Assembly (NCBI GenBank): GCA_041586955.1
Contig: JBFGZE010000007.1
Span: forward strand, 10,341 to 74,340
Origin: Bacteriovoracaceae bacterium
GTDB taxonomy: Bacteria > Bdellovibrionota > Bacteriovoracia > Bacteriovoracales > Bacteriovoracaceae
Direction of reading: 5' to 3'
Length of the DNA: 64,000 nt
Positions within the stretch are counted from its first letter, which is position 1. Each line of letters starts with the position of its first letter. Shown in pieces: positions 1 to 64,000 of this stretch. The notes beneath the pieces are model-generated. The model did not search any database. It had not been told where the DNA came from and worked only from the letters and a program-made list of their open reading frames with translations. The translations under genes were made by a program, and so were the position numbers.

Positions 1-282
1 AAGGGGCATATTTTTGTTTCCGCATGAGATGCAGGCCACCATGGCCAAAATGTTATTTTTAATTTTTGCTGTCATTATGCTGTGCCTTTCGAGGGCCCGC
101 GCTTGCAGTGACTTTAGTCGTCCTTTGATTACCAATCCTCAACATATAATGGACACCTCTCTTTAACATCACTTAATTTTTTTATTTTTACTCATCTTTT
201 GACTTCAACTAGAGTAAACTAGAGGGGTCACTTATTTTTAATGAGGTCAAGAGGACCATTTTAGACAAGGAAGGAGCAAGGT

Positions 283-2472
283 ATGTCTTTCACTAGCCGT
301 TTTAAAGCAAAATCAAAAGCTGTTGAACGAAAACTTAAATCATTTGAATTCCCCAAGAATGGTAATGGGCAGAGTCTTAAAGTCTCCGAGTTCTTTGGCG
401 AGAATATTTTTGATTTCCACAAAATGTCGGAGATATCAGATAAAGTTAAAGAAGAATTAATTGAAGTTTCTCAGTCTAAAGACCGGTACCTCAGTAGAGA
501 ACAAGCAGATATTGTGGCCAAGGCCGCTATGGACTGGGCGATGGCAAGAGGGGCAACTCATTTTTGTCATTGGTTCCAACCACTCACCGGTCAAACTGCT
601 GAAAAGCATGATGCCTTTCTTGATTTTAAGGATGGCCAAATGATCGAAAACTTTTCCGGCGGACAATTAATGCAAGGGGAGCCGGATGCTTCATCTTTTC
701 CCAATGGTGGCTCTCGTTCCACTTTTGAGGCCCGCGGTTATACCTCTTGGGATATGTCATCACCATTATTTTTAATTGAAGGGGTGAATGGCAAAACTCT
801 GTGTATCCCCACTGCCTTTATTTCCTATACCGGGCAGGCCTTGGATGTTAAAACACCTTTATTGCGCTCAAATACTCGTCTTAATAATGAAGGTACCCGT
901 TTTATGAACTTATTGGGCTTCTCAGATGTTAAGTCTGTGACGGCCTATTGTGGGCCAGAACAAGAGTATTTTTTGGTTGATAAATCACTTTATTATTCAC
1001 GGCCAGACTTGGTGATGACTAATCGAGCTTTATTTGGCAAGTCATCCGCTAAAAACCAACAATTAGACGATCATTACTTTGGTGAGATTTCTGAGAGAGT
1101 CCTCTCCTTTATGCAGGAGTTTGATTATGAGCTCTATCGTTTAGGGATTCCGGCCAAAACACGTCATAATGAAGTGGCACCTGGCCAATTTGAAATTGCC
1201 CCCATTTTTCGAGAGGCCAATTTAGCAGCAGATAATAACCAATTATTGATGACCACATTAAAACGAGTCGCCAATAAACATGATATGGTGGCACTTTTAC
1301 ATGAGAAGCCATTTGCTGGGATCAATGGGTCTGGTAAGCATATCAATTGGTCATTTGGAACTGATACGGGCATCAATTTATTGGAGCCAGGGGATCAACC
1401 TCACCAAAATATGAGCTTTTTAGCAACCCTTGCGATTATACTTGAGGCGATTAACCGTCATGGAGCTGCTATTCGCATGTCCATCGCTAGTGCGGGTAAT
1501 GATCACCGCCTGGGCGCCAATGAAGCCCCTCCTTCTATTATTTCGGTCTACTTGGGATCAACACTTGATAGTATCCTTAAAGGTATTATTGAAGGTAAAG
1601 AGTTTACACCCAACGAAACAATCATCATGAATATGGGGGCCGCGCAATTGGCCGCCCTTTTACAGGATAATACCGATCGTAACCGCACGTCTCCATTTGC
1701 CTTTACCGGGAATAAGTTTGAATTGCGGGCGGTAGGAAGTTCGATGGCCATAGGCCTTCCACTTAGCATTATTAATGCTGCTGTTGCGGATGTTTTGGCC
1801 GATTCAAACGACTTCATTGAAAAGGCCTTAGAAACAGAGAAAGATATTGATATTATCCTTCATAAATTGATCCAAAAATGGGGTAAGCAGGCCTATCATG
1901 TGGTTTTTAACGGAGATGGCTATGGTGAGGAATGGCTTAAGGAGGCGGATAAACGAGGGCTGCCTAATTTGCGAACTACGCCGGACGCTTTAAGCGTTTT
2001 AAAGGACGAGCAACAAACTCGTTTTCTCATTAAGCAGGGAATATATCTTAAAGAGGAATTGGACACTCGTTATAATGTCTTGGTGGAAAATTATATCACC
2101 ATGCGCTCGATTGAGTTTGATACCCTAAATATGCTTGTGCAACAATATGTTTTCCCAGTCGCGCTCGATTATAAAATTAAATTGGCAGAGGTGATTAAAA
2201 ATCAAAAGGCCATTAATATTGAATCCACCGCTGAGCTAGAAATTTATAAGCGTCTTAATTATTCGATGGAAAGCCTTTATAAGGTCAATCTCAATTTAAA
2301 ATACGGTTATGATGAATTAAAAGGTGAAGAAATTGAGAAGGCACATATCATTGCTAATGAGTTGATGCCAATTTCTGAAGAAGTCGCACGATTTTGTAAT
2401 GAAATTGAGGAAATTATTCCCGATTCAAAATGGACTCTGCCTAAATTTTTCGATTTGCTTTTTATTCGCTAA
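283..2472 (+). CDS. glnA: Glutamine synthetase type III
   Basis: GSIII motifs HWFQPLT, AEKHD, EPDASSFPNGG, HNEVAPGQFE, HEKPF, HRLGANEAPP, DRNRTSPFAFTGNKFE; SD AAGGAG upstream. Confidence 0.95.
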   Translation: MSFTSRFKAKSKAVERKLKSFEFPKNGNGQSLKVSEFFGENIFDFHKMSEISDKVKEELIEVSQSKDRYLSREQADIVAKAAMDWAMARGATHFCHWFQPLTGQTAEKHDAFLDFKDGQMIENFSGGQLMQGEPDASSFPNGGSRSTFEARGYTSWDMSSPLFLIEGVNGKTLCIPTAFISYTGQALDVKTPLLRSNTRLNNEGTRFMNLLGFSDVKSVTAYCGPEQEYFLVDKSLYYSRPDLVMTNRALFGKSSAKNQQLDDHYFGEISERVLSFMQEFDYELYRLGIPAKTRHNEVAPGQFEIAPIFREANLAADNNQLLMTTLKRVANKHDMVALLHEKPFAGINGSGKHINWSFGTDTGINLLEPGDQPHQNMSFLATLAIILEAINRHGAAIRMSIASAGNDHRLGANEAPPSIISVYLGSTLDSILKGIIEGKEFTPNETIIMNMGAAQLAALLQDNTDRNRTSPFAFTGNKFELRAVGSSMAIGLPLSIINAAVADVLADSNDFIEKALETEKDIDIILHKLIQKWGKQAYHVVFNGDGYGEEWLKEADKRGLPNLRTTPDALSVLKDEQQTRFLIKQGIYLKEELDTRYNVLVENYITMRSIEFDTLNMLVQQYVFPVALDYKIKLAEVIKNQKAINIESTAELEIYKRLNYSMESLYKVNLNLKYGYDELKGEEIEKAHIIANELMPISEEVARFCNEIEEIIPDSKWTLPKFFDLLFIR

Positions 2473-3713
2473 CCAGCATAAATAGGTGGCCTAGCAATCA
2501 AAGCGATGTTGCGGGGAGAAAGAGTCTCATCAAAAAATTCGACCAGATCGACTTGATGGCCTTTCTCTTGCAACCATAAAGCGCGGTCGAGTAAAAGATA
2601 GCATTCAATATTTCGACCCCATTGCCAGCGGATGAGATTGGCCATGAACATCTTATTAATTAAATGTTGAACCTTCTCCTGGGCAAAAAATAGATTGAGT
2701 TCAGACTCGCGAGGAAGTGGGTCAAGTGAAATTTGGCCCATCTTTTTTAAAGCATAAATTGAAAAATCACCATGGTAAACACGAGCATGTTCATCACCGA
2801 CGGAAAGAAAGTCGGTGATTCCACGCTCATGAAAAAGATAGAGGTGGAGCGCATAACGAAACGCCTTGACTCTTTTTTTAAGCAAAAATTCTTTAAAAGT
2901 CATTTCAGTATGGCCGCGAGTCGCCAAAGTTAGGGCGTGGTTGCTCATAGGGAGACCATGTACTTTGGCCCAGGCGGATAAATTAATGTCGCGCTCAGGG
3001 TTAAGACGGTGGTAGCAGCAACCAAAGTTAATGAGGCCGGCATTTTTGAAATGATTAAAGGCAAAGATTAAATGATTCGCCAAATTACCACAGGTATGGA
3101 GACCTAGTGCGAGACTATCAGTGGTGAAAAAAGGTCGTAAGTCCTCCACATCTTCCCCAAAAGCGAGATGGTGAAAATGAAGCTTACCCGCTTGTGCGGG
3201 AATAGGATATTTTTTAGCGCGCTTGGCACCTATTTCTTGGAAGTCGCGATTGATATCCAGAGTATGGCAATGATGGCCATGATAATGGGCCAGAACCCTT
3301 GAGAGATGGCCAACTCCACCGCCGATATCAATAATGCGCTTAAAGGAGAGTTCAGCTTGATTCAGATAATGACGAATGCGATCAATTTCATGTTTTTTCT
3401 TTTCTTTAACACGGAAAAAGGCCCAGGAGGGTAATTGTTCCGGACTTTCGTTTTTAAGATGTGTGAACTTTGGTAATTGCTCTCTGAGTTCTGTGATATA
3501 GCGACCCAGGGAAGAGTCGCCCAAGGAACTAATATCACCTCGGCCATCGAGACGATAGAGCTCATCTTCATTGAGTTGAAGGAGTTGCTCAATCCATTCC
3601 TCGGGATAATCGGCCAGTGATTGAGGGTAGGAATTGAGAACTTCTCGAGACCAGAGGGGATAAAAGGACTTTAGCCCTTGCGATAATGTGAGAAAACTCT
3701 GTTTAAAATTCAT
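2469..3713 (-). CDS. SAM-dependent methyltransferase (Methyltransf_32 / METTL25-like)
   Basis: IDIGGGVGHL SAM-binding motif, GLHTCGNL, GCCYH and C-terminal SPRN motifs. Confidence 0.8.
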   Translation of the reverse strand: MNFKQSFLTLSQGLKSFYPLWSREVLNSYPQSLADYPEEWIEQLLQLNEDELYRLDGRGDISSLGDSSLGRYITELREQLPKFTHLKNESPEQLPSWAFFRVKEKKKHEIDRIRHYLNQAELSFKRIIDIGGGVGHLSRVLAHYHGHHCHTLDINRDFQEIGAKRAKKYPIPAQAGKLHFHHLAFGEDVEDLRPFFTTDSLALGLHTCGNLANHLIFAFNHFKNAGLINFGCCYHRLNPERDINLSAWAKVHGLPMSNHALTLATRGHTEMTFKEFLLKKRVKAFRYALHLYLFHERGITDFLSVGDEHARVYHGDFSIYALKKMGQISLDPLPRESELNLFFAQEKVQHLINKMFMANLIRWQWGRNIECYLLLDRALWLQEKGHQVDLVEFFDETLSPRNIALIARPPIYAG

Positions 3714-3763
3714 TGGTCCATTTTTGCCTCATTGTGTTAGGATTAGTCAATATAGGAGTCTGT

Positions 3764-5077
3764 ATGACAGGTGAAAAATTTCTGGTTCTAGGTCCTGGAT
3801 TGAGTGGATATTCGGCCGTAAAGATTTTAAAGCAATTCAATTATGAGACGATTTACCTCGCTGGCGAAGGTGAAGCCGCTGGTTGGCCGCGTTATGAGCA
3901 ATTATTAGAGCTTCTCGGTGAAAATTATTTAATCCACCAAGATCAGGCCCAAGCGACCTCTTTTTTGGCCAATATCACCGTTTTGGTTTTAAGTCCGGGC
4001 ATTGCTCGTACCCATCCCCTGGTGGCCCAGGCCATTAAACAGGGGATTCAAATTTGGTCTGAGGTGGAATTGGCCTATCGCCATTGCCAGGTCCCCATTT
4101 TGGCGATCACTGGTACTAATGGTAAAACCACCACCTGTACACTTTTGGCCCAGGCCCTTGAGAGTGCTGGCAAAAAAGTTTTTTTGGGTGGCAATATAGG
4201 CACACCTTTATGTGATCTCATCGCTCATCAAGACGATTTTGATTATGCGGTTTGGGAATTATCGAGTTTCCAATTAGAATCCATTGATACTTTCAAACCT
4301 CAGCTCTGCGCTCTTTTAAATTTGGCGTTCAATCATGGGGAGCGTTATGACAATATTGAAGATTATGCCCTGAGCAAGCTTCAAATTTTAAAAAATCTTG
4401 ATGGTGTTGATCAGGCCCTGGTGAGTGAGGATTTTCTTGTCTATGATCAGCGCTCCTTTACCCAAGTTCTGGGAAATGTTGATGATTTAGCTTTGTATCG
4501 GAGCAAATACCAGGAGATTGAATGGGATGACTTTGTCATGGGCCATAAGCATAATCAATTGAATCTCTATGTCGTGGCCTGGTTTCTCGAGCAATTAAAC
4601 TTATCTGTGGCGGCAATCAATCCTGTTATTCGCGAATTTAGAGGTGTCGCGCACCGTCTGCAAAAAATCGAGACTTCTCAATTTTTGGGGGATGTTTTTA
4701 ATGACGCCAAAAGCACAAATTGGCCGGCGACATTTTCAGCTCTTAAAAGTATTTTTAGGGAAGGGCGAAGGCTGTGTTTAATTTGCGGTGGTCAAAGAAG
4801 AGGTGTGGGTGATGGCCTGGCCCCTGAGCAGATTGATGAGCTTATCAAATGGCGGCCATTGATTTTAACCATAGGTGAGGCCGGACCTTTTATTAAAGAA
4901 AGTTTGAGTAAGACCCCATTAGAAGTTCACCATTGCGACAATTTAAAGGGGGCCTGGAATCATCTTAAAGAGACGAATTTTTCTGGCGATATACTTTTTT
5001 CCCCGGCCTACCCATCTTTTGATCAATTCAACAATTACGTGGCAAGGGGCGAAGCTTTCATAAAAATTTTTAATTAA
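3764..5077 (+). CDS. murD: UDP-N-acetylmuramoyl-L-alanine--D-glutamate ligase
   Basis: LSPGI, AITGTNGKTTT, GGNIG, ELSSFQLE, HRLQ, NDAKSTN, FSPAYPSFDQFNNY.ARG; start moved to ATG 3764 after SD AGGAG. Confidence 0.93.
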   Translation: MTGEKFLVLGPGLSGYSAVKILKQFNYETIYLAGEGEAAGWPRYEQLLELLGENYLIHQDQAQATSFLANITVLVLSPGIARTHPLVAQAIKQGIQIWSEVELAYRHCQVPILAITGTNGKTTTCTLLAQALESAGKKVFLGGNIGTPLCDLIAHQDDFDYAVWELSSFQLESIDTFKPQLCALLNLAFNHGERYDNIEDYALSKLQILKNLDGVDQALVSEDFLVYDQRSFTQVLGNVDDLALYRSKYQEIEWDDFVMGHKHNQLNLYVVAWFLEQLNLSVAAINPVIREFRGVAHRLQKIETSQFLGDVFNDAKSTNWPATFSALKSIFREGRRLCLICGGQRRGVGDGLAPEQIDELIKWRPLILTIGEAGPFIKESLSKTPLEVHHCDNLKGAWNHLKETNFSGDILFSPAYPSFDQFNNYVARGEAFIKIFN

Positions 5078-5242
5078 GATTTTCGATTTTAATCTTTGTA
5101 AGAGGTGATTTTTGGAGAGTCATCCCCATTGCCACCTTGGCAAAAAATACAAATAATATACCTAAAATAATATCTCTTAAACGCAATTGACCCATTTTCA
5201 TCTCCATCCTTTCTAGCTTGTCGGCACGGAGAAGACTAGGGG

Positions 5243-6025
5243 TTAAGAGCGCTTTTTCGAGGGGCGAAAAATGCCCGCTACAAGGAAAAAACCAAGAAGA
5301 AGGGTTATCATATAATTTTTCACCTCGTCAGGTTTATCAAAAGAGACGCTACCACAACCGCCAAAAGGCTGTTGAGCAGGGTAGAGATAGGTCACACCAT
5401 CGACATCATCCCAGCCTAATCCCATACGAGTCGAAAAACTGAGATAATACATCAGTGAATCTTCGACGGGACTATGCCCAAGGCCGATCGCATGACCAAT
5501 TTCATGGGCGAGAATCGCCATTTGTTCTTCTTTACTCTTGCTTTGGAATTGATTGGAGGCAATATCATTGAGAAGAACAAGGGCCCCATTAATGACTTCT
5601 CCGGAAATATTATTGGGTACGGTCACGCCTAAAACACCGAGGTTATTTGAGAAATTGGTGGCATTCGTATTACAGGAAATAAGGATATCACTTCCCACAA
5701 TGAGATCTGTATTGGGGACACAATTGGTACCTGTTTGGCATATAAGGCCAGTTTGAAAGTCCGCACTGGTAGCGACCAGGTCGCCTTGTTCAATTTGTAG
5801 GCGACTGGTGGCGACGGTATTCCAATACTTGTCCATAGCATCACCTGCGAGGGACAATAATTCGTCATTGGTCATGCCCATATTAGAGCAGGGAGTAGAA
5901 GAGACATTAACTTTAATTACGTCTTGTTCGAAAGCAGCACCAACAGAATTATTGAGAGTAAAGGCATAAAGCTCGCCTGTTAATAGACAGGTGATAAGCA
6001 CCAATATGAGATTTGTGATTTTCAT
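5243..6025 (-). CDS. Secreted matrixin-like (metzincin) zinc metalloprotease with C-terminal GGCG-TM-basic tail
   Basis: Signal peptide; HEIGHAIGLGH zinc motif plus Met-turn SLMY; C-terminal hydrophobic helix followed by RPSKKRS. Confidence 0.85.
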   Translation of the reverse strand: MKITNLILVLITCLLTGELYAFTLNNSVGAAFEQDVIKVNVSSTPCSNMGMTNDELLSLAGDAMDKYWNTVATSRLQIEQGDLVATSADFQTGLICQTGTNCVPNTDLIVGSDILISCNTNATNFSNNLGVLGVTVPNNISGEVINGALVLLNDIASNQFQSKSKEEQMAILAHEIGHAIGLGHSPVEDSLMYYLSFSTRMGLGWDDVDGVTYLYPAQQPFGGCGSVSFDKPDEVKNYMITLLLGFFLVAGIFRPSKKRS

Positions 6026-6717
6026 CGGCGACTCCTACGCGATCTTTCCTTCTTTTTCTTTGTTCTCTTTTTCTTTTTAACTTTATAAGTTCTGGTATTT
6101 TTCCCATCATTCCATAAGCTATCGTGGAAATGATAATTTAAAAGGAGGGCATAATTAAAGGCGCGATTGGCACCGCTGGCAATATTATAGAATGAGGTAT
6201 CAAAGCGCACCGACCAATCATAACTGAGCAGGTAATCGACACCGAAATGCATCGTTACACTTTGAGAGGTGCTCGATTGTTCAGGCATAGGAAAAGCATC
6301 AACTCCCACGCCATTGGGGAGCTCTTGAGTGCTGCCATCAGAGCTGATACGGGTATAGAATAATCCGAGACCGGTGGTAAAAAGGAAGTCACCAAATTTA
6401 TATCCAATATGAGTCGCTAGGTAATAAGACATTTTACTGATTAAAGGGTCTCGTGCTCCGCCTGGCCAAAGAAATCCAAATTCAGGGAAAAGTGAGAATT
6501 GATCTGTGAGTTGATATTCGCCTTGGGCCACTAATAATGGCCTAAACTCAAATGAGTTTTTTGAGCTGGCGGAGTCTGTATAGACATGAAATGCTTGTTG
6601 GGTAATCGTACCTAGGCCAAAAGTTAAATCTTTCAAACCTGCTTGGGACTTGCCTTTGGGGAAAATACCCATGTTTAATAGGCAGCAAAAAACTATAACT
6701 CCAATCCGTGAGTTCAT
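6022..6717 (-). CDS. Putative outer-membrane beta-barrel protein with basic C-terminal tail
   Basis: Signal peptide, amphipathic beta-strand pattern ending LLLNYHF; overlaps protease start (ATGA); ATG 6717 preferred. Confidence 0.6.
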   Translation of the reverse strand: MNSRIGVIVFCCLLNMGIFPKGKSQAGLKDLTFGLGTITQQAFHVYTDSASSKNSFEFRPLLVAQGEYQLTDQFSLFPEFGFLWPGGARDPLISKMSYYLATHIGYKFGDFLFTTGLGLFYTRISSDGSTQELPNGVGVDAFPMPEQSSTSQSVTMHFGVDYLLSYDWSVRFDTSFYNIASGANRAFNYALLLNYHFHDSLWNDGKNTRTYKVKKKKRTKKKKERSRRSRR

Positions 6718-6828
6718 ATTATATCCTTTTTGTTTATTTGATTTTCTCAAAATTGTTCTTTATATGGCAATGATATTCTTCTATTTTGGGCCCTCTTGGC
6801 CTACAATTAAGACCAAGTGAGGATGATT

Positions 6829-7944
6829 ATGAATTTAGAAAACTTTTCCATACCAGATAATTTACTTCCCTCTGACCCGCGTTTTGGTTCGGGACCGTCT
6901 TTGGTTCCCACTCAATATGTGCAGGAATTGGCCGAAACGGGCGTTCATTTGCTTGGTACCAGTCACCGTCAGACTCCTATTAAGAATTTATGTAAAGGTA
7001 TTCAAGAGGGCCTCAAAGAATATTTCAAGTTACCTGATGATTATAGTGTTGTACTTGGTAACGGCGGTGCCACTTTTCTTTTTGATATGATCGGCCTAGG
7101 GATGGTGGAAAAGAAAATCACCCATTTCACCTGTGGTGAGTTTTCGCAGAAATGGTTTAAGTCTTCAAAGGCAATCCCTTGGATAGAGGCGGATGAAGTG
7201 GCCGTGGAATATGGCCAAGGTATTGATGGGAAAAATGTAGAGGGATCAGATGTGATCGCTATAACCCTTAATGAAACTTCAACTGGTGTTCAGATTACTG
7301 GACTTCCAGAGGTTGATGATCAGACCATTTTAGCAGTTGATGCTACAAGTGGTGCGGGACAATGCCCTTGTGATGTTTCAAAAGTTGATCTTTTCTTTCT
7401 CTCCCCGCAGAAAGTTTTTGCCAGTGAAGGAGGACTTTTTGTCGCTATCATAAGTCCTAAAGCGCGGGCCCGTGCCTTACGTATGGCCGAAGATAAAACC
7501 CGTTATGTGCCACCTATTATGAATTGGAAGACGGCAATTACTAATAGTGATAAAAACCAGACCTATAATACCCCAAGTGTGGCGACCCTCTTTTTCCTGA
7601 ATAAGCAAGTCGCTGCGATGAATGCTTTGGGTTACGATAAAGTTCAAGAGATGGCCAAAAAGAAGGCCGACTTAGTTTATGGTTGGGCGCAAGAAAAACC
7701 CTATTTAAGCTGCTTTATTAAAGACGAACAATATCGCTCACAAGCTGTCGCGACCATTGATGTTGATGAGTCATTACCGGTTGAACCGCTGATTAATTTG
7801 TTAGCGGAGAAGAAAATTGCCTATGGCATCGATGCTTATCGTAAATTAGGACGCAATCAATTTAGAATAGCGCTCTTTCACAATATATCCTATGAAGATC
7901 TCGATAAGCTTCTTAAAATTTTATCGATGGCACTTGAGGGTTAA
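6829..7944 (+). CDS. serC: Phosphoserine aminotransferase (actinobacterial-like type)
   Basis: PSDPRFGSGPS, GTSHR, NETSTGV, DATSGAG, SPQK (PLP Lys), NQTYNTP, YRKLGRNQFR. Confidence 0.9.
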   Translation: MNLENFSIPDNLLPSDPRFGSGPSLVPTQYVQELAETGVHLLGTSHRQTPIKNLCKGIQEGLKEYFKLPDDYSVVLGNGGATFLFDMIGLGMVEKKITHFTCGEFSQKWFKSSKAIPWIEADEVAVEYGQGIDGKNVEGSDVIAITLNETSTGVQITGLPEVDDQTILAVDATSGAGQCPCDVSKVDLFFLSPQKVFASEGGLFVAIISPKARARALRMAEDKTRYVPPIMNWKTAITNSDKNQTYNTPSVATLFFLNKQVAAMNALGYDKVQEMAKKKADLVYGWAQEKPYLSCFIKDEQYRSQAVATIDVDESLPVEPLINLLAEKKIAYGIDAYRKLGRNQFRIALFHNISYEDLDKLLKILSMALEG

Positions 7945-7956
7945 TTCCTTGTCATA

Positions 7957-7980
7957 GCTGACCTTTGTTCAAAGGTCAGC
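7957..7980. terminator. Hairpin between convergent serC and tgt
   Basis: Perfect inverted repeat GCTGACCTTTG-TT-CAAAGGTCAGC. Confidence 0.6.
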
Positions 7981-7992
7981 TCTCATCATTTT

Positions 7993-11435
<3,443 letters not shown>

Positions 11436-11609
11436 CGCCGTTTTTCTTCCTCATGAATGATATTTCTATTGTCCTATTCCCAATGGAAATAAGCAAGTTT
11501 TACCTATTCTTGACCAAAATTGATGGAAACCAATTTCCTAGTTTACAAATTTTAAGAATGATTTATTCTTTATAAAAAGGAATTTTAAAATTATCAAAAG
11601 GATTTGATC

Positions 11610-12884
11610 ATGAGGCGAATGAGTACTCTCTTAAAAATTACTGCTTTGCTATGTACTGTAGTGGTAATTTCTGAAATGCAAGCTGCTTACAACGTTGTAG
11701 ACCGGTTTAAGTTAGTTGAAGATAAACTTTATACCCACGAAATGTTAAACCCTTTTGGTCACGACTTCATCTTTGATGTCGGGGCCTACCTTAATAAGGA
11801 CGTCCAAGACGTAATAGATGAAGCTGAAAAGCTCTCTAAAGGATCTGGGACAGTAACAGAAAAAATTGCTGACGCTGATGCCTTTATGTTGAAGTATAAT
11901 AAGACAGAGCAAAATGTACGGATTAAACTCAATTTGGGTGTCCCCCTTCCGACTTTTCATGTGAAAGGTGTTAAGATTGTTCCAGATTTGAGAATTGGTG
12001 CTGGCGTTGGCGTTATGCTCGGTTTCCAATCAGAGGTCTTTGATCTGTCCGCAGTACTTGAATACCTACCACAGGATTTCCCACAGGCCGGTAAGGACGC
12101 AGCAGCAACTTGTGCCGCTGCAGATCTTTCTCCCGGAAATGATATTGTTCAAGAAATGGTGAACGCCGGTTGTATACCCGCAAACCTTGTAACGAGTTAT
12201 ATCGGTAAATATTTTGTCCCAGCTTCAGGTAGTCCAGTACTTAATGGTTTTGCAAAAGCTGATTTTAGAGCTGGTCTTCTTTTTAATTATTTTTATCAGG
12301 AAAATTGGTTTGGGCATGTTAAGTTTTATGGCCACGGGAAGTTAGATGTAAAGGCCAAGGTTTCAGGTAATTCATTGGCGCAAAATACAGATGATGTTGT
12401 TGATTTTGGTGATGAGATGAATACTACTATTAACCTCGCTTCGGATCTCCAATTTGGTTATAAGAACGGAAATCTTAGTGCTAGCGTTGGCATCGAGGAA
12501 ATTAAACTTTCTCGAATGGCCGATAACGAAGATAAGGGAGTGAAGCTTAACTATGGGGATGATCCTTTGATTCGTTTACACGGTAAATACCGTTATGAGT
12601 TCTTGGCCTTTCATGTTGAGCCCTTTGGTGGCCTTCATAAAAGAAGTGGTTATGGAATTAGCGATGGCATTTATGGCGGAGCGGATGTTGGAGCATTCTT
12701 TTGGGGTGATCGCCTTGGTGTCCGTGTACGGGCGATGGCCGATAAGGAGCATATCACTTTCTCACCTATGGCCAAATTATGGTTTGCTTCGCTTGAATAT
12801 ATGCTGAAGTCGCCAATGTCATCAGAGGTTGATGGGGTTAAGCCGGCCACTATACATAGCTTAAATTTTCGATTGTTCTTTTAG
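11610..12884 (+). CDS. Putative outer-membrane beta-barrel protein
   Basis: Signal peptide, many amphipathic beta strands, C-terminal LNFRLFF signature; own terminator. Confidence 0.6.
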   Translation: MRRMSTLLKITALLCTVVVISEMQAAYNVVDRFKLVEDKLYTHEMLNPFGHDFIFDVGAYLNKDVQDVIDEAEKLSKGSGTVTEKIADADAFMLKYNKTEQNVRIKLNLGVPLPTFHVKGVKIVPDLRIGAGVGVMLGFQSEVFDLSAVLEYLPQDFPQAGKDAAATCAAADLSPGNDIVQEMVNAGCIPANLVTSYIGKYFVPASGSPVLNGFAKADFRAGLLFNYFYQENWFGHVKFYGHGKLDVKAKVSGNSLAQNTDDVVDFGDEMNTTINLASDLQFGYKNGNLSASVGIEEIKLSRMADNEDKGVKLNYGDDPLIRLHGKYRYEFLAFHVEPFGGLHKRSGYGISDGIYGGADVGAFFWGDRLGVRVRAMADKEHITFSPMAKLWFASLEYMLKSPMSSEVDGVKPATIHSLNFRLFF

Positions 12885-12907
12885 ATTGAATACTCAATAG
12901 ATATTAT

Positions 12908-12935
12908 AGGGCCCTCTTTTGAGGGCCTTTTTTTT
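12908..12935 (+). terminator. Rho-independent terminator
   Basis: GGCCCTC-TTTT-GAGGGCC followed by T8. Confidence 0.85.
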
Positions 12936-13087
12936 GCTTAAGTCCTTGAAAATAAAAAATCTAACCATATCAAAGGGTTTTCCCACTCGCCTCATGCTCC
13001 GGTAAATCTTGCATAAATGCTTGAAATTAAACTTCCTAGGCCGTAGGTTGAGCGGATAATTAAATACCCTTAAAGGATGAATGACTT

Positions 13088-14377
13088 ATGGCAGTAGTAA
13101 ATTTTTCTGACCTGGACTTGATGGCCCCTCTTCTTGCTTATACCAAAGAGAATGAATTTGCCAAACCTACGGGGACCCAAAAACAATCAATTCCCCTGAT
13201 TTTATCGGGTAAGCATACATTAGTTTTGGCACCTCCAGCTGCGGGAAAAACACTTTCCTACGCCCTGCCGCTTTGCCAATTATTGAAAGAAGGTGAAGAA
13301 CAAGGCCTTTACGAAAATACTGCAATTATTTTATTGCCGACTAAAGAATTGGTGGCGCAAGTCTATAAAGTGATTAAGGGGATGACTCATTTTGCTAAAC
13401 TACGAGTGCGTGCTTCCTCTTTACCGATGAAAAGTTTAACGAAAAAAGATATTGATGCTGCCGATATTTTGATCGCTACTCCTAACAAAATGTCCACTTG
13501 GTTTGGCCTGGTTCCCAACCTAAAAGAAAATGTTCGTTTTGTTGTTTTGGATGAATTGGATGATCTTCTAACATCAAGTCATTTTAAAGAAACCCAGAAG
13601 TGCGTTGCCCAGATGCCTCTTAGCCGTGTTCAAGTTATCGGTTCATCTGCGACCTGGGAAGGGCAAATGGACGAGAAACTAGGGACAGTCCTTCCCGGTA
13701 TTAAACCTGCCAAAGTGGTTATGGACGGTGCCAATTGTGTTCCTATCAAGGTCGAAACTTATAATATTTATTGTCATGCTGGTGAAAAATTAAAATTATC
13801 AGATGCCCTCATTAAAGAGCGTTTATCAGGCCCTGGAATTATTTTTGCCAATCGTAAAAGTCAGGTAAAAGAAATTTATGAGACTCTTAAAAAAGATTTC
13901 CCACGGCTCAGGGTTAACCAAATTCACGGGGACTTAGAATTTAAAGAGCGTAAAAAAGTAATGACAAATTTTCGCGATGAGGGCGGGATTCTCGTGGGTA
14001 GTGATGTCGTAGCACGCGGTATAGACATTAAGGGCCTCAATTGGATCATTAATTACGATATGCCTTTTGAAGCAGAGTTTTATATCCACCGTTCTGGGCG
14101 CGTTGGCCGTCATGGAAGTAAAGGTATGGTTGTCAATTTAGTAGAACAACGGGATATGGCGATTATTAAGCGCATTAACCAAGCGATTGAGCAACAATCT
14201 ATTTTAAAAATTGATCCTGTTAAAGTTCGCGAATTGAGTGACAAAAAGAAGTCAGCTACTAAAAAGGCAGCGGTCAAAAAAACAACAAAAGTCGAGAAAA
14301 AGTCAGGATATGGTGCTCTTAAAAAATCAACGAAAATGAAAAGAGTGAAGGGCACTCCTCGCTTTAAACGCCGTTAA
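13088..14377 (+). CDS. DEAD-box family RNA helicase (atypical motifs)
   Basis: Q motif PTGTQ, APPAAGKT, PTKEL, ATP, DELD, SAT, ARGID, HRSGRVGR; basic tail. Confidence 0.9.
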   Translation: MAVVNFSDLDLMAPLLAYTKENEFAKPTGTQKQSIPLILSGKHTLVLAPPAAGKTLSYALPLCQLLKEGEEQGLYENTAIILLPTKELVAQVYKVIKGMTHFAKLRVRASSLPMKSLTKKDIDAADILIATPNKMSTWFGLVPNLKENVRFVVLDELDDLLTSSHFKETQKCVAQMPLSRVQVIGSSATWEGQMDEKLGTVLPGIKPAKVVMDGANCVPIKVETYNIYCHAGEKLKLSDALIKERLSGPGIIFANRKSQVKEIYETLKKDFPRLRVNQIHGDLEFKERKKVMTNFRDEGGILVGSDVVARGIDIKGLNWIINYDMPFEAEFYIHRSGRVGRHGSKGMVVNLVEQRDMAIIKRINQAIEQQSILKIDPVKVRELSDKKKSATKKAAVKKTTKVEKKSGYGALKKSTKMKRVKGTPRFKRR

Positions 14378-14412
14378 TTTGAAATCCTGGCCTATGATGG
14401 TAAAATGAATTG

Positions 14413-14808
14413 ATGAAAAATGTTATTTTCCTAGGCCTTCTTTTTTCTTTATGTTTTTCCTGTTCCAAAGAGGAAAAAGTCTATTCCCCTATCGAGTTAT
14501 GGAATATGGCGGTTGCATTTGACCCTAAGGTTGAATTAGTTCCTATTCCTAATCACGAAGCTCATAGACGAGTCGTTTGTTCTCAGTATGGTGCTGGCTG
14601 TATCAAAGGCAGTGGAAAGCGGGTTTTAGTACGCAAGGTAGAATTAATTGTCATCCAGTTTAATACAGAGGAAGATGCTAAAAAAGAGGCGGCCCGTTTG
14701 GGACAATGGTACGCCCGCAATTGGCTCCTCGATGATGTTCATAATGAGCCGGTTTTAGAAGACTTTGTCGTGCGCGCCTTTAAGGCAAAAAAAGGCCAGG
14801 CGCTTTAA
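14413..14808 (+). CDS. Hypothetical lipoprotein
   Basis: Signal peptide with lipobox-like CFSC. Confidence 0.7.
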   Translation: MKNVIFLGLLFSLCFSCSKEEKVYSPIELWNMAVAFDPKVELVPIPNHEAHRRVVCSQYGAGCIKGSGKRVLVRKVELIVIQFNTEEDAKKEAARLGQWYARNWLLDDVHNEPVLEDFVVRAFKAKKGQAL

Positions 14809-15196
14809 GAAACTTTCCCTTAAAAAGTTCAATTTTATTTTCCCAATTCAAAAATAAGCTTTCATGATCTGGATACTTCTGGCGTCCTTCACTAAGGGAT
14901 TCTTTGAAGAGTAAGACCCAACGCCCTAATTCTCCGACTTTCATATGCAATCGTTTATGGACACCTATGAGATCAAAAGGCCTTTGCCCAGGTGTCAATG
15001 GCCGACCTAATAATTGCATGTACCAGAAAGACTTAATTCGAGGCAGGTGTGATTCAAAGGCAGTAAGAGGGGGAAGAAGTGGATCTTCTCCTTCCCATTC
15101 TTGGATTTTTCTAAATTGGTAACCAATTAAGAAATCAGTTGTTGCCTTGCCATAGAAGTGATCGATGACATAGTCGATGACCAGCTCTTTTTTCAT
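14780..15196 (-). CDS. Group III-like truncated hemoglobin
   Basis: IDHFY, HLPRIKSFW, proximal His GVHKRL, RWVLLF; start ATG 15196 right after the dksA stop. Confidence 0.7.
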   Translation of the reverse strand: MKKELVIDYVIDHFYGKATTDFLIGYQFRKIQEWEGEDPLLPPLTAFESHLPRIKSFWYMQLLGRPLTPGQRPFDLIGVHKRLHMKVGELGRWVLLFKESLSEGRQKYPDHESLFLNWENKIELFKGKFLKAPGLFLP

Positions 15197-15197
15197 T

Positions 15198-15647
15198 TTA
15201 ACGAGAGGCCATTTCCTGAAGGGAAGTGCCCAGAGACTTCGATTGCCTCTGCTTAAAATTATTTTTTTCAGAATGTTCAGACTCTTCTTTACAGCCAATA
15301 CAAAGCTCTGCTGTTGGTCTTGCCTTTAAACGTTCAAAGGAGATTTCAAGACCGCATTCAGAACAAAGGCCGAACTCGGGGTCGTTCACGCGTTGAATGG
15401 TTTTATTGAGTTTGCGCAAATAAAAGCTTTCTCTATTCTTGACGCGAATATCGTGTGAGGCCTGCATATTCGCAGATGCTTCATCCACTGGATCACTTAA
15501 CTCATTGCGATCAATAAGGTACTTTTGCCTTTCTTCGTCTTTTTGAGCAGTTTCCAAAATTCGTTCTCTTTCAGCGATTAACTTTTCCCGGATTGTGTTA
15601 ATTTGCTGCAAACTTAAAAACTCGTGCTTATTTTTTGTGCATTCCAT
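15198..15647 (-). CDS. dksA: DksA/TraR family RNA polymerase-binding factor
   Basis: DPVDEA coiled-coil tip, 4-Cys Zn finger CSEC...RLKARP...CIGC; ATG 15647 after GGAG. Confidence 0.88.
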   Translation of the reverse strand: MECTKNKHEFLSLQQINTIREKLIAERERILETAQKDEERQKYLIDRNELSDPVDEASANMQASHDIRVKNRESFYLRKLNKTIQRVNDPEFGLCSECGLEISFERLKARPTAELCIGCKEESEHSEKNNFKQRQSKSLGTSLQEMASR

Positions 15648-15798
15648 AGCGATAGCTCCCAGTAAGAAAGTTCCCATCTTCTAAAGCTCAAAGGCGCTTA
15701 TTCAAAGTCGGAAGAATTGGTCTAGGGTATTTAATGGCAAAAACTTACTTAAAAGTAGTGGCCATCGTAAATAAAAGCTTTCTAACAAAAATTGACAT

Positions 15799-16158
15799 CT
15801 AAGCTGGGGCATTGGGCGTCAATGGGCTTTCGCACTGCGGGCAAAGCGCCCAAAATTGCTGGTCCCAATCACTCTGACAATTAATACAAGTGCCAAAATT
15901 TTTGAGGTCATTAAAACCTTCTTCCCCTAGTAAAAAGAGATTTTGGCGCATTGCTTTTATAGTGGAAGGGTGGGCGTAATAAACACCTGGTGAAACTCTA
16001 CTGGCCTTAAATTTTGCGGTGGAAATATTTTTGTCGGGCAGAATTTGCACTTTGACGCTTTCCTCGTGAGGAGCGAGAAGGGGAGAAAGCGCGGCGTTCT
16101 TTAAACCTTTTATTTGCTTGAATTGATTTAATAAATAATTCTTGGCCTCTTTATCCAT
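15799..16158 (-). CDS. Hypothetical protein with C-terminal zinc ribbon
   Basis: CINC...W..CPQC. Confidence 0.65.
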   Translation of the reverse strand: MDKEAKNYLLNQFKQIKGLKNAALSPLLAPHEESVKVQILPDKNISTAKFKASRVSPGVYYAHPSTIKAMRQNLFLLGEEGFNDLKNFGTCINCQSDWDQQFWALCPQCESPLTPNAPA

Positions 16159-16208
16159 GACACCACCCTTTTCTTTATTATAAAGCGGCCGGAGATAGAA
16201 AGAAAGAA

Positions 16209-16748
16209 TTAGGGGTTAAAACGTTTGAGCATCATATCAATTAATTGCTGCAAGGCCTTCTTATGAGGATTTTGAAATAGGGTAAAGCGCGGTCGTAGAG
16301 CAACAAGATCGGCCTTAAAAAAGATTGCTTGTGGCCCTAATTGATCGATAAGGCGGAGCAACCATTCATGCACTTCATCACCAATATCCTGGCGTAAGAG
16401 GCTTTGAAAGGTTTGCAAAAGATCTAGATCAAAGCGTTTTCCATCACGGGTATAAGGGGCAATAATTTGATTTTGTAAGGCCTGAAGAGCAAAGACCAAC
16501 TCATCATTATCATGGAGAGTGGGAAAAAGCTCTAATAATGGAGTGAGAAAAATATCCGGGTAGGCCGGGCCATAGGAGAGAAGACAGAGAATTTGATCAA
16601 GAGGAGGGCCGTCATCCTGCATTTTTCTCTCTGTCAAAATATTGGCCAATTCTATGGCAAAGTCCCTTGTAAAATGGGCATTGGGCCTTTTTCCCTGGCG
16701 CATGCTTTCCAATATTTCGGTAAATATGAGGTTAATTTTGGTTTTCAT
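16209..16748 (-). CDS. Hypothetical protein (alpha-helical)
   Basis: 179-aa ORF filling the gap, co-oriented with neighbours. Confidence 0.65.
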   Translation of the reverse strand: MKTKINLIFTEILESMRQGKRPNAHFTRDFAIELANILTERKMQDDGPPLDQILCLLSYGPAYPDIFLTPLLELFPTLHDNDELVFALQALQNQIIAPYTRDGKRFDLDLLQTFQSLLRQDIGDEVHEWLLRLIDQLGPQAIFFKADLVALRPRFTLFQNPHKKALQQLIDMMLKRFNP

Positions 16749-16822
16749 GACAATTTATCCATATCAAATCGAGGACTTTATTTAAAGCCGGAAAGTGGTA
16801 AAATAATGGCAGAGGGAAATTT

Positions 16823-17260
16823 ATGGTAAAGGTGCGCGATTTAACTGATAGTCAATTAGCAAAACAGATTGCTAAGTATGAAGAAATTCTCAAAAAGTTA
16901 ACAAAGGAAAGGGATCGGCGTAATCCCGAAGATAAAAGTGATCAAACCGATATCGGGGCCTTCCAATTTAGCCTTGATGACTCTGCCATTATGCCATCAA
17001 TTCCCGACCCGGCCGGGGCAGACACTCCTGAATCAGAGCAAGAGCAAATACGGGTGACTCAATTATTAAAATTATCGCGTGCCGAATTAGATGAGTTACA
17101 AAACAACAAGAGCAGTGAAAAATCACGCTTAAAAAATAGGCCCAAAATGAAAGTTAGAGAGAAGACCAAAGTAGGCGCGCGGCCTTTAAAAGAGAACGAA
17201 GACCCTGCTAAGGGTAAATTTTCTTTACCGGGTAAAAAGAAAAAGGCCGGAGAGGAGTAA
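16823..17260 (+). CDS. Hypothetical charged protein
   Basis: SD GAGG before ATG; N-terminal coiled-coil-like segment and Lys-rich tail. Confidence 0.65.
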   Translation: MVKVRDLTDSQLAKQIAKYEEILKKLTKERDRRNPEDKSDQTDIGAFQFSLDDSAIMPSIPDPAGADTPESEQEQIRVTQLLKLSRAELDELQNNKSSEKSRLKNRPKMKVREKTKVGARPLKENEDPAKGKFSLPGKKKKAGEE

Positions 17261-17266
17261 GTTTCT

Positions 17267-17743
17267 TTAGGCGCCTTTTTTATTCCGTGACTTTTGATGA
17301 TACTGATTGGATGCAACTGAGCGGCGACCTTCTTTGCGACTTATAGTGATTTCATAACCATTTTCTTGCTCTGCGAGCATCGACACATCTTTAGAATTTT
17401 GACCAATTTTCTCAGGGTTACGCCACTTTTGTTTTTGAATCAGGGAAAGGTTGGAGGTATCAATTGAGAGGTAGCAATCTCCAATTTGAATAATATCATC
17501 GATATAGAGCTTTTGCTGCAGTTCCTTTCTATGATTATTTATAAATGTTCCATTTTTGGATTCTAGGTCTTGAATCATGAGAAAGCCGTCTTTTAAGTAC
17601 AATTGGCAATGTTGACCAGAGCAGCTTGGGTCTGGAAGGGTGACAGAGGCATGTTCTGCCCGACCAAAGATGACTTTTTCACTGCCAATCTCATGAATCA
17701 TGATACTTTTTTTAAATCTTACGATAATATTAACTGAATTCAT
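17267..17743 (-). CDS. FHA domain protein
   Basis: Canonical FGR...S.QH...DLESKNGT motif. Confidence 0.85.
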   Translation of the reverse strand: MNSVNIIVRFKKSIMIHEIGSEKVIFGRAEHASVTLPDPSCSGQHCQLYLKDGFLMIQDLESKNGTFINNHRKELQQKLYIDDIIQIGDCYLSIDTSNLSLIQKQKWRNPEKIGQNSKDVSMLAEQENGYEITISRKEGRRSVASNQYHQKSRNKKGA

Positions 17744-17864
17744 GATGACCCCTATCTAATCATTCAACCAGAAAACCTAAATATTGCAAGAAATTAATGC
17801 ACGATGTCGCTGTAAATACTTCTTTTTATGGCCATGGGTTTTCTAAATGTGTTAATTCAGGTCT

Positions 17865-18569
17865 ATGGAACAAAAATCTAATTTAAATTCAATTTATCGT
17901 GCAACTGAGGGAGAAGGGATTTTTATTGGCACCCCCCAGGTCTTTGTCCGTTTTCAGGGATGCGCAGTTGGTTGCCTCAATTGTGATTCTAAGGACACCT
18001 GGGACTTCTCAGCAGGTCATGCCATGACGATGCCCGAAATACTAAAAGAGGTGCAAATAGAGGCCCTTGAGGGCCGTATTAAGCGCGTTTCCATCACTGG
18101 TGGTGATCCTCTCCACCCCAAACTATTGCCCGATGTGATTCGTCTTGCCAAGGAGCTAAAGGAGCGCCGCTATTTTGTTAATATTGAGGCGGCTGGAACA
18201 CGAATTGATAACCTTCTTTTTGATTTAGTTGATTATATTAGTATTGATTACAAAACGCCATCAACTGGCGTTAAGATGGGCCATCGTGTTTTAAAAAAAA
18301 TGACTGAGCAATTTGCCGGTAAATTTCAAATTAAGGCGGTGGTTGAAGACAGAATTGACTTTGAAGCATGTGCCGAACTGTATGATCAATTAGAATTAGA
18401 GGGAACGGAAATTCCCTTTTGTTTAACACCTGCCTATAATCTAGGTGAAAAATTTCCTCTCAAAAGATTTACAGATATCCTTCAGTGGAATGAACATTTA
18501 AGTGGTCAATTTCGAGTAATTGGTCAGCAGCATAAATGGGTATTTGGACCTGATCGTAAACAAGTGTAG
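17865..18569 (+). CDS. queE: 7-carboxy-7-deazaguanine synthase (radical SAM)
   Basis: EGEGIFIGTPQVFVRFQGCAVGCLNCD, ITGGDP, C-terminal QQHK. Confidence 0.9.
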   Translation: MEQKSNLNSIYRATEGEGIFIGTPQVFVRFQGCAVGCLNCDSKDTWDFSAGHAMTMPEILKEVQIEALEGRIKRVSITGGDPLHPKLLPDVIRLAKELKERRYFVNIEAAGTRIDNLLFDLVDYISIDYKTPSTGVKMGHRVLKKMTEQFAGKFQIKAVVEDRIDFEACAELYDQLELEGTEIPFCLTPAYNLGEKFPLKRFTDILQWNEHLSGQFRVIGQQHKWVFGPDRKQV

Positions 18570-18651
18570 AGTTTGCGATGTCTCTTTGAAAGACTTCGCT
18601 ACTACTAACGCTTTGATGCCTTAACATTTATTCCTTATCTAGGAGTTCATT

Positions 18652-20175
18652 ATGGCCTTCGATATCATTTCCGTTATGATCGTGCTTGGTTTACTCGTGG
18701 TGGTTTTGGTGATCTATGATCTTTGCCAAAAAAAACACGCCATTATCCGTAATTTTCCAATTATAGGCCACCTGCGCTACCTTTTAGAAAAAGTGGGGCC
18801 AGAATTAAGGCAATATATTGTGACAAGCAATAACGAGGAATTGCCCTTTTCGCGGGATCAAAGACGCTGGATCTATGCCACGGCCAAAGAAGAGAATGAA
18901 AATTTTGGTTTTGGTTCTGACAACGAAATGGAGCGCTCCTCCAATTATATCATCATTAAACATTCGGATTTCCCCCATTCTGGTAAGTCCAGAAATGATT
19001 GGCCTATCCCCTGTGCCAAAATACTTGGTGGCCATAGGCATAGACGGCACGCCTTTAGACCTCAGTCCATTGTGAATGTCTCTGGAATGAGTTTTGGCTC
19101 CTTGAGCGGCGCCGCAGTTACCGCCCTCAACCGAGGATCAGAAATGGTCGGTTGTTTACAGAGTACCGGAGAAGGTGGTGTGTCGATTTATCACGATGAA
19201 GGAGGGGACCTTATTTGGAATATTGGCTCCGGTTATTTTGGATGTCGGGATGAAAAGGGGAAGTTTTCATTGACGCTTTTTAAGGAAACGATTGAGAAGT
19301 TTAATATTAAGGCGATCGAAGTTAAACTTAGCCAGGGCGCTAAACCAGGTCTTGGAGGAGTTTTGCCTGCCAAAAAAGTAACTCGTGAAATTGCCCAGGC
19401 CCGCGGCATACCGATGGGACAAGATTGCGTTAGCCCTTCACGTCACTCGGCATTTAGAAATGTTGATGAGATGCTCGACTTCGTGGAATTATTGGCAGAG
19501 GAAAGTGGACTCCCTGTGGGAATAAAATCGGCGGTTGGTGAACTCAAATTTTGGAAAACGCTGGCGAGCTTAATGGAGTCTGGAAAAAGAGGAGTTGATT
19601 TTATTGTGATTGATGGAGGAGAGGGGGGAACTGGTGCGGCCCCTTTGGTCTTTGCTGACCATATTGCTTTGCCATTCAAAATCGCCTTTAGTCAGGTGTA
19701 TGCCATTTTTGCCAAAAGGAAACTTGTTGATCGTATCGTTTTTGTCGGCTCTGGCAAACTTGGGTTTTCTGAATCTGCCATTTTAGCATTGGCGCTCGGC
19801 TGTGATTTGGTGAGTGTTGGGCGGGAGGCGATGATGGCCGTTGGGTGTATCCAGGCACAGCGATGCCATACCAATCGTTGCCCGACGGGAGTTGCAACCC
19901 AATCAAAATGGCTTACACGAGGACTTGATCCCAGTCTTAAGTCACAAAGACTGGCCAAATATATTATTGCCTTAAGAAAAGAAATTATGCGGGCCACCTG
20001 GGCCTGTGGTATAGATCACCCTGGACTATTAGGCCCAGAGAAAATTGCGATATTAGATGGGCATTTTGGCTCACGTTCAGCGGCAGAGATCTTTCATTAT
20101 CAAAAGAATTGGGGCCTTCCAGAGGCCCAAGAGAGAATTAAAATTCGTAAAATGATGAAGGACCTCTATAGCTAA
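18652..20175 (+). CDS. FMN-binding glutamate synthase family protein
   Basis: N-terminal TM; MSFGSLS, EVKLSQGAKPG.GG.LP..KV, DGGEGGTGAAP, GCIQAQRCHTNRCPTGVATQ. Confidence 0.92.
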   Translation: MAFDIISVMIVLGLLVVVLVIYDLCQKKHAIIRNFPIIGHLRYLLEKVGPELRQYIVTSNNEELPFSRDQRRWIYATAKEENENFGFGSDNEMERSSNYIIIKHSDFPHSGKSRNDWPIPCAKILGGHRHRRHAFRPQSIVNVSGMSFGSLSGAAVTALNRGSEMVGCLQSTGEGGVSIYHDEGGDLIWNIGSGYFGCRDEKGKFSLTLFKETIEKFNIKAIEVKLSQGAKPGLGGVLPAKKVTREIAQARGIPMGQDCVSPSRHSAFRNVDEMLDFVELLAEESGLPVGIKSAVGELKFWKTLASLMESGKRGVDFIVIDGGEGGTGAAPLVFADHIALPFKIAFSQVYAIFAKRKLVDRIVFVGSGKLGFSESAILALALGCDLVSVGREAMMAVGCIQAQRCHTNRCPTGVATQSKWLTRGLDPSLKSQRLAKYIIALRKEIMRATWACGIDHPGLLGPEKIAILDGHFGSRSAAEIFHYQKNWGLPEAQERIKIRKMMKDLYS

Positions 20176-20282
20176 AGTGCGAGTAATAAGTCTCAATTTT
20201 TTGCTTGATTTAGGTCACCGACAAAATTTAAATATAATAATATTAATAAGTATCAGAAAACGAGTCATCTAAAGGAGTATGG

Positions 20283-20879
20283 ATGAAACGAGTACTTATT
20301 AATTTTAAAATTATTAGTTGCATTCTGGTAGGCCTTATTTCTTCCCACGCGACGGCAAAAGCTAAAACAAAAAGTAAAACATCGTGGGTCTATTTTGACT
20401 TAGGCGATACCGTAATTGATACCAAGGGACCAGAGGGTATCCGCTACTTCAAAGGTGCCAGGCAATATATTGAAAATCTCCATCAACGGGGTCTCAAGGT
20501 TGGACTCATCTCAAATATCCCTGAAACATTTGGAATAGATTATAAGGAAAAATTAAAAACCTTAAAAGAATATGTCGCTAAGAATTGGGCCGGAGATAGG
20601 TCTTTTGATTGGGGGCAATTTGATGAAATTTTTCTTCCTCTTAATAATTCTGAATTAAAACCTGCGGAAATTATGTATGTGAAGGCCATGGCAAGGGCCG
20701 ATCATTGTCCCATTGCCTATATTTCTGAAAATTTGGCAGAAGTTGAGAAGGCCCAGAGCATGGGGATCGCAGGACATTTATTCACTCCGGGAAAGGATGA
20801 GTTATACATCCCATTAGAGGCGATCAATGAATTTATAGAGTATCATTATACCAATGAAGTGCCCGATGATTGTTTATAA
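20283..20879 (+). CDS. Secreted HAD-superfamily hydrolase
   Basis: Signal peptide; FDLGDT, ISN and LKP motifs; SD AAGGAG. Confidence 0.75.
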   Translation: MKRVLINFKIISCILVGLISSHATAKAKTKSKTSWVYFDLGDTVIDTKGPEGIRYFKGARQYIENLHQRGLKVGLISNIPETFGIDYKEKLKTLKEYVAKNWAGDRSFDWGQFDEIFLPLNNSELKPAEIMYVKAMARADHCPIAYISENLAEVEKAQSMGIAGHLFTPGKDELYIPLEAINEFIEYHYTNEVPDDCL

Positions 20880-23021
20880 TATAGAAATTAAGGTATTAAC
20901 GATTTTGGGATCAAGTTTTCCATCGTTAGCTGACTTTAAAAGTTCATCGCAAGCGACTGGTTGAGACCATGCGTCCCGGTAGGGTCTCCAAGAAATTAGC
21001 GCCGCATAACTATCACAAACTGTTACAATACGCGCTTCTCTTGTGATGGAGGACCCCGAAAGCCCTTGGGGGTAGCCACTACCATCTAAATATTCGTGAC
21101 TTTGTTTGATGATATTTAAAATATCATCTTCAACAATTCCTAACCTTTTTAAGGTTCGAATCGATTCATCTGGATGGCGCATGACTTCAGAGAATTCTCG
21201 AGAATTGAGATGCCCAACTCTATTGCAAATATTTTCAGGAATAATTCCTTTTCCTATATCGGCCAGGTAGCCGGCATTAACTATATTTTTCACTTCACCA
21301 GAGCAGAGGTTTAACTCTTTGGCCACGGCGTAGGAGAAAAGCGCAACCAGGCGTGAATGGCCGATACTACCATCAATTGCCTCGATGGGAAGTAAGTGGT
21401 CATTATCTAAAATGAGAAGCTCTTCAAAGGCACGATATTTTTCAAAAAAAGTACGGGACACTCGAGATCCATCTTTTAGGGGGTCTTTCAGGCCGATTAC
21501 CTCTAGAACTTGGACATTATTGACTTTGCCCTTAATCGTAATAATTTTTTGTTCTTCTAGTTTCAATGTTGCTTCGGCGAAGGCCATTTTATATTCCATC
21601 GTATTGGGCCCTAATAAGGTAGCCGTTTTAAAGCAATCATAGGCCTCTTGGAAAGCGCATAAACTCAAATGGAGGTGACCACATTTATAATTCAAGATAG
21701 CGCGCTCTTGATCGTCATTCGCCATTTTTAACTCTTGTAATATGTCTTCGAGTTCTTGTTGAAGATCTTTGACTTTTTCTTTGCCTTCAACTCCCATTTG
21801 TTGGAATATTTTAACGTCGAGGTACCTTTCAATTCCAATATATGTCTCATGGTCAATAAGTACACCTCCGGCAGGACATATGCCCTCAAGCCTGGATGCC
21901 AGATTGACCACGTCTCCCATCGCCGTATAAGTTTTTCTTTTTGAACCAAACATACCAACAATGGATGGACCGCAGGCGATTCCGATTCTCATTTTCCATG
22001 GGAAATTTTCGGATCTTAATTTTTCCTGCATCTTGAGGGCAGATAGAACGCATAATAATTTATACTGGGCAAAGGGGATTGGAGCACCGAATTCACACAT
22101 AATACTATCACCGATAAATTTATCGATATGACCTTGGTAACTTGAGATAATAGGCTCCATCGTCGCAAGAAAGCGATTGAGATCACGAACGACTAAATCG
22201 GGACTCAATGTCTCACAATAGCTTGTAAAATTAACTAAGTCGGTAAATAAAATTCCGATCTCTCTTTTTTCACTGCGTAAACGGCCGGTGATAATCTGTT
22301 GAACGACGGCCGAGTCCATTGTTGCGTAGAGGGTATCTTCAACTTTATTTTTAAGTTCTTGGATTGAGGCGTGTGACTTTTCAAGCTCTGCAGTCCTTTC
22401 ATTGACCTTTACTTCCAGGTTTTCAGTATAATCTTTCAATTGCTGATTAGCGGTTTTTAATTCATTTTGAGATTTAATCAGATCTTCATTAAGGGATTTT
22501 TCATTTGTTATTTTAGAGAAGATTTTTTCCTGTTGCTTGCCGACAATATAGGCCGCAAGGATAAGAAATCCGCCCCAAGTTGAAATTTGAATATAAATGG
22601 ATTCGGTTGAAGAATGGGTAATGAAACTTCCAGGTGAGATAATATAATTAAAAATGACCATGAGAACACAGAGAGTCGCACCAATGGTCGCTGTTCTTAG
22701 TCCCAAGAAATAACTGGCGGCTATGATTGGTAAGTAATAAAAATTTAAAAACGCTAATTTTTGAACTACAAAATAATTTATAAAGACAGTGGAGCATAAA
22801 ATAATTAATACAAAAAGGCGTTCAAAATGATTCGTGACGATCCGTTCAAGTAGTGTAATAATTTTTCGTTTGATATTTTGATTAACTTCTTTTTGTGAAA
22901 TCACTTGGGAGACGGATTGTTCACTTATAGAATCGTTCTCCGGTTCGACTAATTCCAATTTCTTCTTGATGTCAGTGGTTTTTGAGGTATCGCCTGGTTT
23001 AATCTGTTTTGTCTCGGCCAT
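20874..23021 (-). CDS. Membrane class III adenylate cyclase with TPR-like segment and C-terminal degenerate HD-GYP domain
   Basis: About 4 TM helices, coiled coil, LFTDLVNFT, DKFIGDS, YTAMGDVVNLASRLE; then LADIGK, SHEYLDGSGYPQGL, DSYAAL..RPYR. Confidence 0.88.
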   Translation of the reverse strand: MAETKQIKPGDTSKTTDIKKKLELVEPENDSISEQSVSQVISQKEVNQNIKRKIITLLERIVTNHFERLFVLIILCSTVFINYFVVQKLAFLNFYYLPIIAASYFLGLRTATIGATLCVLMVIFNYIISPGSFITHSSTESIYIQISTWGGFLILAAYIVGKQQEKIFSKITNEKSLNEDLIKSQNELKTANQQLKDYTENLEVKVNERTAELEKSHASIQELKNKVEDTLYATMDSAVVQQIITGRLRSEKREIGILFTDLVNFTSYCETLSPDLVVRDLNRFLATMEPIISSYQGHIDKFIGDSIMCEFGAPIPFAQYKLLCVLSALKMQEKLRSENFPWKMRIGIACGPSIVGMFGSKRKTYTAMGDVVNLASRLEGICPAGGVLIDHETYIGIERYLDVKIFQQMGVEGKEKVKDLQQELEDILQELKMANDDQERAILNYKCGHLHLSLCAFQEAYDCFKTATLLGPNTMEYKMAFAEATLKLEEQKIITIKGKVNNVQVLEVIGLKDPLKDGSRVSRTFFEKYRAFEELLILDNDHLLPIEAIDGSIGHSRLVALFSYAVAKELNLCSGEVKNIVNAGYLADIGKGIIPENICNRVGHLNSREFSEVMRHPDESIRTLKRLGIVEDDILNIIKQSHEYLDGSGYPQGLSGSSITREARIVTVCDSYAALISWRPYRDAWSQPVACDELLKSANDGKLDPKIVNTLISIL

Positions 23022-23063
23022 AATTGGATCTCTCAGCAAATTCTTATTTTTATATATATTACT

Positions 23064-23090
23064 TTATCGGTTGTTCGGACTAAAAAGTAA
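23064..23090 (-). promoter_or_regulatory. Possible sigma28 promoter of the cyclase gene
   Basis: Minus strand TTAC-N15-ACCGATAA (good -10, weak -35). Confidence 0.45.
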
Positions 23091-23269
23091 TAGTTTAATA
23101 GGAGGAAAAGTGAATAATTTTCTTAAACTCGTATAATTTTTTTGGGCAAAGATGAGCAAAATAAGTTCAGAGCATCCTTCAAAAAAAATGGTTTCCATCA
23201 TTTCTCAAAATTTTAAAATTATCAAAAGCCGATGTTTTGGATAATGAAATAACCGACGAGTTTAATGAA

Positions 23270-23743
23270 TTACTGATTATTTGATAGATGGATAATATCT
23301 TCAATGACCTGTGAGAAGTCCTCTTGCATCGCTTCTGAATCAATCGCCATTCCATTCGCCAAGAGATTCATCTCTTCTTCTCGCTGTCGTGCTGCGGCCA
23401 TGTCACGACCAAATTCATTAAGTAGGCCAAAGGTCATCAAGCAAAAATCTAATTCATCCGCGAGGTGGCGATCAGATTCTGAAAAACTATCGCAAATAAC
23501 AATGAGGCGATGATCTTCTGGTATTTTGCGGTGAGCGAGCTTAATGAGGTTACGCGATTTCTTCATTTGGGGGGCGCAGAAAATCGCGTAATGGTGACCA
23601 GTCCTTTTGTAGCGACTGGTAAAGTGCCATAAGGTGGAGCGAGATAAGGCCAAATTTGTTTCATGTTCAAATAATTTAAAGGTATTTGTACAACAGCTAA
23701 CAAAGTTCTGTAAGGGGCCATTGACCCTCGCTTCTGTGCTCAT
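23270..23743 (-). CDS. Hypothetical protein
   Basis: About 157-aa ORF with SD GGAG six nt before ATG 23743 (alternative start 23749). Confidence 0.7.
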   Translation of the reverse strand: MSTEARVNGPLQNFVSCCTNTFKLFEHETNLALSRSTLWHFTSRYKRTGHHYAIFCAPQMKKSRNLIKLAHRKIPEDHRLIVICDSFSESDRHLADELDFCLMTFGLLNEFGRDMAAARQREEEMNLLANGMAIDSEAMQEDFSQVIEDIIHLSNNQ

Positions 23744-23766
23744 ACTCATCTCCTGGGATAATATTC

Positions 23767-23793
23767 TTATCGGTCCTGAGCAGAAAAAATTGA
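23767..23793 (-). promoter_or_regulatory. Sigma28 (FliA)-type promoter
   Basis: Minus strand TCAA-N15-ACCGATAA. Confidence 0.65.
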
Positions 23794-23890
23794 GAATTAA
23801 ATAAATTTAATTATGAGATGGAAAAACACCTTTTTTGGATAATCTGAGCAATTTACATTCAATAAGGATTTGTTATTGAAGTGAATTTGA

Positions 23891-24244
23891 TTAGTCGGTC
23901 TTTCTCGCTGACAGGCCAATCATAGGCCATGAAAGGACCATAATGACTCCACCGAGGGGGATTAGGTGAACCACTTGGCGCCATCCAAAAAAGGCAACGA
24001 GGTAAAGGTTTATTGAAAAGCATAAAACACCAAGCCAATTGAGCCAATAGAGTCGATTACTTATCGGTGACTTCAATAGAGCGAGATGCGCAAGTGCGTG
24101 TACCATCAAATAATGAGTCGCGGTTTCAACCTGGGCCAATTGATCTGGTCCTAGAACCTTTTTAAAGGCGTGAGCACCCATCGCTCCCATTGCAATACAA
24201 AAGGCGATCATAAAAAAGGGAAGGTTACGTCTGATGTGAATCAT
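23891..24244 (-). CDS. DUF423 (YgdD/TMEM256) family membrane protein
   Basis: GAMGAHA, TATHYLMVHALA, FSINLY, IPLGG. Confidence 0.85.
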   Translation of the reverse strand: MIHIRRNLPFFMIAFCIAMGAMGAHAFKKVLGPDQLAQVETATHYLMVHALAHLALLKSPISNRLYWLNWLGVLCFSINLYLVAFFGWRQVVHLIPLGGVIMVLSWPMIGLSARKTD

Positions 24245-24319
24245 AAGATTAAATCCTTAAGGCCTAAATTGGCCCTATATATGAGGTAGAAAAGGCCCCG
24301 TCAATGTATCCCCAGGGAA

Positions 24320-25414
24320 TCATTTCTTCTCTCCTGATAAAAGTAAAATATTTTTAGCGCGGTTGAGCCCTTTGCGGAGTTGTAAAGAGGCGGATGCCTT
24401 ATTCCCCGCAAGAAGAGCGTCGCTGTTGAGTGATTTTCCTCCATAGGATTGTTTGGATAGACGTGGGTACACTAAATGCAATTGTTTGGTTAATTGATTT
24501 TTGAGTACCATTAATTCTTTGCCAACACCTTGGATATTCTGATCAGCTTCTAGTTTTTGGCGTAACCCTAAGGAGAGACCTTTAAAAAATGATTTACGGT
24601 GATTGGCATTCGCTTTTTCTGTTAATTGATTCTTTTTGAAGTCCTGCCAAAGGCGTTCATATTCAAAGGATAAGAACTTTGCCATATAATCAGCGGTCTC
24701 AACATTTAAAGCGCTACCAATGATTTCAATGCCGGTGCGACCTTTTGATCGGTGGACAATGGGTTTGACCAGAAAGAGATCCATGACATCGTAAATGGCC
24801 TCAATCTTGGGAGTCATTTTTTTGGCCTCGAGTGCCATGCAGACATAAATTAGCTCTTCATCGTATTCATTAAAATCGTTTTGTCCTAAATTATATTCTT
24901 GTTGGTATTGCGCTGCCTTGAGTGCTGCGGCCTGTGCTTCATGGGGGTTTTGGCTATGAGAGAGGCGTAATAGTTTTTGTATTTTATCTAAAATTTTTTG
25001 ATTAGGGTTCGGCTGTGATTTGTGGACCTCTGGAAGAGAGAGGTAGGCGCGCTCAATACCATTACCTCCTAATAACTTGCATTGTTCCTTAAACTCTGGC
25101 CCATGGTCGTTCACTTCATTGCCATATTTGAGAAAGGTCAAAAAATGGGCCATTTCATGCTTGAGAACCTGCAATTGAATGTCTAAAGAATAATTCATCA
25201 ATGAGCGGTGCAGGGCAATTTGGTAGCGGGAGGGATCGAAATAACCCCATTTATTATTTTGTTCGAAAAGCACAATATGAAAGGGGACGTAATGGCCATT
25301 CCATTCAAACCGGCTACGGTGACAAGTAAGTCCCAACTCCTGCCGCATGATACGGCGGAAGTGGGACGTTAAGACTTTTGTGAATTGATTAATCTTCTCG
25401 GAGTAGACGAGCAT
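24320..25414 (-). CDS. SprT-like metalloprotease fused to DUF2786
   Basis: HEMAH...HGPEFK..C (SprT-like) followed by KIQKLLRLS.S.NPHEAQAA (DUF2786-like). Confidence 0.8.
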   Translation of the reverse strand: MLVYSEKINQFTKVLTSHFRRIMRQELGLTCHRSRFEWNGHYVPFHIVLFEQNNKWGYFDPSRYQIALHRSLMNYSLDIQLQVLKHEMAHFLTFLKYGNEVNDHGPEFKEQCKLLGGNGIERAYLSLPEVHKSQPNPNQKILDKIQKLLRLSHSQNPHEAQAAALKAAQYQQEYNLGQNDFNEYDEELIYVCMALEAKKMTPKIEAIYDVMDLFLVKPIVHRSKGRTGIEIIGSALNVETADYMAKFLSFEYERLWQDFKKNQLTEKANANHRKSFFKGLSLGLRQKLEADQNIQGVGKELMVLKNQLTKQLHLVYPRLSKQSYGGKSLNSDALLAGNKASASLQLRKGLNRAKNILLLSGEKK

Positions 25415-26187
25415 TAATCAATTTTACTAGCAACCGCCGCTTTGAGGTATTCAAGATTCATGCGGGCAATATTGCTGATATTGATGCCTTTGGGGCAGCT
25501 TGCTTCGCATTCGGCCTCATTAGTGCAATTTCCAAATCCCAATTCATCCATCTTGTCGACCATACTAAGTGCACGTTTCTCAGCTTCGACTTTACCTTGG
25601 GGCAAAAGTGCCAATTGAGAAATTTTAGCGGAAACAAATAACATCGCTGAAGCGTTATTACAGCTAGCAACACAAGCAGCACAACCAATACAAGAAGCTG
25701 CATCCATCGCTAAGTCAGAATCTAGCTTAGGGATGAGGATACTATTAGCGTCTTGAGCGTTTCCTGTGGCGACGTTAACAAAACCGCCGGCCTCGATGAT
25801 TTCATCAAATGCCGAACGGTCAATAATTAGGTCTTTATGAACTGGAAGGGCGCGGGCACGGAATGGCTCTATAACGATGGTATCGCCATCTTTATACTCA
25901 CGCATGTGCAATTGGCAGGTGGTGGTATTTTTTCGAGGTCCATGGGCCTGGCCGTTGATCATCAATGAGCACATACCGCAAATGCCTTCACGACAGTCAT
26001 GATCAAAGGCCACTGGCTCTTTGGACTCATTAACTAATTGCTCATTAAGTAAATCGAGCATTTCAAGGAATGACATATCCTTAGAAACACCAGATAGTTT
26101 ATAATCTACCATTTGGCCCTTATCATCTTGGTTCTTCTGGCGCCAAATTTTTAAATTAAGGGTCATTAAATTATTATCGTGACTCAT
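25414..26187 (-). CDS. sdhB: Succinate dehydrogenase/fumarate reductase iron-sulfur subunit
   Basis: [32 protein letters not shown]. Confidence 0.95.
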
Positions 26188-26197
26188 ATTACTTCCC

Positions 26198-28126
26198 TTA
26201 TTTATATGATCTTTGAGTTAAAGTTACATTTTCAAAAGTTAATTCTTCGGTGTGGCGAATAGGAGTATTGTCAACTCCTTGGAATTCCCAGGCCGCAACG
26301 TGAGCAAAGTTTTGATCATCACGTTTCGCTTCATTCTCTTCGGTTTGGGATTCCATTCTAAAATGACCACCACAGGATTCCCTTCTTTCTAGGGCATCAC
26401 GGGCCATTAATTCACCTAATTCTAAAAAGTCCGCGACACGGTTGGCCTTTTCCAATTCAATATTGACACCCACTTCCGTACCGGTCACTCTTAGATTTTT
26501 CCAAAATTCATCTCTTAACTTTTGAATTTTTTCAATGCCAGCTTTTAGACCTTCTTCTTCTCTTGCCATACCAACGTGTTCCCACATAATTTGACCAAGT
26601 TCTTTATGGAAAGAGTCAACAGAACGATTACCACCAATACTGAGAAGCTTTTGGAAACGCTCTTGGGCGGAATGATAAGCTTCATTAAATTCAGGAGAAT
26701 CGAGATCAACTGGAGTCTCCTCTGGTTTTTCTGTCGCTAAATAATTTCCGAGAGTATAGGGAATAACAAAATAGCCATCGGCCAAACCTTGCATTAATGC
26801 TGAAGCGCCTAAGCGGTTTGCTCCATGGTCAGAGAAATTGGCCTCACCCAAAACAAAAAGTCCTGGGACATTACTCATGAGGTTATAATCAACCCATAAT
26901 CCGCCCATCGTATAATGAACTGCTGGGTAAATTCTCATCGGAACGACGTACGGGTTCTCGTCGGTAATACTTTCATACATATCAAAGAGGTTACCGTATT
27001 TCGCCTTAATCGTTTCTAGGCCATCTCTTTCAATGGCGTCCTTGAAGTCGAGATAGACAGCGACTCCTGTTGCACCGACGCCCTTACCATCATCCACTTG
27101 ATTCTTGGCATTTCTTGAGGCGACATCACGTGGTACGAGGTTACCAAAAGAGGGGTAAATCCTCTCGAGATAATAATCGCGCTCATCCTCAGGAATATCT
27201 TTAGGACTTCTTTTATCACCTTTGGCCTTGGGAACCCAGACTCGACCGTCATTGCGTAATGACTCTGACATCAATGTCAGCTTGGATTGATTTTCCCCAT
27301 GAACGGGAATACAAGTGGGATGAATTTGAGTATAGCAAGGGTTAGCGAAATAGGCGCCTTTTTTATAAGCTTTCCAGGCAGCAGAACCGTTGGAGGCCAT
27401 GGCATTGGTCGAAAGGAAATAAGCATTCCCGTAACCACCAGTACAAAGAAGAACAGCATCGGCCTTATATTTTTCAAGCTCTCCTGTGATGACGTTACGA
27501 ACGATGATACCACGGGCCTTGCCGTCTACCATTACCAATTCTACCATTTCACGGCGAGTATAAATTTTCACTTTGCCTTTATGAGACTCTTTCATGAGAG
27601 CACTATAGGCCCCTAATAATAATTGCTGCCCCGTTTGGCCGCGAGCATAGAAGGTTCTTGAAACCTGAGCACCACCAAAAGAGCGATTACTCAAGGTCCC
27701 GCCGTAATCGCGAGCGAAAGGCACACCTTGGGCCGTACATTGATCGATGATATTATTAGAGACTTGAGCGAGACGGTAAACATTCGCCTCACGGGCGCGG
27801 AAATCCCCACCTTTAACAGTATCGTAAAAAAGACGCCAGACAGAATCTCCATCATTGGGGTAGTTTTTAGCAGCATTGATACCCCCTTGTGCGGCGATTG
27901 AATGAGCGCGCCGGGGAGAGTCTTGGATACAGAAAGCGTCTACATTATAGCCAAGCTCTGCAAGAGTCGCCGAAGCGGAAGCTCCCGCTAAACCTGTACC
28001 AACAACGATCACCTTAAATTTTCTTTTATTGGAAGGGTTAACCAATTTCATATTGAAACGGTGCTTATCCCATATTTCTTGAATGGGCCCTTCAGGTACA
28101 TTTCCATTTAATTTCTTAGAACTCAT
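26198..28126 (-). CDS. sdhA: Succinate dehydrogenase/fumarate reductase flavoprotein subunit
   Basis: [40 protein letters not shown]; start ATG 28126 after GGAGG. Confidence 0.95.
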
Positions 28127-28128
28127 AA

Positions 28129-28800
28129 TTAATTCCCTCCTTGAAGAAAGCAGTAGATGGGAAGTGCGGCAAATCCTAAAGTGATCACGACAGCGTAAAG
28201 CTTCGAGAGGCATTTAAGGGCACAATTGTATTTAGGGTGGTTAAAACCTATTGATTGAAAAGCAGAGGCAAAGCCGTGGCTGACGTGTAGACCAAGAGCA
28301 AGCATAGCAATAACGTACCAAGCTACTGCGAAAGGGTTTTGGAAGTATTCAATTAAGAGCTTATAGAGATCTCTCATTTCCACACCATTATAGGAGGCGG
28401 TGTAAACGGGTCCAAACTTGAAATGGAGGATATGGAAAACAAGAAAAACAAGAATGGTCATACCGGTATAGGGCATAGTGGCCGAAGCGAAAGTCGCTCC
28501 ACGGCCAGTAGGTGTCTTCATATAATAAGAAACTGGGCGCGCTTTCTTATTCTCAATCGTCAGCCGGATTGCCAAGCCGATATGAGTGAGAAATATCGCC
28601 AATAATCCCGCTTCGGCAATATAAATGAGGGGGTTAGTGATAAGGGCATGGGCATAAGAATTAAACGCTTCCGCTCCGAGATAAATGAGGCAATTACCAA
28701 TAAGGTGACTGACTAAAAATCCACAAAGCAAAAGGCCTGTGATGGCCATCAATTGTTTTTTGACAACTGAAGAGCTCAAGCGCTTGCATAATGAAGACAT
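28129..28800 (-). CDS. sdhC: Succinate dehydrogenase cytochrome b subunit
   Basis: MAITG, TM helices with heme-ligand His, HVSHGF.SAFQSIG; first gene of the sdh operon. Confidence 0.92.
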
Positions 28801-29019
28801 AGGACACGTACTCCTTGAAAAATGAACGTATGATAAAGATAAATCTTGCTTATAGTATCTGATAAATTTTAATAAATTAAGCCCTAATTAAAGTGCAGAG
28901 CGTATAAACAAAAAGCGATAACTACGCATATTCCAGAGAGTCGGATCGAATTACTCAAGTTTTGGTGCCGGTTTTACGATGAGTTGAACGAGGAATAATC
29001 CCTATGATTGGAGGTAATT

Positions 29020-29484
29020 GTGAATAAATGGTTATTGGGTATTTCTCTTTGTCTCGTGGGTACGAGTGTCATGGCGCAAGATCGACCAATAAGTAGGTTG
29101 AAAGAGAAGCGTCACGAGGCCCGCAAAGAGATGAAGAAAAAAAGGGCCGAGGCCCGATCCGAGTTTAGAAAAGATCGGCAAGAGGCCCGAGAAGAAATGA
29201 AGGAGAAGAGGGCCGAGGCACGAGAAAACTTTAAGGAGGATCGTAAGGCAGATCATCAGGCCTTTAAGGAGGCCAAAAAGGAGAATCGCGAGGCGATGAA
29301 AAATGGTGAAATTTCTAAAAAGGAAATGCGCCAAGAGAATCGCCAGGTCCATCGCAAATATAAAAATGAAAGGAGAAGAGAACGGCGTGAGATGCGCCAG
29401 CAAAAGCGTCAAACCCGGCGAAAGTTTCGCCAGGAAAGGCGCGCTGATCGCAAAGAAATGCGCCAGGCCCGTCGCCGACGTTAA
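29020..29484 (+). CDS. Secreted, highly charged K/R/E-rich repetitive helical protein
   Basis: GTG after GGAGG; signal peptide ending VMA; 22-aa repeat EARxEMKxKRAEARxxFxxDRx; downstream hairpin. Confidence 0.8.
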   Translation: MNKWLLGISLCLVGTSVMAQDRPISRLKEKRHEARKEMKKKRAEARSEFRKDRQEAREEMKEKRAEARENFKEDRKADHQAFKEAKKENREAMKNGEISKKEMRQENRQVHRKYKNERRRERREMRQQKRQTRRKFRQERRADRKEMRQARRRR

Positions 29485-29504
29485 TGAAATCGTAATATTA
29501 ACCT

Positions 29505-29532
29505 AGAGGGGGCCCATCTGGGCCTCCTCTTT
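29505..29532. terminator. Hairpin between convergent genes
   Basis: AGAGGGGGCCCA-TC-TGGGCCTCCTCT. Confidence 0.6.
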
Positions 29533-29623
29533 ACATATCGCCGCTCAGATCGCCAATTAACCAAGTGTCAAAATGCAATTTAAAGTCATGGTTATTTAAT
29601 TTCAAAAAGACTTTGGATGTAAA

Positions 29624-31459
29624 TTAATTGGGAGAATTATCATCAATTCTTTTTAAGATAGTCAGGTTCTCTGGTTTTTTACATAGATTCGAGCCATCGG
29701 CCTGTTTGAGGACTCGCCCTATTTGTGTCATATAAACTAAACCATCGACCCCGTCTCCTGTTACTTGATAATATTCAGTGAGTTGTGATCCCGCCATTTT
29801 TAATTTATGAAGAGGACCTTTAGTACTGAAATCTGTGTGCTTATCTAAAAAGGGATCATTTTTTTTGATTGCGCTGGTAAAATCGTCAAGAGAGATTTTA
29901 TCCTTTTCAAGCGCCTTTTGGAAATTTGGGCGATAGGTATACCGCTGGCCTTCTTTACTGATGATTAAATGCTGCCCCTCCTTTTTGACATTAAAGCCTA
30001 GTCCCGTCTCTAATTCCTTTTTAATGGCCCCAAAATAATTATCGAGAAAGCGATTATATTGTTGTGTGGTGAAATTTTTCCCTCGAATCAAGTATAGGCC
30101 TTTAATATATTGATCGAACGCCTCATTGATATTAAGAAGCGCTCTACCACGCTTACTTAATAATTTATGACCGCTTTTTGCCATTGGGCGGTTAATATAG
30201 CGGTTAACGGAAACCTTGGCGATTTTCAACTTCGTGTTTCGGTAGGCGTTGGAATAGGGTCGCATAAACCAATTATTATTAACAAAGCGACTTAAGGGGG
30301 GGCCAACTGCTATCCAGTTGAGGAATTCATTAGCGGCACCTCGAAAATAGGAGCCGGCGTTGAGTATAGAGTTAAGAACCGAGGTTCCCTTTTGATCAAA
30401 GGAAATATTAGAGGTTACTCGTCTGCCAAGTGTTGAGCCTCTAAGATCTGTAATTTTATCGGTGAACTTGCTGGCATTGGTGATCTTTTTACCAACGGAA
30501 GTTAATTTAGCTATTTTGATCATACTTGCTGGAACGGCAACCGCGCCCCCTAATAAGGCAAAGCCTCCCGCCTCGGCCAAAATACCGCAAATCAAATTAA
30601 GTTTATCATCGCAGGAATTGCATGAAAGTGCGTTGGCCTTTTGTAAACATTTTGACTCATAGGGATCGCCTTCCCATTTGGTACATCCGATGACCCCTCC
30701 ATAATAATCTTTAAGTCCCTCGATGATCGCTCTAAAATTCTTTTTAATACTATCATAAACTGCATCTGTGTTTCCCTCTTCAACGGCGGAGACAATCGAT
30801 TCACCCATAAAACTACGCAAGATTTCTCCCTTTTGGAAATTATCCTGCTTATTAAAATAGGAGTTCCAAATTGTTTTAGCGAGGGAACCCGCAAATTGTG
30901 GTATGTCATGAAAAACGAATTTTAATGTTGTCTTAAAGTCAGTTTTGATTTTTGACAAAAAATTGCCAATACAACCAACCTCAGTGCCAGCGGCAGGATC
31001 TTCTTTTTTGGAAAAAAGGTATTTCCAATCCTTTTTAAAACTATCTTTGACTTGACTAAAACATTGTTTCACAGTCAATGAGCATGAATCGACCTGATAC
31101 ATTTTATTGATTTCTTCTGCCGTACTGATCAATTCATTGAATTTTTCGTTATTGAGTGGCTCGCTGTGATTGGGATCGACACAGGGATTTTCTTGATTAT
31201 CAGGAGGCGTAAGGTCATGCTCGACAAAGGCCAGCGCTGAATCTTTACCTGTGCAGTGGAAGTTAAAGTTAAGAATTTGACCATCATCTTTGAAATAAAC
31301 CTTAAAACTGACCCTCGAAAGAGAGTTCTCCGTGCAGCTTTTTAAAGCTTCGCAATTTAAATATCCTTTTGTATTTTGTGAAAGTACTTTATCATAGAGT
31401 TCAGTTGCTAAACCAATGCTGGGAGTCGAGATGCCTAGAACAAAGATTATGATGGCCAT
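29624..31459 (-). CDS. Large secreted Cys-rich hypothetical protein
   Basis: About 610-aa ORF; likely start MAIIIFVLG (31459) or MINSL (31504); paired Cys, central GFALLGGAVAVP hydrophobic segment, basic C-terminal half. Confidence 0.7.
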   Translation of the reverse strand: MAIIIFVLGISTPSIGLATELYDKVLSQNTKGYLNCEALKSCTENSLSRVSFKVYFKDDGQILNFNFHCTGKDSALAFVEHDLTPPDNQENPCVDPNHSEPLNNEKFNELISTAEEINKMYQVDSCSLTVKQCFSQVKDSFKKDWKYLFSKKEDPAAGTEVGCIGNFLSKIKTDFKTTLKFVFHDIPQFAGSLAKTIWNSYFNKQDNFQKGEILRSFMGESIVSAVEEGNTDAVYDSIKKNFRAIIEGLKDYYGGVIGCTKWEGDPYESKCLQKANALSCNSCDDKLNLICGILAEAGGFALLGGAVAVPASMIKIAKLTSVGKKITNASKFTDKITDLRGSTLGRRVTSNISFDQKGTSVLNSILNAGSYFRGAANEFLNWIAVGPPLSRFVNNNWFMRPYSNAYRNTKLKIAKVSVNRYINRPMAKSGHKLLSKRGRALLNINEAFDQYIKGLYLIRGKNFTTQQYNRFLDNYFGAIKKELETGLGFNVKKEGQHLIISKEGQRYTYRPNFQKALEKDKISLDDFTSAIKKNDPFLDKHTDFSTKGPLHKLKMAGSQLTEYYQVTGDGVDGLVYMTQIGRVLKQADGSNLCKKPENLTILKRIDDNSPN

Positions 31460-31883
31460 TATACTCTTATTTGCCACGAATATATTTTCCAATGAATTAA
31501 TCATTCCCAAATCTTGGGAATTGGTGAAAGAAAATAAGGACGCACGGAGGTTTAAGCTAAAAAATATGCGCTTGATTGTCAGTAAAGCGCCTTCTAGGCC
31601 AGCAAACTTACAAAAAGATCTGATCAATGTTTTAAGAATACAAAAAGAAAAACAAATGACCGAATTAAAGGGAAGGTTGCTAAATTTTAAGGTGCTTGAA
31701 AACAATGAATCACGGCTTTTGATTGAATCAAGATTGGAACTCCAAAATGAGATTCGCTTCGAATTATTTTCATTTATTTGGTGCAATCAAGACTCCTATC
31801 AAGTTTATTCTGTTTTGAAGAATAAAGGGGAGCTTTCATTTGCAAAAGAAAGTACGAAGAAAGTTCTTTGTCAAAATAAATAA
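31431..31883 (+). CDS. Small secreted hypothetical protein
   Basis: SD GGAG 5 nt before ATG 31431; signal peptide MPRTKIMMAIILLFATNIFS. Confidence 0.6.
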   Translation: MPRTKIMMAIILLFATNIFSNELIIPKSWELVKENKDARRFKLKNMRLIVSKAPSRPANLQKDLINVLRIQKEKQMTELKGRLLNFKVLENNESRLLIESRLELQNEIRFELFSFIWCNQDSYQVYSVLKNKGELSFAKESTKKVLCQNK

Positions 31884-32127
31884 CCTCAAAAATACCCGTC
31901 ACAACTGCCCCTGAACCTTTTCTTAATAATATTTTATAGGAACTAAAAATAGAATCAATTGACACGGCCTGAATTGTGAACGGAATTGATTTATTATATT
32001 AGTAAATCTAATGATAACTTATAGTTAGGTATATAGTTTTTAAAAAAAGGTATCAACAGATGCCTGTCATTTTTGCTCTGTAAGGCATTTTCTTAGTGAA
32101 GCAGGTGATAATGATGTTTTTTGAGTG

Positions 32128-32152
32128 GGCCCCGAAGACTTTCTTCAGGGCC
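32128..32152. terminator. Hairpin downstream of the yceI-like gene
   Basis: GGCCCCGAAGA-CTT-TCTTCAGGGCC. Confidence 0.45.
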
Positions 32153-32161
32153 GTCGCTTTT

Positions 32162-32728
32162 TTATTTGCAGTTTTTTAAATTGGCGGTAATTTCAATATT
32201 GACATCAGACCAGGTTTTTCCTTCATGAAGGGCAAAACATGCTTTATTCAATGCCGCTAATTCTCTATTCATACCAAAGTCTAGCACATCGATAGTCGCC
32301 TTAGCGCTTAAAACTCCTTTATTAACACTACGTTTGAAATCAATGACTTTACTTTTCTCATTAAAGGACAGTTCGATACTAATTATATCTTTGGTCACTT
32401 TCGTGACTTTCCCTGTAATCGTCGTTCCGCTTTTCATCGTGCTAAAAAAGAATTTGGCAATCTTTTTATCTCGAGCGGGGTTTTTAGTGCTGATTGATGT
32501 CGTTTCAATGCTGATTTCCTGGCCTAATAAGGTTGCATCGAGGTCTTTTTGGGCAGCACGGGCAATTAAATCTAGATTGGTAAAACTTCCACCAACTCCG
32601 ACTTTCTTTTTGGTTTTAAAGGCGGTCCATTTGACATTAATATCATCGTTGCTTATTTGGCATTTTGCCTGAGCAGCGGTTCCTAAGATGACACCCAAGA
32701 AAAGGGGAAAGAGAATCCTTGTCTTCAT
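32162..32728 (-). CDS. YceI-like lipid/polyisoprenoid-binding periplasmic protein
   Basis: Signal peptide; VKWTAFK...VGGSF, SIST.N..RD..I..FFF. Confidence 0.8.
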   Translation of the reverse strand: MKTRILFPLFLGVILGTAAQAKCQISNDDINVKWTAFKTKKKVGVGGSFTNLDLIARAAQKDLDATLLGQEISIETTSISTKNPARDKKIAKFFFSTMKSGTTITGKVTKVTKDIISIELSFNEKSKVIDFKRSVNKGVLSAKATIDVLDFGMNRELAALNKACFALHEGKTWSDVNIEITANLKNCK

Positions 32729-32787
32729 TTATTAAATCCTTTATTACTAATTAGCTTGAGAGCAATGGTAATTCAAGGGAGGTCAGC

Positions 32788-33039
32788 ATGCAAGAAGTGT
32801 GTGAATATCCGGCCGAACATTGGGTCGAATTAAAAGGTGATCCTTTTTATCGTGGCCGCATTGTTATTTACCCGGTCTCGGAGCGGTTTCATTTGGATGT
32901 GGATATCGTCTATAAAGATTCCCCCAAGATTTTCTGTCATATTGGAACTTTTCTTGGCAACGAGGATGAGCGTGAAAGTTTATGGCAAGGTATTCGAGAA
33001 TTAGAAAACTTTATTTATGCGCGTCAAACTTTTGACTAG
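32788..33039 (+). CDS. Small hypothetical protein
   Basis: Strong SD GGGAGG; 83-aa ORF. Confidence 0.7.
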   Translation: MQEVCEYPAEHWVELKGDPFYRGRIVIYPVSERFHLDVDIVYKDSPKIFCHIGTFLGNEDERESLWQGIRELENFIYARQTFD

Positions 33040-33129
33040 ATGACTGTGGGCGTTAGTCATCTTATTGGCACCATTGATTTTAAAACCACGTGAACCATCC
33101 ACTTCTGGTCCTTTTTGAGATCTCATTTT

Positions 33130-33145
33130 TGGCACGCTCTTTGCT
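33130..33145 (+). promoter_or_regulatory. Sigma54 (-24/-12) promoter
   Basis: TGGCACG-CTCT-TTGCT, exact match to consensus TGGCACG-N4-TTGCW, in intergenic DNA. Confidence 0.75.
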
Positions 33146-33155
33146 ATATATTTAA

Positions 33156-33245
33156 GTGTGTGTGGGAGTTCTTGAAAAAAGGATTTTTTCTTAACTCCAA
33201 AAATGTCTCTCGTAAAAAGGCCCCGTTTTTAACGGGGCTTTTTTT
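33156..33245 (+). ncRNA. Candidate sigma54-dependent small RNA (~90 nt)
   Basis: Lies between the sigma54 promoter and an intrinsic terminator; hairpin GGAGTT/AACTCC plus GAAAAAA-GGA-TTTTTTC; no SD-supported ORF. Confidence 0.55.
33214..33245. terminator. Bidirectional intrinsic terminator
   Basis: AAAAA..GCCCCGTT-TTT-AACGGGGC-T7. Confidence 0.85.
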
Positions 33246-33312
33246 CGTCTCGGGTTAACGTTATAGCGAGAATTAACTGTCTCATTAAAATGATTAAACC
33301 TTACACCTAGTG

Positions 33313-34017
33313 TTAAATCATTAAGGCCTTATGATGTGCCATAATAAGGTCAATCATTAGATCCATTATTTTACCCCGATAAGCATCAAATTTTTGCGCA
33401 AGTTTCATCTCGGGAGTCGAGGTATTCTTGTAATCATGAACTTCAAGATAAACGGACCCATCTCCCAATACCTCAACTCTAAAGTCGAGATTAAAAATTC
33501 GCGCCTTAAGAACTTTTTGATCGGGATTATAAGAAATAACAGAAGATAAAATGGCCTCCTTATCATCAGTAAGACTTTTTAAAGACTTTGTTAATAATTG
33601 CACACTGAGTTTTAGCCACTCTTCACCTGTAACTTCCTTTTCTTCTACCTTAACTTCGACTCCAGTAGCGGAAGAGTTGATATAAGAAGTCATATGGTCG
33701 AAGGCCATCTGAGTTGAATTATGAATCAGATTAATAATTAATTCCTCAGGGCCTTTTTCTCCCTTCCCAATAATCCCATGTTTTAATGGATAAAGATCAC
33801 CGTTTAGTAATTGTATAAACCCTAATTGCGAGTCAGTTGTTCCGATGGCAATTTGTTTATTTAATGGACTATTAAGGATGGGGCCAAAGTTTATTTGAGC
33901 GATAAAAGCGTAGCGAGAATTGGTTTGAGTATAATGATGAATTTCATCAATCATTTGGTGGTTATTTATTTTATTAAACGCATTATGTAGTAATTTTTTG
34001 AACATTTTTAATCTCAT
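33313..34017 (-). CDS. Hypothetical protein
   Basis: 234-aa ORF, no recognised motif. Confidence 0.65.
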   Translation of the reverse strand: MRLKMFKKLLHNAFNKINNHQMIDEIHHYTQTNSRYAFIAQINFGPILNSPLNKQIAIGTTDSQLGFIQLLNGDLYPLKHGIIGKGEKGPEELIINLIHNSTQMAFDHMTSYINSSATGVEVKVEEKEVTGEEWLKLSVQLLTKSLKSLTDDKEAILSSVISYNPDQKVLKARIFNLDFRVEVLGDGSVYLEVHDYKNTSTPEMKLAQKFDAYRGKIMDLMIDLIMAHHKALMI

Positions 34018-34217
34018 ATCAAGAAGTCGATTTCACCATACTTTTTGGCATAATGCTGGCCATTGATCAAGGCTTCGATGACTTAACAGAAAAGAAAAGC
34101 TTGCGGACCTCGCTATGATGGAGACGAGATTAATGCGGGGTTATGCGAACAGAAATGTTGGCCAGAAAATGGTACAAAATTTCATTTAAAAAGGAGAATA
34201 TGTTTACCACTTTTCTT

Positions 34218-35123
34218 TTAACGCGTTTCTTTCAAAAGAAATGGGTAAATCAGACCCGCTAATAAACGCGCCCCCTTGTTAGAAAGATTGTCGTAGAGAG
34301 GGTTGTATTCATAAAGGCCCAGATAGGAAGGTCGATTTTGGGAGATATTCCAATAATGGTTAAATAGAGCGAATGCCTTTTCTTTACTTATGCCTAGATG
34401 ATTAACTGCACTGACTGCTTCCATAACACTACTATCAAGGCCATCACAATCTAAGGACAGAACGATTTGATCATGATCGTTTATTTGCGGAAAGAGGTCA
34501 ACGACATCCATAGACTCTGTTTTTTGCCAATTGAAGATACGCATGGGGGTAGAGAGCTCGGTAAAAGTACTATCGGTATTGGCGTAGGGATGAATTCCCA
34601 ATTGGGTCAGTTCCATCATACCGGGATGCTCACGGTCAAATTGACGGAAGGGAGTACCAGAGTGGGGAAGTGGGTCTGTGCGGGTGTCCAAATGGGCATC
34701 AATATTCACAACCTTTATCCGGCGTTCGTTTTTGGCAAGGGCCTTAAGTAGTGGGTAAATATGATCATGGCCACCACCTAAATGAATAAATACCGAGGGG
34801 CCTTGCTCGAGCAGAGATTCAATATCCCTTTGCTCTTTTGCTTGCTTAGAGGAGAAGCTTTCCATTGCAGGAGATGAGTGAAGAGTGTGGGCATAGAGGG
34901 GCGGCATCACTGATCGTTTCGATAGGTTTTTAATTTGATTAAAAATCGCCTGAGGCCCAAATTCGCTTCCGCGGCGACCGCCATTGAGCCTAACGCCCTC
35001 ATCGTCGTTCGCGAGGAAAACCATATGGCCATTTTGCTGAGGGGTTTTTGTTAGCAGCGATGAGACTTTGTCGGCGCGACGGCCTTTCAGTTGAGCGCTA
35101 TAGTCAGGTGTTTGGCTTGCCAT
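34218..35123 (-). CDS. hutG: Arginase-family protein, probably formimidoylglutamase
   Basis: DEGVRLNGGR.G, GGGHDH.Y, NIDAHLD.R, HSGTPF, SLDCDGLD, EYNP. Confidence 0.78.
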   Translation of the reverse strand: MASQTPDYSAQLKGRRADKVSSLLTKTPQQNGHMVFLANDDEGVRLNGGRRGSEFGPQAIFNQIKNLSKRSVMPPLYAHTLHSSPAMESFSSKQAKEQRDIESLLEQGPSVFIHLGGGHDHIYPLLKALAKNERRIKVVNIDAHLDTRTDPLPHSGTPFRQFDREHPGMMELTQLGIHPYANTDSTFTELSTPMRIFNWQKTESMDVVDLFPQINDHDQIVLSLDCDGLDSSVMEAVSAVNHLGISKEKAFALFNHYWNISQNRPSYLGLYEYNPLYDNLSNKGARLLAGLIYPFLLKETR

Positions 35124-35239
35124 ATTTTCTTCCAGAAAAATAATGCAACGTATCTTTTAACGAGCATTTTGGTTACAATATTTGGGTATAACCCTAAAAG
35201 GCCAGACCGGATTTGTAAATCCCTGGCGCAGAGAGATTT

Positions 35240-36442
35240 ATGGAAAGTCCTGTAAATAAAAATGACCTGAGTGATGGGCCACCACCGATTCCAAGTATTT
35301 GTTTGCAAGAAGACATGGCACCACCGCCACTCCCGTTTTCTTTAGAAGAGGAAATTCAACCTGAAATAATGTCTCAAGAACGAGTCGCCACAGCGACTCC
35401 TATTGACTCAATTGAGGAAGCTTATGTTAAAGGACCGGAGGAAGGTGAGAAAGATGAAGCTCCTTGGTTCCGTAAAGGTCCCTTTCAATGGTCATGTATT
35501 TTATCTTTCTTTGTGGTGCAATTTGTTTTAGGAGGCTATTTCTTCGGGCAAAGTGACAAATTTCATAATACCCATCGCGTTCACGCCAAGGCGCTTAAAC
35601 GAGTGATGGGCCATAAGGGTTCTCCCAAGTATCGTTTGGTTCCTGATCGCAAGGGCCAGGGGATTTGGCTCGCTTCTAATCAGAAAGGTCCACAATGGAT
35701 TTTGGTAGAATTTGTTGGAACTCCTGGGGATATTATGTCGACCCGGGAAGTGCGAGTGCGTGCCTCTGGCGCCATGAAAGAGGGTCGTCTTTACCTTAAT
35801 AAGTTTGATGTCCTTGCTGGAAACACTTTCGCTCCGGGGGTTTATAAAGTTAAGCTAAAGGCCTACCCCTCGGTAGGTGTTCTGAATAAAAATATTGATT
35901 GGCAAAAACCCAATATTTTAACAACCACCTTTTATTATTACCCTGGTTCGAAAAGGGCACTTAAAAAACGTTTAAAAAAGTTTAAAAACAGGGTCGCGAT
36001 GGAAATGGTTAATCCTTTACGCGATCGTCTTCAAGGTTATAGAACCTATAACGCCCTTTTATTAAAGGTCGAGGGAATGCTAGGACGTTATTTTTCCGGT
36101 CGCAGTCCTAATGTTCGAGGATTTGAAAATGCTTATAATACTGAGGTGGGACCGATTCTGCAGCGCTTGATTTTAGATAATAACCGCCAGCATATTTCAC
36201 TGATGAATTCCAGGCCTGCCGAATCATTGGCCTTTGATAAGTTATTAAGGCATGGTAAGGATATTGGAATGGTTGCTTCAGAGATGGCGAGACTTTTTAA
36301 AACTAAACCCCATCGAAGCCACCAACTATCTTCTCAATTTAAAAAGCGCTTACGCCAATTACAGCAATCTAATATGCTGGAGCTCAAGCAATTGCAGGCC
36401 GAACTCGATTATTTTGGTCCTCTAAAGGGGGAAGGCCTTTAA
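35240..36442 (+). CDS. Hypothetical single-pass membrane protein
   Basis: Pro/acidic N-terminus, one TM helix, basic extracytoplasmic domain. Confidence 0.7.
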   Translation: MESPVNKNDLSDGPPPIPSICLQEDMAPPPLPFSLEEEIQPEIMSQERVATATPIDSIEEAYVKGPEEGEKDEAPWFRKGPFQWSCILSFFVVQFVLGGYFFGQSDKFHNTHRVHAKALKRVMGHKGSPKYRLVPDRKGQGIWLASNQKGPQWILVEFVGTPGDIMSTREVRVRASGAMKEGRLYLNKFDVLAGNTFAPGVYKVKLKAYPSVGVLNKNIDWQKPNILTTTFYYYPGSKRALKKRLKKFKNRVAMEMVNPLRDRLQGYRTYNALLLKVEGMLGRYFSGRSPNVRGFENAYNTEVGPILQRLILDNNRQHISLMNSRPAESLAFDKLLRHGKDIGMVASEMARLFKTKPHRSHQLSSQFKKRLRQLQQSNMLELKQLQAELDYFGPLKGEGL

Positions 36443-37312
36443 GCTCCGTGGTGCAGGGCGAGCAAAGCGCTCGCCAAAGCTATATTGCTTTTTATCGTTG
36501 ATAATCACGGTCGCCGCATAATAGAGAGGATCATGTTCAAAAATGATCTTCAGGCCTTTATCGATAATAAAATCTAAAAATTCTTTTTTATTTCTGGTGG
36601 TTTCGCCTGGGGCAATATCGTAACCCATGACCCAGGGAATAGAGATATGATTAGAAGTCGGAATAAGATCGGCCAAGTAAATATATTCATTATCGTAGGG
36701 ATGCATCAGAAATGGGGTATGGCCATGAGAGCATTTAAAACGCAAGCTTTGCTCCTCATTTAAGTTCATTAATTCACCCTCCTCACCTTGGTGCATCCTT
36801 AATAGACCTTGGTTCCGGTAGAAGGCAATGATAGGTTCAAAATTGCTCTTGTGGAAAGATCCTGAGTCGCGGTCTGTCGGGTTAAGGGCATATTGATAAT
36901 GATCTTGGTGGAGGTGGCACCTGGCCTTTGGTAAAACTGGAACCATTTCTCCAGAGACCATTTTGCCGATGCCGCCCACATGGTCAAAATGCAAATGACT
37001 GATCACCAAGTCGGTTACCTCATCGCTCTTATGGCCTGCCTCTTCTAACGCCTTTTCAAGAGGTGAGTCGCCACCTTCAACAGCAAAACGTTGGTCAAAT
37101 TTATCGCCATGATAATCGCCAATTCCTGTGTCGACTAAAATAAGACGGTCTTTGGTTTGTAATAAATAGAGCCTAAGTGATAAATCAATTCTGTTGAGCT
37201 CATCGGCCGGAGCGACCTTATTCCACAAGGGTTTGGGGATAATGCCGAACATTGCTCCACCGTCAAGCCTGAAAAATCCGGGTTCCAAAATATATTTTTT
37301 AATGTCTTGCAT
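36422..37312 (-). CDS. MBL-fold metallo-hydrolase (YtnP-like)
   Basis: LDGGAMFG..PK..W, DTGIG, SHLHFDHVGG, GHT, ADL, WVMGYD, FEHDP. Confidence 0.9.
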   Translation of the reverse strand: MQDIKKYILEPGFFRLDGGAMFGIIPKPLWNKVAPADELNRIDLSLRLYLLQTKDRLILVDTGIGDYHGDKFDQRFAVEGGDSPLEKALEEAGHKSDEVTDLVISHLHFDHVGGIGKMVSGEMVPVLPKARCHLHQDHYQYALNPTDRDSGSFHKSNFEPIIAFYRNQGLLRMHQGEEGELMNLNEEQSLRFKCSHGHTPFLMHPYDNEYIYLADLIPTSNHISIPWVMGYDIAPGETTRNKKEFLDFIIDKGLKIIFEHDPLYYAATVIINDKKQYSFGERFARPAPRSLKAFPL

Positions 37313-37466
37313 TACCTTATCCCCTGCTAACAATGCGGTTTTCGGTGATTATCCTCCAGATGAGCAAAAAAAATCAAGTACTTTTGGGGCGATGCTCCTA
37401 GTAGGATAGTCGGACTATGATTATTATGGGGTTCAATTCAGATAACGTGGATTTTTAGGAGCTTGT

Positions 37467-38642
37467 ATGAATGTACATGAGTACCAGGCCAAAGACTTGA
37501 TGAAAAATTTTGGGATATCAGTCTTAGGTGGCCAGGTCGCAAAGAGTGTTGATGAGGCAGTTGCTGCTGCCGAAAAATTAGGTGGTAATATTTGGGTTGT
37601 AAAAGCTCAGATCCATGCCGGTGGTCGTGGTAAAGCTGGTGGTGTTAAGTTAGCGAAGTCCCTTGATGAAGTGCGCGCACACGCCACTGAAATTCTTGGT
37701 AAGACGTTAGTGACCCATCAAACTGGACCTGAAGGAAAAGTTGTCCATACTTTGTTCATCGAGCAAGGTTGTGACATTGATCATGAGTACTATGTTGGAC
37801 TCGTCTTAGATCGTAACAAGGGAAAAATAACTTTCATGGCAAGTTCTGAGGGTGGCGTTGAGATCGAAAAGGTTGCAGCGGAAACTCCAGAAAAAATTGT
37901 TAAAGTTTCTGTAGACCCTGCGACAGGCTTTACTCCCTTTATTGGAAGAAAATTGGCCTATGGTATTGGCCTTAAAGATAAAGAAATGGTGAAGAAGGCG
38001 ACAAAGTTTTTCGCCGGTCTTTATAAACTCTATATTGAAACAGATTGCACCATTGCTGAAATCAATCCTTTAGTGACGACGAAAAATGGCGATGTCATTG
38101 CTCTCGACGCTAAATTGAATTTTGATGATAATGCGCTTTTCCGTCATAAAGACATCGAAGAGTTAAGAGACCCAACAGAAGAATCTGAAAAAGAACTAGA
38201 AGCTTCTGCTCATGGCCTCTCCTATATTTCCCTCGATGGTAATATTGGTTGCCTTGTTAATGGCGCTGGCCTTGCTATGGGGACGATGGATATTATTCAA
38301 TTAGAAGGTGGAGAGCCGGCCAACTTCCTCGATGTAGGGGGCGGGGCGACTAAAGAAACCGTTGAGAAGGCGTTTAGCATTATTCTCTCTGATGAGAAGG
38401 TGAAGGCGATTCTTGTTAATATTTTCGGTGGCATTATGAAATGTGACATTATCGCTGAAGGTGTAGTCGCAGCTGCTAAGAGTCTGGGAGTGACTGTTCC
38501 TCTTGTTGTCCGTTTAGAAGGAACTAATGTCGCCGTTGGGAAGAAAATTCTTAACGACTCAGATTTACAAATTATTGCAGCTGATGATCTTGCGGATGCC
38601 GCTAAGAAAGTTGTTGCTGCTGCGAATGGAGGAAATGCATAA
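37467..38642 (+). CDS. sucC: Succinyl-CoA synthetase beta subunit
   Basis: [43 protein letters not shown]. Confidence 0.97.
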
Positions 38643-39520
38643 TGGCCATTCTAGTAGGAAGAGATACAAAATTAATAACCGTTGGTTTTACCGGGAAGCA
38701 GGGGACATTTCATTCACTGCAATCTCGAGATTATGGAACCAACCTCGTTGGGGGTGTGACTCCTGGTAAAGGTGGAACAATCCACGAAGGCTTTCCTGTT
38801 TTTAATACTGTTAGTGAAGCAGTGGAGAAGACAGAGGCCAATGCTGCTATGATTATGGTTCCGCCACCATTTGCTGCGGACTCAATTCTTGAATGTATTG
38901 ATGCCGAGATTCCTCTGGTGATTGCTATCACTGAGGGGATTCCCATTATTGATATGACTAAAGTTAAAGCTGCTTTAAAAGATTCTAAAACGCGTCTTAT
39001 TGGTCCTAATTGCCCTGGAATTATTACTCCGGGCGAATGTAAAATTGGGATTATGCCTGGCCATATTCATATGCCTGGTAAAGTAGGTGTTATTTCTCGT
39101 TCGGGAACCTTGACTTATGAAGCGGTTTACCAATTAACTCAAAGAGAAATTGGTCAATCAACGTGTATTGGTATCGGTGGCGACCCGGTTAATGGCACAA
39201 ACTTCATCGATATGCTTGAATTATTCGAGGAAGATCCTGATACAGAGGCCGTCATTATGATTGGTGAAATCGGTGGTTCTGCTGAAACTGATGCTGGCCG
39301 TTGGATTCAAAAGAATATGACTAAGCCTGTCGTCAGCTTTATTGCTGGTGCTTCAGCGCCTCCCGGTAAAAGAATGGGACATGCTGGTGCCATCATCTCC
39401 GGCGGTGACGATACGGCAGAAGCTAAGTTTAAGATTCTTGAAGAATGTGGCGTTGCTATCGCTCGTTCTCCAGCTGAGCTTGGACAAACCATGGAAAATA
39501 TCTTAAAAAATAAAAAATAA
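38642..39520 (+). CDS. sucD: Succinyl-CoA synthetase alpha subunit
   Basis: [24 protein letters not shown]. Confidence 0.97.
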
Positions 39521-39543
39521 TTGCTAACGTAAGAGGAGCAACA

Positions 39544-39972
39544 ATGTCGACTGAAAGAACATTAAGTATTATTAAACCTAATTCAACTCTTGATAATAAT
39601 ATTGGTAATATTATTGCGCGCTTTGAAAAAGAAGGCCTACGTATTGCCGCTTGTAAGTTAACTCAACTTTCAAAAGAAAAAGCTGAAGGCTTTTATATTG
39701 AGCATAAAGAGAGACCATTTTTTGGTGAACTCGTTAACTTCATGACTTCTGCACCAGTGATGATCATGGTTTTAGAAGGTGAAGGTGCCGTTGATCGCAA
39801 TAGAGAAATTATGGGTGCGACTAATCCTGCTGACGCTGCTGAAGGTACAATCCGTAAGCTTTATGCAAAATCAGTTGGAGAGAATTCAGTTCATGGTTCT
39901 GATTCTCAAGCTTCTGCTGAAAGAGAAATTAATTATTTCTTCGATAGCAATGAAGTTCACGGCCGTTTCTAA
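39544..39972 (+). CDS. ndk: Nucleoside diphosphate kinase
   Basis: [26 protein letters not shown]. Confidence 0.97.
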
Positions 39973-39998
39973 GTTGTCGTAACGAAAATTCAAAGAAT

Positions 39999-40028
39999 GA
40001 ATGGCCAGCTTTTGTTGGCCATTCTTTT
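39999..40028 (+). terminator. Rho-independent terminator after sucCD-ndk
   Basis: GAATGGCCAGC-TTTT-GTTGGCCATTC followed by TTTT. Confidence 0.75.
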
Positions 40029-40220
40029 AACCAATTGCACCTTTAGGTGCTAATGCAAAGCTCCGCTCTTCTAAGTCTTTGAATTAGCGTGTACAAAGGC
40101 CCTTACACAATATAAAGTAGTCCTGGTAGGTTTGCCTATCATTTTTACAATGTATATGGCGCGTCATTGATATATCCGTTATCTTAAGAAAGGTAACTTG
40201 TTAAGACTTGGAGGCTTTCC

Positions 40221-40694
40221 ATGTTTAAAATTGGGGAATATGCAGTATGTCCTGGACACGGTGTCGGTCAGATTTGCGATATCGAAGAGCGGGATCTTGG
40301 TGGTGAAACTAAGAATTATTATATTATTAAAATTATTGCGAATGGCATGACCGTTATGGTTCCAACAGATAGTCAAACAGGGATTCGCGGTCTCGTAGAT
40401 GATAAAGAGGTAGAAGAAGTCTATGGACTTCTCTCTGATCATGATATTCAGGTCGATAACTCGACTTGGAATAGACGTTATCGTGAGTATATGATTAAAA
40501 TTAAAACTGGATCTTTAACCGAGATTGCAGAAGTTTTAAGAGATCTATTTTTATTAAAAAGTCGCAAAAATCTTAGCTTCGGCGAAAAAAAGATGCTTGA
40601 GCAGTGTCGTGAATTAATTGCTCAAGAAATTTCTATTTCTGGAGGGGATGAGACCACTTCCATCAAAACAAAAATCGATTCCTGTTTTCAATAA
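40221..40694 (+). CDS. carD: CarD/CdnL family RNA polymerase-binding regulator
   Basis: FKIGE..V.PGHGVG, VP, TWNRRYRE, LSFGEKKML. Confidence 0.92.
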   Translation: MFKIGEYAVCPGHGVGQICDIEERDLGGETKNYYIIKIIANGMTVMVPTDSQTGIRGLVDDKEVEEVYGLLSDHDIQVDNSTWNRRYREYMIKIKTGSLTEIAEVLRDLFLLKSRKNLSFGEKKMLEQCRELIAQEISISGGDETTSIKTKIDSCFQ

Positions 40695-40742
40695 TATTTG
40701 CTAAAGCTTTTCTCTCTCGCTTATGATTGGAGAGAGAGGCCT

Positions 40743-42740
40743 ATGATTCATTCATTTCAATTAAAAAGTCCATTTAAGGCCACCGGCGATCAACCTCAAG
40801 CGATTAAGCAATTAGTCGAAGGCTTTAAAGCGGGGAAAAACAAACAAACCCTTTTGGGGGTGACGGGCTCTGGTAAAACCTTTACCATGGCGCATGTCCT
40901 CCAGCAATTAGGGAAAAAAACTTTGGTTTTGGCCCCCAATAAAACTTTAGCTGCCCAACTTTATTCAGAATTTAAAGAATTATTCCCAGACAACGCGGTT
41001 GAGTATTTTGTCTCTTATTATGATTATTACCAGCCTGAGGCCTATGTTGTAGGTACTGATACCTATATTGAAAAAGATGCCTCTGTTAATGACGAAATTG
41101 ATAAACTTCGGCACGCAGCGACTCGCAGTCTTCTGGAAAGAGATGATGTCATTGTTATTGCCTCGGTTAGTTGTATTTATGGGATCGGCTCGCCTGATGA
41201 ATACGCCTCGCAAAAAATGACCCTTTTTGTTGATGATGAATGGGAGAGGGATGCCTTTCTCAAGCAATTAGTGGCAATTCAGTATGACCGCAATGATATC
41301 GATTTTTCCCGTGGCACTTTTCGAGTACGAGGCGATTTAGTCGAAATTTTTCCGGCCCATGAGGATAGCAATGTCATTCGTGTAGAGTTTTTTGATGAAA
41401 CGATTGAAGCGATTTCGCTAGTCGATCCTCTGCGTGGTAAAGTTCTTCAGGAATTAAAAAAGGTCGCGATCTATCCTAAAAGCCATTATGTGGTAAGTGC
41501 CAAGCGCATGGAAAAAGCGATCGAGGAAATTAAAGTTGAACTACGCGAGCGGCTCCAAGCACTTAAGGCCAATAAAAAACTAGTTGAATACCAACGGCTT
41601 GAACAGCGTACTCTGTTAGATTTAGAGATGATGGAGGAGATGGGATTTTGTTCAGGTATTGAAAATTATTCCCGCCATCTTACGGGCATGAAGGCAGGGG
41701 AGCCTCCTCCAACCCTCATTGATTTTTTCTTTAAAGACTTTCTTTTAATTATTGATGAGTCTCATATTGCTGTTTCCCAGGTGGGGGGGATGTATAAGGG
41801 GGATCGATCACGTAAGGAAAACTTGGTAGAGTACGGTTTTCGGCTACCAAGTGCCTTGGATAATCGCCCTTTAAAATTTGATGAGTTTGAAAAAAAAATA
41901 GATCAAGTTCTCTATGTTTCTGCGACTCCTGGTAATTATGAGTTAGAGCAATGCCAGGGTGAATTTACAGAGCAAATTATTCGTCCCACAGGATTATTGG
42001 ATCCGATGGTTGAAGTTCGAAATGCTGAATTTCAAGTTGATGATATGCTGGTTGAAGTGAAGGACGTGGTGGCCAAAGGTCAACGGGTTTTGATTACCAC
42101 CTTAACTAAAAAATTAGCTGAGGAATTAACGAGTTATTATCAATCTGTTGGCATAAAAGTGAAGTATCTTCACTCTGATATTAATACTCTCGAGCGGATG
42201 GAGATCCTACGCGATTTGCGCTTAGGAGAGTTTGATGTGTTGGTGGGGATTAATCTTTTACGAGAGGGTTTAGATATCCCAGAAGTTTCTCTCGTGGGTA
42301 TTTTGGACGCTGATAAAGAGGGCTTTTTGCGTTCGGAGCGCTCTCTTGTGCAAACTATCGGACGGGCGGCCAGGAACGCAGAGGGGAGAGTCATTCTTTA
42401 TGCCTACAAAACAACCAAAAGTATGGAAAGGGCGATTGGGGAAACTAATCGCCGACGAGAAATTCAAAAGGCCTATAATAAGGCCCATGGCATTACCCCG
42501 CAAACCATTCTGAAAAAGGTTACTGGTGGGATTATTGATACCCTCCGGGGGCCTAAAAAGGCTTCCAAGGGCAAGAAGATCGAAAAATGGGATCATCTGA
42601 CGATTGAGGAGATCGATTTAAAAATTAATGAGTTAAAATTAGAAATGAAAGAACATGCCCGACGTTTACGTTTTGAAGAGGCCGCCCATTTACGAGACGA
42701 GATTAAAAAGCTGACAGAGTTGAAATTAATGTCTTTATAA
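40743..42740 (+). CDS. uvrB: Excinuclease ABC subunit B
   Basis: [55 protein letters not shown]-terminal FEEAA..RD. Confidence 0.97.
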
Positions 42741-42744
42741 TCCT

Positions 42745-43290
42745 CTACATTTCAATCGATTTAGTTTTAATATAATGAGCGATTTCCTTAATTCTCAGTT
42801 GCGCCTCACGACTTTCCTGATGGTCTAAAAGAACATCAAGTAATTCATTCTCTAGACCTAGTTGACAGGCGAATAAGTCCGCTTCAAATTGCGCCTCTAG
42901 CGGGGTGATATCCCGCTTGGAGTGATTATGATAGAGATGGCCTAGCTCATGAGCTAAAATTGCCGCTCCGTACATTGGGGCGGCCGAGCGAAGGGATTGA
43001 ATAAGGTCAGGGAAGACTAAGATGACATGATACTCATTCATCGAGCCTAGCGCACAGCTCAATTGACCATTGGCCTTAATAAACGCAATATTTTTATCCA
43101 TCTTGGAAAAGGCCTTAAGAATATGAATAGGCATCGATTCAAATAAAAAAGAGATAATTTTTTGGTAACGGGGCATATTGAGGATCCAATCGTGATGAGG
43201 ATTGGTCAGGATTCGCTCGAGGTAGCTTTCAATAAGAGGGGAAGTCTCTTTATTTGTGATGGGAAGCATTTTTTTTAATTTGTGAAACAT
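42745..43290 (-). CDS. Small zincin metallopeptidase (M48/ImmA-IrrE-like)
   Basis: LAHELGH...EAQFEADLFA; SD GGAGG before ATG 43290; no signal peptide. Confidence 0.7.
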   Translation of the reverse strand: MFHKLKKMLPITNKETSPLIESYLERILTNPHHDWILNMPRYQKIISFLFESMPIHILKAFSKMDKNIAFIKANGQLSCALGSMNEYHVILVFPDLIQSLRSAAPMYGAAILAHELGHLYHNHSKRDITPLEAQFEADLFACQLGLENELLDVLLDHQESREAQLRIKEIAHYIKTKSIEM

Positions 43291-43308
43291 AGGTTCCTCC
43301 AATTAGGA

Positions 43309-43335
43309 CTATCGGATAAAAAGTATCGGGAATTA
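43309..43335 (-). promoter_or_regulatory. Sigma28-type promoter
   Basis: Minus strand TAAT-N15-TCCGATAG. Confidence 0.5.
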
Positions 43336-43411
43336 GTTTTTTCTTCAGATTGGTGCGAGGTGGCATAATTTTCCTGGAAAATCATCCACTCAAGAATGTT
43401 AAAATAAAAAT

Positions 43412-43786
43412 GTGAAATACTTTTTATTGGGTTTATTCTTTTCGTTTCATTTGAATCTCGTGGCAAAGGCCTACGAGAAGGCCGATACGTTTATCGTGAA
43501 AATCCATAACGATCGTGTTCGGGTGGTCTCACCAACAGGTTACGACCCTAAAATGGCGATTATCATCCAAAATAAAACACTCACACCAATAATCGGTAAA
43601 ATTGTTAAAAACCAGGGAGAGATTCTCCATTTTTTGAAAATTGGCCCTTCTAAAAGTCGAAGTTATCCTTTAACTATTAATAAAGGGGATCGTGCTTATT
43701 TTATTCCCCAGTCTCCACCATTTCAAAAGATTGAATTGGTATTAGGTCGGAAGGTATATGAGATTCCTCCAAAAGAAACAAAGTAA
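43412..43786 (+). CDS. Secreted hypothetical protein
   Basis: GTG start, signal peptide, beta-rich; overlaps the next gene. Confidence 0.7.
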   Translation: MKYFLLGLFFSFHLNLVAKAYEKADTFIVKIHNDRVRVVSPTGYDPKMAIIIQNKTLTPIIGKIVKNQGEILHFLKIGPSKSRSYPLTINKGDRAYFIPQSPPFQKIELVLGRKVYEIPPKETK

Positions 43787-44894
43787 AAAAACAATCTTAG
43801 TTATTAGTGATATCCACCTCGGAGCGGGGTCCGTGGTTAACGGTCGCCGCAATTATTTAGAAGATTTTCAATTTGATAAAGAGTTAGTGGATTTCCTCGA
43901 ATATTATTCAACAGGGAATTATGCTAATCAGGCGGTCGACTTGGTGATCAACGGTGATCTTTTTGATTTTCTGGCCGTTCCCTTTGTTTCTTATTTTGAT
44001 GATGAGTTTTGGTCAGAAGATGCTGCTTTTGAAAAATTAAAAATGATCATTAATGCCCATAAGGAAGTCATGGCCGCTTTTGTTAACTTTGTGAAGCGCA
44101 AGGGGAAGAGCATTCGCTATATTTTAGGGAATCATGATGGTGAGATGATCTTTCCGCGTTTACAGACTTATTTGCGTGAACAATTTCCCGCGGAATTTAG
44201 AGACCGCTTTATTATTGATCTCAATACTGAGGGGGTTTTTTCACCCGCTCCAGGTGTCGCTCTTAAGCATGGGCATGAATATGAGTTAGCGCACCAATTT
44301 GATTTCCAAGACAGTATAGTGGAAGACGATCAGGGCAATAAGTATTTCATTCCGCCTTGGGGCAGTTATTATGTGACCAGGGTGATCAATAAATTTAAAG
44401 AAGAGCGCGAGCATATCAATGCTGTCCGGCCGATTAAAAAGTTTCTCATCAATGGCCTCATCTATGATACGATTTTTACTCTTCGCTTTATGTTTGCGAA
44501 TGCCTTTTACTTTATCATGGTGCGCTTTATTTACCTTTTTAAGCAAAATCGCTCATTGGTTAGGCTTCTGCGTTATGCGTGGAAAGAGCTAGAGCTATTT
44601 CAAGATTATGAATCCATTACCAGCGAATTTTTCGAAAAATACCCTCAGTATCATACGCTGATTGTTGGCCACACCCATGAGCCCAGTTTGCGATCTTTTG
44701 CCAATGGCACGACTTTTATCAATACCGGGACTTGGACGCGGATGTACCATATGGATTTTGGCAAACGCAATGACACGGAACAATTGACGTACGCTCAGAT
44801 TGATTTGGTAGAAGGGAAAAAAGGGGATCACTCTGAGGTTTTTCTTAACGCCTGGAAAGGTGTCAATCCTTTACCTTTTATCCAGCTTTCTTAA
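43758..44894 (+). CDS. Calcineurin-like metallophosphoesterase
   Basis: SDIHLG, NGDLFD, GNHD, HGH, GHTH, NTGTW. Confidence 0.88.
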   Translation: MRFLQKKQSKKTILVISDIHLGAGSVVNGRRNYLEDFQFDKELVDFLEYYSTGNYANQAVDLVINGDLFDFLAVPFVSYFDDEFWSEDAAFEKLKMIINAHKEVMAAFVNFVKRKGKSIRYILGNHDGEMIFPRLQTYLREQFPAEFRDRFIIDLNTEGVFSPAPGVALKHGHEYELAHQFDFQDSIVEDDQGNKYFIPPWGSYYVTRVINKFKEEREHINAVRPIKKFLINGLIYDTIFTLRFMFANAFYFIMVRFIYLFKQNRSLVRLLRYAWKELELFQDYESITSEFFEKYPQYHTLIVGHTHEPSLRSFANGTTFINTGTWTRMYHMDFGKRNDTEQLTYAQIDLVEGKKGDHSEVFLNAWKGVNPLPFIQLS

Positions 44895-45297
44895 TCTTTC
44901 TTTTGAATATGGTATCGATTTTATCGATGAGGTTTTGGGCAGAATAAGGCTTCACCATTAAATCAGTGATACCACTTTGAATCGCCGCCATCACTTTTTG
45001 TTGATCGCTATCAGATAAGGTTAATAGAAAGGCACAGTCCTTATTCCAATGGGTATGGGACTGTAGTTTTTCCTTAATTTCTAAGGCCGAAAGTTTATCC
45101 ACTTCATTATCACAAATAACTAATTGAAAAGGCCTATTTTGCTTGAAGGCGTCCTCTACCTTAGACCAGGCGATTTCACCATCTTTGGCCTCTGAGACCT
45201 TGGTAAAGCCAATTTCAAGCAGCATTCTCTTGAGTCCTTGTCTAATGGTATCACCACCTTCGATGATAAGAATAGGCATACTGGCCTTGAGCTTCAT
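44878..45297 (-). CDS. CheY-like single-domain response regulator
   Basis: ILIIE, EAKDG, VICD (phospho-acceptor Asp), VKPY. Confidence 0.85.
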   Translation of the reverse strand: MKLKASMPILIIEGGDTIRQGLKRMLLEIGFTKVSEAKDGEIAWSKVEDAFKQNRPFQLVICDNEVDKLSALEIKEKLQSHTHWNKDCAFLLTLSDSDQQKVMAAIQSGITDLMVKPYSAQNLIDKIDTIFKRKIKKAG

Positions 45298-46481
45298 TAC
45301 GCAACCTCTTTTTGCATTTCTGTTTTTGGTTTGTAAACTATTATTCCATAAAGAACCTGAACTAGAGCAGGGGGAAAATTATTTTCTAGGCCTGGGATCA
45401 TGGCGAGATCTCTAATCAGAGTAATCGTTTGCTTGAGAGTATATCGTTCACCATTTATTTTACCACCGGAGAATTCAAGTACATGAGCACAAAGGCCAAG
45501 TACTTGAGAAAGGGGGTTTACAAATTCATCTTTTTTCATGTGAGGGTAACCGGTGCCATCTATTCTTTCGTGATGTTCTTCAATAATACTGGCACAATTG
45601 GGAGAAATTTGAAGCCCTGCTTTTTTTGCCAGATGGATTGAAAATAGTGAATGTTTACGCAGCTCTTTCGTCATTTCATAGGAGATCAGGTTATGGGGAA
45701 AATAATCGATATCAGAATTAATTTGACTGGTTCCTAAGTGGGAAATGAAGGCCGCAATAATTAAGTCTCCCAATTCTTCATCATCATCTAGACCATTTTG
45801 TTTGGCCAATAAAAAACTGAGTGCCACCAAGCGATTTGTAAATGAATCGTGATCTAATAATTGATCCCCAAGATATTTCGCTAAGCTCGTAGAGGGGCCT
45901 ATATAAAGACTTAACATCGTTGTTTGCTCTTGGACTGTTTTAATGAGAGGGAGGAAGTCATCATTGCTAAGGCCTTTGCATAAACTATTTTTAAGATTAA
46001 GTATATCTTGTGCTTTAATAGCAGCTTTTTCTTCAGGGGTTAATTGGTCTCTTGGGGTCTTCTCCTTCTCCTGTTGATCGTTAATGACTGATGGGGTAAA
46101 ACCAAAATTAGTATCGGCCATGGGATCGGCTGAGGATGATTGATCATTTTCATGAGATTGGTATTGACCTCTTATCTGGGCAATCCTGTCGATCTCCTTT
46201 TGGGGCGGATGGTTTTGCACGAGATCGGGGATATTTTCTTCTTCTAATTCTGAAAATCGTAAAAAGGTTCTTTTTTGTCTTAATGAGATGGCAATCTTTC
46301 CACCTTTCATTGTGATATAGGAAAGGAATTGGCGTTTGTCTTCGCAAAGGGGAGAATTCGCATTGAGATAAATGGAATAGTTTTTATTTTGCGGGTTAAA
46401 AATATGAACCTGAAATGGGAAGGCCCTATCCTTTGGTAATAGATTAATACTAATAAAAAAGTATTCCCTTTCCTTACTCAT
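45297..46481 (-). CDS. HD-GYP domain protein (HD motif degenerate)
   Basis: HHERIDGTGYP intact; ISHLG replaces LHD(I/L)G. Confidence 0.8.
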   Translation of the reverse strand: MSKEREYFFISINLLPKDRAFPFQVHIFNPQNKNYSIYLNANSPLCEDKRQFLSYITMKGGKIAISLRQKRTFLRFSELEEENIPDLVQNHPPQKEIDRIAQIRGQYQSHENDQSSSADPMADTNFGFTPSVINDQQEKEKTPRDQLTPEEKAAIKAQDILNLKNSLCKGLSNDDFLPLIKTVQEQTTMLSLYIGPSTSLAKYLGDQLLDHDSFTNRLVALSFLLAKQNGLDDDEELGDLIIAAFISHLGTSQINSDIDYFPHNLISYEMTKELRKHSLFSIHLAKKAGLQISPNCASIIEEHHERIDGTGYPHMKKDEFVNPLSQVLGLCAHVLEFSGGKINGERYTLKQTITLIRDLAMIPGLENNFPPALVQVLYGIIVYKPKTEMQKEVA

Positions 46482-49300
46482 TAGGCGGCCCTCCTTTTGA
46501 AAAAGGAGAAGAATCCCATTTTCTTTTTTTTGGGTTTTTCTTTTTCTGGAGGTTTGGTGGTTTGATTCATTCTAATGGGCGTAAAGTGTTGTATCATTTT
46601 TCCACGAGAGAGTTCTAGAACGGCCTCAAAGAGAGCATTTTTTTCTGTCGCTAATTCTTCTTTGGCGCTGGCAAGAATAAAACCTAGTTTTTTCACTCCT
46701 TCATAAAAAGGGAAGACAAAGTCATAATGATCATCCTTTATAGGGGATTGATACCAAGTCGGAGAGTCTACCTCGTTCCATAAATCCCAATTTTCAAGGA
46801 GATAAGATTCCCATTCCTCAGACTCCAAAAAATCACCTTGATGGCCACAATGCACTAATTCTTGAGCACCGGTCTGAGGATTAGTCCAATAAAAGCTGGT
46901 ATTTATTTGCAATTCATCTTTAAGAAAATTGGAAAAATGCTCAAAGAAGTTTTGATTAGGGTAGTTTTGATAAATATGAAGGCCCTTAATGAGATATTCA
47001 AGGCCATGAGATTCTGGCGGATACAAGGTGAGAGCACCTTCGACTTCCTGATCTTGCACAGATTCTTCCTCTAATAATGATGGATCTATGTTTAATTGTG
47101 CCATTTGTTTGGCCAGGTCGGCACCATTGTGCTCTCCTGGTTCAAAATGATAACTTTCTTCATCGAGAGCAGCTTTTCCAATTTGAATCGCATCAAACTC
47201 TTTTTTGAATTTAGAATAATCGATGCTACCGGCGGGCCCACTTTCCTTTGATAACTTTTTGAGGACATCTTCCTCAATTTCTGGAACCTCTTTTTCTGGC
47301 CCTCTTCCAGATGGTGTAAAATTATTGCCCCAGATATTTTTATTGTGGTGGAGAGAGTGTTGGTTGGAATAGTGAGATTTGATATTATCGGATTTATTAT
47401 CGGCCTTGTTCCCAGAACTTAAATCAATCTCATCGATGGCGGCGGCCCCTTTGAGGTCATTTTCTGCCTTTTCATTAAGAGTAAAACCTATGGTATTGTC
47501 GTCTTCTAGGTTTTCATCTTGAGTAGTGGCGTTATTAAAGCTTCCATCAGGGTCAATATTGGGGAGATATTCGCCTTCGTCATCATTTTCGATATCAAGC
47601 TTACTACGTTTTTTATTCCTGATATTTTCAGGTAAAGAGAGATCTTCTTCCTCCTGGTCAAACCCATCCTCATTTTCTAAACTAAGTGAGGATTTACTTT
47701 TCCTTTTTGGCCTCTCTTCTGCATTATTTTTTAGAGTTGCATTTTCGAGCATATTATCAAGGTCAGTAGGAATTCCTTCATGAATATTGGATTGCGTCTC
47801 TTGTTCTATTTGGTTGAGCATATTCTCTAGCTCATCATCAAGTAGATCTAGGGACTTGTTGGTTTTTTTAGGAGGTTTTTTCGCATTCATTTCTTGAGTG
47901 GATGCGGTCTTATTGTTTTCCTCTTCCAAATTTAAACGAATTTGGGAGCGTTGTTTTTGAGTGAGACCGAATTCATCTTCTTTGTCTAAATAATCATCGT
48001 CCTGAGCGTCCTCTAGATCTAGCTTTGTGGGAGGAGATCTTCTTTTCTTCGCTTGCTCTTCTTCTTCAGCTGCTCTAAGTGCCTCTTGTATATCATCTTC
48101 TAATTGTAATTTAGTACGATTGGATTCTCCTGGTTTGAGATCATTGTCTTTTTGATATTGATTAGGATTTTTTTGATTTTTATTGGTGTTATTTGTTCGC
48201 TTATTATCGGTACTATAATCTTCTGATTCTTCGTCTAAATAACTTGAAATGCTATCCATTAGTTCACTTTTAAGTGGGAGCTCTTTGGAACGGCCAGTGA
48301 TCGGACCATTTTCTAAGTTGTCGCGAACTGTATCCGCCATGAGGTCTTCGAGTTGTTCATCCTCATTTCTCTCTTGTCTACTGAAATCATTGTCAAAGGA
48401 CTCTTGAAAATTGCTGGCGCCTGTCATATCGCTTTCGATTTGTTCGACACCATCTTGGCCACCTTTATAATAATTATCGATAAAATTACTAATGTCCTTT
48501 TTCACCTCATTTTCTTTGTCTAGTTCTTCGTTTTCCGCCTTATTGTTAATACTTCCTTTATAATAGGAGGAACTAGCGTTATTGTCAGGAATTTGGGGAT
48601 TTAGCTTTCTTTCACCTGGGGCATAATCATCACTTTTGTTCTCGGCCGGGCCTTCTTTTTCTCCTTGATCAAAGTTTTCTTCTTTCTCGCTGGAGCTTTG
48701 GTTTTCTGCGAGAAATTCCTTCATGCGCTGAGATGCCTGTTCTTCTGGAGTTTTTGGCGCATTCTGGTCCGCTTTTTTTCCATGCTCAGCTTGAAGTTCA
48801 TTCAATTGAGCAGTAAGGTTTTTTTCTTTTTCTTCTACTTTCTGTTGCTCAGGGCCTTTTTCCTCTTTGCTCTCAAGTTCAAGACGGCGATTAAATTTTC
48901 CTTTAGTGCTTGTATTGGCAATGGAGCGTAGGAATAACTTGACTTTGTATTGGAGTGTTTTTGCTGCAACTGGTTCAACGATACTATCGGTTAGGCCAGC
49001 TTTGATAAATTTATCAAGGGTTTTAGGGGGGATGGTTTTTTTGGTGAGCAATAAAATTTTATTTTCATTTTTTTTATTTACGGGTTTACATTTTTGTAGC
49101 ATCGATGCACATTTTCGTGCATTGCTGGCAAGCACTAGGCATTGTCCGATAGTTGCCATCAATTGCAACATTTCATCAAGTGAATCGACGACGTAAATTT
49201 CTATATTATCTTCTTTTGCATGTGGCCCAATGGCCTCTTTCAAATCTTGAAAAGGCTGGCTGAGGGGAGCAAGAAATATGAGAGATTTGGGGTTGCTCAT
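46481..49300 (-). CDS. Large protein: pseudo-receiver N-terminus, long acidic low-complexity linker, C-terminal globular (possibly GAF-like) domain
   Basis: REC-like pattern ending EPVAAKTLQYKV without acceptor Asp; roughly 600 aa rich in D/E/N/K. Confidence 0.7.
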   Translation of the reverse strand: MSNPKSLIFLAPLSQPFQDLKEAIGPHAKEDNIEIYVVDSLDEMLQLMATIGQCLVLASNARKCASMLQKCKPVNKKNENKILLLTKKTIPPKTLDKFIKAGLTDSIVEPVAAKTLQYKVKLFLRSIANTSTKGKFNRRLELESKEEKGPEQQKVEEKEKNLTAQLNELQAEHGKKADQNAPKTPEEQASQRMKEFLAENQSSSEKEENFDQGEKEGPAENKSDDYAPGERKLNPQIPDNNASSSYYKGSINNKAENEELDKENEVKKDISNFIDNYYKGGQDGVEQIESDMTGASNFQESFDNDFSRQERNEDEQLEDLMADTVRDNLENGPITGRSKELPLKSELMDSISSYLDEESEDYSTDNKRTNNTNKNQKNPNQYQKDNDLKPGESNRTKLQLEDDIQEALRAAEEEEQAKKRRSPPTKLDLEDAQDDDYLDKEDEFGLTQKQRSQIRLNLEEENNKTASTQEMNAKKPPKKTNKSLDLLDDELENMLNQIEQETQSNIHEGIPTDLDNMLENATLKNNAEERPKRKSKSSLSLENEDGFDQEEEDLSLPENIRNKKRSKLDIENDDEGEYLPNIDPDGSFNNATTQDENLEDDNTIGFTLNEKAENDLKGAAAIDEIDLSSGNKADNKSDNIKSHYSNQHSLHHNKNIWGNNFTPSGRGPEKEVPEIEEDVLKKLSKESGPAGSIDYSKFKKEFDAIQIGKAALDEESYHFEPGEHNGADLAKQMAQLNIDPSLLEEESVQDQEVEGALTLYPPESHGLEYLIKGLHIYQNYPNQNFFEHFSNFLKDELQINTSFYWTNPQTGAQELVHCGHQGDFLESEEWESYLLENWDLWNEVDSPTWYQSPIKDDHYDFVFPFYEGVKKLGFILASAKEELATEKNALFEAVLELSRGKMIQHFTPIRMNQTTKPPEKEKPKKKKMGFFSFFKRRAA

Positions 49301-49307
49301 AGTTATT

Positions 49308-49335
49308 TTATCGGCAATTTTTTCCTCTTTCTTTA
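49308..49335 (-). promoter_or_regulatory. Sigma28 (FliA) promoter
   Basis: Minus strand TAAAG-N15-GCCGATAA, ending 7 nt before ATG 49300. Confidence 0.75.
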
Positions 49336-49648
49336 CTCTATAGTCATTTCGGCATTAATTTTTTAAATCATTTGGTAAGGGATTGATTTAACGATCATTT
49401 ATCGGAAATTATAGTGATCAGAAACTGATTTTGGCGGGTAAATGGCGAATTGAATAAACCAACAAGTGAACTATTATTTTTGAGTGGGGAGCAAAAAAGA
49501 CTTTAGAAAACTTTGCCGGTTCCGAAAGGGTAATTGTCTGCAAGAGTAGGCATTAAAATTTGATTATGAGAGCAGTATGCTCATTGATCCTCATGGCTAG
49601 GGGGTTGAGTTCCAGGGAAGTTGGGACCGATTAGCAAGGAGGATTTAT

Positions 49649-50482
49649 ATGGGTTATAGAATTAACACCAACGTCACTTCACTGACAGCACAAAGAACAC
49701 TAGGCGCAAGTAACAGAGCACAAGAAAGAACGCTTAATAAGCTTTCTTCAGGACAACGAATTGTCCGTTCCGCTGATGATGCTGCCGGTTTAGCAATTAG
49801 TGAAAAATTGAAAGCTCAGATTCGCTCGTCGAATCAAGCTGAAAGAAATGCAAATGATGGTATTTCCATGATTCAAACAGCAGAGGGTGGTCTGAATGAA
49901 ATTTCAAATATCCTTATTCGTTTGCGGGAATTATCAATCCAATCTGCTTCAGACACCGTCGGTGATTCTGAACGTCAATTCACCGATCTTGAATACCAAA
50001 ACTTAAAGGAAGAAGTTCAAAGAATTTCTCAGGTTACTGAGTTTAACGGTAAGAAGTTATTAAATGGTACTGGCGAAAGGTATGATTTTCAGATTGGGAC
50101 AAATAATAATGAGTTTGAAGATCGAATTTCTTTTGATGCTCAGAGAGTTAACTCTACAAATGAAACTCTAGGAATTGATTCGCTCAATGTTGTGACAAAA
50201 GAAGATTCGCAAAATGCCCTTCAGGCACTTGATTCTGCGATCGAGAATATTTCTGGTCAGCGAGCGGAATTAGGCGCTAAGCAAAATCGTTTGACTTCAA
50301 CCATTAATAATTTACAAGTATCTTCTGAGAACATGAGTGCTGCGAATTCTCGTATTCGTGACACTGATTATGCCTCTGAGACAGCTAAAAATGCGAAGTT
50401 AAATATCTTAACTAACGCAGGTACAGCAGTCTTAGCACAATCAAATGCTCAAGGTGGAAATGCTCTGAAATTGATTGGGTAA
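49649..50482 (+). CDS. fliC: Flagellin (short, 277 aa)
   Basis: RINTN, LSSG.RI..ADDAAGLAISE, QRAELGA.QNRL, SRIRDTDYA.E. Confidence 0.96.
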   Translation: MGYRINTNVTSLTAQRTLGASNRAQERTLNKLSSGQRIVRSADDAAGLAISEKLKAQIRSSNQAERNANDGISMIQTAEGGLNEISNILIRLRELSIQSASDTVGDSERQFTDLEYQNLKEEVQRISQVTEFNGKKLLNGTGERYDFQIGTNNNEFEDRISFDAQRVNSTNETLGIDSLNVVTKEDSQNALQALDSAIENISGQRAELGAKQNRLTSTINNLQVSSENMSAANSRIRDTDYASETAKNAKLNILTNAGTAVLAQSNAQGGNALKLIG

Positions 50483-50507
50483 GACCAAAAATAAATTATT
50501 GCAATAT

Positions 50508-50533
50508 AAACCCTCCGAATGGAGGGTTTTTTT
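50508..50533. terminator. Intrinsic terminator after flagellin
   Basis: AAACCCTCC-GAAT-GGAGGGTTT plus T-run. Confidence 0.85.
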
Positions 50534-50828
50534 AAATTCTCTCGAAGTTTTTCATCTCAATTTCAAGGGTACCAAAACTTTCTTCAAAGCGATGGCGAAA
50601 GGGATGGTCTGGCGCCAGGCGGGACTTTATCTCTGCCAAATCTTTGCTTAAGCTTTGCATTTCCTTAGCTGTCGCAAAGCAGATATCGCATACTTCTTGA
50701 GTAAAGATATTGTCCGCGCTTTGCAAGATTTCCAGGTTTTTTTTCACCTGAGACAGTCTTTGGCGGATGTTGCTTTCAACTTCGGCCAAGGACTCGTCAT
50801 TAATATCTTTACCATCTTTAAAATACAT
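50532..50828 (-). CDS. Small hypothetical helical protein
   Basis: 98-aa ORF with SD AGGA. Confidence 0.65.
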   Translation of the reverse strand: MYFKDGKDINDESLAEVESNIRQRLSQVKKNLEILQSADNIFTQEVCDICFATAKEMQSLSKDLAEIKSRLAPDHPFRHRFEESFGTLEIEMKNFERI

Positions 50829-51109
50829 AAATTATTCCTGCTTTATTGTGTTATCTCTATTTTACCGCAGTTGTCTTAATGGTCCTGTTGGGAGAGGGCA
50901 AAAGTGCGCTTATTGATGAGATTTTGTGCAAATAAAACTTAATTATTAGTGGGTTAAGCGATAAAAAATAAATATTTTTTTTGGAAAGATACATTTTTTT
51001 AAAAAGCTTTAACTTGTTGAATTTATGAACCTTGCCTCATTTTTCGGTCAGTTTTAAATCCCAATTATGAAAAATGAGTGACTTCTTTCAATAATAATTA
51101 TGGAGATTC

Positions 51110-51664
51110 TTACAAACCTAATTTCCAGTATTTATATTGTCCCAAAAAGGTAATAAGGCGCTGGGCCCCTATTCCCATAAAAAGCCAACTGGCCATAAAA
51201 AGAAAACCGGTGTTCATGGCATAAGTTTCAAATGAAAGATGGGCGCCCATCAAAAGTCCTAAATTGAAAAGGCCATAGGTCAATGTCGCGTACCAGGAAA
51301 GTTTGGCGATACGAGTGCGCTCAAGAGGTCTTAAAAGAGCGAGAGAGAGAAGAGCACCGAGGCCCATAAAAACCAGGCCACAATAAGCACCGCAAAGGGC
51401 GGGATGAATTTCCATGAGAGAGTGGCCAAGACGATGGCCAAGCTGATTGAGAGCAAAGGGAATGCGCACACCAAATTGGGGGCAGATACTAAGGGTTAGA
51501 ATCGATGCCATAAAATGTAGCCCAAAAAACTTGAGATAGAGGTGTTGTTTGGAGGTGTTTAAGTCGCGAAGAATATCATCTTTAATGGCCAAGGGGCGCG
51601 GTGGCGGTACAAGGTTGTCTTCTCGAAGAAATTCATTTAATTCCTCATTGAGATTTTTATTCAT
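51110..51664 (-). CDS. Putative membrane anti-sigma factor (Cys/His-containing)
   Basis: Overlaps the sigma gene stop; about 4 TM helices; ICPQFG and HPALCGAYCG. Confidence 0.65.
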   Translation of the reverse strand: MNKNLNEELNEFLREDNLVPPPRPLAIKDDILRDLNTSKQHLYLKFFGLHFMASILTLSICPQFGVRIPFALNQLGHRLGHSLMEIHPALCGAYCGLVFMGLGALLSLALLRPLERTRIAKLSWYATLTYGLFNLGLLMGAHLSFETYAMNTGFLFMASWLFMGIGAQRLITFLGQYKYWKLGL

Positions 51665-52187
51665 GACAATCCTCCTTATCGGCAAAAATATTTTTTAATT
51701 TGGCGAGCAGGCGGCTTATTCTTTTTCGGCCTTGGGCCTCTGTGAGTTCCAACTCCCGCGCCAATTCTTTAAAGGTCAAACCCTCTACCATTCGTCTGTC
51801 AAAAAGTGGCCTCTCTTTTGGGCCCAGTGCTTGATAAATTTGTTGCCATAAAATGGCCTGATCAAAAGTATTCTCCACCGCTAAATGCTCATCTAAAAAT
51901 GGCACCTGATGGGGTGGCAATTGGCGCCAATGATCAATCAATGTATGTCTTATTAAAACAAAAAACCATGGCGCAAATGGTTTATCACATTGGAAGAGCC
52001 CGCGTTTAAGATGAAGCTTGAGCCAGATCTTTTGTGCTAAATCATGGACGTCATCTTCCGTCAGGTATTTCCGTAAATAAGAAATGACCTTGGAAAAATA
52101 ACGAGCATAAAGCTCTTCAAACGCCTCGCTGTTATCCTGCAGGTAAGCGGCCATCAATTGGCCATCTGTTAATTCATTCATTTTCAT
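51657..52187 (-). CDS. ECF sigma factor
   Basis: AFEELYARY, DL.Q.IWLK, F.PW...IR...IDHWR (region 2), GLTFKELA..L (region 4 HTH). Confidence 0.9.
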   Translation of the reverse strand: MKMNELTDGQLMAAYLQDNSEAFEELYARYFSKVISYLRKYLTEDDVHDLAQKIWLKLHLKRGLFQCDKPFAPWFFVLIRHTLIDHWRQLPPHQVPFLDEHLAVENTFDQAILWQQIYQALGPKERPLFDRRMVEGLTFKELARELELTEAQGRKRISRLLAKLKNIFADKEDCHE

Positions 52188-52212
52188 CGACAACGGACGC
52201 CTTTTTAAGGAA

Positions 52213-52239
52213 TACGGGCCAAGGCCTGGTTTTGTGACA
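52213..52239 (-). promoter_or_regulatory. Putative autoregulatory ECF promoter
   Basis: Minus strand TGTCACA-N16-CGTA just upstream of the ECF gene. Confidence 0.6.
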
Positions 52240-52342
52240 ATTTTATCAGAAAAAACGATAACGCGCAGAAATTAGGTGTGAGGGAGATCAATCAAGTTGG
52301 TTATTTTCTGGCAATACGCCAGTATAGAGTGAGGATAATGGA

Positions 52343-52933
52343 CTAGAGAAGTTCAACGATCAATTGGTTATTATTGAATAATTTAATATCAAGAGCACGG
52401 GCCTTTAGGCGGATCAATTGCATTTGAACCTTGGCCTTTATACGATTGGCCTTAACTTCTTTACCGTTGATGGGGATAAAAACCTGGGCCTCACAACCTT
52501 TTCCCTGGGTTTTTTTTTCGACATTGATTTTAAAGCTGCGGCCCAATTTAAAACGGTGCTGGTCAACATTCTTTAAAATGGCCGCCAACCTCTTTGGAGG
52601 GGTCCAGTTAAGGGTATGCTTGTCAATAAACTTGAGCTGCTTTTGCTTCAAAGGAACGAGCTTTTTCCCCAAATAACTACGAGTTTCACAGGGAATGATT
52701 CCCTTTTTACGCATCCCGTAGTTTTTCCAATAGGGGACCATGGTTTTTTGTTTTTTGATTTCACAATTAGAATTAGTCCGGAGATTGATTTTAAAATCAC
52801 CTATGCCCTCAATAGAAATTGTCACGGCATCAGTTGTACCTTTAAGCATTTTGCATTGATAATCTAAATCGCCAGCGTAATTAGGTGAAATGATGAGTAA
52901 AATGAGAATAATGAGCATGAGCCATTTTTCCAT
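52343..52933 (-). CDS. Secreted basic hypothetical protein
   Basis: Signal peptide, SD GAGG, Lys-rich mature part. Confidence 0.7.
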   Translation of the reverse strand: MEKWLMLIILILLIISPNYAGDLDYQCKMLKGTTDAVTISIEGIGDFKINLRTNSNCEIKKQKTMVPYWKNYGMRKKGIIPCETRSYLGKKLVPLKQKQLKFIDKHTLNWTPPKRLAAILKNVDQHRFKLGRSFKINVEKKTQGKGCEAQVFIPINGKEVKANRIKAKVQMQLIRLKARALDIKLFNNNQLIVELL

Positions 52934-53044
52934 TAGGATCCTCTTTTTTAGGGTGTTTTGAGCTAGCTATGGGTTATACCAGGTTTTAGAAAACGAACAA
53001 TGCGATGTGTAAAAAATGCGGGCCTGGGGACCAGGGAGAAGCTA

Positions 53045-54013
53045 TTAATAGGGCAGTAGAGCGACGGCGACCTGGTCTAATTGCCATGAGGGGTTTGTGG
53101 AATTGAGGTTTTCACCGTCTAAGAGCCGCTGATAAACGGCAAGATAATCTGCTGTGTGGCGGGCCATGGCGAAATTATCCTCAATATGCTGGCGGATGGC
53201 CTGAGGATCAAAGCTGCGCCCAGGGTCCTGAATTAGCGCTAGAAGCTCTTTTTGATTATGGGCAATAAGCCCAGTCTTTTCGCTGATAAGCTCTGGTAGG
53301 GAGCCGTAAGGGCCGCCAATCACGGGTAGGCCCAGGGCCTGGGCCTCAATAATGGCGATGCCAAAGGGCTCATGCCAGCGCACGGGAAAGAGCAGGCAAT
53401 CGGAGTTTTTGATAATATTAAGTTTATCAGCGCCACCCACCATGCCATAAGAGGTGGTATAGCGAGATGGCCAAATATCACGGCCGCCGGCAATATGAAG
53501 CTCTTTTCGGGCCTGTTTACAGGCCTTGATACAGCCTTTGAGGTTTTTTACCTTCCACGACCCTTTGGCCAAAAAGAGGAACTTCTCCCATGAGAATTGG
53601 CGCTCCTGATAAGGGTATTCGCTTAAATCGAGGGCATTATAAATAAATTGATCACTGCCATGATTGGCGGCATGTTTGCGCGAGACAAAGACGGTATTAA
53701 GAGGAAATTTTTCGCCCTTAACACCATTACCCTGCATGGTCACCAGGGTCGGCAGGTCAAGTTGCACTTGGTAATTATAAAAGAGGTGAACTAGATCAGT
53801 ATCCGCGGGAATTTGTGATTCAATTGGATCTTGAAAGTGCTTTTGGGGAATGAGCTCGATACCATGCTTTTCTACTTGGGAATCGGGATGTCCGATCAGT
53901 ACAACCTTATGGCCTAAGCGCGCGAGCTCTAGCATATGCCAATAAATAATACGTTCGATGCCCCCGTATTTTACCACGGGTAAAGGGTGGGGGTGGTGGA
54001 AAACAATTTTCAT
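53045..54013 (-). CDS. Glycosyltransferase family 4 (GT-B)
   Basis: P...YGGIER, GHKV, W.EPFG.AIIEA.ALG.PVI. Confidence 0.9.
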   Translation of the reverse strand: MKIVFHHPHPLPVVKYGGIERIIYWHMLELARLGHKVVLIGHPDSQVEKHGIELIPQKHFQDPIESQIPADTDLVHLFYNYQVQLDLPTLVTMQGNGVKGEKFPLNTVFVSRKHAANHGSDQFIYNALDLSEYPYQERQFSWEKFLFLAKGSWKVKNLKGCIKACKQARKELHIAGGRDIWPSRYTTSYGMVGGADKLNIIKNSDCLLFPVRWHEPFGIAIIEAQALGLPVIGGPYGSLPELISEKTGLIAHNQKELLALIQDPGRSFDPQAIRQHIEDNFAMARHTADYLAVYQRLLDGENLNSTNPSWQLDQVAVALLPY

Positions 54014-54078
54014 ACTTGGCCATTATGCCAAGGAGTTTATGGTTTTGCTAGTTTTGCTTGGAGGAATGCCAGGCCATT

Positions 54079-57000
54079 TTACCAATGATCACTGAGTTCT
54101 GGAACCTCACCGTCTCTCATACTCCAGATAGGCTCGTTAGTACCGCCAAACTCGCTAGGAAGATCAAAAAACGCTTGAAAATAATGATCGACTAGGCGGT
54201 CAAACCCAGGGGTACCTTGATCGTCGCCAACGAGATCAAACCCTGTGGCGGCGGGGCATTCATAAAGATCTCCTTGGGCGGAAAGTCCTGAGCAAAAGGT
54301 ATCCATATCGTGTGCCGCAACATAATTAATTTCTGTTCCAAATCCCGGTGTGGCATAAGTGGATTCATTAACAATTTCCACATGAAAGACATTGCTTGGT
54401 AAATCGCTACATTCTCCGTCGACGGTGAGAATGCTAGAAGCAAGGCCTTTAATTTCATAATTGGTTTCATTAATTTGGATATGATCACCAGTGTTAAAAG
54501 AGGAGTAACCAGAAAGTCCACCACCACTAATATTAAAATCACAATCTGGGGAGTTTGCAGTGGATGAAGGTAGCGTAGTCTGTTGGTACATCCCGTCGCT
54601 ATTATAGGGGCCATTGATATAATAACTCATTGTTGCAGTGGCCCCTACGCTAGCACCAAATAGACTTCCATATCCAGTTCCATCTTCGCTCGAATCCCAG
54701 CTTCCACTATTACCGATGCAGGAAGATGAGTCCTTACAAATTTTCCCACCACAAGCACTCGCACCACTACAATAACCTCCATATTTGAGGCGACCAGCAA
54801 AGAATGCTTTATCTAAACTTGCGCCGGTACTTTGGGCCTCATTTCCAATAATCCCCCCGATTGCACTACCAGCAGCGACAAAGAGTTCGGCGTATTGTTG
54901 GACGGAAACATTATTTAGGGCGCCGTTTGAATTGTTTTGACCGACGATACCACCAATGTTTGTAGCATTGGAGAGAATTTCCATCCGGCCTGAGAAATTG
55001 GCCTGTTCGACCGTGCCGCTATTAACGCCTGCAATCCCGCCAATCTGATCAGGAGAACCATTATGTTTATCTGAAAGAATATAGGAATAAGATTTCACTT
55101 TGCGAATAACCCCTGAATTACTTCCAGCGATCCCACCGATATGATTTTCACCTGAAACTCCTAGGGCGGTGGAAGCGCGCTCAATAATACCAGTACCCAT
55201 ATTTTTTGCGACAATACCACCGGCATAATTATTAACAGCTTGAAGATCGCCACCAAAGATATCGACATTTTTGATAAGGCCGTAATTGAGATCACCTAAT
55301 GTTCCAATATTATTAAGGCCGCTTATTTTGGCGCCAAATAATTTCAGGTTTTCAATCTTTGTACTGGAATTGGTGTTCCCGATATTAACAAAGAGGCCAC
55401 CTGTTCCGGAAGTTTTTTCCAGGCCGTAGAGAGTGTAATTATCGCCATCAAGGACACCATTAAAATTCCCCGCAGAACTATTAAAGTTTCCAATATAAAT
55501 ATTATTTTGCACTTTAAAATATTTGTCGGCGTTTGATGTAATTTCTTGTAATTGCTTGTGATTACAAAGAATGATGGGGTTTGTTGAATTGGCACCGCGA
55601 CTTAAACTAGAGACCTGATCGGCCACAGAAAGTTGGTTATTCGCCAAAGAGCAAGGTCTTTGAAAATCAAAACTCGCTTCCCAGGCAAAGCGTGGGTAAT
55701 CACCTGAGGTATGAGAGAAAATTGTACTACCTAGGGAACTAATATCTCCCGAATTAAAAGGGGTTGCGGTTGTCAATAAATCATCGTGTGCTATTGTGAC
55801 TGTTCCAGCGGTGCCACCTAGATTTGTGACCTCACTTGGGGAGTAGGTTACCGTAGTTGAGCCCACGCCTGTTAATTCACCTATTTTACAATTCGCTGGC
55901 GTGGAATAGGAGCAATTATGAGAGATCTTCCCTCTGAAAATACCCTTTTGGACTGTCCCTGATGACATATTTCCTATGGCGCCACCCACTTGTGCTGGAA
56001 AGGACGTTACTGGAGTACAAAATCCATCATCCAGAAAATAATCCGAATGAATTTGGGCATTGACATAAAATTGTTGAATCGTTCCACCTTGTTGGCGACC
56101 GGCAATTCCGCCGACTTCTCGACCTGAGGCATTGAGGCTGCCGCTAAAATAAACTTCTTGGATTGTTGCCGTTCCATCATTGTCGCCAGTAATCCCACCA
56201 GTGTATATAATGTCTGGTGCACAGCTTCCTCCTCCCCCGCGGGATTCATTGGAAACTTCGGCAGAAACACCGACTTGACTAATACTGCCCGATCCATAAT
56301 TTCGACCGGCAATACCACCTGTATAATGACCTCTGCCTTCAACTTCACCATGGTGAAAAAGGGAGAGCGAGATTACTCCGTCATTTTCTCCAGCAATACC
56401 ACCTATAAAAGACATTTGAGGGGCTCCGCCATTATTCTCACTTTCGACCACTCCTTCTATGACTTTTACATTGCTAATATTTCCGCTACTCGCTCCTGCG
56501 ATACTGCCAACGTAAAATTTTCCTTTAATCATGGGCCTATAAAGAGTGAGATTTTTAACAAATCCAGTACTGCCAAGCTTACGGAAAAGTCCTATATATT
56601 GAAGATCATCAAATTCAGAAGAGAGATAGGAAATGGTTTTATTATTGCCATAAAAAGTTCCATCATAAGATGTGGGAGTGGTAATCCAGGCGGAGCAGGT
56701 GGGAGCATCTGTAGCAATACCGCCCCAAGGGATAAAATTTCCACCGAGATCAACACAGTCGAGACTGGCGGCATTAGGACGGCCCTGGATATGTTCTCGC
56801 ATATCAAGATTATTATGGAGACGGAAATTTTTGGTATTGAGTCCTGCAGATAGATCACCTGCTAAATTTAATTGATTTGAATGGCAAATGGCGTAAGGGT
56901 TATAAAGACTGCCATCTCCGGCAGACCAACCCAGGCCAATATTATGTTGACTAATTCCACAAACCTCACTATCGGGAAGGTGTGTGAAAAGGTGGTATTC

Positions 57001-57858
57001 CTCTATGCTACTATTGGTAAACGTCCAGCCTTTAGTGCCTAAAAGATTAGTGCCATTAGGCGCATGCAGGCCATCGCTAAATACCCAATCTTTAAAACCA
57101 TTAGTGCCGGCACAGGCGTTATCAAGATAGCCTTTAATGATCGTTTTAAAAGGAGCTGCGCCATTATTCCCTTGCAGGATTTGGGGGTAATCAGCTGGAA
57201 CTCCAATGGTTGGGACTGAACCAGTGCCTACAATAAGACAGGCGGATTCGATAAATGAATTATCAACAGAGATATTACCCACGTCACCAGCGGTGAAGGA
57301 GTGGTATTGAACTTTAAAAGATTGAATCGCACCTTTTTCTTCATTATTACAGGCGGTTACTGAAGGGGGAGTGACATTAACATTGGTCATGTCTCGGCAA
57401 GTACTGAGATTGAAGGCCGGAAAATCGACCGGCTCGGTATATCCTGTTCCGATATAGTCATAGCTTGATGGGGTGAATTGAACGTCAGCACAATTGGCAT
57501 TATTAATGGTTAAATTAATCGCCGCCTCTTCACCCTGCAGGTCGATACCTTGAACCAGGCCACATTTAATATCGCCAGTGAGATCATAGGCACCATTACC
57601 TTCCCACCCCACAACATAAAAGTCCCAAACACCACGATTGAGTTCTAATTGGAGAGAGGAATTATGGCCAGAAAGGTTATAAGCAAATTTATCGCCGCCA
57701 CGTTTACCCCAAAGCATGGCACCACCATTAAACACGGTGAAGTCACCACCGATAGCACCTAAAATAAAATTGAGGTTGGCCTTGGTTTTGGCCTTTTTTC
57801 CCGAGCACGACGAGAGTAGAGCGGAGATTAAGAGAATCAATAAAAAAGGTGTTTTCAT
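54079..57858 (-). CDS. Giant lipoprotein with GLUG-type (GG[IL][AV]G) repeats
   Basis: Lipobox LSSC; many GGIAG.N repeats; two 'NP..IC...QL...F...N...F.G...G' module starts. Confidence 0.85.
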   Translation of the reverse strand: MKTPFLLILLISALLSSCSGKKAKTKANLNFILGAIGGDFTVFNGGAMLWGKRGGDKFAYNLSGHNSSLQLELNRGVWDFYVVGWEGNGAYDLTGDIKCGLVQGIDLQGEEAAINLTINNANCADVQFTPSSYDYIGTGYTEPVDFPAFNLSTCRDMTNVNVTPPSVTACNNEEKGAIQSFKVQYHSFTAGDVGNISVDNSFIESACLIVGTGSVPTIGVPADYPQILQGNNGAAPFKTIIKGYLDNACAGTNGFKDWVFSDGLHAPNGTNLLGTKGWTFTNSSIEEYHLFTHLPDSEVCGISQHNIGLGWSAGDGSLYNPYAICHSNQLNLAGDLSAGLNTKNFRLHNNLDMREHIQGRPNAASLDCVDLGGNFIPWGGIATDAPTCSAWITTPTSYDGTFYGNNKTISYLSSEFDDLQYIGLFRKLGSTGFVKNLTLYRPMIKGKFYVGSIAGASSGNISNVKVIEGVVESENNGGAPQMSFIGGIAGENDGVISLSLFHHGEVEGRGHYTGGIAGRNYGSGSISQVGVSAEVSNESRGGGGSCAPDIIYTGGITGDNDGTATIQEVYFSGSLNASGREVGGIAGRQQGGTIQQFYVNAQIHSDYFLDDGFCTPVTSFPAQVGGAIGNMSSGTVQKGIFRGKISHNCSYSTPANCKIGELTGVGSTTVTYSPSEVTNLGGTAGTVTIAHDDLLTTATPFNSGDISSLGSTIFSHTSGDYPRFAWEASFDFQRPCSLANNQLSVADQVSSLSRGANSTNPIILCNHKQLQEITSNADKYFKVQNNIYIGNFNSSAGNFNGVLDGDNYTLYGLEKTSGTGGLFVNIGNTNSSTKIENLKLFGAKISGLNNIGTLGDLNYGLIKNVDIFGGDLQAVNNYAGGIVAKNMGTGIIERASTALGVSGENHIGGIAGSNSGVIRKVKSYSYILSDKHNGSPDQIGGIAGVNSGTVEQANFSGRMEILSNATNIGGIVGQNNSNGALNNVSVQQYAELFVAAGSAIGGIIGNEAQSTGASLDKAFFAGRLKYGGYCSGASACGGKICKDSSSCIGNSGSWDSSEDGTGYGSLFGASVGATATMSYYINGPYNSDGMYQQTTLPSSTANSPDCDFNISGGGLSGYSSFNTGDHIQINETNYEIKGLASSILTVDGECSDLPSNVFHVEIVNESTYATPGFGTEINYVAAHDMDTFCSGLSAQGDLYECPAATGFDLVGDDQGTPGFDRLVDHYFQAFFDLPSEFGGTNEPIWSMRDGEVPELSDHW

Positions 57859-57892
57859 AACTCACCAAGCTGTTAGGTTATATGTCCCTATT

Positions 57893-57919
57893 TTATCGGT
57901 TTTTGGGGAAAAAAACTTA
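57893..57919 (-). promoter_or_regulatory. Sigma28-type promoter
   Basis: Minus strand TAAG-N15-ACCGATAA. Confidence 0.65.
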
Positions 57920-58003
57920 AGGTGTTGAAAGTTGGTGCAGGCCCCATTGAAGTGGTTTAGAAATTGCCAGATTTTATGGCCACTTCATGGGAAATATTAT
58001 GGC

Positions 58004-61000
58004 CTACTCAATAATTTGATCGACATTAAAGTTATGAATGAAATAGCGTTCGATCTGAAGCTCTGGATAACCAATACCTTCTTTAATGGTCCATTTGCTA
58101 TTAAAGTCGAGACCACTATAGCTGGCCTCAGCATATGGGGAGGAAATCGCAGTTGTGGAATAAAGACCGCTATCGGAATAATTGCCAGAGAAGCTTGAAG
58201 GAGAGCCTTCCCCAATTATTTCATCACCGCCTCCGATGCTAAAGGTTTGTCCAGAAACATAAGAGCCCGATAAACTACCAGATAACCAAATACCCATTAC
58301 ACCACCACCCTTGATAGTCGCTGTAATATCACTTCCCGAGTAAGAGTCTTGAATGCCGCCGCCATTCGCTTTACCGATTAGGCCTCCGACTTTATCGTTT
58401 CCAGAAACGGTATTATTGCGAGAATAAGTTTGTTCTAGTAGGCCGGCATTGGCACCTGTTACGCCACCAACATAATCATAACCCGTGACATTTGCATAAT
58501 TACCAGCGCCAAAAAGGATCGTTGAAGTTCCTTGATTACCAAGGATACCGCCGACATTATTATTGCCTGTGACGGTTCCATTGTTGACCAGGTGGGAGAT
58601 AGTGACGGTTGGACCGCCATTATTAAGAAATTGCCCGGCGATTCCTCCGACATTATTATTACCTACAACTGTCGCTAAACTTTTGATTTGGAAAATAACA
58701 CCTTGATCATTGCGAATATTGATTTTACCAAAAACCCCGCCGACCTGATCATTGCCATTGGCAGAAGAGTTGCTGTCAATAAAGACACTAGTAACGTTAT
58801 TGGCGGTATGCTCAATAGAGCTATCGGCGTTTTCGACCCTGCCAGCAAGGGTACCGACATTATTGACACCGGTCATATTAATATTATCTAAATATAGGGA
58901 GAAGAATTTTTTATTATGATGATCATAATGCATAATGTTTCCGCCACCCTCATTTAAGCTTGAGCCAAGAACACGGATGAGACCCACATCATTATAATTT
59001 AAGTTATAGTTAACATTGCGAATGGTATAACCATTGCCCATGAGTGTTCCTTTAAATTCTGCTGCCGTGGCATCTTCACCACCCCAAGGAATAAAGGAAT
59101 TCACTAAACTAAAATCCAAGTCGTTTTTAAGAATATAGACCCGTCCTAGTAAATGAGCATGATCCGCAACAGCATTCCATTGATTGGGATGGGTAAGCTC
59201 AAAGGGTTCAAGATGGGTACCAAGGCGCGGTCCACCTAGGGCGATAATAGGGTCATGCCAAACGTGAGTGGGAGCACTCGAGGAGGTTAAGTTCCAATCG
59301 GCGTCCAAGAAATTGGTAAAGGTTGTGGCGTTATTGATATTGGTAGGAACCGTACTCGAAAGACCGGTAACAGCAGAGTAGAGATTCGAGGCAATAGGGG
59401 TTGTTGGGTTAGCGCCAAAATCATGATTTTGCGAAGATCCTCCACCACTTAGGGTGACGTTGGAATAGGACAAGGTTATCGAGGAAGTTGAGCCAGGGGT
59501 GATGCCAACTAGGCCACCGGTATTAGAGCTGGTGCCAGAAATTGTACCCAGACTATAAGATTGAGTCAGGACGGAACCATCCATTTTACCGACTAGGCCA
59601 CCGACATTTGAGGTTCCTGAGATATTTGCGATGTTCGCTGAATGAGAAATGGAGCTGGCGGACGTTAAGCTGCCCGCGAGGCCTCCGACATAGGTGCCGC
59701 TGGCGGGAGAAACATCTCCAGAGTTATGAGAAAATAAAATAGTGCCAGAACTGCCACTGACCGCTCCAGCGATACCGGCAATTTCATTACCATTACCGCC
59801 AATGATTCCGGAATTAAATGCATAGGAAATTTCCCCATTGCTAGAACCGGCGATGCCGCCGATTTTATCACCGCTCGCTGAGCTAATATTAATTTCATTG
59901 ATCACCCACGTTGCCTTGCCAGAAACGATTGTACCAACTATTCCGCCGGCCTCTAAATAACCAGATTTATCAACTTGCATGGTACCCGTCGCGCGTGCCA
60001 TCGCTAAAACAGCATTATTAACGATCATTCCGACGATTCCACCTACCTGGTTTATGTTAGGGCCAACGATATTGACTGCCGCCTTTACATCATAAACTTC
60101 AACAGAGGCCCCATCGATTGTTCCGACAATTCCGCCGATCTTGGCACCAGCTAAATTTGCTGACCCGTCGAAATTTAAAACCTCTGCTTGGATTAATTGG
60201 CTTCCGGTTAAGCTGTCAGACATATATCCAATAATGCCTCCCAATTTATCGAGACTGGTATTGGAATTGTTCACGACAACGTCATTGACAGTAGCATCGC
60301 CTAAGGTGCAACCATTACTAACATATCCAATGATGCCTCCGATCCCATAATGGGCGGCAGATTGTGAGTCGTTAATGGTGATTAATTGGGCCTTCGCACC
60401 CATGATCTCACTGGAACCATAGCATTTGCCAATCAGCCCTCCGATACTATGGGCTGCTCCGGCCGCGGTGATATCGATAGTGATATTATCAAACTCCATA
60501 TGATCAATTGTCGCGCCGTTAACATAACCAAAAAAACCTTGGCCTGAGCTTGCCGCCTGGATATCGAGATTTTTAATTAATTTATGGTTACCATTAAAGG
60601 TGCCAGTGAAAGGATTTCCTGAATTGCCAATGGGGGTGTGAGGCGCATTGGCCATATCTAAATCGGCCATTAAAATATAATCATAAGTTTCATGGGCCGT
60701 ATTTGCCATAATTTGGTCTAATTGCGCTCGAGTACAAATATAATTATAACCAGAAATATCAACAGTGCCTTGGGCATAAGGGGAATTGGTTAATGCGGCA
60801 CCAGTACAATAATTATCATTGCGCATAAAAACGCCAATTTTATCATCCATGAAATCGACGCGTGCGCGATCGGTGATTCCTGAGTGTAGGTTATTGGCGA
60901 AATGAAAAACTTCGCTTTGACCAGCACATCCTAGTTGACTATGAAGAGTAATTTCAAAGGGAACAGCGGTACTATCAAATTTTTCGAAGATAGGAACAAA

Positions 61001-61585
61001 CATACCTGTATCATGAGGGAGCGAGGGGATAATTTTACAACCCGAGCTTAAACCTGAACCGCCAAATAGTCCTGATTCGGGTAATCGTAAGGTATAGCTT
61101 TGGGCATTGCCGGGAATACATTCATTAACATCAATACCTTTGATATCACCATCATTGGCGCAATGAAAAAGTCGTAGGGGCTTAAATTGGTCATTACTCC
61201 CACGCGATAAACGCGGGCCAAAAAGGGGATTATGGCAACCAGCGGTGGAGAGAGTGAGATTAATATTGGTATCATCACCAATGAGATCAAGGCCTTCAAT
61301 ATGGCCACAACGAGAGGTACCGGTAAAGGCACTCGCACCGCTCCAGCCGATTGCGGCAAAACTCCAATTGCCATTATTTAATTCTAAATTGCCATCTGCT
61401 ATGGTGGTGATGGCGCGGGCGAAAAATTCCCCACCAGAATTATTTTTCCCATAGAGCATCAGGCCACCAGTTTGTCCGGCGATTAAACCGCCAAGAACTA
61501 GCTTGGTATTCGTTTTATCTCCGCGCTTTTTGCCACTGCAAGATGTGAAGGTAATGAGAATAATAATGATCGAAATGAGTTTCAC
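58004..61585 (-). CDS. Giant lipoprotein with GLUG-type repeats (paralog of neighbour)
   Basis: GTG start, lipobox FTSC, GGIVG/GGLVG repeats; N-terminal domain visibly similar to 54079..57858. Confidence 0.85.
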   Translation of the reverse strand: MKLISIIIILITFTSCSGKKRGDKTNTKLVLGGLIAGQTGGLMLYGKNNSGGEFFARAITTIADGNLELNNGNWSFAAIGWSGASAFTGTSRCGHIEGLDLIGDDTNINLTLSTAGCHNPLFGPRLSRGSNDQFKPLRLFHCANDGDIKGIDVNECIPGNAQSYTLRLPESGLFGGSGLSSGCKIIPSLPHDTGMFVPIFEKFDSTAVPFEITLHSQLGCAGQSEVFHFANNLHSGITDRARVDFMDDKIGVFMRNDNYCTGAALTNSPYAQGTVDISGYNYICTRAQLDQIMANTAHETYDYILMADLDMANAPHTPIGNSGNPFTGTFNGNHKLIKNLDIQAASSGQGFFGYVNGATIDHMEFDNITIDITAAGAAHSIGGLIGKCYGSSEIMGAKAQLITINDSQSAAHYGIGGIIGYVSNGCTLGDATVNDVVVNNSNTSLDKLGGIIGYMSDSLTGSQLIQAEVLNFDGSANLAGAKIGGIVGTIDGASVEVYDVKAAVNIVGPNINQVGGIVGMIVNNAVLAMARATGTMQVDKSGYLEAGGIVGTIVSGKATWVINEINISSASGDKIGGIAGSSNGEISYAFNSGIIGGNGNEIAGIAGAVSGSSGTILFSHNSGDVSPASGTYVGGLAGSLTSASSISHSANIANISGTSNVGGLVGKMDGSVLTQSYSLGTISGTSSNTGGLVGITPGSTSSITLSYSNVTLSGGGSSQNHDFGANPTTPIASNLYSAVTGLSSTVPTNINNATTFTNFLDADWNLTSSSAPTHVWHDPIIALGGPRLGTHLEPFELTHPNQWNAVADHAHLLGRVYILKNDLDFSLVNSFIPWGGEDATAAEFKGTLMGNGYTIRNVNYNLNYNDVGLIRVLGSSLNEGGGNIMHYDHHNKKFFSLYLDNINMTGVNNVGTLAGRVENADSSIEHTANNVTSVFIDSNSSANGNDQVGGVFGKINIRNDQGVIFQIKSLATVVGNNNVGGIAGQFLNNGGPTVTISHLVNNGTVTGNNNVGGILGNQGTSTILFGAGNYANVTGYDYVGGVTGANAGLLEQTYSRNNTVSGNDKVGGLIGKANGGGIQDSYSGSDITATIKGGGVMGIWLSGSLSGSYVSGQTFSIGGGDEIIGEGSPSSFSGNYSDSGLYSTTAISSPYAEASYSGLDFNSKWTIKEGIGYPELQIERYFIHNFNVDQIIE

Positions 61586-61622
61586 AACAATAACCCCTAT
61601 TCAAGGAAACTTAACAAATATT

Positions 61623-61649
61623 TTATCGGAAGCTTGGAGAATTTATTTA
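61623..61649 (-). promoter_or_regulatory. Sigma28-type promoter
   Basis: Minus strand TAAA-N15-TCCGATAA. Confidence 0.7.
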
Positions 61650-61781
61650 AGGTATTGATTATAGGAATGCTCTCAAGGGCCAGGCAGATTATGACTGCCC
61701 ATAAAAATAGGGCAAAATTTCTTATGATCAGGTACTTAGCTCCGATATGTGAAGAGAGCGTGATAAACCAGGGTTTTTGCT

Positions 61782-63320
61782 ATGAAATTGATCTTCTCTA
61801 TTGTCCTTTCCGTCTTGATAAGTTCGGCCTATTGCCAGACTCGAAATAAAATTAATCAAGTGGGGAGTATTGGAGCTGAGGTTATCAGCGACCTGGATGT
61901 TTATGATTTTATCGAATACACACTTTTACCCGATACTTTTAAAGGCGAGGTTTTTAACAAATCTCATCAAGATATCAAAGCTTATAAAAAGGCCTTGGCC
62001 CATGAAATGGAAGTCTATTTTCCGAAGGCCTTGCGTCGCTTGATGTATATGAAACTTCTCAAATATCACGCCTTAAAAGTTCAACAAAAGGCCGGCAAAC
62101 ATCGCTCTTTTTTTAATACCACAAAAGAGGATCTATTCCACGCTCTTCAAAAGCGAGAAGATGAGGTTCTTAAAGCACTTTTAGATAAGGGCAAGGGAAT
62201 TAAAAAGGCGCGCCTTGAATATGGTAATTTTCTTAAAAAGCATTATTTTCCGCACCAAGTGGGCGAGTCGTCCGCGGATATTTATATGCGTTGGTATGAA
62301 TCGGAAAAAAAACGGCTACGCAATCAGTTTTTGATTGAGGAAAGTGTGGAGTATGAAAAATATCAAATCGCCCGCGGTATGACTGATAAGACCAAATTTT
62401 CAATTGAACTTTGGGATTTTTACAATAATCAAAAGAAATTAATTGAGCGCGATTTAAAGGGCAAGGTTATTTCCTCCAATGAAATGAACCAATTTTTTCA
62501 TTTTTATCCAGAAAGTAAATTAATTCTTAAAAAAATCAAGCATCAAACTATCGCCAATACAAACCTCAATGAATATTTCAAAATACACCCAAACGATAAA
62601 GATATTGTTTTCGCAGGTCTACATCACCATCTCTCCAAAGGACCGAAAGCAATATTTAAACAATGGCAATCCTATGAACAAAAAATTCATCAATTGGCGA
62701 TGAAATACCCAAAGAAGGCGGAATTAGAAGAGCGACGAGTGAAAGCGCTCGGTCACTATAGTGGCGGTGGCAATTACGAATCATTGGCCTTGTCCAAGCT
62801 GTACGAAGCGGCCGCCGCTTATAAAACTTTTAAAAAAGTTGGTCAGAAACTTGTTAAGCGGCATAAAGATAGTTATTTTGAAATTCATAAGCAATTATTG
62901 GGGGCCATTAAGTCCAAGCATTTTTTAACAAATAAGCACTATGCCAAGATGAAATTAGACCAAGCGGTGATGGCATGGCTAACTGAGGAATGGCTAGATT
63001 TTAATGAAGTACAGTCTCTTTATGAAGAATCCCTATTAGGCCTAGGGCTATGGTTTATACAATTTGAAACCATTAAATGGGTTAAAGATCAAAAAGTTAA
63101 ACCTCAATTAGAATTAAAAACCTATGGCGACGCTGAGACTATCAAATTATTGAAAGGACATCTTTTGCGCAAAAAGCATGATGAAAACCTGAAGGTCTTT
63201 AAGCATAAGACCTTAAAGTTTTATGCCAATATCTTGGCGATCAATCATCATAGTGTTGGTACTCAATCTGGTTTGGATGCCTTTAAATGGATCATAGGAA
63301 AAGATCCTGCACATCAATAA
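61782..63320 (+). CDS. Secreted helical hypothetical protein
   Basis: Signal peptide; 512-aa Lys-rich ORF. Confidence 0.7.
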   Translation: MKLIFSIVLSVLISSAYCQTRNKINQVGSIGAEVISDLDVYDFIEYTLLPDTFKGEVFNKSHQDIKAYKKALAHEMEVYFPKALRRLMYMKLLKYHALKVQQKAGKHRSFFNTTKEDLFHALQKREDEVLKALLDKGKGIKKARLEYGNFLKKHYFPHQVGESSADIYMRWYESEKKRLRNQFLIEESVEYEKYQIARGMTDKTKFSIELWDFYNNQKKLIERDLKGKVISSNEMNQFFHFYPESKLILKKIKHQTIANTNLNEYFKIHPNDKDIVFAGLHHHLSKGPKAIFKQWQSYEQKIHQLAMKYPKKAELEERRVKALGHYSGGGNYESLALSKLYEAAAAYKTFKKVGQKLVKRHKDSYFEIHKQLLGAIKSKHFLTNKHYAKMKLDQAVMAWLTEEWLDFNEVQSLYEESLLGLGLWFIQFETIKWVKDQKVKPQLELKTYGDAETIKLLKGHLLRKKHDENLKVFKHKTLKFYANILAINHHSVGTQSGLDAFKWIIGKDPAHQ

Positions 63321-63329
63321 CTGGTGTAT

Positions 63330-64000
63330 TTAAGTGGTGTTGAGCTCTAGGCCTAAGTACTCAAAGTTATAATAGGCGATAAAAATATCGATGTGTTTTT
63401 GGAGCTTGTCGACTCGCTTGGTTGAGCACCAAGTTTTACGTACCAGTCGATTGATGGAGTCACGAAACATTGCGCAAGTGTGATTAAGTGTAAAAAGTGG
63501 ATCGAAGCCTTTTTTCTTTAATTCCCCTTAGCCGCTTACGCACGATCGCCCACCTTCATATGTTTTATAGGTACAAGACTGCAAGTACTTAGAAACAAAC
63601 TTTGGATATGTTTTATGCATATCTGACTGAATAATAGCACTCTTGTCGATGCTCTTGTAGATTTTTTCAAAGAGTCTCTCAAGTCCTTGCTCATGTTCAT
63701 TTGGTCTAAACCCATATTTCTTTCTAGAGTGCTTTGCTAAATGACCAAATGCCGGAATTCGTGTGACTTCGGCGCCTAAAATAATTCGCTTCTCCTTATC
63801 GACCGCAATTGAGACGGAAAGTGGCTTCATCTTTGTATGTTCTATCGTTATCAAATCATCAAATTGAATTTTTTTAACTTGGTTTTTTTCCAGTTGATTT
63901 AGCATTCTTTGATGCTTCTTTCGTGCACGAGCAGCGAGAAGATCGAGTCTTGAGGCAATGGTTTTACGATCAAGCTTTAAGATCCTTGCAATTCTTCTCA
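63330..64000 (-). pseudogene. IS1-like DDE transposase, cut by the window edge and interrupted by an in-frame TAA at 63528-63530
   Basis: HTH RRIARILKLDRKTI, QFDD, QSD; the same frame continues past the stop as GELKKKGFDPLFTLNHTCAMFRDSINRLVRKTWCSTKR...YYN until TAA 63332-63330. Confidence 0.75.

Follow-up and report, generated by a model that had tools for sequence, protein, structure and literature searches.

The locus described here raises the question of whether a sigma-54 promoter lying in the gap between two convergent genes drives an RNA of its own and, if it does, how such an RNA could act. The window, that is, the whole 64,000-nt stretch of DNA that was analyzed, belongs to an assembly of a Bacteriovoracaceae bacterium that comprises 194 contigs and is 88% complete. 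The same stretch was present in four DNA runs of one marine-metagenome study, one of which may be its source, and in no RNA run. Bacteriovorax-type bacteria prey on other bacteria, and post-transcriptional regulation is almost unexplored in predators of this type.

The original prediction had proposed an unannotated regulatory RNA at this position, controlled by an enhancer-binding protein and acting as a CsrA sponge or a base-pairing sRNA. The sequence elements that it named were found in place (Table 1): the exact sigma-54 consensus, the GGAGTT/AACTCC stem (33165-33170 with 33193-33198) with its inner GAAAAAA/TTTTTTC arms and apical GGA, the single-stranded stretch ATGTCTCTC at 33203-33211, and a strong terminator with stem arms at 33220-33225 and 33233-33238 followed by seven T residues (33239-33245). 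The convergent genes that bound the gap correspond to open reading frames at 32788-33039 (plus strand) and 33313-34017 (minus strand), and no gene follows the sRNA on its own strand. The predicted +1 near 33156 would coincide with the G that opens a conserved (GT)n tract. The proposal had also turned on rpoN, which is encoded in the genome (Sigma54_DBD match of 218 bits, contig C25).

Table 1. Predicted features of the sRNA locus and its regulatory region, in window coordinates.
Feature	Position	Strand	Description
Candidate distal upstream activator site, GTCAAACTTTTGAC	33023-33036		Exact GTCA-N6-TGAC palindrome
Candidate proximal upstream activator site, GTCATCTTATTGGC	33056-33069		Palindrome with one mismatch, 33 bp from the distal site
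Predicted sigma-54 promoter, TGGCACGCTCTTTGCT	33130-33145	+	GG at -24, GC at -12, ten bases apart
Predicted sRNA, ~90 nt	33156-33245	+	Start from promoter geometry, end from terminator
5' (GU)n tract, GUGUGUGUG	33156-33164	+	Predicted single-stranded; possible 5' seed
Hairpin 1	33165-33198	+	Lower stem GGAGUU/AACUCC, upper stem GAAAAAA/UUUUUUC, apical GGA 33181-33183
Single-stranded conserved block AUGUCUCUC, core GUCUCUC	33203-33211	+	Candidate seed
Intrinsic terminator	33214-33245	+	A-run, GCCCCG/CGGGGC stem, U7

Within the 64-kb window, the exact motif TGGCAC-N5-TTGCW occurred only once. When one mismatch was allowed, four matches were obtained against 1.66 expected, and 8 of 100 shuffled sequences also reached four, so that the promoter motif alone was not significant. 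The comparison of homologous promoters was more informative. Among 97 unique sequences, the TGGCA of the -24 element and the TG of the -12 element were invariant and the C of the -12 element was retained in 92, whereas all four bases occurred at the five spacer positions. An A-rich stretch was present on the 5' side of the -24 element in these regions.

Invariant contacts combined with a free spacer are the pattern expected if selection acts on the contacts of sigma-54 and does not merely reflect general sequence inertia. The strict motif TGGCAY-N5-[TCG]TGC was matched by 91 of the 97 unique promoters, and in these 91 the (GT)n tract began 11–14 nt past the C of the -12 element, which is the position where sigma-54 polymerase should start.

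Conservation of promoter and hairpin in relatives, on which the original prediction had likewise depended, was evident, the unit being kept in about 100 species. Matches to region 33129-33223, at 73–85% identity, were obtained in 10 of 24 other family genomes, and in most of these the match started exactly at the promoter (query position 90, window position 33129). When one genome per species was scanned with a pattern, 97 loci were obtained, with nearly all records titled Bacteriovoracaceae, Halobacteriovoraceae, Bacteriovorax, Halobacteriovorax, or Peredibacter. With the loci from the similarity matches added, promoter, RNA, and terminator occurred together in 105 of the 106 loci analyzed, the remaining one being a chance match.

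A covariance model scored the copy in the window at 73.8 bits and found no second copy in its genome. With the same model, one copy each was detected in 113 of 150 other genomes of the family, and the RNA was present in 87 of 110 high-quality family genomes, the window's own included. Outside the family, 127 genomes of the phylum, drawn from 24 families, gave no match. Within it, the 37 genomes that lacked a match were grouped by genus, and many of them were 95–100% complete; the RNA is thus not essential to the lineage, and a few weak copies may have been missed because stricter filters apply in large searches. Identity with RocR was rejected, since the homologous loci lie in Bacteriovoracaceae-type genomes and RocR is described as a 66-nt Legionella-specific RNA (PMC6744872).

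Upstream of the promoter, two tandem GTCA-N6-TGAC palindromes with an A/T-rich center are situated approximately 105–140 bp before the RNA start, the distal one overlapping the last codons of an upstream 83-aa ORF. In 99 unique upstream regions of 220 nt, 99 exact sites were counted, compared to 0.2 in shuffled sequences. With one mismatch allowed, the count rose to 145 compared to 5.8, with at least one site in 84 of the 99 regions and at least two in 59. The spacing was 31–33 bp (about three helical turns) in 55 of 61 adjacent pairs, and the centers lie some 83 and 115 bp upstream of the -24 GG.

Judged by its arrangement, such a tandem would be the usual layout of a site for an enhancer-binding protein, and the original prediction had not noted it. 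The palindrome occurs 47 times in the window's own genome, which by a rough estimate is close to chance, and this locus is the only one there at which tandem palindromes accompany a sigma-54 promoter. For this sRNA family, the regulatory region is unusually complete and conserved.

Ten sigma-54 activators were found in the window's genome. None of them passed an NCBIfam equivalog cut-off, and in this 88% complete assembly the Pfam FleQ domain gave no match among them at E ≤ 0.001. No activator gene lay within 2.5 kb of the RNA in any of 106 loci, nor was the palindrome pattern seen near activator genes.

Two candidates for the cognate activator were rejected: one encoded on contig C27 was too rare (13 of 150 genomes), and one with a GAF domain was family-wide (133 of 150), its sequence identities forming a continuum that was independent of the presence of the RNA. 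A short AAA+/HTH activator occurred in only two RNA-positive genomes when three genomes with the RNA were compared with two without it, and it is missing from the window's incomplete assembly; no claim is made for it, as a comparison of five genomes is too thin.

The 90-nt RNA was predicted to fold with -29.5 kcal/mol (z = -4.48), and none of 200 shuffled sequences folded as well. Its 95 unique counterparts span 85–99 nt. In single-sequence minimum-free-energy folds, the GGA was unpaired at the apex of the hairpin in 94 of the 95, and AUGUCUCUC was fully unpaired in 68, with just its first two nucleotides paired in 23 more. In all 95 RNAs, the U-run is preceded by a terminal hairpin that is closed by six or more pairs. 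The terminator stems vary freely among clades, with pairing kept.

The hairpin was also supported by compensatory changes, covariation being among the checks originally proposed. RNAalifold returned no pairs on a plain MAFFT alignment, because indels misplace the hairpin arms in it. A covariance model was then built with a hand-set structure, and all 95 RNAs were realigned to it. In this alignment, 88.0% of cells could pair compared to 82.2% in shuffles (reached by none of 500), double-sided changes were seen in 9 of 18 pairs, and a shift of the partners by one to three columns either way lowered pairing to 42–73%, all figures that lean towards structure since the alignment was fitted to the model. 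In the same alignment, one pair was found as GC in 41 RNAs, AU in 38, and GU in 11, and in no RNA was it unpaired.

On the aligned sequences, the invariant blocks of the RNA are three: the 5' (GU)n tract, the apical AAGGAUU, which encloses the GGA of hairpin 1, and the single-stranded GUCUCUC. The GTGTG core of the 5' tract was invariant in the alignment and present in all 20 divergent homologues, a set of low-scoring loci that were found by the model outside the pattern. Promoter, (GU)n start, GGA apex, and terminator are all retained in these 20, and 19 of them have the core GUCUCU(C/U). One divergent clade has GAGAAGGAUUCUU as its apex hairpin, with both sides of the upper stem altered.

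Taken together, unit conservation, invariant promoter contacts, upstream sites, and compensatory changes in the hairpin gave strong comparative support to the predicted regulatory RNA under sigma-54 and an enhancer-binding protein. The locus is very probably a genuine sRNA gene that depends on sigma-54 and an activator.

For its mode of action, the best explanation overall, to which we give an even chance of being right, is that an independent gene at this locus encodes a trans-acting sRNA, about 90 nt long, that pairs with mRNAs and has CsrA docked at its loop. An enhancer-binding protein would bind the two palindromes approximately 105 and 140 bp upstream of the start and switch on sigma-54 RNA polymerase at TGGCAC-N5-TTGC. 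The transcript would begin at the (GU)n tract and end at the intrinsic terminator. It would then pair in antisense with mRNAs through GUCUCUC (complement GAGAGAC), through its GU-rich 5' end, or through both, and the apical AAGGAUU loop would serve as the docking site for CsrA.

The GUCUCUC and (GU)n blocks look like base-pairing seeds. That base pairing is the main mode of action, perhaps assisted by CsrA at the loop, is a view to which we lend a confidence at or just under evens. The C/U-rich seed is short (7 nt), which speaks against base pairing, as does the failure to find the helpers Hfq and ProQ in the family.

Target searches yielded no conserved partner. Genome-wide seed complements and duplex ranking, carried out in the window's own genome only, gave noise, and the only site complementary to both seeds was the antisense of the sRNA gene. 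Of the seed matches at ribosome-binding sites, the best were either not conserved or conserved just as a 6-nt GAGAGA Shine-Dalgarno sequence, and the start regions of the neighboring genes contained no conserved complement.

Two candidate targets were discarded. A 198-aa protein had homologues in two of five genomes, in which the seed complement was absent, and a 123-aa secreted protein, encoded by a sigma-54-dependent gene, keeps only a Shine-Dalgarno sequence of the GAGAGA type, a weak signal found in six of six genomes. A perfect 9-nt seed complement in a flagellin leader was equally weak, as it occurred in one of 30 leaders and was not conserved. Apart from this complement and the 123-aa protein, nothing suggestive emerged.

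Among the rival explanations, the one that survives best is that the RNA acts mainly as a decoy or competitor for CsrA. Its AAGGAUU loop would imitate CsrA sites of mRNAs, for example those in flagellin leaders, and the balance of FliW, CsrA, and flagellin would shift when the activator fires. We consider this reading unlikely, if by no means negligible. In its favor, conservation of the RNA is highest at the apical AAGGAU(U), which lies in a hairpin loop, and the loop equals AAAGGA/AAAAGGA, the commonest Shine-Dalgarno context in the window's genome. The SELEX consensus of CsrA is RUACARGGAUGU, with the GGA in a loop.

The protein context points in the same direction. CsrA was present in 142 of the 150 genomes of the family, and FliW, detected in 99 of 100, was encoded beside csrA wherever coordinates were compared. 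A search of 100 family genomes that are 95% complete or more gave no Hfq, and a search of 100 for ProQ/FinO gave no match over the cut-off, so that CsrA alone was found in the family of these three common global RNA-binding regulators. The window's assembly contains two short CsrA paralogues, away from fliW, and no FliW match; the core csrA-fliW locus may lie in the missing 12% of the assembly.

In four of six genomes, the top flagellin has a similar hairpin (A-rich/GGA/U-rich) in its leader, some 38 nt ahead of the start codon and followed by an AAGGAGG or AGGAGG Shine-Dalgarno sequence. Across all flagellins, the hairpin was present in 12 of 30 leaders. A 13-mer of the flagellin hairpin was not conserved elsewhere (26 matches compared to 14 in the control).

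Several points stand against a mainly decoy role. To our knowledge, no sRNA antagonist has been described for CsrA systems of the FliW type. Known CsrA sponges bear many sites, whereas here one GGA occurs in 19 of the 95 RNAs, two in 62, and three in 14, and the apical one alone is invariant. The 5' arm lacks a GGA in 21 of the 95 RNAs and, likewise, in one divergent clade. The invariant GUCUCUC and (GU)n blocks would be left unexplained. Moreover, CsrA and FliW are equally present in genomes with and without the RNA, and for that reason their distribution does not discriminate.

With only one GGA invariant, a multi-site sponge of the CsrB type is unlikely. Of the two functions originally offered, the classical sponge was thus not borne out, and neither a CsrA-directed nor a base-pairing role was singled out.

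A less probable alternative is that the RNA works through some other protein partner or route: the 83-aa protein of the neighboring gene, the ribosome approached by a Shine-Dalgarno mimic, or regulation of its own activator. The failure to find Hfq and ProQ in the lineage would be compatible with this, and the three separate invariant blocks suggest multiple interactions. The 83-aa protein and the RNA tend to occur together, with both present in 98 genomes, the RNA only in 16, the protein only in 14, and neither in 23. This co-occurrence is nevertheless imperfect, related genomes are not independent, and the gene and the RNA are unlinked in several genera.

The 83-aa protein itself belongs to no Pfam or NCBIfam family, and in the protein atlas only unnamed clusters were returned, at 0.87 or below. 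A beta4-alpha fold was predicted for it, with weak matches, several of them to RNA-binding folds. These matches fall below meaningful levels, however, with Foldseek E values of 0.47 or worse and VIA-align Z scores of 5–5.8 for double-stranded-RNA-binding domains, compared to 8.2 for the best match, the unrelated MmoD.

An elaboration of the base-pairing model, speculative and about as improbable as the previous alternative, would combine several of these elements. A dedicated sigma-54 activator recognizing a site like the FleQ box would switch on the sRNA, whose GGA hairpin would copy the CsrA site of flagellin leaders, while GUCUCUC would pair with mRNAs and CsrA would act as matchmaker. If true, this would make it the first small RNA to partner a CsrA of the FliW type, in a lineage that has neither Hfq nor ProQ, and an external signal would be tied to the motility and attack-phase program of predatory Bacteriovoracaceae. 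At present, a flagellar link of the RNA is only suggested.

It is very improbable that there is no separate RNA and that the conserved segment is the 3' UTR and terminator of the 83-aa gene, or a mere shared terminator, with the sigma-54 motif serving something else. The 83-aa gene does precede the sRNA in the same orientation in 42 of 106 loci, no plus-strand terminator-like site was found between the two, and the terminator is probably bidirectional and common to the convergent gene, as the minus strand also has a terminator-like site at this position. Nevertheless, the unit from promoter to terminator is kept where the upstream gene differs or is unlinked, and the RNA occurs without the 83-aa protein in 16 genomes and on a different contig from it in many. 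The onset of conservation, furthermore, falls exactly at the promoter (window position 33129), and the bases contacted by sigma-54 are invariant, and no gene lies downstream on that strand.

Finally, an mRNA for a small protein starting at a conserved ATG (MSL...) is hardly credible: the ATG opens a frame of 7 to more than 20 codons with AGGA upstream, but that AGGA lies about 20 nt away within the hairpin, frame length and the peptide past MSL follow the variable terminator stem, and the ATG is replaced by AAG, TTG, GGT, ACG, or TCG in model-found homologues that keep GTCTCT, which excludes both a conserved start codon and a small ORF.

The preferred reading, a base-pairing sRNA with CsrA at its loop, concerns a sharply defined RNA that is shared by about 100 species and can be mutated in every part: two activator sites, promoter, three blocks, and terminator. 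As Hfq and ProQ are apparently missing, the lineage offers a clean setting for studying how an sRNA acts with only CsrA and FliW. The locus also makes it possible to ask which signal would reach the predatory life cycle through a dedicated sigma-54 activator.

Sigma-54-dependent sRNAs are known from other bacteria and include Qrr, GlmY, CrcZ, and Pxr. In a search of Rfam 15, no family reached its gathering threshold, these four and RsmY/RsmZ included. The best match had E = 0.18 and 28.3 bits compared to a gathering score of 48, lay on the opposite strand, and was driven by the terminator.

The Qrr RNAs of Vibrio, which depend on LuxO and sigma-54, have four stem-loops, and require Hfq, provide a close parallel in gene architecture: they are short genes for trans-acting sRNAs, with dedicated sigma-54 promoters, activator sites farther upstream, and intrinsic terminators, all of which are predicted here too, and the activator, here as there, appears to have very few targets. 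They differ in that the Rfam match is not significant and the upstream site is GTCA-N6-TGAC instead of the LuxO site. The RNA described here also has one hairpin plus the terminator, is encoded by a single-copy gene, and occurs in a family where Hfq was not found.

In Gammaproteobacteria, GlmY (GlrR/sigma-54) titrates RapZ, and CrcZ (CbrB/sigma-54) titrates Hfq/Crc. Both are driven by sigma-54 and an activator with tandem upstream activator sites, as is predicted for the present RNA. They are unrelated to it in sequence and structure, with no Rfam match, and only one conserved candidate protein site (GGA) is present here.

CsrB, RsmY, and RsmZ share with it the GGA displayed in a hairpin loop and a host that encodes CsrA. 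In contrast, they carry many GGA motifs, compared to one invariant motif and one to three in total here, and are transcribed from promoters of the GacA/UvrY type, whereas a sigma-54 promoter is predicted here and CsrA is paired with FliW. The present RNA also has additional invariant single-stranded blocks.

Two further RNAs are relevant to the proposed mechanism. CJnc230 (FlmE) of Campylobacter jejuni is described as an RpoN-dependent base-pairing sRNA that is processed from the flgE mRNA by RNases and represses flgM and another mRNA (PMC11187230). On that account, it resembles the present RNA in its RpoN dependence, which is predicted here, and in a host with a FliW-CsrA flagellar circuit. 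The present RNA, in contrast, is preceded by a predicted promoter and activator sites of its own, lies away from flagellar genes, and shows no sequence similarity to it. In Bacillus subtilis, CsrA is reported to help SR1 to pair with its target (PMC6546359, PMC8501984), a precedent for the model of pairing combined with CsrA proposed here. SR1 itself has no sequence relation to the present RNA, does not depend on sigma-54, and encodes a peptide as well.

The upstream sites, in turn, recall the FleQ box of Pseudomonas, whose consensus is given as GTCaNTAAAtTGAC and which the same paper calls unreliable genome-wide (PMC6120874). Both are 14-bp palindromes of the GTCA-N6-TGAC type with an A/T-rich center. 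The Pfam FleQ domain was matched by none of the ten activators of the window's genome, and no other sigma-54 promoter in it is accompanied by the tandem. The likeness is treated as a resemblance and not as an assignment.

Full-text searches of the literature returned nothing relevant on Bacteriovorax sRNAs or Halobacteriovorax RpoN. Since the sigma-54-dependent sRNAs named above are also unmatched in sequence and structure, the RNA is, on comparative grounds, a new sRNA family within a known kind, that of the sigma-54-dependent sRNAs, and its alignment provides a ready seed for a new Rfam family.

The 83-aa ORF that precedes the sRNA, the predicted sigma-54-driven RNA of about 90 nt, belongs to no known family, and it was found on the same strand just 5' of the sRNA in 42 of the 106 analysed sRNA loci. 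Across genomes the two partly co-occur: both were present in 98 genomes, the sRNA only in 16, the protein only in 14, and neither in 23, with the protein family as a whole present in 111 of 150 genomes of the window's Bacteriovoracaceae-type family. AlphaFold gave a confident prediction of a beta4-alpha fold (pLDDT 89.5). Matches of this fold were weak, to MmoD (Z 8.2), to double-stranded-RNA-binding domains (Z 5–5.8), and, using Foldseek, to PC4, Pur-alpha and Sm-like proteins (E ~0.5).

On the other side of the sRNA, the arginase-family gene and the conserved downstream neighbour make up a syntenic block surrounding the sRNA. No Pfam family was found for the neighbour, most homologues of which share the N-terminus W-F/Y-x6-H-x-G-P-F/Y-S. 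Linkage of the sRNA to a flagellin gene was loose, the distance being 13–57 kb in four other genomes (G172, G003, G147 and G009), and in genome G196 no flagellin gene was located near the sRNA.

Features in the window and elsewhere in its genome, G000 (L, individual fetched loci; C, contigs)
Feature	Location	Strand	Remark
83-aa ORF	window 32788-33039	+	directly upstream of sRNA
(GT)n tract	window 33156-33164		5' end of sRNA
Arginase-family gene	window 34218-35123	-	62 loci
Conserved downstream neighbour	window 35240-36442	+	homologues in 48/106 loci
Flagellin gene	window 49661-50071	+	~16 kb downstream of sRNA
Top flagellin leader	L195, C72, flagellin start 14304		others L227-L231
Small secreted protein, ~123 aa	C26 22145-22516	-	outside window; orthologues L190-L194
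Short CsrA paralogues (58 aa; 61 aa)	L128, L129 (C139, C128)		neither adjoins fliW

In the alignment of sRNA homologues (A1), the predicted +1 coincided in all cases with the constant start of the (GT)n tract, which comprises ~3.5 to 6 repeats and differs among species as if by slippage.

The top flagellin leader carries a GGA-apex hairpin ~38 nt 5' of the start codon in four of six genomes. The leader of G147 (L230) has GAGAGACAU instead, a perfect complement to AUGUCUCUC, the conserved block of the sRNA that is predicted to be single-stranded and whose core GUCUCUC is a candidate seed.

In all six genomes checked, the gene for the ~123-aa secreted protein was preceded by a sigma-54 promoter and a GAGAGA-type Shine-Dalgarno sequence. 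Because its upstream sites resemble TGTC-N9-GACA, its activator probably differs from that of the sRNA.

Among 100 near-complete family genomes, neither Hfq nor ProQ was detected in any, and FliW was present in 99; CsrA was present in 142 of 150 family genomes. In genomes compared by coordinates, csrA adjoins fliW (e.g., G003:C1:3344894-3345617), and relatives have a single CsrA gene beside fliW, with a longer open frame of ~75–80 aa. Of the two short paralogues in the window's own genome, the 58-aa protein appears similar to enterobacterial CsrA.
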